A stretch of DNA of 64,000 nucleotides from a virus (Duplodnaviria; Caudoviricetes), in IMG/VR virus record IMGVR_UViG_3300028601_000021, positions 32,001-96,000 of that record; one strand, 5' to 3'. The translations under genes and the position numbers were made by a program. Within the stretch, counting starts at the first letter, position 1; every line of letters starts with the position of its first letter. Positions 1 to 64,000 of the stretch are shown piece by piece. Under the pieces are notes generated by a model. It saw nothing but the letters and a program-made list of their open reading frames with translations. It was not told the origin of the DNA and did not search any database.

Positions 1-700
1 GACTGCTCATGTCGGTAATAAGATCGATATGGATATGTACAATAAAGCTCCTAAGCAGCTGCAGTACATGAAAGGTAATGATAAGATGAAGAACGTCGGT
101 AGTGAATTTGAATTCCTCACTACTGCACTTATTCAGACTGCCGGTGTAGCTCCTCTTCATGCTAGTGATAAGAAATCCACTATGTTCCCTTTCATCCATA
201 GTACTTTGAATGAAGTCAATGAAGTCACTGGTGTGATGTTGCGTGGTAAGAACAATGCCAGCGGTGTAGCTGTACCTTACGTAGTATCTCAATACCAAGG
301 TATATTGAATGATGTCACTAATTTCTATCTTTGTAGAAAGAATGGTGACTTCGGTTTGAAAGCTAGTGGTCGTAGTGATTATACTCCTGTTATCGGAGAG
401 CACAAGTCTATCAATAGATTGAATCTTCGTGATCGCACCAGTAAAGAGAAAGAACTCTGTAGGGCATTGGAAATCATGGCCCATATCTGCTATATCCAGA
501 ACTACTGGAGCCTCTTTAATGTCGAAGAGTGGGTACGTACTCCCATCGAAACTGTAGGTGAGGTATTGTCCAATACCACCAACCCTACCGTATCTGACAT
601 CCTCAATAGTACAGGTGTTTGGGGATATGGTAAACAGGATAAGACTTACATGAGTGCCTTCGATGTACTGGAATTGGTATCTAAGATAAAGAAGAAATAA
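1..700 (+). CDS. uvsX: UvsX/RecA-like recombinase of phiKZ-like phages, C-terminal part (gene starts before the window)
   Basis: The frame is open from the window start (TAHVGNKIDMD..). VSQYQGIL..FG..RALEI resembles the phiKZ-type UvsX C-terminus (recalled, not searched). Confidence 0.65.
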   Translation, partial: TAHVGNKIDMDMYNKAPKQLQYMKGNDKMKNVGSEFEFLTTALIQTAGVAPLHASDKKSTMFPFIHSTLNEVNEVTGVMLRGKNNASGVAVPYVVSQYQGILNDVTNFYLCRKNGDFGLKASGRSDYTPVIGEHKSINRLNLRDRTSKEKELCRALEIMAHICYIQNYWSLFNVEEWVRTPIETVGEVLSNTTNPTVSDILNSTGVWGYGKQDKTYMSAFDVLELVSKIKKK

Positions 701-715
701 ATAGCGTATATAACT

Positions 716-749
716 CTCTAGAGATACCCAGAAATGGGTATCTCTAGAG
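716..749. terminator. 15-bp inverted repeat with GAAA loop between convergent genes
   Basis: CTCTAGAGATACCCA-gaaa-TGGGTATCTCTAGAG. Confidence 0.75.
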
Positions 750-774
750 CACATGCTATAATGTAGGGATAATC

Positions 775-1245
775 TTATGGTTTTATATAGCTGGGATAGA
801 TACAGTTAGTGTCTTTAATGAACCCTGCTCTTTCCAATACATGGATAGAGAATTCATCAGGATACTGAGCTTCCCAAACTATCCTTTTAGCTTTCACACC
901 GATGAGTAATTTCATGCAATTGATACAAGGTGAACAGGTGCAGTACAAAGTACATCCGGCCATACTGACACCATGGATAGCTGACTGAAGAATAGTGTTA
1001 GCTTCAGCGTGAAGAGCATAACACTTATCCAACATTTCCCCACTGGGTATAGAAAGCTTAGTACGAATACAGCTTTCTTTATCACAATGTTCCATACCGC
1101 TAGGTGCACCATTGTAACCAGTAGCTAGGACTCTTCCGTCTTTTACAGCTACAGCACCTACCTGTCTACGGATACAAGTGGAGCGCATCTTGGCCAGATT
1201 AGCCATATTCATGAAATACTCGTCGAAAGACATACGTTTTTGCAT
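775..1245 (-). CDS. dCMP deaminase (ComEB/T4 cd family)
   Basis: RSTCIRRQVGAV, TGYNG, HAEAN and SPCINC zinc motifs; GAGG RBS before ATG at 1245. Confidence 0.92.
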   Translation of the reverse strand: MQKRMSFDEYFMNMANLAKMRSTCIRRQVGAVAVKDGRVLATGYNGAPSGMEHCDKESCIRTKLSIPSGEMLDKCYALHAEANTILQSAIHGVSMAGCTLYCTCSPCINCMKLLIGVKAKRIVWEAQYPDEFSIHVLERAGFIKDTNCIYPSYIKP

Positions 1246-1330
1246 AAATACCTCTATATACAAATGATTAAAAAGTATATAGTAGTTTGAAAAGATAAAT
1301 ATTTAAGTATCACCTAAGGAGTGGCTGGAT

Positions 1331-2344
1331 ATGCCCATAGATGATTATAATGCCAATCAAGGTAGAGTAGAGGGGTGGCAGCATATCACCACCACAGGTG
1401 GTCATGCTCAGATAACAGAAACCTTTATCAATGACGTAGCTGGGATATTAGAGAACTTAACTACTACTGGTAATATCGGTAGGTTCTTTGCTATCCAAGA
1501 AATGTTAATGGATCACATCTCTGATAAAGAACATGCTCCTCATGGATTCAATATCTCTTATTTTAAAGATGAGTTAATTCGTGAGTTGTATAAGGCTTAT
1601 AAGTTAAATGGTGGAGCTGGTGATATAGTCGATATGTATAAAGCTATCTTTCAAGCTATACCTATCGTCACTCATGCAGAAGCAGTGAAAGGTGAAGAAG
1701 ATACTAAAGCCGTCAATGCTCCTAAATTCCAATTACTGTTTAGAAAACATAGTAAGGATTTCGAGAGCCATTATGGTGCTTTAAAGTCTTTTATGTCCGA
1801 TGCTGCCTTTAACCACACACCTACTATTTCTTTATTATCCAGATATATCGACAATGAGTTCTATCAAGAGTATTTCCAACCTGATGGTACTTTTATCTAT
1901 ATGGTAAAGGAACAAGAATGGAATCCTTTTGCTGGTACAATCGTAGTAGCTTTTACTCATGTAGAAGTCACTACTAAGCAGATATTAATTGATATGCGTG
2001 GTGGCACTAAACGCTATCGCGTATATATCGATACCGACAACCACCTTTACGTAAGTAGAGTAGGTTTTGGTGAAGCTTTAGAAACAGTGATCTTTGATTT
2101 TCCTTTAGAGTTACCTACTGGTGGTAATAAGAAATTAGTCATAGCTTATAATCGTAATAAGATCATGGCTCGATACTCTATCGGAGATATGTTGTCTATG
2201 GTTACCAAGGCTGATATAAATGCGACTATCGTACATATACCAGCACCATTTCATGCCACTGAAGGTAAATGTAGGATAAGAGAATTTATCTACTACCCTG
2301 TCTGTGCTGAAAGTGAAGATGAAATGATCTTTTTATTAAATTAA
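1331..2344 (+). CDS. putative virion structural protein, paralog of the next gene
   Basis: AAGGAG RBS. The N-terminal H..D...PH / LY..Y...G..G....K..FQ block is shared with 2361-4091; beta-rich LamG-like C-terminus. Confidence 0.55.
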   Translation: MPIDDYNANQGRVEGWQHITTTGGHAQITETFINDVAGILENLTTTGNIGRFFAIQEMLMDHISDKEHAPHGFNISYFKDELIRELYKAYKLNGGAGDIVDMYKAIFQAIPIVTHAEAVKGEEDTKAVNAPKFQLLFRKHSKDFESHYGALKSFMSDAAFNHTPTISLLSRYIDNEFYQEYFQPDGTFIYMVKEQEWNPFAGTIVVAFTHVEVTTKQILIDMRGGTKRYRVYIDTDNHLYVSRVGFGEALETVIFDFPLELPTGGNKKLVIAYNRNKIMARYSIGDMLSMVTKADINATIVHIPAPFHATEGKCRIREFIYYPVCAESEDEMIFLLN

Positions 2345-2360
2345 TAGGGGAAATACGAAT

Positions 2361-4091
2361 ATGATTTCCAGACAACAAGAATCCAGAGATATAGATCCTG
2401 GTGAAGTAGTCACTGCTATAATGTCTGGTTGGGGTGGTGGTTACCATACTAGTTCTAATACCCCAGAAGGACGTAAACCAGTACCACTCTCTGCTGCTGA
2501 GATTATCAATAGATTACGTGAATTAGAAGCTCTCTGTAACAAATCAGTAGTAGACTTTCTTACACGTACAGTAGCTAACCATGTAAGGGATAATAAGAAT
2601 CCTCATAATACAGATCTTACTCAGTTTAATACTGAGATCATGCATCTGTTATATGAGTTATATTTGGAACAAGGAAATACTGGTACCTTTGAATTCTTCT
2701 ATAAGGAATTATTCCAGGTATTTCAGATAGCTGGTATCACTGATTTACGTGACGGTATGGATGAGACCATGTTGGCTACTATCGCTGTAGTCAAGAAATA
2801 CATCAGTGAGCACAACCGTAGTCTATCGGCCCATAGTGCATTATTCGAGAGATTAATTCCTGGAGTTCCGGTACTTGCAGACCCTACTTTTTCTATGTCT
2901 GCTAATTTCCAGTTTCCGGCATTGTATCAATCTCCTTTATTGGATAGATGGAATTACATAGGTAGAGATGGATTCTTGTATGAGAATACCAACAATACCT
3001 TACCTATCGATTATACCTTTGGTGAACCGATGGTACCTATCTTTGAAGATAGAGAGAACTTGTGTATCTTTAGTAATGATTTATCAAGAGCTAGCTGGGT
3101 ACGCAATAAGCTTTTAATCGGTAGTACCAATGGTTTCTCTTTAGATAAGTTAAATCGTGGTACCACTGTAGTGGAAACTACGGATTATAGTACCCACGAA
3201 CATAAAGCCGTATTAAAAGATCTTGAGATAGAAGAAGATACTACTTACACAGCTAGTGTGGTATTTCTACCTGAAGAAGCTAAGTACTTTGCTATTCGTG
3301 TCAAAGGTACTACTTTCAGTCCTACTGATATAGCTTATTTTAATGTAGAAAAAGGTACTGGTATCGTAGGTAGTACCGATGGTAGATTTAAAGCCGATAT
3401 CGTAAAGTTACACAGTGGTGCTTGTCGTATGAGTATCACTTGGCGTAATACCAATAGTACTCTTACTGATATCGAATTTATACCTTATATCGATAGTGGT
3501 GAAGGTATGTCTTATCGTGGTAGAGGTAGAGTATTGGGTACTATCTCTGGTGTGCAGGTAGAAAAGGGAGATGGGATGTCTCCTATCATCCACACTAGTG
3601 GAGTAAAGACACTTAGACGTGGTGTAGCCATTAGTGTACCTCTCGATAGTCGATTCGATATGGACAAAGGTACTATCGTAATCGAATATAGAGCTCCTTT
3701 ACCTTTTGATGACGATCACATTAATACTCTTTACGCTATCAGAGATACTGAAGGTAAGATGGTTTGTTCTGCTGAGTATAGAGAACCTTCTGCTTTGATG
3801 TTTTCTTTGTTTGATGTATTCGGTAGTATGATTTGGGATTACCCATTAGAGAATGGAACTACTCGTAGACGTACTGTGGTGCAGATGTATAGTGATCTGA
3901 CACAGATAGTAGCTGCTACAGGTATAGTACCGAAATCTACTAATACTATCGGTGTACGATTTAAGGCAGGAAATGTCCTGGATATCGGTCATAATAATGG
4001 GCTGAATTATCTGAATGGATACGTATCAAAGGTATGGTACTACCCCACTGAATTGACTGCTAATAACGTAGCATTCTTAGCTGGAGAATAA
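2361..4091 (+). CDS. putative virion fibre/decoration protein with carbohydrate-binding/LamG-like domains
   Basis: HVRDNKNPH motif; RENLCIFSNDLSRASW and QVEKG..SP.I.T blocks; IG....YLNG.V..V.YYP..LT ending typical of phage fibre LamG-like domains. Confidence 0.6.
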   Translation: MISRQQESRDIDPGEVVTAIMSGWGGGYHTSSNTPEGRKPVPLSAAEIINRLRELEALCNKSVVDFLTRTVANHVRDNKNPHNTDLTQFNTEIMHLLYELYLEQGNTGTFEFFYKELFQVFQIAGITDLRDGMDETMLATIAVVKKYISEHNRSLSAHSALFERLIPGVPVLADPTFSMSANFQFPALYQSPLLDRWNYIGRDGFLYENTNNTLPIDYTFGEPMVPIFEDRENLCIFSNDLSRASWVRNKLLIGSTNGFSLDKLNRGTTVVETTDYSTHEHKAVLKDLEIEEDTTYTASVVFLPEEAKYFAIRVKGTTFSPTDIAYFNVEKGTGIVGSTDGRFKADIVKLHSGACRMSITWRNTNSTLTDIEFIPYIDSGEGMSYRGRGRVLGTISGVQVEKGDGMSPIIHTSGVKTLRRGVAISVPLDSRFDMDKGTIVIEYRAPLPFDDDHINTLYAIRDTEGKMVCSAEYREPSALMFSLFDVFGSMIWDYPLENGTTRRRTVVQMYSDLTQIVAATGIVPKSTNTIGVRFKAGNVLDIGHNNGLNYLNGYVSKVWYYPTELTANNVAFLAGE

Positions 4092-4102
4092 CGGAGACTA
4101 TT

Positions 4103-5296
4103 ATGGATATGGTGTATAAACATATCAGTACTGTTACTATCTCCAGTACTGAATGGGTAGCTTTAGGTACCTCTGATATTAGCTGGAACTTATCCAGTAT
4201 CGGTGGTGTACCTATTCAGATAGTAGAATTACCAGCTGACACTACTCCCACTGCGGAGACTAAATGTATGTTCACCTTAGGTGGACTTATCAATAACCTA
4301 GTCAGTAAGATAGGTAAACAGCTGTGGGCTAAGGTCGCTGAAGGTGAAGGAACTGTTACTTATTTTGATAATAGCTTGGATGGCTTCGAGCCTATCACTG
4401 AGCTTCGTGCTTCTATCATAGGTTTGAATAAAGAAGTGATTAAGCTTACCACTAGAGCTACTAGACTTGAACTGGACAATAACAGTAATAAGTCTAGATT
4501 GACTTCGGTGGAGAAAGCTGTCGCTAGTATCCAGGGTATCGTAGGTAACGTCATAGCTGATCTGGTAAGTATCCGAGTAGATACCACTATCACCAGATTG
4601 AATATGAAGAATGACTTACGTAGTGATCTCAATAAATTTGAGATTGATATGCTCAATAAGTTACGTACCTACTTTAATCAGTATGAAGATGATGTAGTTA
4701 CTTTAGATCGTACTGTAGCTACTTTATCCACTGCTATGAATGCAATGGTTAACGCACCTAATGAGAATGTAATTTTGATGTCCTATGCTAGTATGTTGGT
4801 GGGATGTCAGGATAGTGCTGCGTTGGTGACATTGTTGAATACTATTAAAGATATGTCCCTGTTTATCTTGGCTGCTAAGAATCAGGAACTCGTTATCTCT
4901 AATATCCATCACGACATCGCACTCAATACTGCGGATATCAATATCCTGAAAGAAGAGTTGGGTATCGGTGAAGGTTACTGGTCGTATACCGAAACTACAG
5001 GTAGAATAGCTTTGTATTGGGATTCTATGACTAAGATCTCTGAAGCTACTACTGAAGAAGAAGTAGCTACTGTATACGACGATATTATCAACGATCCTGA
5101 ATTCGATCCTACTATGACTCCTGTCATTACTGTACTTAGAGATATGATGACTTTTATCATACAGTCTAATACTGTAAATGCTGCTCAGGATGAACAAATA
5201 GATGAAATTGAGGACTATATTGATAATCCTGTAGTCGGTGCTGGATTAAATAGTGATGATCTATTCAATCTCCTCGGTACTCCTGAAGAAAGTTAA
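4103..5296 (+). CDS. coiled-coil protein, probably structural
   Basis: 397-aa ORF with GGAG RBS and heptad-rich centre, in an operon with structural genes. Confidence 0.5.
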   Translation: MDMVYKHISTVTISSTEWVALGTSDISWNLSSIGGVPIQIVELPADTTPTAETKCMFTLGGLINNLVSKIGKQLWAKVAEGEGTVTYFDNSLDGFEPITELRASIIGLNKEVIKLTTRATRLELDNNSNKSRLTSVEKAVASIQGIVGNVIADLVSIRVDTTITRLNMKNDLRSDLNKFEIDMLNKLRTYFNQYEDDVVTLDRTVATLSTAMNAMVNAPNENVILMSYASMLVGCQDSAALVTLLNTIKDMSLFILAAKNQELVISNIHHDIALNTADINILKEELGIGEGYWSYTETTGRIALYWDSMTKISEATTEEEVATVYDDIINDPEFDPTMTPVITVLRDMMTFIIQSNTVNAAQDEQIDEIEDYIDNPVVGAGLNSDDLFNLLGTPEES

Positions 5297-5307
5297 GTTT
5301 ATATCGT

Positions 5308-5348
5308 ATATACTACCGTAGTACCAATTAGGTACTACGGTAGTATAT
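5308..5348. terminator. 18-bp inverted repeat, near-identical to 13188-13232
   Basis: ATATACTACCGTAGTACC-aatta-GGTACTACGGTAGTATAT between convergent genes. Confidence 0.75.
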
Positions 5349-5356
5349 GTGTATCT

Positions 5357-6301
5357 TTATTTCACTGCACTAGTAAGAGACTTCACGACCAATAAGTAGT
5401 TGTGTTCGGTACGATGTAAGTCCTGTACACAACTAGCATGGATAGAAATGATAGTAGCCAGTACCCTAGCGGTATCCGCTAAATACTTTAAACTAAATCT
5501 ATCGATGGAGATATCTTTTTGATTTTCTAAAGCACTTTGAATCTTATCAAAGTTATCTTCGACGTCTTTGATGTAGCTATGCACCTTACTTAATTCGATA
5601 TAGTACTTCTCCATCTCTAGTAGCTTATCGCCGCTATTCTTAAACTCTTCCATAGACATGAATAGAGTAGAGAACTTTGCATCACCTGTACGTTGATCCG
5701 TATAGACTTTACCTACGTTCTCGTATTCTATCTTAATACGTTTAAGTTCTTGATTACTTAAGTTTAAGTTATCCGGAGCTACGACCTTTACTACTTTCTT
5801 ATTAGTATGTAATTCTTTTAATAACCTACCAGAAAAGTGGGTCATACCCCTAGCCTTGCTCAGGATATTTACGACTAATAAGCAAGAGTTTAATGCCCGT
5901 ATACCGTCCTTATAAGTGCCCTTAAGACCTCTTGGGAAAGGAACTAAGATATTCTTCACTTCACTATATTTCAATCTCATCACTCTACCATAGGTAAAGA
6001 CATTAGATTCATTATAGTAACGTAATTCACTTCTTTTGAAATCTCTATAAGATACAAATAAAGTACGAAAGTTATAGAGGACGTGAGAAATGATATTACC
6101 GATACCATAGATGGTATTCTTAGTAAGAGTGATAAGTCCCTCATTACCAGCTAAATATCTTTCATCACATAGAAGTAGACCTAATCTATCACTATATTCT
6201 TTAGCACTAGAAGCCAATACATCTAAAGGTATATGGATAGGATCTTCTTCATTAAATAAAGGAATTTCTAAAATACTATTATGTAAATTTAATAGGGACA
6301 T
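5357..6301 (-). CDS. putative internal head protein
   Basis: Acidic N-terminal segment ending in AGNE (phiKZ-type S/A/G-X-E protease site), then a basic helical domain. Confidence 0.5.
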   Translation of the reverse strand: MSLLNLHNSILEIPLFNEEDPIHIPLDVLASSAKEYSDRLGLLLCDERYLAGNEGLITLTKNTIYGIGNIISHVLYNFRTLFVSYRDFKRSELRYYNESNVFTYGRVMRLKYSEVKNILVPFPRGLKGTYKDGIRALNSCLLVVNILSKARGMTHFSGRLLKELHTNKKVVKVVAPDNLNLSNQELKRIKIEYENVGKVYTDQRTGDAKFSTLFMSMEEFKNSGDKLLEMEKYYIELSKVHSYIKDVEDNFDKIQSALENQKDISIDRFSLKYLADTARVLATIISIHASCVQDLHRTEHNYLLVVKSLTSAVK

Positions 6302-6421
6302 ATATACACTTCTCCTTACCGTACGTATATGAATATTTTACCGTAGTCTTACTATATGGTGGTATAGACTAATAGTATTACTACCGCATCTCTACGGTAG
6401 TAATACTATTAAGTAGTTTAT

Positions 6422-7471
6422 CTATCCTACGAATCCATATAAATGATATTTACTTAGGAGTGCAGAATTACCCTTAGCTGTATCTTGAGCTTTCAAGATA
6501 TGCTTAAGTTTCTGTAATCCAGAGTTATACCAGGGGTCCATATCCGGTAACCAGAAGTTCTTAAGTTTAGTAGGATCAAGATAAAGAGTCTTTATTTCAA
6601 TAACATCATTATTGAACTCTTTAAATACCTTGACTTGTTTGCTATCCCTTTTCACTAATCTACCACTAATACATATACAATCAGGTCCTTTGTTCTCGAT
6701 AGAAATCAATAACCCAGGGCGTACATTAAATCTATTACGGAGATAATGAGCATCCTTTCTAAGTGCCTCATAAAAAGCACTAATGTTCAACATAGGTTTA
6801 TGCGATATATCCTGATTGAGATTTTGTAAAATATCCACATCGCTATCTTTCAATACTACTTTATGCCAGTGTTTAATCAACAGAGGATACATGGCCATAT
6901 AGTCAGTGACTTTAGGGAGTACGATAGTAGCAGGGTGTGCCCAAGTATGCGTATCTCTCACGTATTCATCAGCTGCATCTGCGTCTGCTTCGATATCGAT
7001 GAGATAAGGCTTAATCTGATCCTTGACAGGATAGGTAGAGATATGTACTAATGAAAGAGATACGTAGTTTTTCTTTTTCTCTTCGTCATATTCGAACTCA
7101 TGTACTCTAAACATACCCACCACATAAGGATTACCATCTCCATAAATAGCACCTAAGATATGGAATCCAGGATGAATAGCGATCATAGCCTGATTGTGAT
7201 TATACTTATTACCAGGTTTAGCTACAACAATAGGAATACGAGTATGCATTCTATCATCCAAAATAGCGATACAGCAACCTTCTTTACCTACGCTACCGCC
7301 ACATTCCCACAAACTAAGAGTACTAGAATATCTATCCAGAGATACTTCTAATTTTAAAAGTACACTTCTGTCTTCTGCTTCTTTAAGGATATCATGCTCT
7401 GTGTTTGCGAATTCCAAAAGGAAAGAAGACATCCTACGAAGATTATTGTTTTTCTGAGATTTAAGAGCCAT
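6422..7471 (-). CDS. hypothetical protein
   Basis: 349-aa ORF with AGGAG RBS. Confidence 0.6.
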   Translation of the reverse strand: MALKSQKNNNLRRMSSFLLEFANTEHDILKEAEDRSVLLKLEVSLDRYSSTLSLWECGGSVGKEGCCIAILDDRMHTRIPIVVAKPGNKYNHNQAMIAIHPGFHILGAIYGDGNPYVVGMFRVHEFEYDEEKKKNYVSLSLVHISTYPVKDQIKPYLIDIEADADAADEYVRDTHTWAHPATIVLPKVTDYMAMYPLLIKHWHKVVLKDSDVDILQNLNQDISHKPMLNISAFYEALRKDAHYLRNRFNVRPGLLISIENKGPDCICISGRLVKRDSKQVKVFKEFNNDVIEIKTLYLDPTKLKNFWLPDMDPWYNSGLQKLKHILKAQDTAKGNSALLSKYHLYGFVG

Positions 7472-7607
7472 GGTCCTAGTACTCCTTTGTATAGGTCTTT
7501 ATTTCCCTATATGTATATCACCTAAACATAATTAAATAAACGATACAGAGGAGCCACCGAGGACTCCTCTGTATCGATATAGAGTCTAAGATAATAGCTA
7601 AGATTAG

Positions 7608-10229
7608 TTACCAATTACGCATAACGTCTAATACAAACCTATGTTCTGTATAAGTACGTACTTTGATGTATCTAGAAGATATCTCTTCCACTACAGCTGT
7701 AGGAGCTTCAGTATAATCTTCCCCACCTAGATACACTACACGGAAATTGATAGTCAATTCCTTAGTATTAAAAGGATTTGGTATATAGTACTCTTTAAAT
7801 CTAGTACAGGGTAAGAGATCATTCATACTTAAAGTACAATGTTTACCCAATACTTGATTCTCTACTACATATCCAAATCTCTGATCAGCACCAGTATTCA
7901 TTTCGATATACTTAGCTATACCTAAATAAACACGCTTTACAGGTTTATCTAAATGATACATGGTATTTAACGGAATAGAATAAAAGTCTTCTACTACAAA
8001 AGGTTTATAGTTGGTAAGACCGATACCTACATCCCCAGTGGTACGCATACACAAACGTAACTGTAAGATATTGTATTTCTCATCAAACTTCTTGTAATAA
8101 GAAGTACCAGTCAACCCATAAGGAGAGACTATATCCTTATTGACAGTTACACTATCCAATACCATATTTACTATAGTCAAATCATCATCTAAAGCAGTAA
8201 TTTCCAACGACCAACTAGTGGGCATGACACCACGAACTAAATCACTCCATTCTAACTTATATCCAGCTATGGAAATAGGCTTAAGGAAATTATGTTCGAT
8301 ATCGATGCGCTTCACACCATCGTCGCTACGATAATCACTATTAGCCACACTACTGAATACCTGCAATAAAGCATCTTTATTATTCACACCTACCATCTGG
8401 ATATCACCAAAGATAGGGTGCGTATAAGCTCCATTTGCGCTTTTATTTAAGGTATTGAATTTATCCCTAAATAAGTCAGTACCTAAACACACATTACCAT
8501 ATTCAGGTGGTATGTATGTATATCCGAATACGGGACTACCACTACCCATATCCATATAAATATGAAGGGGTAGATCTTTGATGTATTCGGTAGGTAATAC
8601 ATTAGCTTGTGATGCCAATATCGCATATACCTGAGTACTACTGTGGTTCGGTATAGATACCTTAAAAGGCATATCTGTAATACCGATACCATAAGCAGGT
8701 ACATCAGCAAAGATAGGCTCAAATCTAATACCCCAGGTGGTAATAGTCTCAGGTAACTCCACATTCATGACGTGAATAGATAATGTCTTGCAGTACACTG
8801 GTTGAGTAAAAGTAAAGACATACATATACTCTTCTACTCTAGCAGTGGCGTGATGAATAAATAAATTTAAATCAGTGTATAGATCCCAATCTATAGGCTT
8901 ACCAAGACCTAGCGGAGCATATATCTTGTATCCAGCCAATGCTCTAGTAGTATGGAACTGATAATGAATGTATACATCAGGTACTTCAAATATAGCAAAG
9001 TCATCTACAGATATAGACATAAACTTAGATAAACTATTTCCGTCTACGGTATCTACACTGGCACTAACTAAACCATTGTCAGCATCATAAGCATAACCAC
9101 TATCGTGATACAGAATAGAAGGTTTCAATAATTGCACTGGTGCTTGGATATTCTCTTCAGTGAATTCATTAGGTACTACACCCAATTCACCATCGAGAAT
9201 CAATAAAGGATCTACATCGGGTATCCTGTTGATCCGATCTTCTAACCTAGCTTCAATGATGGTTTCTGCATTTTCACCAGTGACATATTCATCATGAGTA
9301 TGTACTACTGGAGCAGCACCGATAGATAAAGGATCGTGAGTATGATTAGCAGGTGCTAAGTTCAACTCACCTGCAGTATGACTATGTTGGCTCCATGCCG
9401 CATCCACTTGTCTATAAGTTACACCATGGGGATTTTCACGATCTTCGATATGACCATTGATACCTAAAATAGTAGAAGTCATGATATCGGTAAATTTAGT
9501 ATCTAGATCATCCAATAAAGCTTGTACGTATACCTTAGTAGTGTAACCACCACCATCGATATTAGCGATAGCTTGAATCTTATCATTTAGATACTGATAG
9601 AACCTTTCTCTGATCCTATGTACACCAAGATAACTAATTCTAGCTAAAGAACTAACGCTATGATTCCAAGGTATGATCTTAAAAGTAGCTGATTGGCTAT
9701 TGGGTACGTCTATTTCAATAAAATAAGTACCCGGAACAGTAAATACTTCTAAGATGTTTTCATCTTTATCGATCAACCTAAATTCACATTCGGATAAGCT
9801 ATCAATGACTATCTTTAAAAGGTAATGATCATTTCCAGGAAAAGCTATAGAAGGAATCTTCAACCAATCATATCCATCAGGATCAGCTGCGGCTCCATCA
9901 AAAGTAGCTGTTTTATTTACTAAATGGAATCCACCATTTACAGTCCATTCTGCTTCCGGTTCCAATAAAGGAGAAACAGTAGGTTCAGTAATGACTGATT
10001 TATCAGTAAATGCATTGTCTGTTGGGTCAATTGCAGTAATCTTATCTTGTAGATCTTTAGCTACTACAAACAAAGCTCTAGCGGTAGATAACTTATCAGG
10101 AGCATTCTCCAATTCGTTAGATATACCAATAGCCTGAGCATCACCCAACTGAAGTACGCTTGAAATTAATTTACGTATATTCAGTTTGTCTTTATCTAGA
10201 CCTGAATCTATCGGAGTATTACCGCTCAT
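7608..10229 (-). CDS. putative tail/baseplate-associated structural protein
   Basis: HIEDRENPHGVT and repeated A..HTH tail-fibre motifs; beta-sandwich/discoidin-like segments (GYK......P..W.L). Confidence 0.6.
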   Translation of the reverse strand: MSGNTPIDSGLDKDKLNIRKLISSVLQLGDAQAIGISNELENAPDKLSTARALFVVAKDLQDKITAIDPTDNAFTDKSVITEPTVSPLLEPEAEWTVNGGFHLVNKTATFDGAAADPDGYDWLKIPSIAFPGNDHYLLKIVIDSLSECEFRLIDKDENILEVFTVPGTYFIEIDVPNSQSATFKIIPWNHSVSSLARISYLGVHRIRERFYQYLNDKIQAIANIDGGGYTTKVYVQALLDDLDTKFTDIMTSTILGINGHIEDRENPHGVTYRQVDAAWSQHSHTAGELNLAPANHTHDPLSIGAAPVVHTHDEYVTGENAETIIEARLEDRINRIPDVDPLLILDGELGVVPNEFTEENIQAPVQLLKPSILYHDSGYAYDADNGLVSASVDTVDGNSLSKFMSISVDDFAIFEVPDVYIHYQFHTTRALAGYKIYAPLGLGKPIDWDLYTDLNLFIHHATARVEEYMYVFTFTQPVYCKTLSIHVMNVELPETITTWGIRFEPIFADVPAYGIGITDMPFKVSIPNHSSTQVYAILASQANVLPTEYIKDLPLHIYMDMGSGSPVFGYTYIPPEYGNVCLGTDLFRDKFNTLNKSANGAYTHPIFGDIQMVGVNNKDALLQVFSSVANSDYRSDDGVKRIDIEHNFLKPISIAGYKLEWSDLVRGVMPTSWSLEITALDDDLTIVNMVLDSVTVNKDIVSPYGLTGTSYYKKFDEKYNILQLRLCMRTTGDVGIGLTNYKPFVVEDFYSIPLNTMYHLDKPVKRVYLGIAKYIEMNTGADQRFGYVVENQVLGKHCTLSMNDLLPCTRFKEYYIPNPFNTKELTINFRVVYLGGEDYTEAPTAVVEEISSRYIKVRTYTEHRFVLDVMRNW

Positions 10230-10363
10230 AACTTACCTCTATTTAAATAATTATGTTTATAGTCCTAGACCATACCATCGTCGGGGTATGTAGTTACGAC
10301 AAAAAATAATAGCTGTAATAGAAAAGCCCACTATAGCTACACTGTAGCTATAGTGGGTACTCC

Positions 10364-11977
10364 CTATTCAAATACGTATTCTTCTTCTATGTCGTTTAAG
10401 CTAGATTCATCCAGTATATCTAAAAATACACTAGTGTAATCGTCTTTAGTACGCATAGCTACTCGATACACAGAAATCAATATACCAAATACTTTATCTA
10501 TAGGCACAGATCTAGTCACTCTATCTTTAAGATAACGATCTTCGGTCTGTACCAATATACCACGTTTATCTCCATAACCAGAGAAGTTGAACATACCATC
10601 TTCCATAGTAACTGACAAATCAGTTCTACGTATACTTAGATCAGACAATATATCCCAAATATCAGCTACAGAGATCTCATGTTCATCTGCATGTATCTTT
10701 GTGACCTTATGTCTGACTCTAGGTATAGCTTCTACTGTTTTGTATTTTATGGTGGAAGAGAAGATAAGGGAATTATCCACTTCTTTATCCACATCGATCT
10801 TAGCTAGTTCAGCTACGACCATATCACTGATCTGTGTATGGAAAGGATGGACTTGGATACCTACTCCAGGTTTATATACGATACGTACTTCTGGAGGAGG
10901 TGTAGGTAGATACTCCTTATACTCTTCTATGTCCCATACAGGTGTGTAGAATGACCAATATTGGGACTTATCTAGAGGTATACCAAAGATAGTATCGAAT
11001 GAACTATCTTTATCTATAGATGGTAACATTTCAGTGATATCCATCACTTGAAATAGTCCATCATTCAAGAACAATACCTCCCAATCCCACGTATGACAAT
11101 GCGACATAAATGAAATCAATTTACTGGATACGAATACATAACTACCATCTACAAAACGTATGATATTCTCAGCTACCTTATTCTCTAAGAACTTAGGTAA
11201 GATACCAGCTCTTACGTGAGGATACACATAGTTATCATCCAGATCCATGAACCTAGACAATACTGCAGGTGTGCAATCTGGTAGGTTGTAAATGGTGGAA
11301 AGCAAGTCTAAAGCTGATTTAGGTTTTTCTCTGAATTTATAAACTGTAGTGAATGTGGGATCATCGATCCAATTTGCTCTAGAGAGTTTCTTGGTGATAT
11401 AACGTAGATTTGATAAACGTAGTTGTACGGTAGCGATATCCTCTTCTACTGTGGTTTGCTGTTGTAGTGAATCTATGGTCGGTAAAGCTTTGTATTCTTC
11501 ATTATCGTAAATGATACCTTCTATCAGCAACTCTACCAATGAGTGTAAGTTAGAGATATCGCCATCACCATATACAAATTGTGAATAAAGTTCTTGATCT
11601 CCTACAATAGAATTATAGTAGTAGTTAAATTGTTGAGCAGTGTGATTATACTTACATCTATAATCCACACATACATTCTTCACTATATCAGTGAATTCAG
11701 ATAAAGAAATAGCTGTGATATTCTTATTCATTCCTGTGGTATAAATACGTTCTTTGATAGAAGATTGTAATTTACCCATAGAATGTAAACGTACCCAGTT
11801 CTCCACTATGATAGGTTTAATAGCTAATAATCTAGCTACTTGTTCTACTGATACTTTACTGTCATTTACTAGTTCTACTAATTCTATTTTAAATGGTGTA
11901 AGGAAACCATATATTTCACCGTTACTAGCTACGATGGAATACTTGGCGATATAGCTAGGGTTGTACTTCTTTAACAT
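10364..11977 (-). CDS. hypothetical early protein with N-terminal helix-turn-helix
   Basis: FKIELVELV...VSVEQVARLLAIKPIIVENWVR is HTH-like; early-promoter motif at 12055. Confidence 0.5.
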   Translation of the reverse strand: MLKKYNPSYIAKYSIVASNGEIYGFLTPFKIELVELVNDSKVSVEQVARLLAIKPIIVENWVRLHSMGKLQSSIKERIYTTGMNKNITAISLSEFTDIVKNVCVDYRCKYNHTAQQFNYYYNSIVGDQELYSQFVYGDGDISNLHSLVELLIEGIIYDNEEYKALPTIDSLQQQTTVEEDIATVQLRLSNLRYITKKLSRANWIDDPTFTTVYKFREKPKSALDLLSTIYNLPDCTPAVLSRFMDLDDNYVYPHVRAGILPKFLENKVAENIIRFVDGSYVFVSSKLISFMSHCHTWDWEVLFLNDGLFQVMDITEMLPSIDKDSSFDTIFGIPLDKSQYWSFYTPVWDIEEYKEYLPTPPPEVRIVYKPGVGIQVHPFHTQISDMVVAELAKIDVDKEVDNSLIFSSTIKYKTVEAIPRVRHKVTKIHADEHEISVADIWDILSDLSIRRTDLSVTMEDGMFNFSGYGDKRGILVQTEDRYLKDRVTRSVPIDKVFGILISVYRVAMRTKDDYTSVFLDILDESSLNDIEEEYVFE

Positions 11978-12046
11978 AGATGCTCCTTTTATACGATTTC
12001 ATTTTCTAAATTTAGATACTCCTCTCAATTAAGTAATAGGTAATGA

Positions 12047-12064
12047 TCACTGTAGTAATATATA
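12047..12064 (-). promoter_or_regulatory. phiKZ-type early promoter motif TATATATTAC-N4-GTGA
   Basis: Plus strand TCAC-tgta-GTAATATATA; the same motif precedes other minus-strand blocks. Confidence 0.65.
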
Positions 12065-12136
12065 GATGAAATGTAGTTGTAAATACCGACTATTGTATAG
12101 AGTCTTTTAAATAGTTAAAATAGGAGTACAATTAAT

Positions 12137-13177
12137 ATGGCTAGTCCTAACAAAACCAGAATACAAGTAGCTACTGATCCTGCTTTTAGTAATATCATCT
12201 ATGACGTAAATGGAGCTTACACCACAGAGCTACTGATAGCTGAAAGTGAGCTACCTACTGGTACTAATCTCTATGCACGTGGTATGCATGGTCATCCTGA
12301 TACTGGAGATAGTAGCTGGAGTACTACGGTGCAGTTTATGGTAGCTGTAGCTTATGGTAATAGTCTCTACTATACTGCTGGAGACTATACGTTTACAGTA
12401 CCAGCTGGGGTAAATGAGATATGCATAGCTGCTACTCCTGGAGCTGACTATAGTAGTGCTGGAGAACTATTAAAAGCTTATACTGGCAAGACAGTAGCAT
12501 GTGTAGCTGGTAATAATACAGTACCAGTAGGTATCAGTAGTGTCACTCTCAGTGGTAAAGGAGCAGCTGGTACTAGTGGATATGGTGCGTATGTGGTAAG
12601 TTCGTATACATACGCAGCTAATGCATCACCTAGTTCATTTTCATCTCCTCCCAGTACTATACAAGCTTATATCTCTGGAACTCTATATACATTCTATAAA
12701 AGAAATACTACTACCACGCAGGTGACTTATCAATATCAGATGTCGGAACCAGGCGACGCATATGTGACGTATACCAGATCTCCAGTCACCACTACCGGTG
12801 CAGCTACTACTGCAGTAGTAAATGGTACTACATATACTTTCCCTGGGGGAATAGGTGGAGCTGCACCTATCACTAATCACACAGTAGCTGTAAATCCTGC
12901 TACTGGAGCTACTATCTCAGCTAATATAGCAGCTGGTGGTAGTCTCAGCTATAGCTACAGTGCCTACGCTATAAATGCTTTATCCAGCTTATTAGGTAAT
13001 AACTTTAGCTTATCTCCAGTAGCTAAAGATGTAGGTACCTACGTAGGTGGTATAGCAGCATGGAGGAACAGTATCCCTGTATCTCCAGGAGATACTATCC
13101 CAGTACATGTGTCTGCTGGTGGAGCTGTAAATATCATCTGGGGTACAGGTAGAGCTTTTCCTAATAGCGAAGTATAG
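12137..13177 (+). CDS. tail-fibre-like / glycine-rich virion protein
   Basis: YTAGDYTFTVPAGVNEI and PVSPGDTIPVHV motifs of phage glycine-rich fibre domains; T/G/A-rich. Confidence 0.6.
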   Translation: MASPNKTRIQVATDPAFSNIIYDVNGAYTTELLIAESELPTGTNLYARGMHGHPDTGDSSWSTTVQFMVAVAYGNSLYYTAGDYTFTVPAGVNEICIAATPGADYSSAGELLKAYTGKTVACVAGNNTVPVGISSVTLSGKGAAGTSGYGAYVVSSYTYAANASPSSFSSPPSTIQAYISGTLYTFYKRNTTTTQVTYQYQMSEPGDAYVTYTRSPVTTTGAATTAVVNGTTYTFPGGIGGAAPITNHTVAVNPATGATISANIAAGGSLSYSYSAYAINALSSLLGNNFSLSPVAKDVGTYVGGIAAWRNSIPVSPGDTIPVHVSAGGAVNIIWGTGRAFPNSEV

Positions 13178-13187
13178 TTTATAAGTT

Positions 13188-13232
13188 ATATATACTACCG
13201 TAGTACCATTTAGGTACTACGGTAGTATATAT
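13188..13232. terminator. 20-bp inverted repeat
   Basis: ATATATACTACCGTAGTACC-attta-GGTACTACGGTAGTATATAT between convergent genes. Confidence 0.75.
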
Positions 13233-13240
13233 TTATCTGT

Positions 13241-13615
13241 TTATTCTAAATCGATTACGATACCATTGTTACGTAAGTGCTTACCTATGATCTCACGCCA
13301 CATATCTCTACCACCCTGATCTAAGCGCATATCAAAAGCGATACCATGCTCTTCTAATTGTTCAGGAGTAAAGAGATGAGCTACCTTAGATCTAGCTAAT
13401 CTATGTAATCTACCTGATCTACGAGAAGTACCAGTCCGTATATAGAGACGTAACCACTTCTTACATTCTGGATCTATCTCTTCGTGATATATAGTTCTAG
13501 ACATAGTTTCACCATCCCAATTACATTTGGGTAAGTTAGTAGTTGGTGGTTTAGCTGGAGGAGTCGTCCACTTCCTCCATATCTTTAATAAAAAATTAGA
13601 TTTACCTTTACTCAT
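13241..13615 (-). CDS. hypothetical protein
   Basis: 124-aa ORF directly downstream of the helicase. Confidence 0.5.
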   Translation of the reverse strand: MSKGKSNFLLKIWRKWTTPPAKPPTTNLPKCNWDGETMSRTIYHEEIDPECKKWLRLYIRTGTSRRSGRLHRLARSKVAHLFTPEQLEEHGIAFDMRLDQGGRDMWREIIGKHLRNNGIVIDLE

Positions 13616-13657
13616 GTCAGATACCTATCCAGTATATATGAAAGGTAACATCTAGCT

Positions 13658-15253
13658 TTATGCTACTTCTTCATCACCAAAGGATACAGTCTCACCTACA
13701 TCGAGAGGAGGTATATTTTCCTTAGGGATATCTTTCTCATTCAATAGAGGACCTTGTTCAGGTACATAGACATCAGCATAGATATCCTTTACACTCATAT
13801 CCCTACCAGCTACATCATCCTGGATACCAAATGGACCAAACCTATAAGCAGTACGTTTCCACGCTTCAGGTGTATCATTGACGTAACGGTGTTTATCTAT
13901 TCTAGCTGTCAGATAAGGTATACCAAAGTTATTCTTTTCGATGTGTAAAAAGATAACTACGTCCACTTCACGCTGTGGGTCCATACCATCGGCTAGATAA
14001 CCAATACCAAATTTCTCTACGATATTAGTTACACCGCTAGCTGCTATCTTAGCTGCATCACGATTCAACTGATGTGCAGTAAACAAAGCACTATTCTCAT
14101 GTTTCAGAAAGTTTACAGTATTGGTATAGAGTTCTCTCAACTGGAGATGATTACCCATACCATTCACATCTTTCTTCTTCATCATGTTCATATAGTCGAT
14201 GATCGTACAAAGGATCTTGTGACCAGCAGCCTTGTATTCCTTAAACAGAGCCTGTAGTTCATCTGCACCGAAAGCCTGACCTAATCTACGTTCGATGATC
14301 AACTTCCATCCATTCATATTGAAGAACTCATGAATAAAGTCGATGATCTCTTCATCTGACTTACCTTCAGCGCTAGTCTGAGATATAGCAACATATGCAT
14401 CAGTGTACAAAGTCATCATATTCTCAGCAGTTTCATTTTCCAAACTAATGAATAGAATAGTAGGGATACCATCACCTATATCCATAGGAGTATTATACTG
14501 AATAGTCCATCTAGCTATGTTCATCAACATAGAGGATTTGAAATGGTGAGATAATGCATTAAACACTACAGATTCACCTAAGCTATATCCAAGGTTATGT
14601 CCAAACAATCTGTTCATACCTTGTAAGCCTAGTTTAAAGATATTGTTTACCTTTCTAGTCTGATAGGATTTCAATGCTTGTCTAATAGCTAGTTTATCAG
14701 AGAAGTCGATCTTATCTACAGGTTTATTATAAGAACAAGATGAACTAGAGAATACCTGATTTAATTCATTAGTGAGCTGCTGTAGATCACTAAGTAACTC
14801 ATCCTTCTTACCTTTATCAGTAGTATTAGTAAAGTTGTTCAACTTACCAAACATCTTCTTGACGTTTCTACTACTATTATACCACAGTACGTTGTTACGT
14901 ACATTAGCCATTAGTTCATTGATACGAGATTCACTCAATCTCTCTTTACTGGAGAAGATAGACTGTAAACCTTCATATACATCGACATTGGCCAATACTG
15001 CAGGATTAGTACGAAACTTAAGTAAAATAGTCTTAAGTTCCAATTCACTATCCAGTAGTTTGATATCGATATATAACAACTCTTTCAGTAGAGCTATATA
15101 AAAACGAATTAAAGGTTCTTGCATGGGAGTACCAGCATGGAGTTCCTCTTCACATATAGCTACTAGATCTTTCACCATGGCTTTAGTGATAGCACTAGGA
15201 CTATGGACTATCAACATAATAGCATCGACGAACATATCGGTAGTTAGAAACAT
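13658..15253 (-). CDS. dnaB: DnaB-like replicative helicase (phiKZ gp118-type)
   Basis: phiKZ-type degenerate Walker A ALSHHFKS; ILFISLEN, IIDYMNMM, TAHQL and DKHR motifs; divergent from the capsid operon as in phiKZ. Confidence 0.85.
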   Translation of the reverse strand: MFLTTDMFVDAIMLIVHSPSAITKAMVKDLVAICEEELHAGTPMQEPLIRFYIALLKELLYIDIKLLDSELELKTILLKFRTNPAVLANVDVYEGLQSIFSSKERLSESRINELMANVRNNVLWYNSSRNVKKMFGKLNNFTNTTDKGKKDELLSDLQQLTNELNQVFSSSSCSYNKPVDKIDFSDKLAIRQALKSYQTRKVNNIFKLGLQGMNRLFGHNLGYSLGESVVFNALSHHFKSSMLMNIARWTIQYNTPMDIGDGIPTILFISLENETAENMMTLYTDAYVAISQTSAEGKSDEEIIDFIHEFFNMNGWKLIIERRLGQAFGADELQALFKEYKAAGHKILCTIIDYMNMMKKKDVNGMGNHLQLRELYTNTVNFLKHENSALFTAHQLNRDAAKIAASGVTNIVEKFGIGYLADGMDPQREVDVVIFLHIEKNNFGIPYLTARIDKHRYVNDTPEAWKRTAYRFGPFGIQDDVAGRDMSVKDIYADVYVPEQGPLLNEKDIPKENIPPLDVGETVSFGDEEVA

Positions 15254-15435
15254 AGCTTATATTTCCTTTTAGATAGATATATGGAATTACCGTATCTCTT
15301 GTATTTTCATGAGTCTGATTAGCATACTATACGACATAGATCGTAAAAGCTTATTCGAGTGAATATATTGTGTCTATTTATATAGGGACTACGGTAAAAT
15401 AATTAAATTATATATCTATATGGAGGTGGCTGCGC

Positions 15436-16932
15436 ATGGGTGGACTATTAGTACGGTATGCGTATACTGAGAATTCTAGATGTAGCGAACTGATACTCCC
15501 AATGCTATCTCCAGTGGACAGAGCTAGAGCAGTATTTGAACAGGTAGTATATGCTCATTACATTAAACACACTGTACGTAATATTACAGCTTGTTTAGAA
15601 GATTACTTTTCAGAAGTTCAAGAAATGGTAAATTCCTTACCTAAAGTGGCACAGAGTAATTACAATCTATCAGAAGTTTATGGTACCGCTATCGATGCTA
15701 TCCATAACTTCCCTCATGGTAATTATGCTACTTACCATAACCTTTTATCCATGCCTACAGAAAGTAAACTTTGGGAACCTACATTCCCAGCTGAAGCTTA
15801 TCTTCCTTACTTTCATCAGTTAGGCTGTGGACATCCTGTTTCAGAAGAGTATGGAGAAGTATTACCTAATGCAGTACTGTTAGTACCTACATTAGAAAAA
15901 TACCATCGTCCAGTGAGTGATGTACTCAGTGCTCCCGAAACAGGTATCCGTATCCAGTTTAGACGTATCTCATTTGGTGATTATGCTTTTACTGGACAGA
16001 TTCCTATCTTCCGTTATAATAGCCATAATCATGAGGAATTACTTTGTAACCTCCTTACCAATATGAATATGACGGATTGGGATATCGATAAACTTATTGG
16101 CTTATTCTCTATGTTTACTGTTGAACCTGGTAAATATCATATGAAAGCACCCAGTCTTTATGTTAGGGGTATTTCAGATGTTTGTTACGATATAGTAATG
16201 AATCCAGCTAAGCGTAAACCTAAATCTTGTAAAATGGATACGAGAGTAAGTGGCGTAGGAATATTCCTAAACATGTTACGTAAGTTATACGAACAACATC
16301 GTATAGCGAATCCTGCAGACATGAAAGTGTTTGCTGTGTTTTTATCTAAATGTGACGGCTTATTCAATAGGCAACTAATTGACTATTTTTATAAGCCAGC
16401 ATCTGAAATTACAGCTATGGAAGCTAATGCTTTCAAGCAAAGTGAATTTTCCCAGTACATGGAATATAAACTATCTGCTGGGATGGAGGCTATAGCATCT
16501 GAGGACGGGGATATCGATACATCCAATGATGAGCCTATAGAAGAAGATATGGATATGGATGACTCTGGTGATTTAGATAGTAGTTTGGGTGAAGATCAAG
16601 ATCAAGGTGGTCTTGGTAGCACTGATTTACCTTTAGGTGATAGCGCAGATACACCGCTCAAACGAGATCCACTTCGTCAGTTAATCGAACTAGCCAAACC
16701 GACAGAAGGTCTTTCCGACTATCTCTATCGTAGGTTAGTTCTTCAGCGTATGCTGACAGTCATTAGTAATCCACCTAGATCACTTACTACCGCCGAATTA
16801 ACCATTATGAAGCGTTGGGTGACTTACTGGATTAATCTTCTTTCTGTAGCTTCTATTAAGGATTTTCTATCCCGACTGTCATTTCAGTTGATGGATATCA
16901 AAAATGTCAAAGGTGATGAGCTACTCAAATAG
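15436..16932 (+). CDS. phiKZ gp119-like virion-associated protein
   Basis: Lies between helicase and capsid; AGME/ASE protease-like sites followed by an acidic linker. Confidence 0.55.
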   Translation: MGGLLVRYAYTENSRCSELILPMLSPVDRARAVFEQVVYAHYIKHTVRNITACLEDYFSEVQEMVNSLPKVAQSNYNLSEVYGTAIDAIHNFPHGNYATYHNLLSMPTESKLWEPTFPAEAYLPYFHQLGCGHPVSEEYGEVLPNAVLLVPTLEKYHRPVSDVLSAPETGIRIQFRRISFGDYAFTGQIPIFRYNSHNHEELLCNLLTNMNMTDWDIDKLIGLFSMFTVEPGKYHMKAPSLYVRGISDVCYDIVMNPAKRKPKSCKMDTRVSGVGIFLNMLRKLYEQHRIANPADMKVFAVFLSKCDGLFNRQLIDYFYKPASEITAMEANAFKQSEFSQYMEYKLSAGMEAIASEDGDIDTSNDEPIEEDMDMDDSGDLDSSLGEDQDQGGLGSTDLPLGDSADTPLKRDPLRQLIELAKPTEGLSDYLYRRLVLQRMLTVISNPPRSLTTAELTIMKRWVTYWINLLSVASIKDFLSRLSFQLMDIKNVKGDELLK

Positions 16933-16999
16933 TGATTTGATTTAGTTCACTTTATTTTTAACCGTATTTTAAGCAATTTAATTTGTGGAGTACACCACT

Positions 17000-19363
17000 A
17001 TGATGTTTGATGCCAATGCAAATCCCACAGCTGAGAGCATGTTCGATGCCCTGACAGTCGCGACGGAATCTTTCATGCCCCAGAATCAGGGAGCAGCCGT
17101 TCATTGGACGGATAACCTGTCCGCTCAGGACAAGTCCCTTATCGGTAAAACTTTCCGTGAAGTTTGTCGTTTTATCAATGACAATACTCTTTATGGTAAA
17201 GGCACTCCGGTCGCAGATAACCTTTTCACCACTGGTGTGGGCAACGAGTCGCTGAATCCTTCAGTGAATGTCGTGAACAACATCGGTGTGTCCAAGATCG
17301 CCGACCTCTGCAAAGCTTGTGGCGTGCGTGCTCAGGACCAGAAGAATGCAGTCATGGCTATTGGTCAGCTGCTGGTCAAGATGACTGCTGCCAACGAGAA
17401 CATGTCTCTGTATCGCGACAAACATTTCTCCAACGCTGCTGACTCCGTCGCTGGTAAGTCCATGCGTCTGGTCGACCTGCGTGAAATGCTGCCTTCTTCC
17501 CTGCATGGTGAGTTCCTGAACCAGGCAGCTGGTAACGAAGCTTTCGGTGCTGAGATTGACCGTGTCCTGCCCGACATCCGTGTCTCCATGGCAGTGACCC
17601 TGTTGAAGTTCCATCGTGGTATCCTCGATCGCATCATGCATCGTCGTACCTCTCCTTCTACGATCATCAAGTACGTCATTCCTTACGCTGAAGTGTATGA
17701 CCTGATGAAGTCCATGGATCAGTCCGCTGCAGTCCGTAACGGTAAGGTCCATCGTGTACCTTTCATCAACCTGTATGCTGATCCCAAGGTCGTCTCCAAC
17801 ACTCTGCGTCCTATCGTTGTCCTGAAGGCAAATGATACCGCTGATACCGTCCTGCGTGATGGCGTTCTGAAGCCTAACTGCAAGACCAACGTCATGGACC
17901 TCAGCCGCGTAGCTGGTCAGATCGGTAACAACCACACTGACTACACCGACATCATCGCCGATGGCGTTATCCTGGACAAGGTCTATGTACAGCTGTCTAA
18001 GGTCATCGGACCCGACACTGTCGTAGAAGAATTCGAATTGGTTACCCGTTCGTTCTCCAAGGCTCGTTTGCAGATGCAGGCTAATACCCTGGATTCCGCT
18101 GATCGTGCTACGATCTTCAACCAGTTCTTCAAGTTCAATGAAACTAAGAAGACCACCGCTGGCGCTGACAGTGTGATCCTGGCCGGTCTGACTCCTTCCG
18201 ATTGTATCGAGATCGAAGTCAACATCGCTCCTACGATCAACCTGAAGTGGCACGACGTTGCTTCTTCCGCTACTCTGTTTGTTCGTCCTTACAGCGCTAC
18301 TGGTGCAGCTCCTGCTGCTGCCGTTACCACTGCTCTGACTGGCCTGGAAGCTACCATGGTCGGTTTTGCTCTGGATGCCAAGTACAGTGAAGAGAACCTG
18401 CGTAAGTCGAATGTGGCTATCCGTTCGCATTACCGTACGATGGATTGGGAAATCCCTGTCGGTCGTAACTTCATCGTCGACTATGCGATGAACGAGTCTC
18501 TGCCCGAATACATCATGGCTAACGTGACCGAAGCTATCTCTCTTGGTCAGGATCATCGTGCTATCGATATGATCATGAAGACCATGATGGATGTCTATGA
18601 TCGTGGTCGTGAAGAGAATGCCGATCCTAACTTCCGTGAAGATCTGTACAAGCTCGGCTTTGATTATGTTGCTTCTCAGCAGGTTCGTCCTACTGTGTAC
18701 CTGGGCGCTATCGATCTGGAAGAAGTTGACACCATCCGTAGCTCCGACATCCTCGGCGATATCCGCCAGTATGTTGAACTGCAGCTGATCAACATCCTCT
18801 CCCTGCTTCATCAGAATAGCTACTACAAGACTCAGCTGAATGCCGGTGAGAAGCCTGTGTACAAGCTGGTCACCTCGAACATCATCCTGGAAAACCTGTT
18901 GAATGTCCCGCACATCCACAATCATCTCCAGGCTGCTGCTCAGGATGCTTCTGATACGGATACCGTCGAATACCGTCGTGTCCTGCCTTCCGGTGTTGTA
19001 CTGGAATGTGTGACGACTACTTTCGACTACCTGCGTGACAAGATCATCATCATTCCTTTCCGTGCGAATGATCCTGAATCCGTCCTGAATGCTGGTCATA
19101 ACTGGGATTACGGTACTTACCTGGCCCATTACAACCCGCAGATCGCCAATGGTGTCAATAAGCGTGTGTTTGCGAATGCTCGTGAAATGCCGCTGATGAC
19201 TAACCCCATTGGTCTGATCATGGAAGTCCGTAATATCGCTAAGGTCATCGATCTGTTCCAGCTCGTTGATCCTCGTGGTACTTCCGGTCTGGACATCCCG
19301 AACATCACGAGCAAGCTCCCGGATACGTCCGCTCTGGCTGCTCCTGGTAACAAGACCTGGTAA
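17000..19363 (+). CDS. major capsid protein (phiKZ gp120-type)
   Basis: About 790 aa with strongly biased high-expression codons; propeptide ending AGNE|AF; synteny with DnaB; GGAG RBS before ATG 17000; UUCG terminator follows. Confidence 0.85.
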   Translation: MMFDANANPTAESMFDALTVATESFMPQNQGAAVHWTDNLSAQDKSLIGKTFREVCRFINDNTLYGKGTPVADNLFTTGVGNESLNPSVNVVNNIGVSKIADLCKACGVRAQDQKNAVMAIGQLLVKMTAANENMSLYRDKHFSNAADSVAGKSMRLVDLREMLPSSLHGEFLNQAAGNEAFGAEIDRVLPDIRVSMAVTLLKFHRGILDRIMHRRTSPSTIIKYVIPYAEVYDLMKSMDQSAAVRNGKVHRVPFINLYADPKVVSNTLRPIVVLKANDTADTVLRDGVLKPNCKTNVMDLSRVAGQIGNNHTDYTDIIADGVILDKVYVQLSKVIGPDTVVEEFELVTRSFSKARLQMQANTLDSADRATIFNQFFKFNETKKTTAGADSVILAGLTPSDCIEIEVNIAPTINLKWHDVASSATLFVRPYSATGAAPAAAVTTALTGLEATMVGFALDAKYSEENLRKSNVAIRSHYRTMDWEIPVGRNFIVDYAMNESLPEYIMANVTEAISLGQDHRAIDMIMKTMMDVYDRGREENADPNFREDLYKLGFDYVASQQVRPTVYLGAIDLEEVDTIRSSDILGDIRQYVELQLINILSLLHQNSYYKTQLNAGEKPVYKLVTSNIILENLLNVPHIHNHLQAAAQDASDTDTVEYRRVLPSGVVLECVTTTFDYLRDKIIIIPFRANDPESVLNAGHNWDYGTYLAHYNPQIANGVNKRVFANAREMPLMTNPIGLIMEVRNIAKVIDLFQLVDPRGTSGLDIPNITSKLPDTSALAAPGNKTW

Positions 19364-19377
19364 TATCTGCTTTATAC

Positions 19378-19409
19378 TAGAGGTAGGGTACTTCGGTACC
19401 CTACCTCTA
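19378..19409 (+). terminator. terminator of capsid operon, C(UUCG)G loop
   Basis: TAGAGGTAGGGTAC-ttcg-GTACCCTACCTCTA. Confidence 0.8.
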
Positions 19410-19494
19410 TCTCTTTATACAAAAAATTAAATAGTCGATGTATTAAAGTACCCTGTCTCCACTATGGTGTAGTGGAGACAGGGATGATGAATAC

Positions 19495-19677
19495 TCAATC
19501 GATATTAAGAGGGGTGAGCTCGATACTCATCATCTCTTCCATGGGTGCCGCTAGTATAGCTTCCATCTTCTGATGGAGCACCTGGAGTTCCTCGTCGGTG
19601 CGGTAACACATGAAGTTACTCTTCAGTGCCGCCATACTAGCTTCCATAGGATCTTCGATCCATTCAATATTACTCAT
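19495..19677 (-). CDS. 60-aa small protein, paralog A (I.WI.DPM....A.LKSNF.CYRTDEEL)
   Basis: Clear paralog of 19907-20074. Confidence 0.75.
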   Translation of the reverse strand: MSNIEWIEDPMEASMAALKSNFMCYRTDEELQVLHQKMEAILAAPMEEMMSIELTPLNID

Positions 19678-19696
19678 AACAATACCCTATTCCTGT

Positions 19697-19848
19697 CGAA
19701 ACTAGATACCCCTACCATGTCAGTGTGGTAGGGGTATCGTTTCTCTATATGATTAAAAAGATAAACCTTTAACGGAAAGCACAGCTATCCGATTTTAAAA
19801 TAGGTATAGTACCTATAGATTTCATCCTTCTAATCTGACAGAAGGGTA
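19697..19848 (-). ncRNA. putative structured RNA leader, copy A
   Basis: Conserved with 20092-20247, with compensatory pairs and G-U pairs that only work on the minus strand. Confidence 0.55.
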
Positions 19849-19906
19849 ATACGGTATCTATCATTACCTATCTCTACTATTTTGTAGTAGAGATAGGGGT
19901 TTGGTT

Positions 19907-20074
19907 TTAGATCTCTGTATCTTCTGTGTGGTGTGATTTGTACTCTTCGGCGATCTTAGTCACTCGTTCGTACAAGGTAGCTAATTCTTCATCGGTGCGG
20001 TAACACCAGAAGTTGCTTTTTAGCATAGCTTCCATCACGTCCATAGGATCAGTGATCCACTTAATATCAGTCAT
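19907..20074 (-). CDS. 55-aa small protein, paralog B (not in ORF track): MTDIKWITDPMDVMEAMLKSNFWCYRTDEELATLYERVTKIAEEYKSHHTEDTEI
   Basis: AGGAGG RBS; translated by hand; homologous to 19495-19677. Confidence 0.8.
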   Translation of the reverse strand: MTDIKWITDPMDVMEAMLKSNFWCYRTDEELATLYERVTKIAEEYKSHHTEDTEI

Positions 20075-20091
20075 ACTGGTACCCTCCTATT

Positions 20092-20247
20092 GAAACCAGA
20101 TACCCTACCGAGTTATATTCGGTAGGGTATCGCATTTCGCTACACGATTAGAAAGATAAACCTTTATACGAATAGTACCTACTACTCGATTTATACATAG
20201 GTAATAGTCCCTATAGATTTCATCCTTCCAATTATAACAGAAGGGTA
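20092..20247 (-). ncRNA. putative structured RNA leader, copy B
   Basis: Same stems and conserved blocks as copy A at 19697-19848. Confidence 0.55.
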
Positions 20248-20295
20248 CAAAAAAGATAGACACCTTACTGTAATAGTAAGGTGTCTATCTATGGA

Positions 20296-20727
20296 TCAGA
20301 TGTTGAAGTGAGAGACCTTGAAAGCCAAGGCCTTGTTGATGACAAGAATGTCACCTTCCACGAGTCCTTCCATCCAGATAGCCGGAAGATAGGAAGGGAA
20401 CAACTCAGGACGGAAGTCGCCTTGGGTCACCTTGGTAGCCACTGCCTTCTGAGGGGCACCGTGGTTCGACCAGTCGGTGTTCCCTGCCACACGGTGTGGC
20501 CTAGAGAACGCACCAACCATCAAATACAGAGAGTGTTCACGGTCTTCAGGGAGACCGAACCATTCTCTGAGCTGCTTCGGGGTACCCGACAGCTCATCAA
20601 ACTTACGAATCTGGTTTACGTTCATGACGACCAGATGCGCGAGCGGCACATCCCTACCATCGAGATCACTTTCAACGATGGTAGAAATATAATTCTCAGC
20701 CACGTCGATATTTCTAATAATGCTCAT
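20296..20727 (-). CDS. hypothetical early protein
   Basis: AAGGAG RBS; followed by a hairpin at ~20254-20290. Confidence 0.6.
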   Translation of the reverse strand: MSIIRNIDVAENYISTIVESDLDGRDVPLAHLVVMNVNQIRKFDELSGTPKQLREWFGLPEDREHSLYLMVGAFSRPHRVAGNTDWSNHGAPQKAVATKVTQGDFRPELFPSYLPAIWMEGLVEGDILVINKALAFKVSHFNI

Positions 20728-20760
20728 GACAAATCTCCTTATTTGAAAGTTGATGAAATA

Positions 20761-21027
20761 TTAATTAGCCACGATAAGACCATTCTTGAACTGCTTATGG
20801 AACAAGAATGATTCAGTGGCATTACTGAACTTAAAACACTTGATCCGTGGTTCATCATTACCGCAGTATACACATACGGTAACTTCGTCGTCAAAACCAG
20901 CACGATTGGTTCTGATGACTACCTCACCACGATCGGTCGATACCACCCAATGATGGATACGACTGTGCAGCTCAAGAGCTGCTAATGCGCCATCATCAAT
21001 GGCGACTTCCAAAGAAATCCCTAACAT
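20761..21027 (-). CDS. hypothetical early protein
   Basis: AAGGAG RBS; early-promoter variant at 21062-21079. Confidence 0.6.
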   Translation of the reverse strand: MLGISLEVAIDDGALAALELHSRIHHWVVSTDRGEVVIRTNRAGFDDEVTVCVYCGNDEPRIKCFKFSNATESFLFHKQFKNGLIVAN

Positions 21028-21150
21028 ATGCAGCTCCTTTACATGATTTAATTGGTTTACTTCACTTAAGTTATATATACGTGAAAAAAATTGATCAGCT
21101 ATATAGAGACTACGGTACCAGTAGCATGAGCTACTGGTACTGTAGATATC

Positions 21151-21588
21151 TTATCTGATCTTATAATTTTTAGCTTGCTTAGCTAGATGAGCCAAGGCAG
21201 CTTCCACATCATCATTCATCAGTGTGGAAATATCACCCACTAAGCGTTTGATATCTTCTGCATCTTCTTCGAGATCAATACCTTGCGCAGTACAGAGTTC
21301 CAATTCACCACGATTGGGTACGATACAGAGAACAGGATTGAAATCATCATCCATGATGTTGATACATTCCACATCACCACCTGATGTTTCCACCACAACC
21401 AATCTCTCCACACCCATTTCGGTATTGAGATCATCTACTACTTCGGATACGTGTTTATCAAAAAGATACACTGGCGTATCATCAGCCATATCTTCTACTT
21501 GGTCATAATAATCTTCTTCGTCGATACAGTCATTTATATTTACCGTAGAATCCGCTTTTATGTGATCGTACAGTGTAGTTCTAGGCAT
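21151..21588 (-). CDS. acidic hypothetical protein
   Basis: GGGAG RBS; 145 aa, D/E-rich. Confidence 0.6.
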   Translation of the reverse strand: MPRTTLYDHIKADSTVNINDCIDEEDYYDQVEDMADDTPVYLFDKHVSEVVDDLNTEMGVERLVVVETSGGDVECINIMDDDFNPVLCIVPNRGELELCTAQGIDLEEDAEDIKRLVGDISTLMNDDVEAALAHLAKQAKNYKIR

Positions 21589-21643
21589 AGGTGATGTACT
21601 CCCTTGATATGCTTTATTTTAATGTTATCGAATGGTACAGATA

Positions 21644-22075
21644 TCACTTCCGTGTGTTCTTGAGAAGGATTTTGGCCTCTTCGTGTGTTAGATTTCGAAA
21701 ACCACTGAAATATTCGACAAGGATCTTCTCCAGATAGATCATCGCTTCATTGTGTGACATATTACGACAAGTTACCATGTAACCCAACATGATCTCTTCT
21801 ATTTCTGAAGACTCCAGGGAACTTAATTCATTCCGAAAGTACTTCGCTAGCTGACTCCATCTTTTGACAGAATCAGTACCGAAGAAATGATCGAGTTCAG
21901 TTCGAACTTCTGAAGTAAAGAACTCTTTACCCAATCCTTGTGACATAACCTCGAACAATGGTCGTACCGCATACATTTCCGCTATTTCCCACAATTCCTT
22001 ATACAAATCTGTTTTTGCGTCAGCAATTGCTTGGTGATGGTATCTTACCATTATCTCGATGTCTTTCTTACTCAT
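21644..22075 (-). CDS. hypothetical protein
   Basis: ATGA overlap with the upstream gene. Confidence 0.6.
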   Translation of the reverse strand: MSKKDIEIMVRYHHQAIADAKTDLYKELWEIAEMYAVRPLFEVMSQGLGKEFFTSEVRTELDHFFGTDSVKRWSQLAKYFRNELSSLESSEIEEIMLGYMVTCRNMSHNEAMIYLEKILVEYFSGFRNLTHEEAKILLKNTRK

Positions 22076-22431
22076 AGATGTTCCGTTTTCTTATCCAACT
22101 GCTTCTGGATAGTCATATAAGCTGCTTTCCTAGCTGCTCTTTCAGCTGCTTCATGTAATGCCTTCTCAAAGTATTCTTCGAAGATAGCTTCGGCTTTTCT
22201 TTCGATCCTTGCTTTAAATTCAGGCTTGAGCAACATATCATCGATCAGCTCTCTGATAGCCCCATACCCGAAGCCGCACGTAGCATTCTTATATGTCCCA
22301 AAACCCCTGAAGTGATCTGCGATAACACTATCTGCTATCATCTTAGCTCTACGATCACTTTGCGCTTTTGCATAGCTGTGTATATCCCTAGCGATCTCAT
22401 CCGTATCGATAAGGATCTTGATACCGCTCAT
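22072..22431 (-). CDS. hypothetical protein
   Basis: GAGGT RBS before ATG at 22431. Confidence 0.6.
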   Translation of the reverse strand: MSGIKILIDTDEIARDIHSYAKAQSDRRAKMIADSVIADHFRGFGTYKNATCGFGYGAIRELIDDMLLKPEFKARIERKAEAIFEEYFEKALHEAAERAARKAAYMTIQKQLDKKTEHL

Positions 22432-22491
22432 ATAGCACCTCACAAATACCCACCAGCTACAAATCACTGTAGCTGGTGGATAGATAAATGA

Positions 22492-24765
22492 TTACATTTT
22501 GTTGAGCTTAAACGTGATAGCACACATAGGAGCATCCCCGTATGCCATATACTCCACTACGATATCGGATACACTTGTGTGGTTCTGTCCCATAGTGGAA
22601 TCGGATACAGGAAAAGTCTTCTTAATAGTAGCCATCACATCCAACAGAGGATTATCCCAAATAATGGAATTCTTGGGGATATCCATTTTCACCACAGACA
22701 GAGTGTCTACTTCTACACCTAGTACATTGAAATGACCTTTAGATTTCTCCAAAGGTGTCTGTATGAGATAACTGGGTGAGATGAAAATACCAACCTTAAC
22801 TTCTTCCAATCCGGTCCTACGGAAGTTGTGCACGACCTGTAGAATGTTATCTCTTACTTCGTCGTAAGCCAACTGTCTGATATCTTTCGTTTTGTTGTTG
22901 AAAGATTCCATATGTGGAAATGTAAAAGGCACCTGCTGTACCTTTTGTTTAAAAGGAGAATCCATCTTGGTACCATCAGTGGGCCAAGGTGAAAGTAAGT
23001 TCTTCAAGAATTGCTCAGTGAAATCTTCACCGTCATCCTCTTGATCGGATACTTCTTCTTTACCGATGGGATCTTTTACGACTCTCTGTTCCTTGAGCTG
23101 TTCTACACCATCTACCAATACCTTCATCTGCGTATTGATAGAAGAAAGCTGGGTGTAGATATAGGAGAACTTAGAGTCGAATACTTCACCACCTTGAGAA
23201 GGCTGCCTCATATATACCTGCTTGGGTGCTGGTACTTCTTCTACATTTTCCAGGTTGTCTACCTTTTCGACCAATTCCGTCATAGAATCCATGATGGTAT
23301 CGATCTTTTCTGTATGCTTATCGATATACAGAAGTCTGTTATCGAAAGCATTCATTTTGGTATCCACAGCAGACAACTTTTCCCACAACTGACGGAAGTC
23401 CGTACGAAGTCCATTGACTTGATTTGCATTGGCATTCTGGCATGATCTGACTGAAGCCAATGATTCTATCGTACTGGTACTATTACTGTTAACGATATTA
23501 ATGGACTTAGACACACAAGATACATTATTGGAGATTTCATTTATACGCTCATCCATCTTATCCATACGGGACAAGATGGTATTGAGCTTTTCATCGATAC
23601 TATCCAGAGTCACTTTTGGCTTTTCATCAGTGACAACAGATTTGTTTACCTGTACAGTATCACTCACCTTGTAAGTTGGAGAGGGTGCGTCGACTGGTTT
23701 TATTACACTAACAGACATTTCATTATCTCCTTTTTCGATAGTGGATTGGTTTATTGGTTTGACAGCCGATATAGGTTCATACAAACCTATCAATTTCGGA
23801 GAAGCACTATATATTACCTTGTCATTTCTATTCTTGGAGGGGTCATATCCTTCACGAAGCAGATAACCACGATCGCATAACAGACCCAATACATAGTTCT
23901 CGGAACCGTATTTGACCAAGTTAGATGTTCTTATATCCCTCGTAGTTATCGTTTTCGGAAATGTCAGGTAAATAAATTCGATAACTGACTTGACCGCATC
24001 GAATACAGCTGTGGTGCAGCTAGGGAATTCCTTTAGAAGTTGTTCTTTTACACGGAGTTCATCGTTCATCTCGGATTCCTCTACCGTAGTATTATCAGGC
24101 ACTACTGCTCCATGTGATTTATACAACTCCAATAACTTTTCAGTAGCCACATACCTTATTCTTGTATTACCCGCTATGTATTTACCAGAAACAGTAACCC
24201 GTTCCACATAACCAATCTTTATCAATTCAATGATACAATATGTGACTTTATTCATATCTGATTTTTTCAAGTCACACATTTCTTTCTTGGATATAGGTTT
24301 AGGATAGTTCCGGAAAAGAGATTCAGTTACAGAATAATATCTATCTAACACGGTAGATGTGGAAAAAGGAAAGAGTTTCTTTAGATCTTTTACTATAGAA
24401 ATAGTAAATTCACTAGTATTCGTAGCATTCATGATTTCTCCTTTTTGTATAACGGAATTACCGTTATCCTTTTTACCCCTAAGTATTTCATTGAGTTCCA
24501 GTAACTTGGAAGTAGCTGCCAGACACAATACACCTTCATATATTCCTGTTCCAGTAGTGGTGGTTATCCACCCATGACTACGAAGCATGTCTACTAAACG
24601 CGAGAATAATGCTTTAGGTAACTCCATACTGTTACGCATGTCAGTGTATCTAGCAGCTTCCGGATGATCCCATGTAATGAAATTCAATATATTACACGTA
24701 AGCTCTTTTTCAATTTCATTACAGGATTCTAAATCTCTCTCTAATTTTGTTGAGAGTTCATCCAT
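22492..24765 (-). CDS. protein with three tandem winged-helix-like repeats, a coiled coil and a C-terminal domain
   Basis: The motif L...G[WY][ILV].......[YL].A[TS].KL..L occurs three times; heptad region at roughly aa 385-560. Confidence 0.65.
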   Translation of the reverse strand: MDELSTKLERDLESCNEIEKELTCNILNFITWDHPEAARYTDMRNSMELPKALFSRLVDMLRSHGWITTTTGTGIYEGVLCLAATSKLLELNEILRGKKDNGNSVIQKGEIMNATNTSEFTISIVKDLKKLFPFSTSTVLDRYYSVTESLFRNYPKPISKKEMCDLKKSDMNKVTYCIIELIKIGYVERVTVSGKYIAGNTRIRYVATEKLLELYKSHGAVVPDNTTVEESEMNDELRVKEQLLKEFPSCTTAVFDAVKSVIEFIYLTFPKTITTRDIRTSNLVKYGSENYVLGLLCDRGYLLREGYDPSKNRNDKVIYSASPKLIGLYEPISAVKPINQSTIEKGDNEMSVSVIKPVDAPSPTYKVSDTVQVNKSVVTDEKPKVTLDSIDEKLNTILSRMDKMDERINEISNNVSCVSKSINIVNSNSTSTIESLASVRSCQNANANQVNGLRTDFRQLWEKLSAVDTKMNAFDNRLLYIDKHTEKIDTIMDSMTELVEKVDNLENVEEVPAPKQVYMRQPSQGGEVFDSKFSYIYTQLSSINTQMKVLVDGVEQLKEQRVVKDPIGKEEVSDQEDDGEDFTEQFLKNLLSPWPTDGTKMDSPFKQKVQQVPFTFPHMESFNNKTKDIRQLAYDEVRDNILQVVHNFRRTGLEEVKVGIFISPSYLIQTPLEKSKGHFNVLGVEVDTLSVVKMDIPKNSIIWDNPLLDVMATIKKTFPVSDSTMGQNHTSVSDIVVEYMAYGDAPMCAITFKLNKM

Positions 24766-24789
24766 CTATTATCTCCTATGTAAATATTA

Positions 24790-24975
24790 CTATTTTACTT
24801 TCTTATTGCGAAAGTAATTAGTGATTATATTGGTCACTATACCTATCATAAAGCCACAGATCAGATATACCCATGGGTATATCTGATCGGGTATATCGAA
24901 AAAAGACACATAACCAAACAAACTAAAAGTAATCAAAATGACAATCGTATTAATCACATGTTTCCATGTGGACAT
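24790..24975 (-). CDS. small two-TM membrane protein
   Basis: Two hydrophobic helices and a basic tail; AGGAG RBS. Confidence 0.6.
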   Translation of the reverse strand: MSTWKHVINTIVILITFSLFGYVSFFDIPDQIYPWVYLICGFMIGIVTNIITNYFRNKKVK

Positions 24976-24979
24976 AAGT

Positions 24980-25312
24980 TTAACTCTCCTTTAGAATCGG
25001 ATGGTTCAAATTGACAGTGTACCCATAAATGGGTTTCTTCTTACTGGCTACATTCGACATTTCTTTCTTAGAAACGACGTCATATTCCAGTAGTGTATAG
25101 AGGATCTTTTGTACCCGCTGGGTCTCTATACAGCTGTCCTTTACGATGTCACGAATGAGGACATCATTACCTTTACATTGGATAGTTAAGATGATAAGTT
25201 TCATTGCTGTTTTAGTCTTTTCCAATAAACCATGTCTAGTACATTTATCCTTTTCAATGTATTCGACTAATCTATCGTACTTATCCATAAATGCTCTATC
25301 GACCATACCCAT
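24980..25312 (-). CDS. winged-helix DNA-binding protein
   Basis: IRDIVKDSCIETQRVQKILYTLLEYDVV...YGYTVN; AGGAGG RBS before ATG 25312. Confidence 0.6.
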   Translation of the reverse strand: MGMVDRAFMDKYDRLVEYIEKDKCTRHGLLEKTKTAMKLIILTIQCKGNDVLIRDIVKDSCIETQRVQKILYTLLEYDVVSKKEMSNVASKKKPIYGYTVNLNHPILKES

Positions 25313-25368
25313 GTATCGCCTCCTATATACACCAGTAGCTATAATAGCTACTGGTGTACTATTTATTA

Positions 25369-26040
25369 TTAACGAATAGAAGTAAAAGGTAACTTCCAAT
25401 TACGCTCTACCACATCAATGAAGTCATTAAGATGATCCATTGAGAACCATGCCTTTTCTCTCATATGGTTGAACCATTTAAAAAATCCCTTCGATATATC
25501 GGTACCGTATCGAGTATCTCCAAGAGTATGGATGTTATATCGATGAAACACATACTTATCTGCATGCATCTGCAATAAGAAATGTCTAGATCCATCATCC
25601 ATTTTTCTAAACAATACTCTCTTGGTTCTATCGATGTCTGTTTCGAGCATAAAGTCTTCACCACTCATGACATCAAATAGTGGATGTTCGTATTTAACAA
25701 TTGTGTCATGTATCTTTTTATTTTCCACGAACAATTTATTCCACAGATAATCACTGTCAAAATGGTCGTCACCGTGCTCGATCATATATTGCTTGTGATC
25801 TGTATCGACATAGAACTGAACACCGTTATATTCATCGTAGAACCATGAATTGAAATGTGCTTTCATTGTGGTATAGTTATCTTTAATTTCCCCTAAAGGA
25901 AAAGACCATTTGATATCATCTGTGTGTTTATCATCGCCTTTAGCTATAATAATCGAAATGAAAGGTTTACCAAACTCACCTTTCTCTGTATAAACTAATT
26001 TACTCTGTTTTGTCTTCTTAAATACCACATCGCTACTCAT
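25369..26040 (-). CDS. hypothetical early protein
   Basis: AGGAG RBS; early motif at 26096. Confidence 0.6.
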   Translation of the reverse strand: MSSDVVFKKTKQSKLVYTEKGEFGKPFISIIIAKGDDKHTDDIKWSFPLGEIKDNYTTMKAHFNSWFYDEYNGVQFYVDTDHKQYMIEHGDDHFDSDYLWNKLFVENKKIHDTIVKYEHPLFDVMSGEDFMLETDIDRTKRVLFRKMDDGSRHFLLQMHADKYVFHRYNIHTLGDTRYGTDISKGFFKWFNHMREKAWFSMDHLNDFIDVVERNWKLPFTSIR

Positions 26041-26087
26041 GACTACTCTCCTTTTATTAGGATCTATATGTTGGTTTAAATACTTTA

Positions 26088-26105
26088 CTACTTATGTAAT
26101 ATATA
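26088..26105 (-). promoter_or_regulatory. early promoter motif
   Basis: GTAATATATA at 26096-26105. Confidence 0.6.
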
Positions 26106-26162
26106 TCTATTTTTAGATCCAACGACGATACTTTACCCCACCTTAAATAGAGGAGTATATGT

Positions 26163-27911
26163 ATGAGTGAAATAGTCCAATCCGTACCTGGCTGGGTGCA
26201 TAGTTTACATATCGTAGATAAAGAAGCTAAGATCAATACCTTAATGGTAAAAGAAAAGATTTACCAGAAGGATGCAGAAGGTAATGTCACTTATAGAGAT
26301 AACTTAAAGTTTATAAATGATCCAGTTAGACCTGTGTGGGTCACTAAGCCTGGATGTAGAAATCATCAGTTTAAAAAGGAATTTGAATATCTTACTAATC
26401 TGGATAGATACAACGTACCGGATAGTAAAGTATGCCAGACAGCTCAGAGTGCCTTAGATGGTAGATATAGTAGTTATGAACCCAGACTACGTAATCTTTG
26501 TAGTAGTCCATTTGTATATGCTGCTGATATCGAAGCTGGTGTGTTCACTAGATATAGATATCAGAAACAAATAGAAGACTTAGGTGGTATACCTTTCAAA
26601 TACACAGTAGGTTGTCTGGACATCGAGAACGAAGTACGTGGTGATGGTCGTATCAATGCTATTACCTTTATACATGAAAATGAAATCTTTACTACGGTAT
26701 TAGACGATTACATGTATATCCACGATAGGGATAAAGGCACTAAAGTAAAAGCTACTAGAGAAGATGCTTTAGCTGCTATTAAAGAAACAGTAGGACCTTT
26801 GTTATCTGAGCATAAGTTTAAATTGACTTTTGCCATACATACCAATGAAGTAGATATGATCAAATGGATATTCAAACATATCCATGAAAAGAAGACTGAC
26901 TTTATCGGTATCTGGAATATGCGTCACGATATTCCCCACATGATGTATAGATTACTGAAGAATGATGTATTACCAGAAACAGTCATGCCTCATCCTGATG
27001 TACCCGTGAATCTACGTTTTGTTAGATATAATGATGACAAGACTAAAGATCTTCAGCATATCACCGACAGATGGGATTGGTGTGAAATACCTGGACATAG
27101 TCAATTCGTGGATGCTATGTGTCTTTACGCTAGGATACGTAAGACTAGTGGTCGTAAGTCCAGTTATAGTCTAGATGCAGTATCTAATGAAGAAGTAGGT
27201 AAAGGTAAGCTAAAGTTAGGTAGAATCACTAACCACTGGTATGAACAGAACTATAGATTCTTACCTTATATAGCTTACAACATCAATGACTGTGTATTGA
27301 TGCAACTTATGGAATGGAAGAATCACGACTATAGTCAGTTATTATCTCTTAGTGGTGTATCTATGTTGAACGATTTCAACAAACAGACTGCTATGGGCAA
27401 GAACAGTACTTTTATCTATGCTTTAGGTAAAGGACGAGTAATCGCTAGTGTAGGTAAGGATATGCTCACTCCTTTTGATAAGGATATCCCTAAATTAGGT
27501 GGTGCAGTACTATCCCCCGCTAGAGCTAAAAACATCGGTAGTAAGATACTGAAAGAAGCCCCAGGTATAGAGACTCAAGTAGTCATGAGCGTGAATGACT
27601 TAGATGTCACCGCAGAGTATCCAAGTATCACCGCTACGTTTAATATCTCTAAAGAGACTAAGTTAAGCACAGCACTCACTATAGAAGGTATGCCTAGATC
27701 TGCCACAGAAGGATTCTTCAGTGAATTACCTTCTCCTTTAGAAAATGCAGTACCTCTTTGTAGTAATTACTTCGGGTTACCTAATTACACCAAGATGGGT
27801 GAGTTATTCGATCAATATGTCACTATTCTTCTTAAACAGAAAAGCGATCCATTGATAGCAGATATAGATCCATTAGAATTACTAGATATACCTCTAGTAT
27901 TATCTAAGTAA
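26163..27911 (+). CDS. family B DNA polymerase, exonuclease/motif-A subunit of the split phiKZ-type polymerase
   Basis: ExoI CLDIENE, ExoII IWNMRHD, SYSLDAV, ExoIII YNIND, GGAVL, motif A DLDVTAEYPS....NISKET; no motif B/C, as expected for the split enzyme. Confidence 0.85.
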   Translation: MSEIVQSVPGWVHSLHIVDKEAKINTLMVKEKIYQKDAEGNVTYRDNLKFINDPVRPVWVTKPGCRNHQFKKEFEYLTNLDRYNVPDSKVCQTAQSALDGRYSSYEPRLRNLCSSPFVYAADIEAGVFTRYRYQKQIEDLGGIPFKYTVGCLDIENEVRGDGRINAITFIHENEIFTTVLDDYMYIHDRDKGTKVKATREDALAAIKETVGPLLSEHKFKLTFAIHTNEVDMIKWIFKHIHEKKTDFIGIWNMRHDIPHMMYRLLKNDVLPETVMPHPDVPVNLRFVRYNDDKTKDLQHITDRWDWCEIPGHSQFVDAMCLYARIRKTSGRKSSYSLDAVSNEEVGKGKLKLGRITNHWYEQNYRFLPYIAYNINDCVLMQLMEWKNHDYSQLLSLSGVSMLNDFNKQTAMGKNSTFIYALGKGRVIASVGKDMLTPFDKDIPKLGGAVLSPARAKNIGSKILKEAPGIETQVVMSVNDLDVTAEYPSITATFNISKETKLSTALTIEGMPRSATEGFFSELPSPLENAVPLCSNYFGLPNYTKMGELFDQYVTILLKQKSDPLIADIDPLELLDIPLVLSK

Positions 27912-28041
27912 GTATAAAGGTGAGAGATGTAGTAGACTGTAATACATACGACCATATATGTAGGGACTATTACACCGGTACGTTTACTACATCTCAGTAC
28001 CCTAAACTTTCAAACTAGATAAAAGTGCATCAGAGGTATAT

Positions 28042-28635
28042 ATGAAGAATGGCGATAATGTCTACGTGAATAACATCAACCCTGACTCTAAGATAGTGAA
28101 GATACTATCTATAGATCCAGGTACAACAGTTACTGGTTGGGCTATGTCCACCTTCAATATACCTAACAATACATTCGTTGTACATAAGTTTGGTATGATA
28201 ACGCCTATCAAATTAGCTAAGAAGGACAAAGAGGATTGTCTTAAGTATACACAACAATTGATAGCCTTAGATTATCTAGCTGTTAAATTCGATGAATTGA
28301 TGGCTGTATGGAAACCTAACTTCGTAGTTAGTGAAGATGCATTCATGAATGCTAAATTCGCTAATGCACATGCTGCTTTGACTTTATGTTTATTTGTGAT
28401 GAGTAACCTATGTAGAAAGAAATACCATATGCCTTTCTATAAGTTAGCCCCTTGTCATGTTAAACGTATCGTCACTAATAGTGGTACTGCTAACAAATTA
28501 TCTATTCAGGAAGCTATTTTAAATAATCCAGAAATTACAGTAGATGCTAAGTCCATGGTGGAACATGAAGCAGATGCTATCGGTGTAGGTTATACTTTCT
28601 CGAAACAGATTCCTATGATTTTGGCTAGTTTATAA
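28042..28635 (+). CDS. ruvC: RuvC-like Holliday junction resolvase
   Basis: ILSIDPG...TGW, VVSED, VK..V...G.A.K and HEADAI motifs. Confidence 0.9.
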   Translation: MKNGDNVYVNNINPDSKIVKILSIDPGTTVTGWAMSTFNIPNNTFVVHKFGMITPIKLAKKDKEDCLKYTQQLIALDYLAVKFDELMAVWKPNFVVSEDAFMNAKFANAHAALTLCLFVMSNLCRKKYHMPFYKLAPCHVKRIVTNSGTANKLSIQEAILNNPEITVDAKSMVEHEADAIGVGYTFSKQIPMILASL

Positions 28636-28660
28636 AAAATATGTATACACGACATAGGCA

Positions 28661-28697
28661 CTATAGCAGTACTCCTGTAATAGGAGTACTGCTATAG
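28661..28697. terminator. inverted repeat between convergent genes
   Basis: CTATAGCAGTACTCC-tgtaata-GGAGTACTGCTATAG. Confidence 0.75.
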
Positions 28698-28717
28698 CAC
28701 CAATTATAGTCTCTGTA

Positions 28718-29803
28718 TTACTGCTTCTTTTCCGTACCAGCACCGATCTTGGTGGCCTTACTACCAGTACCGACCACAGGAGCTGCTGCAGCTTCAGGAG
28801 CAGCTGCCGGTGCTGGAGTATGCAGCATATCTGCGGATACTTCCATCATCGGCACGGCCATATCCAGCTTCTCGATAGTGGAGAGGATATGAACACACTT
28901 TTCTTCATCGCTGAGTGCGATCTTTTCTTCAGGCTTCTTGATCATATCGCAAGCGACAGACACCGCCATACCGGTGGCGATAGAAGACTCGGCCATTTTC
29001 TTGGGACCACCATAGAAGAAGTCTACGATGTTACGGGCCATACCGAAAGCAGCCATAACACCGACCTGTTCTTCAGTGAGTGAGAACTCCTTGTTCTCCA
29101 CGGTATCGAAGAAACCTTCCACACCGAGCAGGGATTCGATATCCTGGCTCAGCTTTTCAACATCCACCATGGCAGCTTCTTCGTGGCGCTGCTGATCCTT
29201 GGTGGTGTACTTCAGTTCCTTGCCCTTGTAGTTGAGCATCTTGTGACCCCAGAGCATCATCTTCTGGACATCGACAGCACTCTCATTCAACTGGACGATA
29301 TTAGAAGCGAAGTAACAGGCTTCAGCCGAAAGGATGTCTTCGACCACCAGAGTGACCATGGACTGAATAGCTGCCAATTCAAATACCCGAAGGTTACCGA
29401 AGCCGATGGTACCGATAGCCATACCACCGATGTTGGTGGCACGGCAGTCGCCGATGTACAGTCTTTCGACGTTATGGATGAAGACGACCTTGGCCTTGAC
29501 CTTCTTCAGATCAACTACACCGCAATCTTCGATGATCAGCAGATCTGCTGCGATAAAGTCAGCACTGAAGTCATTCATTCCACAGAGACGGATGATGTCA
29601 CCGGTATAGTCATTCTGTACCGGCGTATCCTTACTGATCAGCTGCTGATCGGACTGATGGAGAAAGTGCTTTGCCTGCCCGATGATCTTGGAGAATACTT
29701 CACCAAAGTTCTTACCTTTCTTGGGTGCAGCTGCAGCTACTTCAGTGACTTCGGTGGTGGGGACAAAAGAGGCACGACGGACGGAGAAGATGTTCTTGTT
29801 CAT
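28718..29803 (-). CDS. hypothetical, probably highly expressed; central beta-solenoid-like segment
   Basis: AGGAG RBS; capsid-like codon bias. Confidence 0.65.
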   Translation of the reverse strand: MNKNIFSVRRASFVPTTEVTEVAAAAPKKGKNFGEVFSKIIGQAKHFLHQSDQQLISKDTPVQNDYTGDIIRLCGMNDFSADFIAADLLIIEDCGVVDLKKVKAKVVFIHNVERLYIGDCRATNIGGMAIGTIGFGNLRVFELAAIQSMVTLVVEDILSAEACYFASNIVQLNESAVDVQKMMLWGHKMLNYKGKELKYTTKDQQRHEEAAMVDVEKLSQDIESLLGVEGFFDTVENKEFSLTEEQVGVMAAFGMARNIVDFFYGGPKKMAESSIATGMAVSVACDMIKKPEEKIALSDEEKCVHILSTIEKLDMAVPMMEVSADMLHTPAPAAAPEAAAAPVVGTGSKATKIGAGTEKKQ

Positions 29804-29942
29804 GATAAAACTCCTAAATTGGTTTATGTTTTTATTTTAGGCCCATGCCATCATTGATTCGACTAAAAAGTAAATACTACCAGAGGATACCGGTTAGGTA
29901 TCCTCTGGTAGTGATATAGCTGACTGCTATATATAGAACGTA

Positions 29943-30410
29943 TTACATGACAGCGCGTACTGCTTCAGCAAGTGCGTCGATCTGAGCATCGTCGATCAGT
30001 CTGGTCTCGGTGACCTTCAGTTCAACTACACCATACACTTCAGTGTAGGTACCGGGATCGCGCGGCTGGGGGTAGCGACGATGAGCGTGGCCAGTGATGA
30101 CAGTCTTACCTGTCGGGGTAGCTGTCTTCAGGATGACCTTCTGCTGCTTCGGGTTCTCGCCAGCCTTCTTGGCAGCGGCGACTACTTCAGGAAGCTTTTC
30201 CTGAATGAAGTCAATACCACCGGCAGTCATGGCAGCCTTTACTTCGGTGAAGCGCTTCTGCACGTCTTCAGTCAATCCCTGCTGCTTGAGGAACTTCACA
30301 TAAGCAGACTGGTTTACCGAATACAGGTTCTGCTTTTCGTCCTTCTTGGCATTCTCGTTAAAGAATGCCTGGGCTGCCTTTCTCATTTCCTGGTTCACTG
30401 CAATAGCCAT
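29943..30410 (-). CDS. hypothetical, probably highly expressed basic protein
   Basis: GGAGG RBS; capsid-like codon bias; early motif at 30512. Confidence 0.65.
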   Translation of the reverse strand: MAIAVNQEMRKAAQAFFNENAKKDEKQNLYSVNQSAYVKFLKQQGLTEDVQKRFTEVKAAMTAGGIDFIQEKLPEVVAAAKKAGENPKQQKVILKTATPTGKTVITGHAHRRYPQPRDPGTYTEVYGVVELKVTETRLIDDAQIDALAEAVRAVM

Positions 30411-30503
30411 TTGTTTTTCCTCCGGAGGAATGGGTGTGGGTGATAAGGATAGTTGTACGCTGCAGCTACAAAGTATCCTTAGGACTAGATATACAACACT
30501 ATA

Positions 30504-30521
30504 TCACCTTTGTAATATATA
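30504..30521 (-). promoter_or_regulatory. early promoter motif
   Basis: TCAC-cttt-GTAATATATA. Confidence 0.65.
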
Positions 30522-30560
30522 CTTAAAATTACATTGGAATACAGTGTTGTATATCTTTGA

Positions 30561-31430
30561 TTACGCTATAGACCATTTCACTAACTTTTCTAAGATCTCT
30601 CTATTGTTAGACATATCAAAGAAAGCAGATACCCGTTCACGATGCACTTCAGTCAGTTCATTCTTCTCATCATAGATAGAAGAAAGTTTGTTCTTATCTA
30701 TCGTATCTAGGAATTCATTATGATCAGTCATAGCACCCAAAGTCTCTATGAAAGACCTACTGACATTTGGTATCTTAAATCCTATCAAGATATTCAATAA
30801 AGTAGCATGCTTCTTATGACTATTTATAAAGCTCATAAACTCAGCAGCATTTTCTCTAGTGATCATGATGTTCTCTAATTTGAGAATAGTATCGACATCG
30901 ATATAAATCAAATCAGCGATAGAGGAAAGTACACCAGTGGCTAGCAAATGACTATAAATACGATAATGAGTATTATTGAAATACATCTGGAAAATTGCTG
31001 AGAAAGCAGACAAGGTAGTGTATACCTGCGCTTTACAATCTCTCGATAAGCAGACTCCACCATAAACACCTAAGGTATTGTGTCTGAAGATATCAGAGAA
31101 ATACTTAGGGTGACTATAAATCAATGGAGTACCACATACTGGGCATACACTAGGGTATAAGTCGGTTTCATTATCCGATACCCTATTTTTCACTTCGATG
31201 GTGGAAACAGTACCACTATAGTTGGAAGCTATAGAGAGTTCATCACCAATGGCTAACTTAACTTTACTAAAAGGTCTGGTGTAAGGTGGTAGGTGATACT
31301 TTAAAGATAGGGAAGGATTAGTTAACGTAGTGACCGATAAGATAGGGGTGATTTCACCATATACACCATATCGATATAATCGCCTATCTAGCCTGACGTG
31401 CTTTACTACATCCGTAGCTAATGTGGGCAT
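30561..31430 (-). CDS. NAD-dependent DNA ligase-derived protein (OB + Zn finger + HhH only, no adenylation domain)
   Basis: YGEITPI (cf. TGRITPV), LAIGD, PSVCPVCG...C...CKAQ, IADLI, GFKIPNV; no KxDG motif. Confidence 0.65.
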   Translation of the reverse strand: MPTLATDVVKHVRLDRRLYRYGVYGEITPILSVTTLTNPSLSLKYHLPPYTRPFSKVKLAIGDELSIASNYSGTVSTIEVKNRVSDNETDLYPSVCPVCGTPLIYSHPKYFSDIFRHNTLGVYGGVCLSRDCKAQVYTTLSAFSAIFQMYFNNTHYRIYSHLLATGVLSSIADLIYIDVDTILKLENIMITRENAAEFMSFINSHKKHATLLNILIGFKIPNVSRSFIETLGAMTDHNEFLDTIDKNKLSSIYDEKNELTEVHRERVSAFFDMSNNREILEKLVKWSIA

Positions 31431-31607
31431 GATTTATGTCCGTTTATGTTTTGAAGTTTACTAAACGACGGGTCCAGTATCTCTGCTATAATAGAGATGG
31501 GGATGCGTAATAATTTATACAAACTTAGAGAGCTTGGTAGGTGTACCATTTTATACGTGTGGAAAAGCTTTACTCACGGGTAATTCGAATTAACAAGGAT
31601 TTTAGAT

Positions 31608-34055
31608 ATGGAATTGAAAGTGATACAATACGATGGGGCCATCGTCCCATTTGATATAAAGAAAATGATAAACTCATTAGTGGTATTAGGATACCCAGAC
31701 ATACTTGTTTCCAAGTCCATAGCTAAAGAGATAGCAGAAGAAGCAAGGAATCGAGCGACTATACGCTATGGAGAAAACCCTATATATGTAAAGCTACTGA
31801 TAGATATAGTAGAGGAGATCCTCATCGCTCACGATTATCACGAAATAGCTAAAGTGTATAGGAATCAACCAACCACCTTTGTTGATATAGATAGAGACTA
31901 TGGTGGTTTAGCTATAATGGATGGTATTGATTTTCATATATCGGAATTGAATTTCTATGCTTGTAATTTATTTAATTTTAAAAATGGAGTACTGGGTACT
32001 GAGTTCTGGTGTAGTGTCGAGAATCGGCCTATGGATTTAACTTCATACGTTGATTCTATCATCGGTCTCTTCAATGATCATAAAGTCAATGATCGCTGTA
32101 AAGTAAAGTGTATACCTGGAATAGACCACCTGCTGATGCCCTCTACTAGATACACTTTTCTAGAAGAATACAGGCGTATATTACTGGACAACTTCCCGAA
32201 CTATTCCATCACTATTAATGAAGTATTGAAAACGCTTCACAAATATGAATTACCTTACACCAGTATATTGACAGATGAAGGTATCGATTATTTAGTCGAT
32301 CAGACTATCCTGCAATTGGGAGAATTGGAAGTATCTAGGATACACAAATGGATACATCAAGCCAAGACTAGAACTAAAGAAATAGCTCATACGGCTATGT
32401 TTAAATTACTGTTCTGTTTATATAGTTTAATTAATAAAGATACTATCGTAGAATTCATACCATCTATAAATCTAGGCACCTGTATGTCTGGTGAAGGTAG
32501 AATAATAATGATAGCACTGTTAACGGTATGGAGGGACTTGATAGAGATAGACAAATACGATTACCACCCCACCTTAATCCTGAAATTAAAAAAAGGTATA
32601 AACAGAATAGGTGACTATAATCATGATATAGTTATTAGGTTATATGAGTTTTCTATCGATAAACCGTATATCCGCTACTTGAACCTAGATACGGTTTACA
32701 ATCTACCCTATTACCGATATATGACACCGTATAGTGAAATCTCTGCTATGAGTTGTTTTAATGGTGACACCACTTTACATATGCTCATAGGTGATCAGGT
32801 ATATCCTACAATACCAGCAATGGATCTACTCCCTATTGTTTCTAACTTAGTTAGAGAAGAACATACCTGTCATCTATCTAACAGTAAAGTATACGAACTA
32901 TTGGAATATGACATCTATATCCATGACACTATATCGAATAAGTATGTGAAATGTTTATATTTTATCATCAACGCCGATAATGACAATTGGTATAAATTAT
33001 CTATCTCATTCACCAGTAGAGTGGGTGTAAAATTTATCCATAACTTTTATCTCACTGCAGAACACGTGTTACCTACTTTAGATAATAATTTTCTGGAAGT
33101 TAAAGATATAACAATCGGTGAATTGTTATTGCCCACAGAAGATTATAATCGATATAAAGCTGAAGTGGTAGATGTTGTTTACATGGGGCATATGGGTGAG
33201 TTGGGCTACGACTTAGAAACGACTAGTAATACTTTTGATTTAGGTTATTTATGTAGCCACAATTGTCGTACTAGGATCATAGAAAAAGTCATAGCCAAAG
33301 ACCAAGATTATATCAGCAATAAAGGGGATTTGATAAATGCTTATCTCAATTTGCCCAGGATAGCAATTAAGTCCAATTATCGTATCGATAAGTTCTTCAC
33401 TAATTTGGATATCACCCTTTCTATATTGGTGTTAAAGTTATTACAGCGTATTGATAGAACGATGTGTTTGTCTGCACCTTTTTCATATACCACATTCAAT
33501 GCTTCTGAAATAGAGAAATCTATTCAATTTGTGGCTGAGAATATTCGCCACCGGGAAGTGAACATATCTGTTGGTAGTACGGTATCCATAAGCTTCGTAG
33601 GCTTAGCCGAATGTGTGTATGCTTTGACTGGTAAAGTACACGGTACATTTAGTAAATCTTCTACTTTAGGTATCGATATCGCTAAGTATCTATATGACAC
33701 TCTTCATAGGTACACTGAAGTATTGGATATTAATATAAAGCTATCCGGTAAATATCATGAAACTTTATCTGGTAGATTTGTCACTATCGATCGTAGGTAT
33801 TTTGGTTATATCGACGGTGTAACTGATAGAGATAGATATCAGGATAGTTTTCATATACCGGATAAATGTAGGGACAGCTTAGCTCATCAAATAGACAAAG
33901 AGGTACCTTACCATAGGCTATGTAAAGGTGACTCTTGTTCTAAATTTATCTTGACTAAAAACGATACCAATACGGTGTCTTCTATAGATAGAGATATCGA
34001 GCTTATATGTGAAAGTGATATCGGGCAATTTTCATTACGCACTAATGTAATTTAA
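31608..34055 (+). CDS. nrdD: anaerobic ribonucleotide reductase NrdD-like protein (degenerate) containing an intein
   Basis: ATP cone VIQYDG..VPFD..K; SINLGT..SGEGR; P.LILKLKKGIN; MS|intein|CRTR; NLPRIAI; ISFVGLAECV; DRDRYQDSFH. The C-terminal Zn and glycyl-radical motifs are absent. Confidence 0.75.
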   Translation: MELKVIQYDGAIVPFDIKKMINSLVVLGYPDILVSKSIAKEIAEEARNRATIRYGENPIYVKLLIDIVEEILIAHDYHEIAKVYRNQPTTFVDIDRDYGGLAIMDGIDFHISELNFYACNLFNFKNGVLGTEFWCSVENRPMDLTSYVDSIIGLFNDHKVNDRCKVKCIPGIDHLLMPSTRYTFLEEYRRILLDNFPNYSITINEVLKTLHKYELPYTSILTDEGIDYLVDQTILQLGELEVSRIHKWIHQAKTRTKEIAHTAMFKLLFCLYSLINKDTIVEFIPSINLGTCMSGEGRIIMIALLTVWRDLIEIDKYDYHPTLILKLKKGINRIGDYNHDIVIRLYEFSIDKPYIRYLNLDTVYNLPYYRYMTPYSEISAMSCFNGDTTLHMLIGDQVYPTIPAMDLLPIVSNLVREEHTCHLSNSKVYELLEYDIYIHDTISNKYVKCLYFIINADNDNWYKLSISFTSRVGVKFIHNFYLTAEHVLPTLDNNFLEVKDITIGELLLPTEDYNRYKAEVVDVVYMGHMGELGYDLETTSNTFDLGYLCSHNCRTRIIEKVIAKDQDYISNKGDLINAYLNLPRIAIKSNYRIDKFFTNLDITLSILVLKLLQRIDRTMCLSAPFSYTTFNASEIEKSIQFVAENIRHREVNISVGSTVSISFVGLAECVYALTGKVHGTFSKSSTLGIDIAKYLYDTLHRYTEVLDINIKLSGKYHETLSGRFVTIDRRYFGYIDGVTDRDRYQDSFHIPDKCRDSLAHQIDKEVPYHRLCKGDSCSKFILTKNDTNTVSSIDRDIELICESDIGQFSLRTNVI
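32754..33263 (+). mobile_element. mini-intein (170 aa, no endonuclease) at the finger-loop Cys of NrdD
   Basis: Starts CFNGDT; block B LTAEH; block F GYDLET; ends SHN followed by Cys(+1). Confidence 0.85.
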
Positions 34056-34082
34056 CTATATTTAGAGTTGAGAGGATCTCCT

Positions 34083-34556
34083 ATGTCTATGCATACGTAT
34101 ATAGGTGTGATATCCATAAAAGCTGAACCTGGTGTTAACGATAAAGGAGAAGAAGGTTATTTTTCTGTTTCATCGGAAAAAGGTTCCAGGGTATGGATAC
34201 CCAAAGATAGGTTTGATAAAATGTACCTTGGGTTGGATACTGAAGATAAGAAAGTCAGTCAGGAAGATGTCGATACTTTAGTAGCTAAATGGTTATTCCG
34301 TAGATTGGATAAACGTACTATTATTGGTACGGCTATATTGAAATCTGGGTTTAGAGTATATGCCACTGCTAGTAGTGTCGATCCACAGCCTACAGATACC
34401 AATCCAGGGGTGCAACTATGTAAGCAGCGTCTCTATGATAAGATATGGAATTATATCGGATTCGTAAGTCAGTGGGCCTTTAAAGGATTACATCACACTG
34501 ATCTGGAAAATCCCATATACACAGATATCACTGATTTAGAGAACATGGATTTTTGA
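34083..34556 (+). CDS. N4 gp49/Sf6 gp66-family domain protein (Acb4-like nucleotide-sponge candidate)
   Basis: N-terminal YIG....AEP...EGY.....W.PK..F...Y; C-terminal T.....LKSGF.V...S.VDP.....G...C......KIW...GF. Confidence 0.65.
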   Translation: MSMHTYIGVISIKAEPGVNDKGEEGYFSVSSEKGSRVWIPKDRFDKMYLGLDTEDKKVSQEDVDTLVAKWLFRRLDKRTIIGTAILKSGFRVYATASSVDPQPTDTNPGVQLCKQRLYDKIWNYIGFVSQWAFKGLHHTDLENPIYTDITDLENMDF

Positions 34557-34635
34557 ATAGAGTAGATTACGGTACTAACTCTGTACCTTGGGCAGTAGAT
34601 AGGTCTTTCCCTAATAGTGAAGCTTAAGTAATACA

Positions 34636-34676
34636 TATATAGCCACAGTACCTATCACTGGTACTGTGGCTATATA
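34636..34676. terminator. 17-bp inverted repeat between convergent genes
   Basis: TATATAGCCACAGTACC-tatcact-GGTACTGTGGCTATATA. Confidence 0.75.
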
Positions 34677-34678
34677 CT

Positions 34679-37255
34679 TCAACTATTTATTCTAACGTAG
34701 GTATTGACTTCTCTATCAGGAAGCAATACATTTTCTATTCGCAAACAGATATAATCGCAATCATTGAAACTATTAATAACCATAGATCCGTGACTAACAA
34801 TAAATAACTGTTGAATGACTTTCTTACTAACCAAATCATGTAAACACTCTATCAACTTCTGCGTGTGATAACTATCTATACCACTACCGATTTCATCTAG
34901 AAAGATAGGATATTTATCCAATTTCTTAGTCTGTAGTAGTATAGCTAAAGTCCAAGCTAAATTAACCATCTCTCGTTGACCTTTACTCAACTTAGCTATA
35001 TCTCTTACTGTCACATCACCTACTTCTATAGGGAATGTGAAGTCTAATGATTTGGTATCGTCTATAGGACAGATATGTAGTCTGTAGCTGAATACTCTGG
35101 AAATGAAGTAGTTGGCATTGTGAATAAGATTATTTAGATATGAGACCATGTAACCATGAGGGATACCGTCATTTGGTGATAGACTTTTCTCTATCAACTC
35201 ATATTTCCATTTATCAAACTCTATCTTATTTATCCACTTAACTATTTCTTCATCATATCGAGCTATCAGACCTTCCTGCTCTTTCAACAAACCATCTATC
35301 TTTACTAACTGATGATGGATATCCTTCTTCACCATATCGCAAGATAACAATAGCTTATTATGATACTCTATGGATTTCACAGCTAAGATAGCAGCTGCAC
35401 CATTTTCATAAGTATCCTCATAGGTAGATAACTTATCTAAGATACGATCGAATCTATTTATCTTATCTAAATTAGCTACTAGACTGAGCTTGGTGTTATT
35501 ACATTGGTCGTAATCAGATAGTAAGCTATCTAACTTATCTGACTTTTCCTTCAATACCTTAGTCAAGAACTCTACAGAAGTAGTATTGGATTTAGTAGCC
35601 ACTTCCAGTTCCTTCTGAATAAGGACGATACGTTCCGATATCTTGGTGTATTGGGTGTGATTCTTGGTATTGATGATGCCGTCTTCTATCCTTCTAATAG
35701 CACTAGATGGATTTACTTCCAAGATACGGAATAATTCAGATAGCTGAAAGCTAGTAGCTAAGCTGTTGTATTGTTGTCTAAGCGCAGAGATACTTTCCCA
35801 TAGACGATAGAAAGGTATTTGTTCATTATACTTAGCTGCTAATTTTTCAAATGCTGTTTCTCGCTTAGCTAAGTATTTAGCTGCTCTGTCGTGTTCACCT
35901 TTTAGAGTAGCTTGTTTCAATAGTAAGCCTTGCTTCTTACTGACAAAACCTCTACGTAGCTTACATTGCTCTAAAATGCATTCATCCGGGACTTCTGTCG
36001 CTATAGAGGATAATTCTTCTCTTGTCTCTTTTAGCTGCATAAAAGCCTGGGAAGCCTTATACTTTACTTCCTCTATACGGTACTTTAGCTTATCCAAGGC
36101 CGATTGGACTGCACGTACTTTTACTGGCTTCCATAGCTGTACCGGCTTATCGATAAACTGTAAACACAAGTCCTTGAAATTACTCTGTAGTAAAGCTTCT
36201 GCATCTCGTAGAAGAGCTGGAGTGAATACAGGTAAATTATCTCTTACCTTGTATTGGGTCAACAACTCTTTCAGTTCTTTCAACTCTTTCTCTAAAGAAC
36301 TGCTATGGTTATCCATCGTGTTCTTAAGATGCAACTGATACTTCTCCATCTCTTTCTTTATCTCATTGGCTGAGTTAGAAATAGTAGAGATAGTCTCAGT
36401 GGTACTGCGTAAATCCATAGTGAATTTAATACGGTCGTTCTCGGCATTAGTCCTAGATACTTCTCTATAATTAGGTAAGTCTTTATAAAGAGATTTACAA
36501 TAAGAAATGATTTCATCAGCAGGCAATACCTTCTGTCCATTTCTTACCTTGTGATTGTAATCTTGTATCTGCTGTCTGTACTTGTTGTTAAGTTGTTCGA
36601 TATGCTGTTCTAAAGCATACATCAACTTATCCAATAATCTACTTTGTTCAACTAATACTTCCTTATTCCTATAAGTAGCCGTAAGAGTATCTTTATCTAA
36701 GAGTTTAGCTTCTACTTCTACTTTCCTATTATGGAGCATAGCTAGGTTATTCTTAAACTCTCTGATCTTAGATAGACTCTTTTTATGTTTTTCTAATAGT
36801 AGAGATAAGTCTACAGGGTTCATAGAGATAAAAAATGACTTACGCTCACTAGGTCCCATACGACAAATATCGTACTCCATATGACATAAGCCTTTTACCT
36901 TAGGAGTGTAACCTAGGTACTTCTCTACCAATTCCTGTTGCACACCAGTGACACCACTGGTATTCAACTCCTTACCTTCTACCTTAAAACTATGTGCACC
37001 ATGTCTGTTACCAAAATCAGTAGTGAGGATGTAAGATTTACCTTCATGTTCGATGTGATGCACTAACTTACCGTTCTTTTCGAAATCAGGTCTTGGTGGT
37101 GGATAGGCAGAAAGTATCTGCAAAAAGGTACTCTTTCCGCTACCATTACCACCCATCACTATATTTATAGGTTTGACTAGGTCTACCTCTAGACTATCTA
37201 TTTCAGAGAACTTAAATGACTTAAGTCCTTCTATATAGGCATGTGTGATATTCAT
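34679..37255 (-). CDS. sbcC: SbcC/Rad50-like ABC ATPase
   Basis: Walker A GGNGSGKST, long coiled coil with central Cys pair, signature LSKGQ, Walker B FLDE, and VSH. Confidence 0.9.
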   Translation of the reverse strand: MNITHAYIEGLKSFKFSEIDSLEVDLVKPINIVMGGNGSGKSTFLQILSAYPPPRPDFEKNGKLVHHIEHEGKSYILTTDFGNRHGAHSFKVEGKELNTSGVTGVQQELVEKYLGYTPKVKGLCHMEYDICRMGPSERKSFFISMNPVDLSLLLEKHKKSLSKIREFKNNLAMLHNRKVEVEAKLLDKDTLTATYRNKEVLVEQSRLLDKLMYALEQHIEQLNNKYRQQIQDYNHKVRNGQKVLPADEIISYCKSLYKDLPNYREVSRTNAENDRIKFTMDLRSTTETISTISNSANEIKKEMEKYQLHLKNTMDNHSSSLEKELKELKELLTQYKVRDNLPVFTPALLRDAEALLQSNFKDLCLQFIDKPVQLWKPVKVRAVQSALDKLKYRIEEVKYKASQAFMQLKETREELSSIATEVPDECILEQCKLRRGFVSKKQGLLLKQATLKGEHDRAAKYLAKRETAFEKLAAKYNEQIPFYRLWESISALRQQYNSLATSFQLSELFRILEVNPSSAIRRIEDGIINTKNHTQYTKISERIVLIQKELEVATKSNTTSVEFLTKVLKEKSDKLDSLLSDYDQCNNTKLSLVANLDKINRFDRILDKLSTYEDTYENGAAAILAVKSIEYHNKLLLSCDMVKKDIHHQLVKIDGLLKEQEGLIARYDEEIVKWINKIEFDKWKYELIEKSLSPNDGIPHGYMVSYLNNLIHNANYFISRVFSYRLHICPIDDTKSLDFTFPIEVGDVTVRDIAKLSKGQREMVNLAWTLAILLQTKKLDKYPIFLDEIGSGIDSYHTQKLIECLHDLVSKKVIQQLFIVSHGSMVINSFNDCDYICLRIENVLLPDREVNTYVRINS

Positions 37256-37381
37256 ATATACGCTCTCTTAAGGCTACAGGGGGTGTAAAGTAAGGTCGTT
37301 CTTTTTAATTTTATACCCGCTACAGACCAAGCATGATATACTAGTATATCTTACAATTTTTACTTAAGGAGTGATATATCC

Positions 37382-38071
37382 ATGAGCTCTAATACCCCAT
37401 CAGCAGATTTGGGTGCATTGCCCATTCCGAATATAAAAACAGTCGTACATTCAGTATTAAAACCAGAGCTCAAAGCTTTAGTGGATGTAGTACAATCTGA
37501 AATTCAATATATGCGTAATTGCATCGAAGAGCAGAATGTCGCTATCCTGAGATTACAGACTATCTTTGCGCAGCAGACTAATCTCATCATTGATCAGGTC
37601 ACTAAGCTGTCCGATACTGTCATCCAGGTCAATGAACTAGAAGCCAGTAAAGCTAGTGAAATCGAATTCCAGAGAGATCGTTTTACTTACAATAATGCTA
37701 TTGAAACTATCCATGGTTCACTTACTCATATTGAAGGTGAACTTATCACTTTGATCAATAACGATACCGATCATACTAGTGCATTGTCTAGTTTACAATA
37801 TATCGTAGCTCAGCAAGTAGCCAATAGTGTAGCTCAGATAGATCTACTCAATAGTTTAGATGAACGAATGGATAGTGCGGAAACTAAACTAGAAACACTT
37901 GAGCAAATTAGCACTACTGTCGATCACGTCACTAATCTTCTTAATGGTATCAATGGCGATATCGTGTCTACCAATGAAGCTTTTGGTGCATTTCAGACTA
38001 CAGTAGCCACTCAACTACAGGAAGTCAGAGATAACATCGCTGCCATCGAAGCATTTCTAGCTGCTAACTAA
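37382..38071 (+). CDS. coiled-coil (fibre-like) protein
   Basis: Continuous heptads; AAGGAG RBS. Confidence 0.55.
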   Translation: MSSNTPSADLGALPIPNIKTVVHSVLKPELKALVDVVQSEIQYMRNCIEEQNVAILRLQTIFAQQTNLIIDQVTKLSDTVIQVNELEASKASEIEFQRDRFTYNNAIETIHGSLTHIEGELITLINNDTDHTSALSSLQYIVAQQVANSVAQIDLLNSLDERMDSAETKLETLEQISTTVDHVTNLLNGINGDIVSTNEAFGAFQTTVATQLQEVRDNIAAIEAFLAAN

Positions 38072-38125
38072 ACAAAAAAAATATACACCACAGTAGCCGT
38101 GATAGCTACTGTGGTGTACACCTTA

Positions 38126-39103
38126 TTAAATCTTAGAAATAGACTCTATATGTCTAGTATTAGTAGCCAAATACCTGCTCATCCAAATAGGATAAACTTC
38201 ATTCACTATAGTGTCGATATCCGCTACCTTGAATCGCATAGTGAGACTAAACTTCCATTTACATGGAGAGAAACTACATATAGCACAATCAATGAAACCC
38301 ATCTGTAATAAAGAACAAATAGATCTATACTTAGTAGATATATCCCTTTCAGGCTCTAGTTCTTTCAAACTAAAAGTGAAATCGATATTCTTATTCTTCT
38401 TAGTGGTCTTGGTATTGTACTGCATAAGTAACAACAATCTACGTTCCGCATCTGTCATAAAAGGAAACAATATAGCAGAGTTACCGGTACCCAAATACTT
38501 ATTAGATTTAGATGTCCAATAAGTAGCTACTCTATCTATACAAATATCAAGATGTTCCTTGTATACATCTTTATTGATGTATGTTTTGTGTATACCATCA
38601 TTAACAATACGAAACACCAAATGTAATACATTAGGTTTGCATAAATTAAAATCCGTGAAAGATAACAGATATTTCACTAATGCTGTTTTGTATGCTTGTA
38701 TGAAATTATCAAAATCCAATATCTGGATATAAATATCCATCGGATCATCTCCAGCATCAGCGACCGATAATCTTATCAGACCTAATTCAATGAGCGGTAA
38801 TAGATATTCAGAATAGTCAGGATGACGCAGATTAGTTAATTCACCTACTGCTACTCTAGCTTTAGGTCCTTTATCGACATGAAACAAAATAATGTGTTTG
38901 AGCAGTTCAAGAGTTTTGTGTCCTTTATCGATATTCTCCATAAAAGGGAAATATTCGGTCATACTCTCTAAGTCAAGATGATGCACTCTGTATAAATCTC
39001 TATACGATCTACTGTATGTCCCTTCGGCGTATAAACTCTGTACGAATGATGTTAAGTTATTAGCTATGTAATAAACTAATTCCATTTGGTTTACGGTATA
39101 CAT
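38126..39103 (-). CDS. hypothetical protein
   Basis: AGGAG RBS; downstream of the radical SAM gene; two L...G[LF]I winged-helix-like segments. Confidence 0.55.
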   Translation of the reverse strand: MYTVNQMELVYYIANNLTSFVQSLYAEGTYSRSYRDLYRVHHLDLESMTEYFPFMENIDKGHKTLELLKHIILFHVDKGPKARVAVGELTNLRHPDYSEYLLPLIELGLIRLSVADAGDDPMDIYIQILDFDNFIQAYKTALVKYLLSFTDFNLCKPNVLHLVFRIVNDGIHKTYINKDVYKEHLDICIDRVATYWTSKSNKYLGTGNSAILFPFMTDAERRLLLLMQYNTKTTKKNKNIDFTFSLKELEPERDISTKYRSICSLLQMGFIDCAICSFSPCKWKFSLTMRFKVADIDTIVNEVYPIWMSRYLATNTRHIESISKI

Positions 39104-39111
39104 AAATACTC

Positions 39112-39942
39112 CTATGTATGTTTACAACCATTCATGTGGAACTTATAAGCGGCATGTATCTGCTGATATATATCCTTTTCGGTAGTTGCTTTAGGATAAT
39201 GGTGTTTATCTAATTGTGGGCAAGTGCTCGCTACTCCATTTGGAAATAACCACAATGCTTTTAACGTAATACATTTCCTATCACATCCATTACAACCCAT
39301 ACCTCTGTTCTGTTGGATACCAGTATATCTAGCCTTTATAATCTTATCAGGATACTTAGCTCTCATATTTTGAATGAAATTTACATATCTAGTGTTGAGA
39401 GCTTCGTCACCATAAAAGTCTACAAAGAACTTTATAGGTAGATCCAATCCAGTATAATACTCTACTAGTTCTTCACCTAGTTCATCTGTTAGATCATTGG
39501 TATATACAGCTTGTATTTCTACTGGAGAAAATGACATAGCTTTATAATCGTCTAACTGACCAGGTAATACATGTACTCGCACTTTACCCACATTGTATTT
39601 CATAAGAAACCAATCCATATTGTGAAATATGGTACCATTGGTATTTATGATGGTGTGTACTTCTGAAGCTAATCCACAATTCACTAATTCTATTAACTGT
39701 TTATATACTCCAGGTTCTCCTCCACTTATATTCAATATAGCTTTTTCACCTTTAGCCTCCATGTAACTACCATAAGCACGTATGTATGATTTAGCCAATT
39801 CATTATCTAACATACGAGGAAGAGCATTCTTCTCTTGGAAGTCGTTCAAACAAAAAGAGCATTTACGATTACACATGTTAGTCACTAGGAGTCTAAGTCT
39901 GAACTCATCTTTGTGCTTATTGATATCCGCTATTTCTTTCAT
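39112..39942 (-). CDS. radical SAM protein (MoaA-like) with Cys-rich C-terminus
   Basis: CNRKCSFC, ISGGEP and TNG motifs; C-terminal CNGC..KC...STCP. Confidence 0.85.
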   Translation of the reverse strand: MKEIADINKHKDEFRLRLLVTNMCNRKCSFCLNDFQEKNALPRMLDNELAKSYIRAYGSYMEAKGEKAILNISGGEPGVYKQLIELVNCGLASEVHTIINTNGTIFHNMDWFLMKYNVGKVRVHVLPGQLDDYKAMSFSPVEIQAVYTNDLTDELGEELVEYYTGLDLPIKFFVDFYGDEALNTRYVNFIQNMRAKYPDKIIKARYTGIQQNRGMGCNGCDRKCITLKALWLFPNGVASTCPQLDKHHYPKATTEKDIYQQIHAAYKFHMNGCKHT

Positions 39943-40038
39943 GACTCATATATTCCACGTTGTAAGTATAAGGAGGTATCGGGTACAATAGTATACCGGT
40001 AAATTACACATATTTACACATCCTAGGAGGATAATTAA

Positions 40039-40587
40039 ATGGCCTTGAATGACATCCCACTCATGTATAAACCGAAGCACTTCGAATTATATGAATTGGT
40101 ATACCCGGAAGTATACGACCAATATGCTAAGATGAATAAACTGCACCTTATCTGGGGTGTATTAGATCGATATGCACTTTGGACCATCGATCAGCTGAGA
40201 GAACTCTACGGTCCCTGCACTATCAATAACTGGTATCAGAAAACTGATAAAGGCTACACTATTCGTAAAGGTAGTGGTGTATTCTCTGAATCTGGCTTAA
40301 GACGTTCAGATACCGATACAGGTAGCGTATTGTCACAGCATAAGTTCGGTAGAGCTTTCGATCTCAAGTTCAGAAATATCCCTGCTCCTGAAGTGGTAAA
40401 GGAGATGGATAAGTTGGGTCTGTTTAAAGGTGGTGGCTGGCGTAGTGACCCAGACACTAAATACGATGCTTATCGCTATCTCACCACTATAGAAAGATCT
40501 TTGAATGGTGTACCGTGCAGCTGGTTACATATCGATACTAGATTGTACACCACGGGTAATGGTGCTATCATAGCACTGGATATCTAA
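40039..40587 (+). CDS. peptidase M15 family peptidoglycan hydrolase
   Basis: SGLR, SQHKFGRAFD and WLHID zinc motifs. Confidence 0.85.
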   Translation: MALNDIPLMYKPKHFELYELVYPEVYDQYAKMNKLHLIWGVLDRYALWTIDQLRELYGPCTINNWYQKTDKGYTIRKGSGVFSESGLRRSDTDTGSVLSQHKFGRAFDLKFRNIPAPEVVKEMDKLGLFKGGGWRSDPDTKYDAYRYLTTIERSLNGVPCSWLHIDTRLYTTGNGAIIALDI

Positions 40588-40651
40588 AAGAAATAGACGA
40601 TACAAATGCTACTACTCTACCCTATCATTGGGGTAGAGTAGTAGCTATATC

Positions 40652-41002
40652 TTAAACTTTATAAACGAAGCAAGGTACGCCTTGTCTATCTGCTAGATCT
40701 ATAGTGGACTTAGTGCCAGGACTGACACCATCCCAAATAGCTATAACAGCATCTGCTACTCGTACCATAATGGCATTTCGTTTATATCCAGCAGACTTAT
40801 CCAATTTACCATTGACTTTCCATTGAGCAGGATATCTTTCTACTGGTATGTCATTACGTCTAGCGTATTCTTCACCTAATTGATCTACACCACGAGCAGT
40901 ACCACTAATGACTGTAGTGATATCAAATCCACTAGCAGCTACAGCTTTAGCTACTACTTCATAATTCATTATACCTCGACTACCAGCTATGACTACTCTC
41001 AT
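40652..41002 (-). CDS. SLOG superfamily protein (YspA/DUF2493-like)
   Basis: VVIAGSR, VISGTARGVD, SAGYKRN..M and WDG.S.GT motifs. Confidence 0.85.
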   Translation of the reverse strand: MRVVIAGSRGIMNYEVVAKAVAASGFDITTVISGTARGVDQLGEEYARRNDIPVERYPAQWKVNGKLDKSAGYKRNAIMVRVADAVIAIWDGVSPGTKSTIDLADRQGVPCFVYKV

Positions 41003-41056
41003 CTATATCTCCTTTTGTTCAAATAAAATGTATATACACTTCCTTTTATTTAAAAG

Positions 41057-41713
41057 TTATAGGTATGAAGGATCGTCCGTCACATGATATTGTATCCATG
41101 GATGATCTATTTCCTTATTACCTTGTCTGCGTCTTAATTCGCAAAACACCTGATTATGTAGTTGTAAACATCGGTTTGCGCTCATATTAAACATCTTTCC
41201 TATCTCCTTGTAGGTATACCCTTGAGTATAGAGATAAAATATCTTGGCTTTTCTACCCGAGGTATCGAAAGTAGCTATAATGTCTAATAGCTTTTTAAAG
41301 TCGTGTTGAGTATCGACTTCGTCATACGAATAATCTTCTATACACAATAGGTCATTTAATTGAGATAGTGTAAATGGTTCATTGTCTTCATCGAATGTAT
41401 TGTTGAGCAAACATACTTCCCTAGGAAAAAGTTCTGCAAAAGAAATACCTAAGAAGTTACAAGCATTTAAAACAATGGGCCGTATCATACCTTCATTTGG
41501 TTTAAATGAATAAACAGGAGAAATTGTACCCAACTCTATTGCTCTATAGACATAACGATCCTTTCTAGATCCACCAATGACCTCAATAAAATCATTTATA
41601 TTGTAACCTGCATTTCTCCTTTCTTCTGCTAGATAATTTTCATATTCATAAGGAACCCACTCCAAATGAGATAGTTTACCTTTAGCATTCAAAACGTGAT
41701 CTCCTTTACCCAC
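41057..41713 (-). CDS. sigma-70 region-4-like HTH protein
   Basis: GYTYKEIGKMFNMSANRCLQL; GTG start is uncertain. Confidence 0.6.
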   Translation of the reverse strand: MGKGDHVLNAKGKLSHLEWVPYEYENYLAEERRNAGYNINDFIEVIGGSRKDRYVYRAIELGTISPVYSFKPNEGMIRPIVLNACNFLGISFAELFPREVCLLNNTFDEDNEPFTLSQLNDLLCIEDYSYDEVDTQHDFKKLLDIIATFDTSGRKAKIFYLYTQGYTYKEIGKMFNMSANRCLQLHNQVFCELRRRQGNKEIDHPWIQYHVTDDPSYL

Positions 41714-41763
41714 TACACTACTTTACTGAAATAGTAAAGTAGTGTAGTGGAGTGAATTTAAAA

Positions 41764-42069
41764 TCATCTTACTTTAGGAAGAATACGATTAGCCAATTCG
41801 ACAATAGCGCTAACCAATTCTTGCTTAGTTTCTTCATTACTGAGGACTTGGTATATAGTACTGATAAACTGTACATTCTCAGGGATAGGGATACCGCTAT
41901 CCAGCTTTTCCTTATAGTTAGCTGGAAGAAAGATACTGAGATTCATATCCTTAGTAAGTACCAGACCACAGTCATCTCCATCATCTGAAAGTACAAGTGA
42001 ATATTTCATCTTTTCTTCTTTAGGTTCATCGACCATATCAGTCTCTGTAATTTCATTTACATTAGGCAT
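41764..42069 (-). CDS. hypothetical early protein
   Basis: AAGGAG RBS; early motif at 42168. Confidence 0.6.
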   Translation of the reverse strand: MPNVNEITETDMVDEPKEEKMKYSLVLSDDGDDCGLVLTKDMNLSIFLPANYKEKLDSGIPIPENVQFISTIYQVLSNEETKQELVSAIVELANRILPKVR

Positions 42070-42159
42070 GGTATTTCTCCTTGTGAAAATAATAGATACC
42101 CATACAGTCTAGCAGTGTACGCCAATCGTACACCGCCAGCTGCATGAGTACATATATAG

Positions 42160-42177
42160 TCACTTTAGTAATATATA
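42160..42177 (-). promoter_or_regulatory. early promoter motif
   Basis: TCAC-ttta-GTAATATATA. Confidence 0.65.
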
Positions 42178-42195
42178 CTCGAAAGTATACAGAAG

Positions 42196-43335
42196 TTACA
42201 ATCTACCTAGGAAATAAGACTTCAGTGGTCTTCTACCACATGATCTTTTCTTAGGTTCCGGACAATAACCAAGAGCATCGCACTTAGGACCAAAGACGTC
42301 ATTCCTAACTAACTCGTGATTGTAGTTCTGTACCAGTCTCTTAGCATCTGTAGCTATACCTCTGATTTCCCATTGAGCACATGTGCACATACGCTCATTC
42401 AGGAAACCCATAAAGCTATTCAGATTAAGTGTCATCACCACTTCAGTCATAGCCGCATTGTGGTACAGATATCTGAGATCTTCATTAGGTGGTTCATCAC
42501 CAGTAAGATCTACTGTAAGTTCTTTAAGAGCTATAGTGTCTACCATATTGGTGAATATGGTGCCCATGAAATGAGCTCTAGTAAAGATATTCTTATCGAA
42601 CTTAGGAGGTACGATGACCTCCATGATTTTTACGCCACAATAACGCTGGCTACGTTGGGAATAACTAGCCATACGTTTTCTGACTAACTGATGACTAGTA
42701 GCTCTACTGCATCTAATGACGAAGGTAAAGTTAGCATGTTCAGTTACTGACATATGTCTACTAGAGATACATTTATCCACCAGGTCTCTACACTTATCTT
42801 TATTTCCTTTAATATCGATAGTACCTATAGCTCTATTAAAGATATCCATAGGGTCTTCGTCGGAATAGCAAGTAGATGCACCAGTGTAGATAGCTTCCAA
42901 CGGATGATTAGTGACATTCATTAATTGGATACTAGGTTTAGTAGCTTTCACAAAAGGGATATCAGGATAATCTTCTTTTGTAAAGATACGATCAAATAGT
43001 TTTATACTACCGTCATCATATCCACTATAGATAGTAATAGGTCTATCCAACTCATGACTAAAATCCATAGCTATAAACTTGATAGCTTTAGATATAGTGA
43101 CTTTATTGACTTTTTCTGGTACAATAAAGTTAGCATAATGGATATTGTTAGCTGTATCATCCTTATAGATATCCAGCATATTAGCTACGCCTTCAGATAA
43201 AGGATGATGTATATACTCACGGTGAGGGATATCTTGATCCCATTTACCTTTAAGCATATTGAACTTATCTTCCTGTTCCTTTTTATCCACTACGGTACTT
43301 TTCCATACCAGGATATAAAATAAAATATCATTCAT
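42196..43335 (-). CDS. thyX: FAD-dependent thymidylate synthase with ~130-aa N-terminal extension
   Basis: HMSVTEH, SRATSHQLVRKRMASYSQRSQRY, EDLRY and R.C..AQWEIR motifs. Confidence 0.85.
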   Translation of the reverse strand: MNDILFYILVWKSTVVDKKEQEDKFNMLKGKWDQDIPHREYIHHPLSEGVANMLDIYKDDTANNIHYANFIVPEKVNKVTISKAIKFIAMDFSHELDRPITIYSGYDDGSIKLFDRIFTKEDYPDIPFVKATKPSIQLMNVTNHPLEAIYTGASTCYSDEDPMDIFNRAIGTIDIKGNKDKCRDLVDKCISSRHMSVTEHANFTFVIRCSRATSHQLVRKRMASYSQRSQRYCGVKIMEVIVPPKFDKNIFTRAHFMGTIFTNMVDTIALKELTVDLTGDEPPNEDLRYLYHNAAMTEVVMTLNLNSFMGFLNERMCTCAQWEIRGIATDAKRLVQNYNHELVRNDVFGPKCDALGYCPEPKKRSCGRRPLKSYFLGRL

Positions 43336-43344
43336 GTTAGATAC

Positions 43345-43719
43345 CTATACCTTGCATTTATTCATGACTGAATAGATCTTAGTAGTGGTCGTATCTAAGA
43401 TTTCAGCTATGACTGCTACACTCACGTATTTAGCATAGAGAGCACAAGCTATTTCTTTAAATTCATCATCACCCAATAGAGTAGGTGTGAATGGTATAAA
43501 TGTCTCTTTTTCAGCTACATATTTATACCGTATCTCTGATACATTTATGTTCTCATTATGGATGTGTCTAAACTTCAACAAAATATATGAATAAGCATAA
43601 ACAATATCCATCTCCACATCAGGAGTATAATCCGCACCATATACATCTTCTAGGACCGTAGGAAACGCTTTAGCGAAAGCTTTCCATACCTTACTACTTT
43701 CAAATGTAGGGATATCCAT
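43345..43719 (-). CDS. hypothetical protein with C-terminal HTH
   Basis: VSVAVIAEILDTTTTKIYSV. Confidence 0.5.
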   Translation of the reverse strand: MDIPTFESSKVWKAFAKAFPTVLEDVYGADYTPDVEMDIVYAYSYILLKFRHIHNENINVSEIRYKYVAEKETFIPFTPTLLGDDEFKEIACALYAKYVSVAVIAEILDTTTTKIYSVMNKCKV

Positions 43720-43721
43720 AG

Positions 43722-44675
43722 TTATACCTTCCTGTATGCTCTAGTGTGAAGTAAGGTCATCCCTAACTTTTCCAGATACCTGTGGTATTCAGTATCACCA
43801 CAAAGAGCATGAGCTAATACGATCTTTACCTTAGGATAAGCTTGACGGATATCGTAGAGAAATACCTTACCTGCATTTTCATCTAACTCTATCTTTTTAA
43901 AGCTAGACTCATGTAGATATTCGATATTAAAGATAGCTTGGATCTCTTCAGGTTCCACGGTATAGAACATACGTGCTTTAGATACTCCACCGACCATCCA
44001 ATTCATGTAAGGTAGGCTTTGATTATACATAAAGAGATTATCAGTCAGCGATCTCACTATCGGATTAAGCTTTCTTCTAGTACCAGCTAAACGAGGTGAT
44101 ACTTTTATAGCATCCATCCCAGCATATCTAGTCAACTCAAAAGTACTCTTAGGATGCTTACCTTTAGGATTAATGATAGCAGCATACTGATAAGTATATG
44201 GAATGAATCCCAGATGAGCATACTGTTCAGTAACAGTACCATTCACACTACTACTATTAATAGTAAGACTAGAAACACCGATACGTTTACAGATATCCTG
44301 ATACATATCAGTGAGACCACGTAAGATACCTTTACCTCTATGCTCTTCTTCTATGTAAACAGTCTCTATCATCATAGAGAGCTTATTACCGACAGTACGA
44401 GCTATACCGGCACCGACATAGGTATGTGTGGGTTTGTGGTATACACCTACGATAAAAGTATCTTTACCGTATTCTTCCCACCAGATCTTCAGATCAGCCC
44501 AGAAGTTATTATTACGCACACTCTTACAAATGAGATCGTAATACGGATCTATAGCACACATGTGCCTATGGAGCTTTACATCTAAAGTAAAGATATCCTT
44601 ACACAACACCATACGTCCTTCATCTTCTTTGACAGCAGGAGTATGGAGTATGTTCAATTTATAATCAGAGTGCAT
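43722..44675 (-). CDS. GNAT acetyltransferase
   Basis: IETVYIEEEHRGKGI acetyl-CoA motif, Y.HLGF, and a second degenerate repeat YLEKLGM. Confidence 0.75.
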   Translation of the reverse strand: MHSDYKLNILHTPAVKEDEGRMVLCKDIFTLDVKLHRHMCAIDPYYDLICKSVRNNNFWADLKIWWEEYGKDTFIVGVYHKPTHTYVGAGIARTVGNKLSMMIETVYIEEEHRGKGILRGLTDMYQDICKRIGVSSLTINSSSVNGTVTEQYAHLGFIPYTYQYAAIINPKGKHPKSTFELTRYAGMDAIKVSPRLAGTRRKLNPIVRSLTDNLFMYNQSLPYMNWMVGGVSKARMFYTVEPEEIQAIFNIEYLHESSFKKIELDENAGKVFLYDIRQAYPKVKIVLAHALCGDTEYHRYLEKLGMTLLHTRAYRKV

Positions 44676-44684
44676 GATAGACTC

Positions 44685-45605
44685 CTATACTAATTTAAAT
44701 CTACGTGCTTGCTTCAACCTGATATTGATAGCCTCAGGGATACGTTCATTGAGACCACAAAGACCACAAGGATTAAGTTCATCTTTTATCAAATGATAAA
44801 TACCTTCGTAATCTTGGTTATCTACATGACCGATAGCTGTACAAAGCTGAGATACTCCATTATGGATCTTACCATCCACTCCAAAGATGGGAGAAGTATA
44901 AAGCCCACGGTGTTCCATACTGACCATGACTGCAGCCAGATCATCCTGTTCATGTGAAATCATGATCATCTGCATACAGTTAGGTACTGCTGGTTTCTTA
45001 TCTTTCTCTCTGACAGGAGGAAGATTAGCACCTCTACCCAACCTGACTATCTCGATGTTATCTTGCCAATCAGGATCAAACCTAACTTTACTCTCTACCG
45101 GGACAGCTGTGATCTTATCTTCACTACCTTCAGGAATCTCAATAAGATCAGCTGCTACTGCTTCTCCGAATTCCAGAAAAGCTTCTTTACTGAGCATGGT
45201 CTTATTGTAATCAGGATAGTACTTATGGTGAGTAGTGACCAAAAGCAAACGTACCATATCCAATCCTAAGATACTACGGAGTCCTTTTTCCTTTTCAGGA
45301 TCACCCAACCAACTACCATTGGATTCTAGGATGATATTCATATCAAGTAATTCATTAGCGATATGAGTGATCATCTCAGCAAATTCAGGGTGTTCAGTAA
45401 ACTCACCACCACTGACTACTAGATTAACAGGTCTCATACTGGTAGGGATACTACTGAGTAGTTCCATAGAAGCAGGAGGAAGGTGTTTGATAAAGGATAT
45501 AACTGAATTCAAAGTAGGCCAATTCATATGACGACCTTCAGGAGTAGCATCTACAAAACAATGCTTACAATTACCATGACATTTAGTAGTGAGCTGTAAA
45601 AGCAT
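44685..45605 (-). CDS. radical SAM protein
   Basis: CHGNCKHC, SGGE, SNG and GRG motifs; C-terminal Cys residues (CGLCG). Confidence 0.85.
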   Translation of the reverse strand: MLLQLTTKCHGNCKHCFVDATPEGRHMNWPTLNSVISFIKHLPPASMELLSSIPTSMRPVNLVVSGGEFTEHPEFAEMITHIANELLDMNIILESNGSWLGDPEKEKGLRSILGLDMVRLLLVTTHHKYYPDYNKTMLSKEAFLEFGEAVAADLIEIPEGSEDKITAVPVESKVRFDPDWQDNIEIVRLGRGANLPPVREKDKKPAVPNCMQMIMISHEQDDLAAVMVSMEHRGLYTSPIFGVDGKIHNGVSQLCTAIGHVDNQDYEGIYHLIKDELNPCGLCGLNERIPEAINIRLKQARRFKLV

Positions 45606-45884
45606 ATGAGACTCCTTTGGAGTAATTTACAAATTTAAAGTAAGGACTGGATGCCGCACTACAGGTGATGTACTAGTCCCACCCGATATATCAGCTATAG
45701 TACGACATCCAGAGTATATATAGATATAAAAGATATTAGTGCTTCCCCAAACACTACGAGCTTTCGCTACTATATAGAAAGAGAGAGGAGAGCTACGATC
45801 TCCCTCTATACACTATCTTTTATATCTACTCTTTGTCCTAAAAGATATAGAGTAAAAATAATCCTCTACAGATACATCTCCAAA
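45606..45884 (-). ncRNA. putative multi-junction structured 5' leader (riboswitch-like)
   Basis: Multiple long stems with minus-strand G-U pairs, a GAAA tetraloop, and alternative SD/anti-SD pairing. Confidence 0.5.
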
Positions 45885-45929
45885 ATGGTATACCCACCAT
45901 ATCCTTTTAACACACCCATAGGTAATACC

Positions 45930-46742
45930 ATGCAAGATCCTATCCAATTAGCTTTAAATCGTATTTACTTTAAGATACCTAGAGAAATCCTAGAAGCTAC
46001 CTTCACTCCCAGTGTCCGTGGTATCAGTTTAGATATGTGTATCATCAATGATGTCATCCATAGTGTCATCTTAGCCGATTGCAATAACGGTGGTGGTAAG
46101 TTATCTAAGATAGCACTAACTACTGAAAATGCTGTATGTCTAGATCCCCCATTACCCTACAGTTTAGGCGTATCTAATACTTGGTCCGTTTATCGTATCT
46201 TACCTCATGCTAGAGAGAATAGATCTATCAATGCAGCTATATCTATTCGCATCCCATATAGCTTAGCTGGTGATGCTATGGGAGCTCAATCTATAGCTGG
46301 TATGGGTACAGGTAGACACATTAGTGATATGGCTTGTCTAGCACTTAACTCACATACACATACCGATCATATTTCTACCCCTACTCCTATCTTACTAGCT
46401 GGCGATGTAGTAAAACTCAATCCTCCTCAGTTAAGTCATCTGGATTGGATTTTAGAATGTCGTATAGCTTACGATGAGAACTTCACTAATATGGACGTAA
46501 ATATCATCCCTACCTTTGGTGAATTAGTAGTAGCTGGAGTAAAGGCTTATATCTTTAATAAGATGATATTTGCTGTAGACCGTACTTATCTCAGTGGTGG
46601 TCAGGAACTAGGTATCTTTAAGACTACTATCGAAAGCTACAGTGATCAGTATGAGAGATATGAAGAGTTGATTAAACAGTTCAATAGTATCTCTGTATTA
46701 GAACCTGAGAGACTACGTAGTATTTTGACTTATATGTTGTAA
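45930..46742 (+). CDS. conserved phiKZ-like virion structural protein
   Basis: PIQ.AL..I.F.IP.EIL...SLD..I...VI...IL.DCN..GG N-terminus recalled from phiKZ-like virion proteins. Confidence 0.6.
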   Translation: MQDPIQLALNRIYFKIPREILEATFTPSVRGISLDMCIINDVIHSVILADCNNGGGKLSKIALTTENAVCLDPPLPYSLGVSNTWSVYRILPHARENRSINAAISIRIPYSLAGDAMGAQSIAGMGTGRHISDMACLALNSHTHTDHISTPTPILLAGDVVKLNPPQLSHLDWILECRIAYDENFTNMDVNIIPTFGELVVAGVKAYIFNKMIFAVDRTYLSGGQELGIFKTTIESYSDQYERYEELIKQFNSISVLEPERLRSILTYML

Positions 46743-48050
46743 AAGTTTACATGGATAAAGGCTACAGGGATACAGCCATTGGCTGTATCCCTGTATAGCC
46801 GTACTTTTAACACTTGTGTTAGCAGTATAGCACTATCGTGCTATCTCATATTTAGGGTGTGTAATTAATTACACAGTAGTAGATTTCATTAACGTAGAAG
46901 TAGTAGGTGACACTATGTGGTAAAAGTATGAGGAAATCCATACGGAGTCTTGGTCCACCACCCTTCCCCCCTCTCCTAGGTTTCCCCTATCCCCTACCCC
47001 TTAACAAACCCCACCCCTACCCCATCCTACCACACCCCCTAACCCTTAAAGGAGTATAATCACAATATATAGATCGTGTATCAACTATTACATAAATTTA
47101 ATATTAATAAAATTACTAAATTAATAATTCTTTAAATCTTATTAAAATAACTACTAAAGTAATAATTTCTAAATCTTATTAAAAGTACATACTAAAGTAG
47201 TACTCTACGATTAGAATGTGATAAGACATACACCATCTACAATAGCTACTCGCTACTGTAGATAGATAGGTGAATAACTGATAAAATACTATTTAAAATC
47301 TATGAGGATAATACTAATTAAGTAGTGTGTATTTTTTTACAAACAGTAACTATGTTATAGTTGATAAGTAATTATTATTAAGATAATAGTACTACTGACA
47401 AACTAAGCTAATTAAAAGAACTTATACTTAATATACAATAAACGTATTAAGTATAAAAAGATAAAAGAAATAATTTGATAAGATATACTGTCACTACCAC
47501 AAAGTAGTGACAGTATATCTATATATGAAATTTAAAGTAATAGTAAACAAGAGACTAGTATTTGATAAGTAGATAGCGAATGCTGATATTTAAATAAAAT
47601 AGTAATAGTTAGTTATGAAATATTTAAAGTTATTTGAGATACATTACTACTTATACTACACCATCTATGTTGTGGTATGAATGGTAGAAGAGATATGGTG
47701 TTTATAGAGTAATACTGAAATAATGATAACTGAGTGATAGCTAAGTGTGTATAACGTGATACATCATAACTTATATAATACATATATGTTGTGGTATATC
47801 TAGTAAGAGAGACAATAGATAGATGTACTACTGATACTATTTACGTTATTTAAAGATATGATAAATATACTTTATTTGTTTATCTTTAAATATCTATAGA
47901 TAAGTATGTGTGATTTACTGTATGTTTTCTATCTGGATATTTATAAAAAAGAGATAGCAGTACTATCCTACTGAGTGATGTTTTTATATGATATAAACTA
48001 TATACTACTACAGCTATCACTTAGATAGCTGTAGTAGTATATGAGATATC
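46743..48050. other. 1.3-kb non-coding region, candidate replication origin or control region
   Basis: No ORF of 60 aa or more; C-tract, AT-rich block, ~38-bp tandem repeat at 47122-47199, seven same-strand TGATAA copies. Confidence 0.4.
46955..47046 (-). repeat. ten C-runs (G-runs on minus strand), G-quadruplex/i-motif-capable tract
   Basis: ccc-tt-cccccc...cccc-tat-cccc-ta-cccc...cccc-a-cccc-ta-cccc...ccccc-taa-ccc. Confidence 0.8.
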
Positions 48051-48251
48051 TTATTTCTTTTCGAAGTAGCTAGCTGGATCTTTAAACTTAAAGTCCATAG
48101 CTTCTAAGGATTCTACCGTAATAGGTGTATCATCCTTCCATACCTTGATCAAATCCTTTACTGCATCTACACCATATTTACCTGCTAAGATCAAAAGCAT
48201 CATAGCAGTTTCTTTATTCATCTGCAGTGTTTTAGTTTCTTCAGTAGACAT
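48051..48251 (-). CDS. small hypothetical protein
   Basis: AGGAG RBS; follows the lipoprotein gene. Confidence 0.6.
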   Translation of the reverse strand: MSTEETKTLQMNKETAMMLLILAGKYGVDAVKDLIKVWKDDTPITVESLEAMDFKFKDPASYFEKK

Positions 48252-48258
48252 GGTTATA

Positions 48259-48819
48259 TTACTCCTGGATTAAGAGATTAGAAATAGTATCAAACATAAA
48301 GATATCTGGGATATTGATATCCTTACCTGTGATACCACTATAGGTCTTAGCTACTTCATCTTTCATTTTATAAAAAGACTTAGCTGAGAGTACTAGAGTA
48401 TTGATGAGTTTATCTTTAGTGCTATCTGCTGACATCTTATCTGCATACATATAGGAAGTAAGAGCTGCTCTAGCTAAGTTCTGATTGGTACGTACTACGT
48501 CACCTACTTTAATGAGAGTGACTTTCTGTTCTTCAGTGATGACACCTTCAGTATAGAGATCACCTAAGATCTTAAAGGACATATCAGCTACGATATCGAT
48601 AGACTTGATAGTCTTTACAGAGTTAAGTATAAGTACTTCATCTAACTGAGGTTCGGCTACTTCGACCGTGGTAGCGTTAGTGGTATCCACTACTACAGTA
48701 TCGGTAGTAGTGTTAGCCGGTACTTCAGCTTGTTTATTAGAACAAGCAAAGAGCATAGCTAGGATCATAAAACCCAACATAGCTTTTAAAGTCCAGATAG
48801 AGATAAATTTCTTACACAT
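48259..48819 (-). CDS. putative lipoprotein
   Basis: Hydrophobic signal ending LFA|C lipobox, followed by a T/V-rich linker. Confidence 0.7.
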   Translation of the reverse strand: MCKKFISIWTLKAMLGFMILAMLFACSNKQAEVPANTTTDTVVVDTTNATTVEVAEPQLDEVLILNSVKTIKSIDIVADMSFKILGDLYTEGVITEEQKVTLIKVGDVVRTNQNLARAALTSYMYADKMSADSTKDKLINTLVLSAKSFYKMKDEVAKTYSGITGKDINIPDIFMFDTISNLLIQE

Positions 48820-48877
48820 ATACCATTCCTCTTTATGCTTAGGTTATAGGGTGAAAGTGATGGTCATACCATATCGG

Positions 48878-49843
48878 TCATAGTGTCAGTGACCACTTAC
48901 GATAGGTAGGTATACCTTTTATGATATCATGTAATATGCGACTATCTGGTGTAGTATCTACAGGTACTTCATAAGCTATAGATTTTAATGTGGGTACTAC
49001 TTTCAGTAAAGTATCACACAACTTTTTAGTCATGGTATCTATGGCTATTAAAGTTTTAGAAGTACTATATACATTAGCCATAGTCAACCAACGTATGTCA
49101 TCATTGCTGTATAGTTGATCTTCTATCATTTTTATACTTAAGTAAGGATCATCTAATCTTGTATCCATGAGAGATATCCTTTTATATAACTTGTGTTTAA
49201 TACCGGCTTTAGTGGCGATATGATCTATATATGGAGAAGGATCAGTAGCGATAAGTTTTAGATCTATACCAGGATAGTGTTTCACTTTATGATCTTTAGC
49301 TCTATCGAATAGGTCATCTATAGGTGTTATGTGGAAAGTACTAGTGTGACTATATCCCAATCTTTCATATATCGTATCTATAGGAGTATCACCTACTTTC
49401 GTACCTACTACGGTATGTAGACGAAATTCATCTACTTCCGTTAGCTTAATTAGATAATTATGTATATTTTTAAATATACCTTTATTTCTATAACTAGGAG
49501 CTACATATATACCTTCTATCGTAGAATACGAGGAAAATGGTGTAGTCTTTATGAATGCTATAGCTATCAGATCATCCGTATCTAGATCTATCACACCATA
49601 TAACTTAGTAGCTCCTTTAAAAGGATTATCTAATCTATATCTTATCCATTCAGATAAATCCTTTTTAGAAACGAGATATCTGTCGTGGTGGTATAGGTGA
49701 GCATGTTTAGCCACTGTAAGATGATCAGATTCCAGATGGGTATCCATAGCTTTGGCTATAGGTAGATATTTTAGTATTTGTTCTCTGGTGAAATGATGTA
49801 TAGGAGGATATATCTGTCCTAAGATAAGATTATTTGGTAACAT
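48878..49843 (-). CDS. GNAT acetyltransferase (paralog-like to 43722-44675)
   Basis: IEGIYVAPSYRNKGI and YERLGY motifs. Confidence 0.75.
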   Translation of the reverse strand: MLPNNLILGQIYPPIHHFTREQILKYLPIAKAMDTHLESDHLTVAKHAHLYHHDRYLVSKKDLSEWIRYRLDNPFKGATKLYGVIDLDTDDLIAIAFIKTTPFSSYSTIEGIYVAPSYRNKGIFKNIHNYLIKLTEVDEFRLHTVVGTKVGDTPIDTIYERLGYSHTSTFHITPIDDLFDRAKDHKVKHYPGIDLKLIATDPSPYIDHIATKAGIKHKLYKRISLMDTRLDDPYLSIKMIEDQLYSNDDIRWLTMANVYSTSKTLIAIDTMTKKLCDTLLKVVPTLKSIAYEVPVDTTPDSRILHDIIKGIPTYRKWSLTL

Positions 49844-49934
49844 CCTTAAATGCTCCTAAAAATAAAATGATATAGTGTATTTAAAATAGCTACATGTGAC
49901 ATGGGTATCCCCTGTGTCACATGTAGCTATACGT

Positions 49935-51026
49935 TTAAGGTTTCCAATTAACAGTAGAAGCTTCTTCTTTGTTTCTAGCTATGATGTATTTAGCCATAGC
50001 TATAGCTGATTCCTTGGTATTCGTATAGGTCACGAATCCATTTCTGTGACAGTACTTCACATCGTCGATACCTGTATTCTCATAGATCTCCTTAGTCGAT
50101 AGACCTCTGATCTCTATAGGAGCAGGACAACGAAGACTAAAGCTACGACCAGGATGTACTGGTAGACTATGGATAGCCCAAGCTGCATCTTCTTCATCTT
50201 CTGAGGAAGAGATGATGAGCTGATACTTATCCAAGATATCCCATTTAGACCAGAGCATATCCTTCCAAGGTATATCCTGGGGTATAAAGAGATATTCTAC
50301 ATCATCACTGCTTTTACTGGTCTCTTCCAGATACTTTCCACCCACAGAGATCAATAGTTCTGTTTCTATATAGTTTCTGAACCATTGATAGGTAGAGAGT
50401 AGACAAGCTAAGAAATGCTTATTGTATTCCATAGGCATATTCTTAAATCTGTGTCTGGTAGGATTAGCATTTGCTATCATGTTACCGACAGCATTGGCCA
50501 CGCCTTCACTGGACAATTGACCGTTATCGGCATTATCTATCCTTTTGATAATCTCAGTGATTTTACCGTACACCTCATAAATAAGATTACCGTTTATAAA
50601 CACAGAGTCTACTGTACGGTCACAAATATCTTCTATGATATCTTGTCCGTATTTCAACCAAGTGAGACCAGCACTAGCATAGAGGGTACCGTCGGGATAA
50701 CAGATATCGAAATCATGCTGATGATGATCAAATCTGTTATTGACCGGATCATAGTACTGACCTACATCGATGACATAATCACCTTTAGTCTGCCAGTATC
50801 TATCTCTATTTCTGACGATATAGACTTTATCCTTATTCTTGAGTGGCCCAAGTAATAGCATAGCTATACCGAACACTTCATCGGCATGATGCCTACCTAG
50901 ATGAGTAACTATCAAAGGTAGGCTATCTGCTTCTTCGTTAGTGGGATTACTACCACAATACCAAGTCTTATCGTCTAATGTCAGTGTTACGGGAATCATC
51001 TTCTCCGTATATTTAGCCATATACAC
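49935..51026 (-). CDS. MYG1 family (DHH-type) exonuclease/phosphodiesterase
   Basis: VTH...HADEV, VRNRD, DYVIDVG..YDP...FDHHQ, YASAGL.W..YG, ID.ADNG and H..GF motifs. Confidence 0.9.
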   Translation of the reverse strand: MYMAKYTEKMIPVTLTLDDKTWYCGSNPTNEEADSLPLIVTHLGRHHADEVFGIAMLLLGPLKNKDKVYIVRNRDRYWQTKGDYVIDVGQYYDPVNNRFDHHQHDFDICYPDGTLYASAGLTWLKYGQDIIEDICDRTVDSVFINGNLIYEVYGKITEIIKRIDNADNGQLSSEGVANAVGNMIANANPTRHRFKNMPMEYNKHFLACLLSTYQWFRNYIETELLISVGGKYLEETSKSSDDVEYLFIPQDIPWKDMLWSKWDILDKYQLIISSSEDEEDAAWAIHSLPVHPGRSFSLRCPAPIEIRGLSTKEIYENTGIDDVKYCHRNGFVTYTNTKESAIAMAKYIIARNKEEASTVNWKP

Positions 51027-51042
51027 ACCTCTTTAATTTTAT

Positions 51043-51621
51043 TTATCGTAAAGTGCACTTAACTAACTTTCTCCCGTTTACAAATAAGGAATGGAACCAA
51101 GGAATATATTTTTCGACGACAGAAGTATCATCGAGGTATTTCCTACGTAATTCCAAATAGAAAGAAGTACCACTGGGTAAGGTTCGGTGACTTATGATGT
51201 ACTTCAATTTCTTATCCTTCCAATCATAGATTTCCTTATCCGTGATCTTTCTTTCGATGATTTCGTGTTCCTTCTTCTCCGTATTGAAATCGTTGATGTC
51301 ATGGTGGACACGGAGATGGATATCCAATACTTCGATATGGAATAACTGGATACCGAACAGCTTACTGTCATAATCGCCAGTGTCGATATGAGTGATATCG
51401 TGTTTGAGAAACCACAGTATCTTTTTCAATTCACCTGCTTTCAGTAGCGGGTATCTACCGATGTTAGGTAAGCAAATAGTAATGTCCGTATCACTACTAT
51501 CTAGATGATAACCAAATCTACGGCTACCACATAAAAAGACATGATCTTTATTACCGATGGATTCTTCCAACATACGCATGAACATACGTACTGGAGGTGT
51601 GAGATGTGGATATCGAGTCAT
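51043..51621 (-). CDS. Pol-beta superfamily nucleotidyltransferase-like protein, copy 3
   Basis: VFLCGSRRFGYHLDSSDTDITI; ATG overlaps the upstream TGA. Confidence 0.75.
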   Translation of the reverse strand: MTRYPHLTPPVRMFMRMLEESIGNKDHVFLCGSRRFGYHLDSSDTDITICLPNIGRYPLLKAGELKKILWFLKHDITHIDTGDYDSKLFGIQLFHIEVLDIHLRVHHDINDFNTEKKEHEIIERKITDKEIYDWKDKKLKYIISHRTLPSGTSFYLELRRKYLDDTSVVEKYIPWFHSLFVNGRKLVKCTLR

Positions 51622-52265
51622 CACATAAACTCCTTGGGATGATGTAAGTAAGAGGTGATCCACCAATAAAGACGACGTAATACATTGGGATTCTTATCCA
51701 CGTATTGTTCTTTTAAAGAGTTATAAATATTAGCTCCTTTGATAGGATAATCTGAAGGATCGTTCAACCTATAGTACTTGATCTTATCGATGATACGTTT
51801 ATGTACACGTCTTTGTACTAGCTCATGTACTGCCTTTTCCTTTTCAAAGGTATAGAGGTCTGTATGTACTCGTAGGTGTATATCAAAAGCAGGTATATGA
51901 AATACCTTTGCTCCAGTATACTCTGTATCCCATCTATGTTCGACACTATTATCCTCTACGAGCAGTTTATCTTTTTCTATACCTTTAGGATTTATACCCC
52001 GGATAAATTCAAATAAGTCTAAGTAGAGGAGATGTTCTACTGATAGCTTTTCATTACCTACAGTTTTGTAGTAGATAGTGATATCCAAATCACTGTCGGG
52101 TAGATAGTAACCGAATCTACGACTACCACATACGAATACAGCTTCGGTGCCTAATTCTTCCTGTAGGGATAGTGTTGTCAGTATCCTACCCATGTCACGA
52201 GGATTAGTACAGGTCATGGTGGATAGTTTATCGTATGCTTTTGTGACTTGACCTACTTTAAGCAT
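51621..52265 (-). CDS. Pol-beta superfamily nucleotidyltransferase-like protein, copy 2
   Basis: VFVCGSRRFGYYLPDSDLDITI. Confidence 0.75.
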   Translation of the reverse strand: MLKVGQVTKAYDKLSTMTCTNPRDMGRILTTLSLQEELGTEAVFVCGSRRFGYYLPDSDLDITIYYKTVGNEKLSVEHLLYLDLFEFIRGINPKGIEKDKLLVEDNSVEHRWDTEYTGAKVFHIPAFDIHLRVHTDLYTFEKEKAVHELVQRRVHKRIIDKIKYYRLNDPSDYPIKGANIYNSLKEQYVDKNPNVLRRLYWWITSYLHHPKEFM

Positions 52266-52861
52266 GATTTGTCCTTTTTGTTAAAGAACCCAAAGAGTAA
52301 ACCACCCCAGTCTTTAAACCTAGCTATGGCTTTATCCTTGTATTTGTTCTTCAGGATATCGATAGCAGCCTTTCCATTATAAGGTTTTCCTTCTATCCTG
52401 AGATCTATTATATCAGATATATCGCTATCACTGATACATTTATCTATGAGCTCAAGTAGCTCCTTTTCTTTATTAAAGAGACGGAGACTATTGTAAACAC
52501 GGATATGTAAACGATGTAAAGGTAAATGAAAATAAGCTACGCCTTCATCGTTCGGAAGAAAGTCATCTAGATATTCTTCTTGTACAGTACGTAGAGTGAT
52601 TGTTTCCCAACTCGACATGTGCATTTGGAAACTTCTAAAATCAAAAGCATCCTGTAAAAGATTTAAGATATCGTGCATCTGACATCTATCGCCTGTGTTC
52701 ATATAAATAGTAATATCAGTCTCACTTTCAGGTAAGTGATACCCGAATCTACGACTACCATGAACGAATAGATGTTCCATTGGATTAACTAATTCTAATT
52801 GCAGTCCACTGATAACTGAAGCCGTATCTTTCGGTACGTACATAAATATATCTCTACTCAT
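52253..52861 (-). CDS. Pol-beta superfamily nucleotidyltransferase-like protein, copy 1
   Basis: LFVHGSRRFGYHLPESETDITI; AGGAGG RBS. Confidence 0.7.
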   Translation of the reverse strand: MSRDIFMYVPKDTASVISGLQLELVNPMEHLFVHGSRRFGYHLPESETDITIYMNTGDRCQMHDILNLLQDAFDFRSFQMHMSSWETITLRTVQEEYLDDFLPNDEGVAYFHLPLHRLHIRVYNSLRLFNKEKELLELIDKCISDSDISDIIDLRIEGKPYNGKAAIDILKNKYKDKAIARFKDWGGLLFGFFNKKDKSCLK

Positions 52862-52917
52862 AAATACCTCCTTGATAAAGAGTAATGGCTTATATAAGGT
52901 TTGTTAAATATAACTTC

Positions 52918-52935
52918 TCATTTTAGTAATATATA
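52918..52935 (-). promoter_or_regulatory. early promoter motif
   Basis: TCAT-ttta-GTAATATATA. Confidence 0.65.
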
Positions 52936-53027
52936 CTTAAAGTAAAGATGATAGACCACTCTATAAATACACAACGTAGCGATCCTATGTCTACCTTATA
53001 AATTTACTACCTATAAAGGATACACGT

Positions 53028-54362
53028 ATGTCCTCTACTATCAAAGCTTTATTAGAGAAAGAATTCCCTATAACGATCACTAAAGCTGTATTCCAGAATC
53101 TTATCCGTTATCTTATCATGTTTGAAACTAGGGATAAGAACGCTTTAGCACTTAACTCTCCTTACTTAGGAGTCATCCCAGTATTCTTTACTAATCAAGA
53201 TCAAGATATGTTCTTCGATATCTTTAATACCAGTGGTAAAGAATTCAATAAGTATCTTAAGAATAATAAGTTTGATAATTTGGTCATGGGTCTACAACGT
53301 GGTGAGTTAAAGAAACTCATCATAAAGCTAGATGCCGTCGATAGTGCTAGAAAGGTACAGTCTGATCCATTCAACATCTTTATTACTTACGTAGTGCATA
53401 AGATTCATACTTCTTCAACTAAGTCTATCGGTATTTCTGATAAAGAGAAAGAGACTTTACTACTTACAGTATTTAAGATCTTTCAGTATAAGTTCTTTAC
53501 TAGCTTAGTGAATCATCGCTTTAGGTATAAAGCAGATGAAGGTGTGATGCAAGCTACCGTCAATGGCTTATCTAATAAGTTTGCTATTACTAAGTATGGT
53601 ACTTGGAAGAAAGTCATCGAAGTACGTGCAGAAGAACTCATCTCTAACGATAGCATCCACAAGGACACTATCGCTAAGTATGATGACGATGGTAAGATCC
53701 TTTACCTTATCACTGATATCCAGACTAGGATACGTAATCAGATCAATATCGTTACTTCAGCTTATTATGTCAAGAAAGAACAACATGATGAAGTAGCTAG
53801 TTATGGTATCACTGGTAATGATATCGAAGGTGAGAAGATAGTAGTTAATCAAGTATCTGTATTTGACAGTATGACTTCTAATCTCACTAATGAGATGATG
53901 TCTGTCCATCAGTTCATTACACCAGAGTTAATTACCTTGATGTGTAAGATGCATACTAATATCCGATATGACTTGTTTAAGTCTGTATTGATAAAGTTCT
54001 CTGAAAAAGCCTTATTGCAGGCTAGAGCTAAAACTACGGATAAAGGATTAGATGAAGTACAGACGATTAACAATCAGGATACTTATTTAGGACTACGTAT
54101 TTTCGTAGCTAAAACTATCCAGAAATCGTACAGATATTGCATCCAAAACAACGTAAATATGAATAGCAAGGTAGAGATACTGAAGGCTATAAAAGACGTA
54201 TATAGCAGCTCACGTATCAACGATCCTAACATCCTTTCCATTAGAGATAGCGCTGCTGTATTTATCGATGGTTGTAATATTAGTCGTAGACCAGCTACAG
54301 TCACTTCATTAAAGATAGCCCTTATCCTTTACATCATCGTAAAATCCTTTAGATATCTGTAG
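53028..54362 (+). CDS. conserved phiKZ-like virion structural protein
   Basis: SDPFN, YKFFTSL...F.Y.AD and L..KF.I.KYG.W.......A......SIH blocks recalled from phiKZ-like virion proteins. Confidence 0.55.
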   Translation: MSSTIKALLEKEFPITITKAVFQNLIRYLIMFETRDKNALALNSPYLGVIPVFFTNQDQDMFFDIFNTSGKEFNKYLKNNKFDNLVMGLQRGELKKLIIKLDAVDSARKVQSDPFNIFITYVVHKIHTSSTKSIGISDKEKETLLLTVFKIFQYKFFTSLVNHRFRYKADEGVMQATVNGLSNKFAITKYGTWKKVIEVRAEELISNDSIHKDTIAKYDDDGKILYLITDIQTRIRNQINIVTSAYYVKKEQHDEVASYGITGNDIEGEKIVVNQVSVFDSMTSNLTNEMMSVHQFITPELITLMCKMHTNIRYDLFKSVLIKFSEKALLQARAKTTDKGLDEVQTINNQDTYLGLRIFVAKTIQKSYRYCIQNNVNMNSKVEILKAIKDVYSSSRINDPNILSIRDSAAVFIDGCNISRRPATVTSLKIALILYIIVKSFRYL

Positions 54363-54369
54363 GTCAATT

Positions 54370-54708
54370 ATGGTAGATACAAGTAACCTCCCCATAGGTA
54401 CAAAGACTCCTCCTACTGTAGAAGTACCTTCTACTCCAGCTTTACCTGAAGTCATAGTCAGTGCTGCTATCATGAATAGAACCGGTAGTGTCATCTGTGG
54501 TGCTAGACATTATGATAGATTCATGCATGAGCAATTAGATACTACTTCTGGTGATTGGGGTAGAAAGGATATCGTGCAAGGATTCATCACTAACAAGAAT
54601 AGATTTGTGGATAGAGTAGAAGGACTAGCTATTGCCACTGCACAGAAACAAATCAAACGTATGGTAGGTGGTGGTGACGTACGTCTCTATAGTGAAATGC
54701 TTTATTGA
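54370..54708 (+). CDS. conserved phage hypothetical protein
   Basis: IVSAAI, CGARH.D, QGFI....F.DR.E...IA and LYSE.LY pattern. Confidence 0.65.
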   Translation: MVDTSNLPIGTKTPPTVEVPSTPALPEVIVSAAIMNRTGSVICGARHYDRFMHEQLDTTSGDWGRKDIVQGFITNKNRFVDRVEGLAIATAQKQIKRMVGGGDVRLYSEMLY

Positions 54709-54724
54709 CCATAGGTGGTGATAT

Positions 54725-55198
54725 ATGAATTTTGTAGCCGGTATGGAAAAAATACGTATGATCTTCAGTGAAGATGCCCATACGTTTGGTTATGAAGGAA
54801 AGCATTACGACGTGAACTACTTAATCGATTACGTCACTAGTAATAAAGATATAGTAGCTAAACCTATAAAGAACCCTATCGATCGTATTATAGATACAGA
54901 TATCCAAACCACTTGGGGTTCACTTAAATTGAACAAGGGTAGTGATCCTACACCACTACCGATAACATTCAAGAATTTGTTATCGCACATAAATAGAATC
55001 AATAGATCTAATTATCAGAAATATCCTATTGTTGTATTGATGGAATTCAATTCAGATAAAATGCGTATTTTAGATGGGGTACATCGAATACTCAAAGCTG
55101 AATTAGATGGTAAATCTATGATACCAGCATACTCGTTAACCACAGAGAACATGGTTGAATTTACTTCTAAGTATTCATCTTCTGCGAAATGGTCCTGA
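54725..55198 (+). CDS. ParB/Srx-like domain protein
   Basis: YPIVV....RILDGVHRILKA. Confidence 0.7.
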   Translation: MNFVAGMEKIRMIFSEDAHTFGYEGKHYDVNYLIDYVTSNKDIVAKPIKNPIDRIIDTDIQTTWGSLKLNKGSDPTPLPITFKNLLSHINRINRSNYQKYPIVVLMEFNSDKMRILDGVHRILKAELDGKSMIPAYSLTTENMVEFTSKYSSSAKWS

Positions 55199-55262
55199 AT
55201 TACAGTTATTGAAATATACTACCACAGTAGCTTTAGTAGCTACTGTGGTAGTATACCTATAT

Positions 55263-55823
55263 TTAATTAAAACAACGCTGCTTTAACCAACCCTTATAAT
55301 ACTTACGTTTTACAGGGTTTTCTAAAGTACGCATTAGATAATAATGAGCCTGTTCCATATTCATAGCTTTAGTGACGAATTCACCATGACCTTTAGCTAC
55401 TACTTCTAATAGTCTACCTCTAGTATCCTTACCATATCCACCATCGGTATCTAGATCTTTACCAAATTCATTCTTATAATTAAGAGCATTCAGTACTGTC
55501 TGAAGATTAGTAGTCATCGCAAAAGGACCTGGATTCACTATCTGGTCGAACATCTCTTCAGCTAATTCGATAGGGAGAGTAGATAAGCTATACTTGTTCC
55601 ACAACACATGATAGAAATCTACTACTGCTTCCAGTAAAGGACTACCTGTATTCAAAGAAGTATGGCCTTTAGCAATCAGATCCCATCCAGACCAGGTGGG
55701 GTGATTGGGTTTTGATATACCACAACAACTAAGACCACCTGGGTCATCAGGATCATTAGTCAACACCAGTCCTTCTATCCGTAACATCTTAATTATAGCT
55801 GCGTATACTTCGGGTTCTATCAT
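55263..55823 (-). CDS. glycoside hydrolase family 108 endolysin
   Basis: EG...NDPDDPGG...GI, FD..VN.G, DG.YG.DT and Y.KGW..R motifs; AGGAG RBS before ATG 55823. Confidence 0.85.
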   Translation of the reverse strand: MIEPEVYAAIIKMLRIEGLVLTNDPDDPGGLSCCGISKPNHPTWSGWDLIAKGHTSLNTGSPLLEAVVDFYHVLWNKYSLSTLPIELAEEMFDQIVNPGPFAMTTNLQTVLNALNYKNEFGKDLDTDGGYGKDTRGRLLEVVAKGHGEFVTKAMNMEQAHYYLMRTLENPVKRKYYKGWLKQRCFN

Positions 55824-55944
55824 GTTTATTCTCCTATAGGTGAAATGGATGTGTGCTATAGCATGAGTATACGACAAAAAATAAATTAATCTATTACTCC
55901 ATGTAGGGATAGGTAGCTATTGTAGCTACCTATCCCTGAAATGA

Positions 55945-56145
55945 TTACTTGACGTATACGCTGTAAAGATGACCGCAATCTGCCCAGTACAGGGCGATCG
56001 CATTATGTATCCGGAATATGGATACTTGGTCTTCCTCGTGGATCTTGGTGGTAATAACTTCTGCGGTATTGTCACCAACCGGCTGGTTGATGATACGACC
56101 AGCTTCCACCAGAGCATTGTATTCTTCCGTGGTCATGGGTGTCAC
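55945..56145 (-). CDS. small hypothetical protein
   Basis: GTG start overlaps (GTGA) the stop of a 26-codon ORF at 56142-56222 that has an AAGGAG RBS. Confidence 0.45.
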   Translation of the reverse strand: MTPMTTEEYNALVEAGRIINQPVGDNTAEVITTKIHEEDQVSIFRIHNAIALYWADCGHLYSVYVK

Positions 56146-56239
56146 GGTATCACTTCCCTGACATCGGTCCCAGTGAACATAAGGATTCGACCATCTTGGA
56201 ACAATTCATAAGATGTGTCCATGGTAATTCTCCTTCTAT

Positions 56240-56533
56240 TCAAAGTTTGCGAATGAGGGACATTGCCACCCCAACAGGCTTTGTGGTACTACCTGATAGA
56301 TAGGCAGCTATCCTGCCCCTGAGGAGTTCTATATCCTTCTTGGTCATCCACATTATCTTACTGTCGTGCACACCAGCATACACCAACTGATGGTGGTCCA
56401 ATATCTTCTTTGCCGCAGGGGTGAGTTCCCGTGTGTCAGAGGATACTAGATTCAATCCACCGAACATTAAGTCGTCAGCCTTAATGAGTATGAGTTCCGG
56501 CCAAACGACATTAATGTATTCTATCAACTCCAT
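56240..56533 (-). CDS. hypothetical protein
   Basis: AAGGAG RBS. Confidence 0.6.
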   Translation of the reverse strand: MELIEYINVVWPELILIKADDLMFGGLNLVSSDTRELTPAAKKILDHHQLVYAGVHDSKIMWMTKKDIELLRGRIAAYLSGSTTKPVGVAMSLIRKL

Positions 56534-56593
56534 GATGATTCTCCTTTGAGATGAAACTGGTATATTTACTAAAGATGGCAGCGATTAGATCTT

Positions 56594-57412
56594 CTACTCT
56601 TCTTTCTGCCCAGAGCTTTTCATCTCAGTCAGACTGATGGTTACTGATTCCTTCTTAGGATTGTGCTCCACCACGACTAGACCGACCACTCCCTCATGGG
56701 AGTAGAGGTGGCTTACAAACTGCGTCGACTGACGCAGGATGACATCGCCTTCGATGGATCGGAAGTTGTCGGCTTCCAATTGTGCCTTTGCTGCTACCAA
56801 GTTGCGTCCTGCTTGTGACAGAGCCTTATACTCCTTGTTGAGCTCGTCGCCCTCAATAAGAAGATTGATGACCCTGATAGCTTCTTCGAAGAAGTCAGTG
56901 ACGTCCTGTACAGACCCGTCCCTCGGAGGGAAGAGACGATTGGCTTCACTCCAGACCCAAAAGCCATGGAGCGAATCGATTACGTCGTCCCACTCGCAGT
57001 CGAAGAAATGTCCATCGGGGTTGAGCTCCGACAGATATTGAGACTCAAATGTGGATTCGCGCCACAATTGATTATTGATCTCTTCGAGCTTATGGACGCC
57101 ACGGATGTCCACTAGCGCAACCACCGTCCAGAAGAGATCGTGGCCCTTTTCCTTCAGGTTGAGGACCCTGAGGACACCACCGAGGGTGTCCAGATCAAAG
57201 TGACTGACGCCGATGACATCCACTTCGATGCCCAGGTTGTCGCCCAGGCACGGACATGGGTTGGACGATCTCTCGCCATGGTGGGCGAGAGTGGCTACGG
57301 AACCTTCGACCACTACAGAACCGTATTCCGCCTCGACAGTGGCGGTATGGGAAAAGTTGGAGAGATGTGCAGTCAGGGACTCGGGATTGGAAGAAATGAA
57401 AATCTTGGTCAT
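56594..57412 (-). CDS. DHH-like phosphoesterase candidate
   Basis: TVEAE, LAHHG, SHFDLDTLGG and VD.RG motifs; AAGGAG RBS; locally GC-rich. Confidence 0.5.
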   Translation of the reverse strand: MTKIFISSNPESLTAHLSNFSHTATVEAEYGSVVVEGSVATLAHHGERSSNPCPCLGDNLGIEVDVIGVSHFDLDTLGGVLRVLNLKEKGHDLFWTVVALVDIRGVHKLEEINNQLWRESTFESQYLSELNPDGHFFDCEWDDVIDSLHGFWVWSEANRLFPPRDGSVQDVTDFFEEAIRVINLLIEGDELNKEYKALSQAGRNLVAAKAQLEADNFRSIEGDVILRQSTQFVSHLYSHEGVVGLVVVEHNPKKESVTISLTEMKSSGQKEE

Positions 57413-57633
57413 GATATACTCCTTAGTGTATTGAAATTTGTTTTACTACTTTTATTCACCAGAAGTATAACTGGTTTATCGGATAGGTACTAAAGCATTA
57501 TACGTAGTTTACGCATCGTACTTCACTTAATTAATATATATGTACAAATAGATTGACCAGCACTTTGTACATATATACAAATAGGCACTTTGGTATGTCG
57601 ATTTATATCCCCATTAAAGATAGGAGTCTATTT

Positions 57634-58491
57634 ATGAAACTAGTATTGAATCCCGATAAGCTACCTAGGATCACTGCTCTTTCCGATAATGCTAAAGTGG
57701 TATTAGATAAGAGATACATCATTAAAGATAAAGAAGGTAACCCTCTCGAAACATATGAACAGCTTTTCTATCGTGTTGCTAAAACAACAGCCGAAGTAGA
57801 AAGAAACTATGTGGATGGAAAAGTAGATATCGATAGACTGATGATCGATTTCTATTATCTGATGGCCAATATGGAATTCTTGCCTAACTCACCCACCCTC
57901 ATGAATGCAGGTAAACCCGATGGTCAGTTGTCTGCCTGTTTCGTACTTCCTGTCCACGACAATATGGAATCTATTTTCGATACATTGAAACATACTGCTC
58001 TCATCCATAAGTCCGGTGGTGGTACTGGATTTGATTTCAGTGAACTACGCCCTAAGAATGATTCCGTAGGTACTACCGGTGGTATCGCTAGCGGACCTCT
58101 TTCTTTCATCAGTATTTACGATGCAGCTACTGAACAGGTCAAACAAGGTGGTAAACGTAGAGGTGCTAACATGGGCATCCTACGTATCGATCACCCTGAT
58201 ATCATGGAATTCATTCATGCTAAAGAAGAAGATGGTAAGTTCAGTAACTTTAACTTCTCCGTAGCTATCACTGATAAGTTCATGGAAGCAGTAAAGGCTG
58301 GTAGTACTTACGATCTAGTATCTCCTGTAGATGGTCATGTAGTCCAGACCATGGATGCTAAAGAAGTATATACCATCGTCGTGGATAAAGCTTGGCGTAG
58401 TGGCGATCCTGGTATTGTATTTATTAAATATACCACTACAGTACTTGTAATAGGTACTGTAGTGGTATATGGGTTAACTGTAAATAGGTGA
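57634..58491 (+). pseudogene. nrdJ: N-terminal 264 aa of a class II (B12-dependent) ribonucleotide reductase, truncated or split
   Basis: FLPNSPTLMNAG, GQLSACFV, SGGGTGFDFS.LRP, QGGKRRGANM, HPDI.EFI, SNFN.SV, AW.SGDPGIVFI; the frame then runs into a hairpin with no NPCGE motif. Confidence 0.8.
58428..58470. terminator. 18-bp inverted repeat at the nrdJ breakpoint
   Basis: ATATACCACTACAGTACT-tgtaata-GGTACTGTAGTGGTATAT. Confidence 0.75.
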
Positions 58492-58800
58492 TACTCGATG
58501 CATGATGTCAGTCATCATTTCAGTAAGAGTAGTTTTATTTACTGCTGGTAAATACAGCAGCTTATTGAAGATCCTATCCTTAAGAAATACTCTGACGTCA
58601 TTGTCCACATCAGCCTTTATAATCTGTGCTCTTTCTTTGGGTAATCTATACACCAATACCTTAGTATCTTCTGGTACATCGATAGATTCATATGAACCTA
58701 ACAACAAGTCATTAGTATTCAACTTGTCCATATACCACTTTAAGGTAAAGTTATGTATGAATATACGTAGAGCAGCATCTGAGACAGTATCGTCTACCAT
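58474..58800 (-). CDS. hypothetical early protein
   Basis: GGAGG RBS. Confidence 0.6.
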   Translation of the reverse strand: MVDDTVSDAALRIFIHNFTLKWYMDKLNTNDLLLGSYESIDVPEDTKVLVYRLPKERAQIIKADVDNDVRVFLKDRIFNKLLYLPAVNKTTLTEMMTDIMHRVSPIYS

Positions 58801-58813
58801 AACATTACCTCCT

Positions 58814-59500
58814 CTAGTCTTGTGACGGTGTGATCCTAGCGTACGAAATTCCGTACATCTCTATAAGATGTTTGGGAGTTACCGTCATTTCGTAAATAGT
58901 ACCTGGTGTGTAGATATCTTCATCGTTGATGTCTGCTTTTATTTCATCTGTAATAAAGCAAGAACTACGATCATTGGCTTTAGGAAGAGAACCGATATCG
59001 TATCTCAATACGGAATACGGAGCATCTTTATACATCTTGTGAATGGTGAGATAATGATCACAAGAGACCGGATTTATGACACCTTCCGCATTTTCATCCA
59101 CAGTAGCTCTGCAATTGATATGATTGACTACACCATCTTCATTCATACCAGCTACTTGGATGTACAACTTTATAGGTATTTCCATATCTACAGTAAGAGG
59201 TAACAGATCAGTGAAGCCCAACAAGTCTGTGGTGTAGAAGTATCTACAATTCTTATTATTGAGATTACCGGGAAAATATTCTTTCCATTGTGCAGTGATG
59301 ATCATAGCTTCGATCATGTCAGTTGAACTACCGACCATCATAGCTTGAAATCTATTCTTGTTTCCGAATAGAAGAGTTTTAGCAAAGAGTTCCCATTGAC
59401 CAGGACCTTTGAGATGAGTGTTCTTTACAGCTAGTGCTACTTCTATATTAGCAGGTGTTTTCAATTCATAGATTAATTCTATCGTAGGTGTTTTATCCAT
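58814..59500 (-). CDS. hypothetical early protein
   Basis: AGGAG RBS; early motif at 59558. Confidence 0.6.
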   Translation of the reverse strand: MDKTPTIELIYELKTPANIEVALAVKNTHLKGPGQWELFAKTLLFGNKNRFQAMMVGSSTDMIEAMIITAQWKEYFPGNLNNKNCRYFYTTDLLGFTDLLPLTVDMEIPIKLYIQVAGMNEDGVVNHINCRATVDENAEGVINPVSCDHYLTIHKMYKDAPYSVLRYDIGSLPKANDRSSCFITDEIKADINDEDIYTPGTIYEMTVTPKHLIEMYGISYARITPSQD

Positions 59501-59549
59501 GTAGACAGTACTCCTTTTTGATAAGATATTTTAGTGGATGTAATAATTA

Positions 59550-59567
59550 TCAATATAGTAATATATA
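59550..59567 (-). promoter_or_regulatory. early promoter motif
   Basis: TCAA-tata-GTAATATATA. Confidence 0.6.
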
Positions 59568-59633
59568 CTTGAAGGAATAATGAATAAGGAGATATAGCTA
59601 CAGTACCTATGATAGGTACTGTAGCTATATGTA

Positions 59634-61127
59634 TTAAAAGAATCTACTCAATTGAGCAGCAGAAGCACTATTGATACCCATGGATCTATTTGCTATAGAT
59701 CTAGCATGTGTATCCATTTGCATCTTAGTAATAGGTTCTGTTACTATTTCATCTTTATCCAGCATCCTACGCAAATCATTTAACTTACGTAAATAACTAT
59801 GACGGATAAGTTCACTAGGAGGACAATTATCTAGTAAGTCTTCTAGCTTCTTTATCTGAGCATTTATTTCTGTGTAGAAGGATTTAAGATTAGGATCGAT
59901 ATCTTTACCAGTAGAAGAGATACTACTTAAGATGTGATCTTTACTTAATCCATACATATGTAGATTCTTACCAAAGAAGAGTAGATAGCTAGCTAATAAG
60001 TAAGCTATGACTAAGTCATCATGTCTACCATTACCATGGTCTATCCTACCATTCTTGATACAAAGAGCACAGAATTCTTTGATCAGAGTTTCGTCTCTTA
60101 CTCGGCTGTGATTGAGATTTAAGGACTTCAGTAGAGTACCCTTGTATAGCTGATTTCTACTGTTTGGACCATCTCCACCACTAGTCACAAAGCCAAATAA
60201 TTTACGATTTAATCCATCTGCAGGTTCTGTGTAGATATTGAAATCTTTGAATTGATTCTCATCTCTACACTGCACTGCTCTATTATAAATCCTAGTCCAA
60301 GGATTAATACCTCTATTGACTAAGTCATCGATGATGTAATCTAAGATAGCTCTACCAGTAGACTTAGCTTCAGGTATATAAACCATATTTGGATAAGTGA
60401 CCATGAGATCAGCAGCACGTCTAGCTAATCGTATGATATTACTATCGTTACATCTCAGAGTACCGACTACGCCCATATCAGCAGGGTCCATAATAACAAA
60501 GCTAGTATAGTCATTACCGATCTGCTCTCCACTATCCATGCTGAGGATAAGACTTTTATTTTTAAAATCAGCAGTATCCAATACCTCTTTATGAACATAC
60601 CACCTAGTCATGTAGTTATCTTCCATATCTATGTGTTTAGGTTCCTTCATAGATTGATGGATGAGCTTTAATAAGTTTGGTGGGATAGGACCGAATTCCT
60701 GACCTGCTTTCCATAAGTTTAAATAGTCACGATCCACATCTTCCTGTGAACTAGCAGAAGTACGTAACACTACTTCTCGTAACCAGGCATCAGTCTTACC
60801 TAACTGTCTATGACTAAAGACAGCATAGACCATAGTCTTACCTTTAGCACTATTCTTCTTAACTAGATCTATTAAGTCTGGCTTATCTTTACAGTCGTAC
60901 ATACGTTCAGTAAATGCAGCAGCTTCGTTGAATAAGTTAAAAGCAAATCTACCAGTTTCAGTATCTGGTCTACCAGCAGTAGTCGTATAGATGTTACCAT
61001 GTCTCTTACCGGCTTTAGCGGCATCTTCACCTGCACGGATAGTAGCAGCGATAAGAGTAGGGAAGGTAATCCATATATAGTTAAAGTAAGCTATTTCGTC
61101 TATGTGCGCTGTAGGAACTGTCGCTCC
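59634..61127 (-). CDS. terL: terminase large subunit, exon 2 (Walker B, coupling motif, nuclease)
   Basis: TAHIDE Walker B, YTTTAG, SMDSGE.IG.D, IPEAKS.G and RIDH....HDD motifs. Confidence 0.88.
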   Translation of the reverse strand, partial: GATVPTAHIDEIAYFNYIWITFPTLIAATIRAGEDAAKAGKRHGNIYTTTAGRPDTETGRFAFNLFNEAAAFTERMYDCKDKPDLIDLVKKNSAKGKTMVYAVFSHRQLGKTDAWLREVVLRTSASSQEDVDRDYLNLWKAGQEFGPIPPNLLKLIHQSMKEPKHIDMEDNYMTRWYVHKEVLDTADFKNKSLILSMDSGEQIGNDYTSFVIMDPADMGVVGTLRCNDSNIIRLARRAADLMVTYPNMVYIPEAKSTGRAILDYIIDDLVNRGINPWTRIYNRAVQCRDENQFKDFNIYTEPADGLNRKLFGFVTSGGDGPNSRNQLYKGTLLKSLNLNHSRVRDETLIKEFCALCIKNGRIDHGNGRHDDLVIAYLLASYLLFFGKNLHMYGLSKDHILSSISSTGKDIDPNLKSFYTEINAQIKKLEDLLDNCPPSELIRHSYLRKLNDLRRMLDKDEIVTEPITKMQMDTHARSIANRSMGINSASAAQLSRFF

Positions 61128-61433
61128 CATTTGGTGTTACGATAGAACCGATTCCGTTCCACCTCTGTACATTGGTTTGTACAGATCAGACTATATCACA
61201 ACCCATAGTTTTGGTTATGGGTCCCTACTATTTCGAGACCTCTTGGTCCCTACGCTACTCATTCCCAGCAGACTCCGTTTCGTCTACCTTGTTTTCGCTA
61301 GTCGTTAGGCTTATGCCTAGACGATGATGATCATCTAGGTTAGCACGGTAGGTTATCCCAATGATAGGACTTTCCCCGTTTAAGTAGGTTTTTTATACTA
61401 GATTACTCTAGTAGGCCGCAGAGTTGACAGTTT
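61128..61433 (-). mobile_element. group I intron, 306 nt, no ORF
   Basis: 5' exon GGCCGU pairs with GCGGCC (U-G at the splice site); P7 elements ACGACUAG and AUAUAGUCU; terminal G; P10 AACUGUC/GACAGUU. Splicing restores YKLGR-GATVPTAHIDE in frame. Confidence 0.9.
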
Positions 61434-62099
61434 ACGGCCCAATTTATAGGCATCACGTTCATTGTTAGAGTTTACATAGGTACGATACTGATTCTTAAGG
61501 GCAGTATAAGACAGACCTTCTTTAGCATCTTTATCTTTACTGAAAGCATCTTTCTGCAATAGATAGCTAGGTAAAGCATCCCTGATATCTTTTAGACGAG
61601 TGACGTTGTCCTGGAGTAGACTTTGGTCCTTAGTCATCATAGCGATATCGAATTTATAACCTTGGAAATACATCTGATGGGACATGATACCCTGAGTACC
61701 CATAGTCTTACCAGTCTGTCGAGGTTGCACTAATCCGATATCGATATCGTTGTAATACAACCAGATAAGAGCTAAGTTACCACGGTGGAATTCAAAAGGG
61801 ATAGCTTCACCACCAGTAGTAGGAATATGCACTACTTCTCTGAAATAATACCAATGGTTTCTTTGACATTCAAAAAATATACGACTAACTATTTCTGGTG
61901 TAAGGTTAGCTGGGTTATGTGGATCTATGTGCATGAGTAAAGGATCATGGATAGCCAACATAAACTGATTATTCTTCACACCCATGGTTTTTAATACACG
62001 AGATATATGAATAGCTGAGATATTCTTAGTGGTCTCGTGTATAGTAGCTGGGTATTTATACCAGTCTTCTTGAAATTGTATAGTGGGTAATAGCTTCAT
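61434..62099 (-). CDS. terL: terminase large subunit, exon 1 (Walker A)
   Basis: EC..N.WY.FREV, RGNLA and QPRQTGKT motifs; spliced product is 222+497=719 aa. Confidence 0.88.
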
Positions 62100-62207
62100 G
62101 TGAGCCCATCCTATGTATGGTTCTGACCATATTTTACAAAGAGATACTTATAAGGCTATAAAGATAGTCTTTAAAATTTAGCCGATATGATTAAGAGGTA
62201 GGTGTAT

Positions 62208-64000
62208 ATGGCTTCACCTTATTTATTGAAAGGTTTCTATAAGAAAGGTCCGGGTGGTAACAGTCAGTTAGTAAGGTTTGGGTCTGATGCTATTGTGTTG
62301 GAAAGTGGAGCTACTCTTACTAGCCACATAAATGACATGTCGGCCCATTTACCTTTCTCCGATATAGAAAATGCTATTATCCAAAGGATACATGCTGCTA
62401 TCGGTAGAGTACTAGATGGTGGTGACGGTAGTAGTTTATTGAATAAACATGCTACTATGCGTTTATTATCCGAAGATATCTCATTGGTATCTAATAAAGT
62501 AAATGGTTTTTTGACAGATTTAGCCGATGGTGGGGTGATAGATAAGTTATCCGAATTGGTTTCTAAATTAGATCTACATGATACTGGTATATCGAATATA
62601 CAAACATCTATTTCAGTATTACCTAGTTTAGTATCTCAACTGAATACAGCCATAGTAGATATATCTAACACCAACAACAATCTCAATGCTCTATCTGATA
62701 CTGTCGATACATTAATACCTCTATTGGATCAATACACGACAGTAGTGAATACGCTTACTACTATTCAGGCAGCTATAACCAGTATCAATGGATCTATTGC
62801 GGTGATACCGTCTTTAAGCGATACTACCGCTGCTCATACTGCAGCTATATCGACTATTAACGACACACTAACCACCGCAGTAACTAATATAGATACTCTA
62901 TTGCCACTGATAGCTAATTACAATACATTATTAGCTACCGTTACCTCTCAAGGTATGGGAATAGATAGTCTACAGACTGCAATGGCCGGTATCGGTACCA
63001 ATGTCACTTCTCTGAATAGTGAAGTAACTGCGTTGTCGGATGATCTAAATGACACTAAAGTAGTAGTCACGTCTCAAGGTACTAAGCTAGCTACTTTAGA
63101 AAGTGATTTAGCTACGACGGTATTATCTGTTTCGAACAATGCCACAGATATAGACACCATAGAGTCTACTTTAGTTAGTCATACTAGTTCTATTGCTGAT
63201 TTAGAAAATGAGTTATCTACAGTAACAAATACAGTAAATACTCATACTCTAGAATTGACAGATATCAATGCGGATATCACTAATCTACAAACAACTACGG
63301 ATACATTAAACTCTAGCTTGGTCATAACTAATCAACATATATCTGCATTAGAAACCTCACAAGCTACACAAGATTTAATCTTATCTAATATAAACGATGC
63401 ATTGGTCACTGTTGGGTCAGAGATAGATACTCTGGAAGATATATCCAATAGCAATGCGACTACTATTGTGGGATTGACATCTGCACTTCAGGCTACTCAA
63501 ACAGTAGTGGCTACTCAAGGTAGTGATATAGTGGCATTGAACACGGAAGTGGATTCTATATCGAATACAGTAGAGGAGCTAGTTTCTAACATCTCACCTA
63601 GAGTAATAGGTGTTTGTCATTATGCAGGAGCCAATGCTCTTAATAATTTTAGACATATAAATCAAGAAGGTAATTTCCTTTCTGGATTTAAATATTACAC
63701 TAGTGCCATCTACACAGATAAGATGCGGGATGTGGTTATTGGTGGCGATCATATGAAAGAGATAGATACTCTTTATATAAAGACATCCATATCCGGTCCC
63801 GTAGGTACCGATAGTGAAGGAAAGAAATGTTGGTGGATATCACCAGATCCACTACCTGGATTTAGACCTATGCTGGCCTTTAAAAGAGATGGCGTAATTA
63901 AGCCACACGTGTATATTGGTAAATACATGGGCTATTACAGTACTCCAGAGACACAGCCGACTACAGGGTATAGTAGATCTACTTATGAAAATAATTTAGC
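62208..64000 (+). CDS. long coiled-coil fibre protein with globular C-terminal domain (runs off the window; not in ORF track)
   Basis: GAGGT RBS, start MASPYLLKGF; ~350 aa of heptads, then W.ISP.PLPGFRP..AF...G......YIGKY. Confidence 0.7.
   Translation, partial: MASPYLLKGFYKKGPGGNSQLVRFGSDAIVLESGATLTSHINDMSAHLPFSDIENAIIQRIHAAIGRVLDGGDGSSLLNKHATMRLLSEDISLVSNKVNGFLTDLADGGVIDKLSELVSKLDLHDTGISNIQTSISVLPSLVSQLNTAIVDISNTNNNLNALSDTVDTLIPLLDQYTTVVNTLTTIQAAITSINGSIAVIPSLSDTTAAHTAAISTINDTLTTAVTNIDTLLPLIANYNTLLATVTSQGMGIDSLQTAMAGIGTNVTSLNSEVTALSDDLNDTKVVVTSQGTKLATLESDLATTVLSVSNNATDIDTIESTLVSHTSSIADLENELSTVTNTVNTHTLELTDINADITNLQTTTDTLNSSLVITNQHISALETSQATQDLILSNINDALVTVGSEIDTLEDISNSNATTIVGLTSALQATQTVVATQGSDIVALNTEVDSISNTVEELVSNISPRVIGVCHYAGANALNNFRHINQEGNFLSGFKYYTSAIYTDKMRDVVIGGDHMKEIDTLYIKTSISGPVGTDSEGKKCWWISPDPLPGFRPMLAFKRDGVIKPHVYIGKYMGYYSTPETQPTTGYSRSTYENNL

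Follow-up and report, generated by a model that had tools for sequence, protein, structure and literature searches.

A repeated structured mRNA leader that may occlude the ribosome site of acidic microprotein genes in a phiKZ-like jumbo phage

Introduction

What is encoded where a phage carries, in tandem, two non-coding stretches that can fold extensively, each placed directly before a very short open reading frame (ORF)? Such a locus was noticed in a window of 64 kb (the whole stretch of DNA analysed here), which is part of a 156-kb IMG/VR contig with an estimated completeness of 54% and a G+C content of 38%. A preliminary description had proposed an undescribed structured RNA coupled to a microprotein gene, and had listed a riboswitch or attenuator, an autoregulating RNA-binding peptide and a toxin-antitoxin-like pair as what it might be. 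To our knowledge, post-transcriptional control in nucleus-forming and phiKZ-like jumbo phages is almost unexplored, and we know of no curated cis-regulatory RNA family for them.

Results and Discussion

The phage and the layout of the cassette

A 792-aa ORF at 16985-19363 (+) matched the phiKZ major capsid family PF25620 (E = 6.6e-24), yet tblastn found no match for it among 50,697 deposited phage genomes; judged by this sequence, the host of the cassette is therefore an uncultured, deeply diverged phiKZ-like jumbo phage. The cassette is flanked on one side by this converging capsid gene and on the other by a minus-strand early unit of two ORFs (88 aa and 143 aa), which ends at an intrinsic terminator. 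Two tandem units of approximately 398 bp, with a period of 395-398 bp, were located on the minus strand as first described, each composed of a non-coding leader of approximately 175 nt, an ORF with its ribosome-binding site and a closing palindromic hairpin. Leader A starts 5 nt past the T-run of the preceding terminator. The features are as follows (MFE, minimum free energy; helices are described below).

20254-20290 (-): intrinsic terminator closing the upstream early unit, 16-bp stem and T6
20075-20248 (-): leader A, 174 nt of non-coding sequence ahead of the ATG; MFE -72.2 kcal/mol, z = -8.0
20236-20247 (-): leader A, 5' strand of P0, UACCCUUCUGUU, anti-Shine-Dalgarno in the consensus and MFE folds
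20148-20231 (-): leader A, three-way junction; P1' 20219-20231 with 20148-20160, P2 20197-20214, P3 20169-20188
20092-20138 (-): leader A, P4, a 13-bp perfect hairpin, 2x2 internal loop and 5-bp lower stem
20080-20091 (-): leader A, 3' strand of P0, carrying the Shine-Dalgarno sequence AGGAGGG; P(unpaired) 0.01 in the full leader
19907-20074 (-): ORF A, coding for an acidic orphan microprotein of 55 aa with net charge -7
19867-19897 (-): 13-bp hairpin 3' of ORF A, without a U-tract in the sense direction
19850-19866: spacer, remnant of a terminator 5' arm
19678-19849 (-): leader B, 172 nt of non-coding sequence ahead of the ATG; MFE -68.3 kcal/mol, z = -7.5
19837-19848 (-): leader B, 5' strand of P0
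19821-19833 with 19753-19765 (-): leader B, P1'
19800-19816 (-): leader B, P2
19773-19791 (-): leader B, P3
19698-19743 (-): leader B, P4
19683-19697 (-): leader B, 3' strand of P0 with the Shine-Dalgarno sequence
19495-19677 (-): ORF B, paralogous to ORF A and coding for an acidic orphan microprotein of 60 aa with net charge -9
19451-19483 (-): 14-bp hairpin closing unit B
19378-19409 (strand not assigned): palindromic hairpin with a perfect 14-bp stem, situated between cassette and capsid gene, plus-strand terminator for the convergent capsid gene

Exactly two occurrences of GAAGGATGAAATCTATAGG and two of TAAAGGTTTATCTTTYTAATC were counted in the 64 kb, where 0.03-0.05 would be expected of each motif, and neither BLAST nor a search with a covariance model of the leader (R1, see below) found any copy of the cassette beyond these two in the whole 156-kb contig.

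Relatives and copy number

Peptide and capsid look-ups in ENA and Logan assemblies recovered approximately 16 contigs, on which the capsid product is 787 aa and approximately 97% identical where the gene is whole. One unit is present in L004 (L004:16-377), L007 (L007:2580-2935) and L043 (L043:784-1139), two are present in the window, L003, L005, L006 and L034-L040, and three in L041 and L042, where the third cassette sits between A and B (L041:1728-2121, L042:791-1184). The single unit of L004 combines an A-type leader with a B-type ribosome site and ORF, the junction lying between P4 and the ribosome site, which implies unequal crossing-over between leaders. The leader of the middle unit of L041 is likewise a mosaic, with a B-like P2, an A-like P3 and a new, rewritten but fully compensated P4 stem; it is followed by a 72-aa ORF and then by no hairpin.

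More distant relatives, L008-L010 (capsid identity 73%, 67% and 60%), carry unrelated genes at the locus and gave no match to the covariance model. On the contigs compared, the element thus does not extend beyond one narrow lineage, within which the locus is a hotspot of copy-number variation. There was no match among the 50,697 phage records to the cassette (blastn) or to the peptide (tblastn), and exact and gapped motif scans of IMG/VR, together with back-translated peptide and capsid scans, gave nothing beyond the window's own record. A gapped motif scan of JGI metagenomes returned 20 matches, all of which were attributed to chance, as none was accompanied by other features of the leader.

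Predicted fold of the leader

A consensus fold was obtained with RNAalifold on ten leaders and agreed with independent MFE folds. Its outermost helix, P0, is a feature that was absent from the preliminary description: the 5' CCCUUCUGU is complementary to the Shine-Dalgarno region approximately 150 nt downstream, and the predicted pairing is of (U)ACCCUUCUGU(Y) with (R)ACAGGA(AUA)GGGUA, the Shine-Dalgarno sequence lying in the 3' strand. P0 encloses a three-way junction (P1', P2, P3) plus P4. P1' consists of 13 bp (UURGAAGGAUGRA with UUUAUYYUUYUAA) and closes the junction with P2 and P3, while P4, an interrupted hairpin of 18 bp, has a 5-bp lower stem, a 2x2 internal loop and, stacked above these, a perfect hairpin of 13 bp. 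The stems noted earlier were all recovered, namely P2 (ATAGG/CCTAT), a compensatory P3 (comparing the copies, two pairs are fully compensated, one has changed from G-U to A-U and copy B has a single U-U mismatch) and the 13-bp hairpin, into which one copy has a whole C:G pair inserted relative to the other.

Nine of the ten leaders reached this architecture, P0 included, as their own MFE, as did a third leader type, and both leader folds were retained in the MFE of the 861-nt bicistron. The z-scores against dinucleotide shuffles were -8.0 (A), -7.5 (B) and -6.6 (third leader type). The ribosome site of the third type is AGGAAGAAGG, and P0 re-registers onto AGAAGG there, keeping six perfect pairs. 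All ten leaders contain G-U pairs (4-9 per copy) and fold 6-25 kcal/mol better in the sense than in the antisense orientation, so the fold belongs to the RNA that carries the ORFs. No variation was seen in the junction strands AAAU and UAAAGG or in the helix bases, and distal pairs of P2 and P3 covary in this small sample from one lineage. A scan of the 64 kb with Rfam 15 gave no match at the gathering thresholds. The best sub-threshold match, ncr1575 (29 bits against a threshold of 60), was rejected; it involved many non-standard pairs and its score was driven by a hairpin and AT-rich sequence.

Covariation and selection

Covariance model R1 was built from five A-type leaders with a hand-written structure and was used to re-align all 31 copies, 15 of them distinct. 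Among the 15 distinct leaders from approximately 16 contigs, 97.6% of 866 pair cells were standard, compared to 40-47% when the 3' partners were slid by 1-3 columns. Ten pairs had changed on both sides, and the covariation score was 0.211 versus 0.122 ± 0.008 in shuffled alignments (0 of 500), figures that are to be read with the structure having been derived from the same sequences, the alignment fitted to the model and the sequences being close relatives; as all come from one narrow lineage, many of the covariation "events" are shared by descent. The clearest cases were two pairs in P3 (A-U/G-C and U-A/C-G) and two in P2 with three pair types. One pair of P0 also covaried (C-G, U-A, U-G), and P4 exists in three fully compensated versions, one with a whole C:G pair inserted. 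P1' showed no double changes, just one-sided G-C/G-U and A-U/G-U switches, and its pairing therefore rests on invariance and wobble changes.

The claim that the non-coding part is at least as conserved as the ORF held: leaders A and B are 73% identical including gaps (stems approximately 93%), while the first 41 codons of the ORFs are 58.5% identical (third positions 44%). Similarity between some leaders is inflated by recombination between copies, as in the mosaic leaders of L004 and the L041 middle unit. ORF A differs from ORF B at 87% of synonymous sites, which is saturation, whereas the leaders are separated by a Jukes-Cantor (JC) distance of 0.34-0.42; the duplication is therefore old. 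A- and B-type leaders are distinct in all of the phages, yet keep the same pairs. B-type orthologues have a leader JC distance of 0.11 where the dS of the ORF is 0.77-1.0, with differences of 2.6-4.3% in their paired and 10-28% in their unpaired columns; over orthologous leaders generally, the range for paired columns widens to 2.6-6%, that for unpaired columns staying at 10-28%. These comparisons indicate that the leader is under strong purifying selection. The leader is punctuated by indels whose lengths are not multiples of three and is thus non-coding, while the ORFs gave dN/dS values of 0.12-0.36 in all informative pairs and are thus genuine genes.

A short upstream ORF beginning MKSIGTI had been noted in the leader and is present in both copies of the window; its frame is not conserved, as it runs for 10 codons in A-type leaders, 18 in B-type leaders and 13 in unit B of L006. 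A 1-nt indel in P2 shifts the frame, and the AUG lies inside P1' with zero spacing after GAAGG. Control by a leader peptide was rejected on the grounds that neither frame nor length is conserved.

The microproteins

Peptides A and B are 49% identical, and both are hydrophilic and without a membrane or hydrophobic segment (net charges of -7 and -9, respectively, by our own count). No family match was found in Pfam or PHROGs. Among 5.8 billion proteins there were four 90%-identity clusters only for the peptides; when 1.8 billion representatives were searched in full with HMMER, the matches were the two known clusters and weak ones to long proteins in multiple stretches, presumed to be spurious, and the ESM Atlas returned nothing. 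An AlphaFold model of the peptide comprised two helices (pLDDT 68) and was considered too weak to justify a fold search. An ORF directly follows the leader in 31 of 31 copies. The 72-aa ORF resembles the A and B peptides in a 21-residue stretch alone (BLASTP E = 0.005; hhalign probability 2%) and has no family match and no relatives outside its own contigs. The suggestion of an autoregulating, RNA-binding peptide is disfavoured: with net charges of -7 and -9, and with the leader reused before a nearly unrelated ORF, the peptides are unlikely to bind their own leader.

Two minor points were observed in the course of these searches. A 489-aa protein named KaiC is listed in the 90%-identity cluster of the 55-aa peptide, which is probably a clustering artefact. 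Separately, the stop codon of ORF A is CAA in L006 (L006:6766-6960, minus strand), and the frame runs 10 codons into the following hairpin to give 65 aa.

Transcription of the cassette

The 156-kb contig contains gTATATATTAC-N5-TGA, a strongly conserved consensus, in 12 exact copies, which with few exceptions are on the minus strand and lie 45-120 nt before start codons. Jumbo-phage early promoters consist of an AT-rich motif of approximately 10 nt centred near -10 (PMC7598289), and the consensus fits this description. The phage therefore probably uses AT-rich early promoters of the kind seen in jumbo phages with their own RNA polymerase, by analogy with which dependence on host-type promoters would be unlikely. 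The sites in the window are listed below; scores are from a position weight matrix (PWM) on which the 12 exact instances score at least 24.5.

12055-12064, 26096-26105, 30512-30521, 42168-42177, 52926-52935 and 59558-59567 (-): instances of the early-promoter-like consensus
21070-21079 (-): nearest upstream early-promoter variant, cacgTATATATAAC-N5-TGA, PWM score 25.6, heading the unit that ends at 20254-20290

No early-promoter-like site was found near any leader (best PWM score at most 1.1). A k-mer enrichment analysis recovered the early motif and the Shine-Dalgarno sequence but no convincing middle or late motif; the late promoters of phiKZ consist of only TATG and cannot be predicted (PMC7598289). 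TATG is present in A-type leaders only, and no promoter-like motif is common to the A, B and C leaders. A scan for sigma-70-type sites gave the count expected from shuffled sequence. On the opposite strand two promoter-like sites were seen, neither of them common to both copies and their number being as in shuffles. An exact TATATATTAC occurs at 23808-23817 (+) inside a 757-aa minus-strand gene, which could reflect chance or an antisense start.

In the spacer upstream of copy B, alignment reveals the 5' arm of the terminator found before copy A, with the 3' arm and T-run deleted, and there is no terminator before units B and C. Given this spacer, the hairpin of ORF A without a U-tract and the L041 middle unit without a hairpin, co-transcription is the simplest arrangement, and the units are probably transcribed as a polycistronic RNA. 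RNA could enter unit A either by read-through of the terminator at 20254-20290 or from an unrecognised middle or late promoter near it. The idea that the leader is an attenuator did not survive inspection, as the 13-bp hairpin lacks a U-tract; P4 is followed by UCU(A/G)GUUUC(G/A)A, and it is terminator-like on the opposite strand only.

A predicted lock on the ribosome site

The predicted probability of the Shine-Dalgarno sequence being unpaired rose from 0.01 in the full leader to 0.27 without the 5' strand for A, and from 0.31 to 0.62 for B. When successive prefixes of the leader were folded, a CCCUUCU:AGAAGG hairpin appeared first and was displaced once the 3' strand of P1' had been made, after which the 5' strand was free. 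Enforcing the early hairpin costs 14.8-15.6 kcal/mol, and in the resulting alternative fold the U/C-rich strand that is freed in copy A takes the Shine-Dalgarno sequence as its partner instead; neither predicted conformation clearly frees the ribosome site. Both mutually exclusive pairings that had been proposed for RGAAGG thus exist in silico, but a balanced switch with a clear ON state does not emerge, the gap being approximately 15 kcal/mol. For a riboswitch the observations diverge: the invariant core with covarying distal stems is aptamer-like, whereas a fold of comparable stability that frees the ribosome site is lacking.

The leader is probably a structured, ribosome-site-occluding mRNA leader, which is a known kind of element, although this one is absent from Rfam and belongs to no described family; with covariation that is real, the original proposal of an undescribed structured RNA coupled to a microprotein gene is upheld. 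The predicted folds and the sequence comparisons tip the balance slightly towards each unit being a small protein gene under a cis-acting, default-closed translational gate located in the leader. During transcription, the 5' CCCUUCU would pair first with AGAAGG; once transcribed, UUUAUCUUUCUAA would capture AGAAGG to form P1', and the freed CCCUUCUGU would close onto the emerging ribosome site, leaving the unit translationally shut by default. Opening would need a trigger, for which a phage or host protein or a ligand at the invariant junction core is a candidate; cleavage of the RNase III-like P4, a helicase and ribosome standby are further candidate routes. The acidic microproteins would be the cargo, plausibly host-takeover or anti-defence factors, and not the regulators.

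RNase III sites are found in phage polycistronic mRNAs, examples being the R sites of T7 and the lambda N leader. P4 resembles them in being a duplex of approximately 18-20 bp with a 2x2 internal loop that lies between cistrons and beside a ribosome site, and its cleavage, if it occurs, would part the anti-Shine-Dalgarno strand from the ribosome site; the rest of the phage leader has no counterpart in the T7 and lambda sites.

An invariant core surrounded by covarying distal stems suggests a binding partner at the junction. That the core is a true sensor, of a small molecule or protein or of an infection-state or defence signal, gating a shuffling array of acidic microproteins is nevertheless rather unlikely in our estimation. 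The leader does share with three-way-junction riboswitches (purine, TPP) an invariant junction, covarying distal stems, a competed strand (AGAAGG) and a ribosome site within the fold. It differs from riboswitches in that the alternative fold is approximately 15 kcal/mol less stable, no Rfam family matches, the anti-Shine-Dalgarno strand lies 5' of the junction and a single phage lineage carries it; the genes, moreover, are orphan acidic microproteins and not metabolic or transport genes, and their context gives no hint of a ligand. Were the sensor reading true, jumbo phages would possess a portable "sensor plus ribosome-site lock" cassette that is duplicated and reused before new genes.

Alternative explanations

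In phage T4, simple hairpins occlude the ribosome site of genes e, soc, 49 and I-TevI and a late promoter lies inside (PMC3014915), and the same temporal gate could operate here with no sensor at all, read-through early transcripts being occluded and transcripts from an internal middle or late promoter lacking the 5' strand and being translated. The parallel is close in several respects, since in both cases an upstream leader strand pairs, here by prediction, with the Shine-Dalgarno sequence or start, the element lies downstream of earlier-expressed genes and, in T4, transcripts with the strand are silent (PMC3014915). The cassette is directly 3' of the terminator of a unit headed by an early-promoter motif, the anti-Shine-Dalgarno strand begins 5 nt past the T-run, removal of that strand raises the predicted accessibility of the ribosome site (an RNA starting inside the leader could not form P0), and a phiKZ-type late promoter, being only TATG, would escape prediction (PMC7598289). 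We nonetheless consider such a gate unlikely. The T4 hairpins are local, whereas the phage leader strands are approximately 150 nt apart and enclose a three-way junction and a long hairpin; a local hairpin would do, so the conserved junction and P4 are left unexplained. No internal promoter is identifiable, with no motif common to the A, B and C leaders and TATG in the A type only, and each cistron of the array has its own copy of the element in front, B and C having no terminator before them, so that their 5' strand would be in any read-through RNA.

The folded RNA might itself be the product, as a stable non-coding decoy, a scaffold or a processed small RNA to which the ORFs are secondary. 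Such a role would suit the very stable fold, the invariant junction core and a leader that is far better conserved than the ORFs and is kept even before the marginally similar 72-aa ORF. It seems rather improbable, given that the closing helix uses the Shine-Dalgarno sequence of the following ORF in all three leader types, that no leader without an ORF was found among 31 copies, that the ORFs are under purifying selection and that there is no terminator 3' of P4. It is very unlikely that the similarity arose purely at the level of DNA, with terminators and repeats homogenised by unequal crossing-over and gene conversion and no regulatory fold: although close relatives have one, two or three copies, mosaic leaders occur in L004 and the L041 middle unit and P4 stems resemble the stems of neighbouring terminators, the differences fall in loops, stem changes are compensated, G-U pairs make the fold strand-specific, and the same pairs are kept by A- and B-type leaders that are distinct in all phages.

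Long-range pairing locks the ribosome site of the small ORF in the hok/sok and aapA1 toxin mRNAs, where a transient 5' hairpin forms during transcription. Both the long-range lock and the transient hairpin are predicted in the phage leader, and a type I toxin-antitoxin-like system, in which the 5' end locks the ribosome site in this style and an antisense RNA or processing exerts control, would also be in keeping with the early 5' hairpin that is later replaced and with small ORFs in a multi-copy module. The phage leader, however, comes without a hydrophobic toxin, a conserved antisense promoter-like site or evidence of 3' processing. Both peptides are hydrophilic and strongly acidic, and neither a membrane segment nor anything toxic-looking is predicted in them; antisense promoter-like sites are not conserved between copies, sigma-70-type sites being as frequent as in shuffled sequence; by analogy, the AT-rich early promoters also make host-type promoter dependence improbable. 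The toxin-antitoxin-like pair that had been offered earlier is thus most improbable.

If the default-closed gate is correct, the arrays of one, two and three units in near-identical phages offer a testable model for how the translation of accessory microproteins is timed or limited. The leader could also serve as a portable module for reporter work, its value being limited by the narrow distribution and by the lack of a cultured phage or host.

Hairpins in neighbouring intergenic regions

Perfect hairpins of 12-16 bp were seen 3' of the preceding gene in many intergenic regions of the contig (by eye, uncounted). The motif TTTTATA is 9-fold enriched in upstream regions of the contig and may represent terminator tails or part of an unrecognised later-class promoter. 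A 9-mer, GGTAGGGTA, is common to the hairpin at 19378-19409 and P4 of leader A, and is confined to P4 of leader A and the capsid-gene terminator (sites 19382-19405 and 20101-20129; 4 matches versus 0.53 expected). P4 of the L041 middle unit (L041:1843-1876) is similar to the terminator stem that precedes the cassette. Judged by these sequence likenesses, hairpins may have been exchanged between element types as modules.

Follow-up and report, generated by a model that had tools for sequence, protein, structure and literature searches.

A radical SAM gene and a DUF7484 gene diverge from a shared intergenic region in a phage genome, and this region raises three questions: whether it encodes a structured RNA, from which strand, and what such an RNA might do to the operon that lies beside it. 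The sequence-only reading of this locus had proposed a minus-strand leader with an SD/anti-SD switch, possibly a novel phage riboswitch or non-coding RNA. The window analyzed here is a 64-kb stretch of DNA, comprising bases 32001-96000 of a 156-kb IMG/VR virus record with an estimated completeness of 54%. The source genome is that of an uncultured phiKZ-like jumbo phage, and the phage record also codes for a phiKZ-type major head protein, a DNA polymerase, and a DnaB-like helicase. Jumbo phages of the phiKZ type transcribe genes with their own RNA polymerases, some inside the phage nucleus. To our knowledge, few structured regulatory RNAs are known from jumbo phages, and literature searches turned up no described structured leader in phiKZ-like phages.

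Genes on either side of the spacer

The structured element sits between two genes that point away from each other:

44685-45605, minus strand: radical SAM gene (Pfam and NCBIfam matches; start codon 45603-45605)
45930-46742, plus strand: divergent DUF7484 gene (PF24302, E = 5e-40; common to phiKZ-like jumbo phages)

The radical SAM gene is the first of a tight operon spanning 42196-45605, in the order radical SAM, GNAT, a 124-amino acid protein, and a ThyX-like protein; this order is matched in the relatives L006 and L007 and partly in L093. Searches with the 124-amino acid protein (protein atlas, NCBIfam) gave weak HTH-like leads, and an RNA-binding domain was not found. The operon is probably one for nucleotide modification. 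The DUF7484 protein has tblastn matches in 214 GenBank phage records, mostly jumbo phages of Pseudomonas, Erwinia, and others. The gene was listed from the ATG at 45885 (285 amino acids), but its true start is probably at 45930 because most relatives are called at 270 amino acids; ATAGGTAATACC lies 5' of this in-frame ATG. The spacer is then 45606-45929, and the left boundary of 45884 that had been drawn for the element from sequence alone is probably wrong. Beyond the DUF7484 gene, 1.5 kb of the window (46743-48258) contains no ORFs, has a GC content down to 25%, and carries several hairpins (47422-47520, 48000-48042).

Fold and conservation of the element

The core of the element (45643-45839, ~195 nt, minus strand) is a three-way junction of a closing helix, P0, and two domains, D1 and D2. 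Its parts and neighbors are as follows:

45835-45839, minus strand: P0 5' strand AGGAC, forming a 5-bp closing helix with 45643-45647
45643-45647, minus strand: P0 3' strand GUCCU, kept in all lineages; the tail following it is only 51-60% identical
45711-45832, minus strand: domain 1 (D1), P1a and P1b around a four-way junction with hairpins H1, H2, and H3
45828-45832 with 45711-45715, minus strand: P1a, AGAGU/ACUCU
45814-45827 with 45722-45735, minus strand: P1b, 15 bp; the stem TAGATATAAAAGATA/TATCTTTTATATCTA covers 45814-45828 with 45721-45735
45771-45812, minus strand: H1, a 14-bp hairpin with a 14-nt pyrimidine-rich loop, AGCUCUCCUCUCUC
45759-45768, minus strand: H2, AGC-GAAA-GCU
45736-45757, minus strand: H3, TAGTGTTT-GGGG-AAGCACTA, with a GGGG loop
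45647-45712, minus strand: domain 2 (D2), one long hairpin of ~27 bp
45626-45642, minus strand: U-rich tract UACUUUAAAUUUGUAAA, directly after P0/D2
45611-45623, minus strand: SD hairpin ACUCC-AAA-GGAGU, 4-5 bp and weak, holding the SD GGAG at 45612-45615
45840-45929, no strand assigned: upstream conserved block, 80-89% identity between lineages

The interrupted D1 closing stem (P1a plus P1b) amounts to 20 bp. D2 consists of a lower stem of 17-18 bp with several G-U pairs, a 1x1 internal loop, and short upper stems, and its apex (CGGGUGGGACUA, with a GUGGGA apical loop) is invariant. The minimum free energy (MFE) of the minus-strand RNA is -98.3 kcal/mol (z -5.4 against dinucleotide shuffles, none of 100 of which equaled it). 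Much of this fold had already been picked out by eye: the 15-bp D1 stem, the AGC-GAAA-GCT and GGGG-loop hairpins, an 18-bp D2 stem with G-U pairs, the AGGAC/GTCCT frame, which pairs as P0, and the ACTCC-AAA-GGAGT hairpin over the SD are all present. For the first D1 hairpin, AGAGGGAGA proved to pair better with the far tract TCTCTCTTTCT (UCUCUCUUUCU) than with the near one, TCTCCTCT. In L007, three of the nine near pairs are lost; of the 14 far pairs, two are lost in L007 on the alignment as built, and 12 clean pairs are read when that sequence is realigned by hand around its extra U. Two inner hairpins had been drawn within D2, but its inside continues as a single hairpin interrupted by small internal loops.

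Ten further copies of the spacer were collected from public assemblies by radical SAM and DUF7484 protein searches followed by contig look-ups. The resulting 11 homologous copies, in which the three-way junction is kept, fall into three lineages (the window with L093 and L097-L100; L006 with L094-L096; and L007), between which the flanking genes retain 56-73% third-codon-position identity, i.e., are 27-44% different. An alignment of five sequences gave a consensus of 107 pairs, in which 95% of cells are paired, versus 35-56% with partners slid by one to three columns. Thirteen pairs are altered on both sides in this five-copy alignment, a number reached by none of 500 shuffles.

The two domains differ in how they vary. 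Eight of the 27 pairs of D2 show two-sided changes and nine show one-sided changes, its pairing holding in ~95% of cells (94.8%) versus 23-43% when slid, while its identity between lineages (65-69%) is no higher than the third-codon-position identity of the flanking genes. Judged from these alignments, D2 evolves at the neutral rate while its pairing stays. D1 is 77-94% identical between lineages, with 96.7% of cells paired over eight distinct sequences; three of its pairs changed on both sides (one in P1b and two in H3), one position in H3 runs through G-C, G-U, and A-U, and P1b of L007 has a compensatory inserted U-A pair. No variation is seen in the H1, H3, and D2 loops or in the strands of P0 and P1a while stems vary, over three lineages only. 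AGGAC/GUCCU is unchanged in every copy covering P0, AGGAC lying within a 19-nt invariant block; covariation in P0 is impossible because both strands are invariant. P0 is part of the MFE fold in the four sequences tested, which come from all three lineages.

The strand could be assigned from the same predictions. The helices contain G-U in 85 cells versus A-C in 11, A-C being what a G-U pair on the opposite strand would appear as. The RNAalifold consensus energy is -89.9 kcal/mol for the minus strand versus -52.2 kcal/mol for the plus strand, with the minus strand better in every sub-region, D1 included (-38.6 versus -24.9 kcal/mol). The RNA is therefore placed on the radical SAM sense strand by the G-U/A-C ratio and the RNAalifold energies, whereas a palindrome acting as DNA would be expected to look alike on both strands. 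The covariance models differ in the same sense: the D1 model (R2) scores 148.6 bits on the minus strand versus 14 on the plus, and the D2 model (R1) 95.4 versus 36 bits. Covarying pairing on one strand in independent lineages points to a conserved, structured, functional RNA, and we consider it very probable that a functional RNA is encoded on the minus strand. The covarying pairs, the G-U pairs seen on one strand, and the failure of any Rfam family to match all speak for the core of the sequence-only reading, namely that a structured minus-strand RNA of no described family lies beside the radical SAM operon.

The block upstream of the core is less clear-cut. On the minus strand it could form a further hairpin domain, for which there is weaker support (structure conservation index ~0.68, two two-sided pair changes, and 13 unpaired cells). 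Read on the plus strand, the block is the DUF7484 5' UTR, with an ACCCACC motif (45892-45898) and a ribosome-binding site, which explains at least part of its conservation. A short minus-strand frame from the AUG at 45900 (MVGIPFW..CR; window 45865-45900) is open for 12 codons in three lineages; it is probably not a genuine leader peptide, its substitutions being mostly non-synonymous and its SD spacing poor.

Transcription and the proposed leader role

A promoter for the element was sought among the motifs of the phage genome. An early-promoter-like motif, gTATATATTACtannnTGA, was recognized; its core, TATATTAC, occurs 28 times genome-wide (16 expected). In roughly a dozen cases the extended consensus is present as well, upstream of gene blocks. 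Examples of the motif lie at window positions 12062, 26103, 30519, 42175, 52933, and 59565 (minus strand). No good copy of gTATATATTACtannnTGA was found in the spacer. The only TATTAC-like site there, at 45919-45927, was rejected as an early promoter, being a poor match that is mutated in L006 and L100. A TATAGAG-type motif follows some of the terminators, but the TATAGAG in H1 was likewise rejected as a promoter: TATAGAA or TATGGAA can replace it with H1 pairing kept, which indicates that structure, not the motif, is constrained. Elsewhere, CTATTTTATAGAGT(C/A)TTT recurs right after terminator hairpins, ~40 nt upstream of start codons (window 12085-12110 on the plus strand; G000 27100-27125 and 7300-7325), and may mark another kind of promoter (middle or late) or belong to a terminator tail.

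D2 ends 41 nt ahead of the radical SAM start codon on the same strand, and this poorly conserved tail (51-60% identity) contains neither the early promoter core TATATTAC nor a TATAGAG-type motif. Because the 41-nt tail is without a promoter motif, we infer that the operon is transcribed through the element.

The tail is also where the element resembles the terminators of this phage. After GUCC, 7-8 of 12 nt are U in the alignment of all three lineages versus 3.7 expected. The 156-kb record contains 61 perfect hairpins with stems of 12-21 bp, most of them at gene ends and many sharing ATATAC...ACTACAGTA-type arms (in the window, e.g., 5308-5348, 13188-13232, 48000-48042, 55215-55255, 58428-58470, and 59592-59630). 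Their T-rich tails average 6.2 of 12 nt on the richer side versus 3.7 expected, and they are probably bidirectional terminators. D2 is like these palindromes in having a long stem and a U-rich tail and in sharing the CTGTAGTG-type core in its 3' arm, and the D2 model weakly matches one of them, at 58428-58470 (17.2 bits). Unlike them, it is imperfect, its G-U pairs work on one strand only, its structured 30-nt apex has an invariant loop, it is joined to D1 via P0, and a GUCC spacer stands ahead of its U-tract. A simple terminator scan did not call D2/P0 and the U-tract, and the GUCC spacer intervenes unless P0 forms.

The reading that we prefer, at a probability of roughly 45%, is that the element is the leader of the radical SAM-GNAT-ThyX-like operon, acting as a fixed cis regulatory or processing module and not as a finely balanced switch. 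The element would be transcribed as the 5' leader of the operon, and D2/P0 with the U-tract would then terminate a fraction of the transcripts, throttling or timing read-through into the operon. Such attenuation is proposed because D2/P0 followed by the U-tract resembles the hairpin-plus-U terminators of the phage. The small SD hairpin might further damp translation initiation, the long stems could shield the 5' part of the mRNA or offer sites to double-strand RNases, and some factor (a protein, an RNA, or a ligand) presumably modulates termination.

The SD hairpin is predicted in the consensus, with one-sided changes only. The SD bases are locally paired with a probability of 0.7-0.97 in the window, L100, and L007; in L006, the SD pairs instead with the far-5' CCUAUGGG, which is the complement of the DUF7484 ribosome site.

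Several points sit uneasily with the leader reading. No minus-strand promoter was identified, and an intrinsic terminator would not usually have a GUCC spacer ahead of its U-tract or be so large a structure. Efficient termination at D2 could also mean that the element is a small RNA in its own right. The loops, being invariant, hint at some specific partner for which a leader model has no name; they suggest a tertiary contact, a protein, or another RNA.

A ~195-nt RNA supported by covariation and standing before a probable nucleotide-modification operon is a concrete target, which could be used for studying the timing and dosing of DNA-modifying enzymes in such phages. It constitutes a new RNA family even if it is no more than a static leader, and it provides an example of how a larger RNA may incorporate a hairpin of the terminator type.

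Other possible roles for the RNA and its distribution

A stand-alone, trans-acting small RNA, comprising D1 and D2, started from a promoter in the upstream block, ended at D2/P0 and the U-tract, and acting through its invariant loops, is unlikely. The end of the element is terminator-like, and its loops are invariant while stems drift. The loop CUCUCCUCUC is complementary to the AGAGGAG/AAGGAG ribosome-binding sites of the phage, its dominant SD forms, and the G-rich loops (GGGG and GGGUGGGA) are complementary to the ACCCACC of several phage 5' UTRs, that of DUF7484 included; CCCACC, the core of ACCCACC, is enriched upstream of genes (six observed versus 0.9 expected). The genome has, moreover, another candidate small RNA (G000 147335-147470), whose features include an early promoter, loops rich in G, and a run of UUUUU after a hairpin. 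Nevertheless, a separate RNA would leave the radical SAM operon without a promoter of its own, as nothing promoter-like is conserved in the 41-nt tail, and for the small RNA itself no promoter motif was found. The complementary stretches in the loops span 5-7 nt, which is short, and were picked after the fact, among loops that are invariant, and ATGGGTG-type motifs are only ~2-fold enriched genome-wide, mostly in coding sequence. For this same enrichment and location, the (U)AUGGGUG motif shared with the other candidate small RNA was set aside.

Phage-encoded multi-stem RNAs acting on the transcription or packaging machinery are known in the HK022 put antitermination RNAs and the phi29 pRNA. 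The element is like them in being phage-encoded, clade-specific, and multi-stem, and complementary loops could allow loop-loop contacts. It has no sequence or architectural homology to them, however, its size and gene context differ, and nothing links it to RNA polymerase or capsid.

Two observations were made along with these comparisons. The other candidate small RNA (G000:C1:147335-147470, plus strand, the same as L103:1430-1565) carries TATATTAC, two hairpins with UGGGAC and AUGGGUG loops, a 14-bp stem, and UUUUU; the D2 model matches it weakly (15.3 bits). The C-rich motif (tt)ACCCACC lies on the sense strand ~20-45 nt upstream of start codons and within 60 nt upstream of at least 13 genes, e.g., at 26163(+), 29943-30410(-), 75613-76668(-), 99301-101835(-), 111166-111951(-), and 45892-45898(+); ACCCACC is complementary to the G-rich loops both of the element and of the candidate at 147335-147470.

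That the element belongs to an undescribed riboswitch class, with D1 (with or without D2) as an aptamer for SAM/SAH, folate, dUMP, or another nucleotide that sets termination at D2/P0 or access to the SD, is quite unlikely. Such leaders in Rfam (e.g., SAM-I, RF00162, a four-way-junction aptamer) are, as the element appears to be if it is co-transcribed, sense-strand 5' leaders of metabolic operons. Like it, they combine a junction of several helices with covarying stems, a partly occluded SD, and loops and junction bases that do not vary (for the element over three lineages only, so that invariance is weak evidence). All of these, together with its apparent 5'-leader position on the sense strand and the lack of a match to any known family, speak for a riboswitch. 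The ligands SAM, folate, or a nucleotide are guesses from gene context. Set against the Rfam leaders, the element has no family match, a strongly favored fold, and helices of 20 and ~27 bp, closing stems far beyond typical switching helices; it comes from three lineages of one clade, and no mutually exclusive platform was found. The narrowness of that clade, together with relatives of the same radical SAM gene that are without the element (such as L012), also counts against a riboswitch.

In four sequences, drawn from all three lineages, the P0+P1 junction conformer has the minimum free energy, with the best alternative 7.3-15.3 kcal/mol worse. That alternative, a candidate balanced conformer (B1:A2) in which the upstream AUCUUUUA pairs with the P1 5' arm, was rejected at this cost and is broken in L007. 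No conserved partner was found for either arm of D2, nor was a conserved mutually exclusive expression platform, whether an antiterminator or an anti-SD. The switch at the center of the sequence-only reading, in which the far-5' TTTGGAG (45878-45884) pairs with CTCCAAA to free the SD, had to be abandoned: the pairing has no two-sided change, its pairs are broken in L006, L007, and L093, and its probability is <5% in every lineage folded. Modeling favors a stable cis-acting leader over a balanced riboswitch because the junction fold is the MFE by 7-15 kcal/mol.

A wider version of the sensing idea would make the element a new class of signal-sensing phage RNA, in which read-through of D2/P0 is gated either by a metabolite from nucleotide modification of the radical SAM/ThyX type or by a protein or RNA of the phage that docks on the invariant CUCUCCUCUC and GGGUGGGA loops. 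This we regard as quite doubtful. If true, it would be a ligand- or factor-responsive attenuator working with the multisubunit RNA polymerases that a phiKZ-like jumbo phage encodes, and the finding of a ligand or factor would establish a new sensory RNA class.

The element might instead serve in processing or stability, its 20-27 bp stems being RNase III type sites or 5' stabilizers, and so governing how long the operon mRNA lasts and how it is translated; we judge this distinctly improbable as a separate explanation. RNase III-processed leaders and intercistronic hairpins are familiar from phages lambda and T7, and the predicted stems of the element would be similar in being of about two turns and in a phage mRNA leader near a ribosome-binding site. 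The two helices are nearly uninterrupted and show compensatory change amid sequence drift, and, with a transcription start near 45839, P0 would hold the 5' end within a helix. The invariant apical loops and the four-way junction, which belong to the element and not to the lambda and T7 sites, are left unexplained, however. Processing also overlaps with the leader explanation and does not exclude it.

A purely DNA-level feature of the divergent promoter region (operator palindromes, cruciforms, or an origin-like site) is very improbable, for although divergent genes flank the region, which has to accommodate the DUF7484 promoter at least, its plus strand also folds better than shuffles (z -5.4), and the genome is rich in perfect palindromes, protein-binding palindromes conserve sequence whereas the D2 arms drift at a neutral rate with pairing kept, G-U is eight times commoner than A-C, the consensus energy is better by 38 kcal/mol on the minus strand, and a compensatory inserted base pair is present.

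The distribution of the element was surveyed with both RNA families and homolog searches. Rfam 15 (4227 models) gave no family at gathering thresholds over the whole window; between 45400 and 46100, at E up to 10, there were three chance-level matches only (snoRNA and miRNA models, 12-15 bits), and five related loci gave no match at E up to 0.1. A tRNA/tmRNA scan found none. Within its own genome the element is not repeated, the D2 model finding no second copy, and a DNA search of GenBank phages returned chance 27-nt matches only. Protein-guided scans of IMG/VR found no relatives, and pattern scans of IMG/VR with the 19-nt invariant block and with the H1-loop/H2 block gave 0 matches. The three IMG/VR matches to the D2 apex pattern each lie within unrelated coding sequence and were discarded as chance. 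The D1 and D2 models matched none of 85 loci of distant radical SAM relatives, made up of 80 metagenome loci (radical SAM 21-38% identical) and L008-L012 (45-48% identical). The element is limited to one phage clade, in three lineages, and matches no described RNA family.

Where the element is lacking, the spacer takes other forms. In L012 it is plain, AT-rich, and 186 nt long. In L008 (351-1647; radical SAM 48% identical), the spacer contains a different, strongly folding sequence of 350 nt (z -3.9) with a closing stem, GCGGCAGCGA/UCGCUGCC, around several hairpins, and it also holds an inserted GC-rich ORF of 259 amino acids with no Pfam match. The radical SAM/DUF7484 spacer looks like an insertion hot spot.
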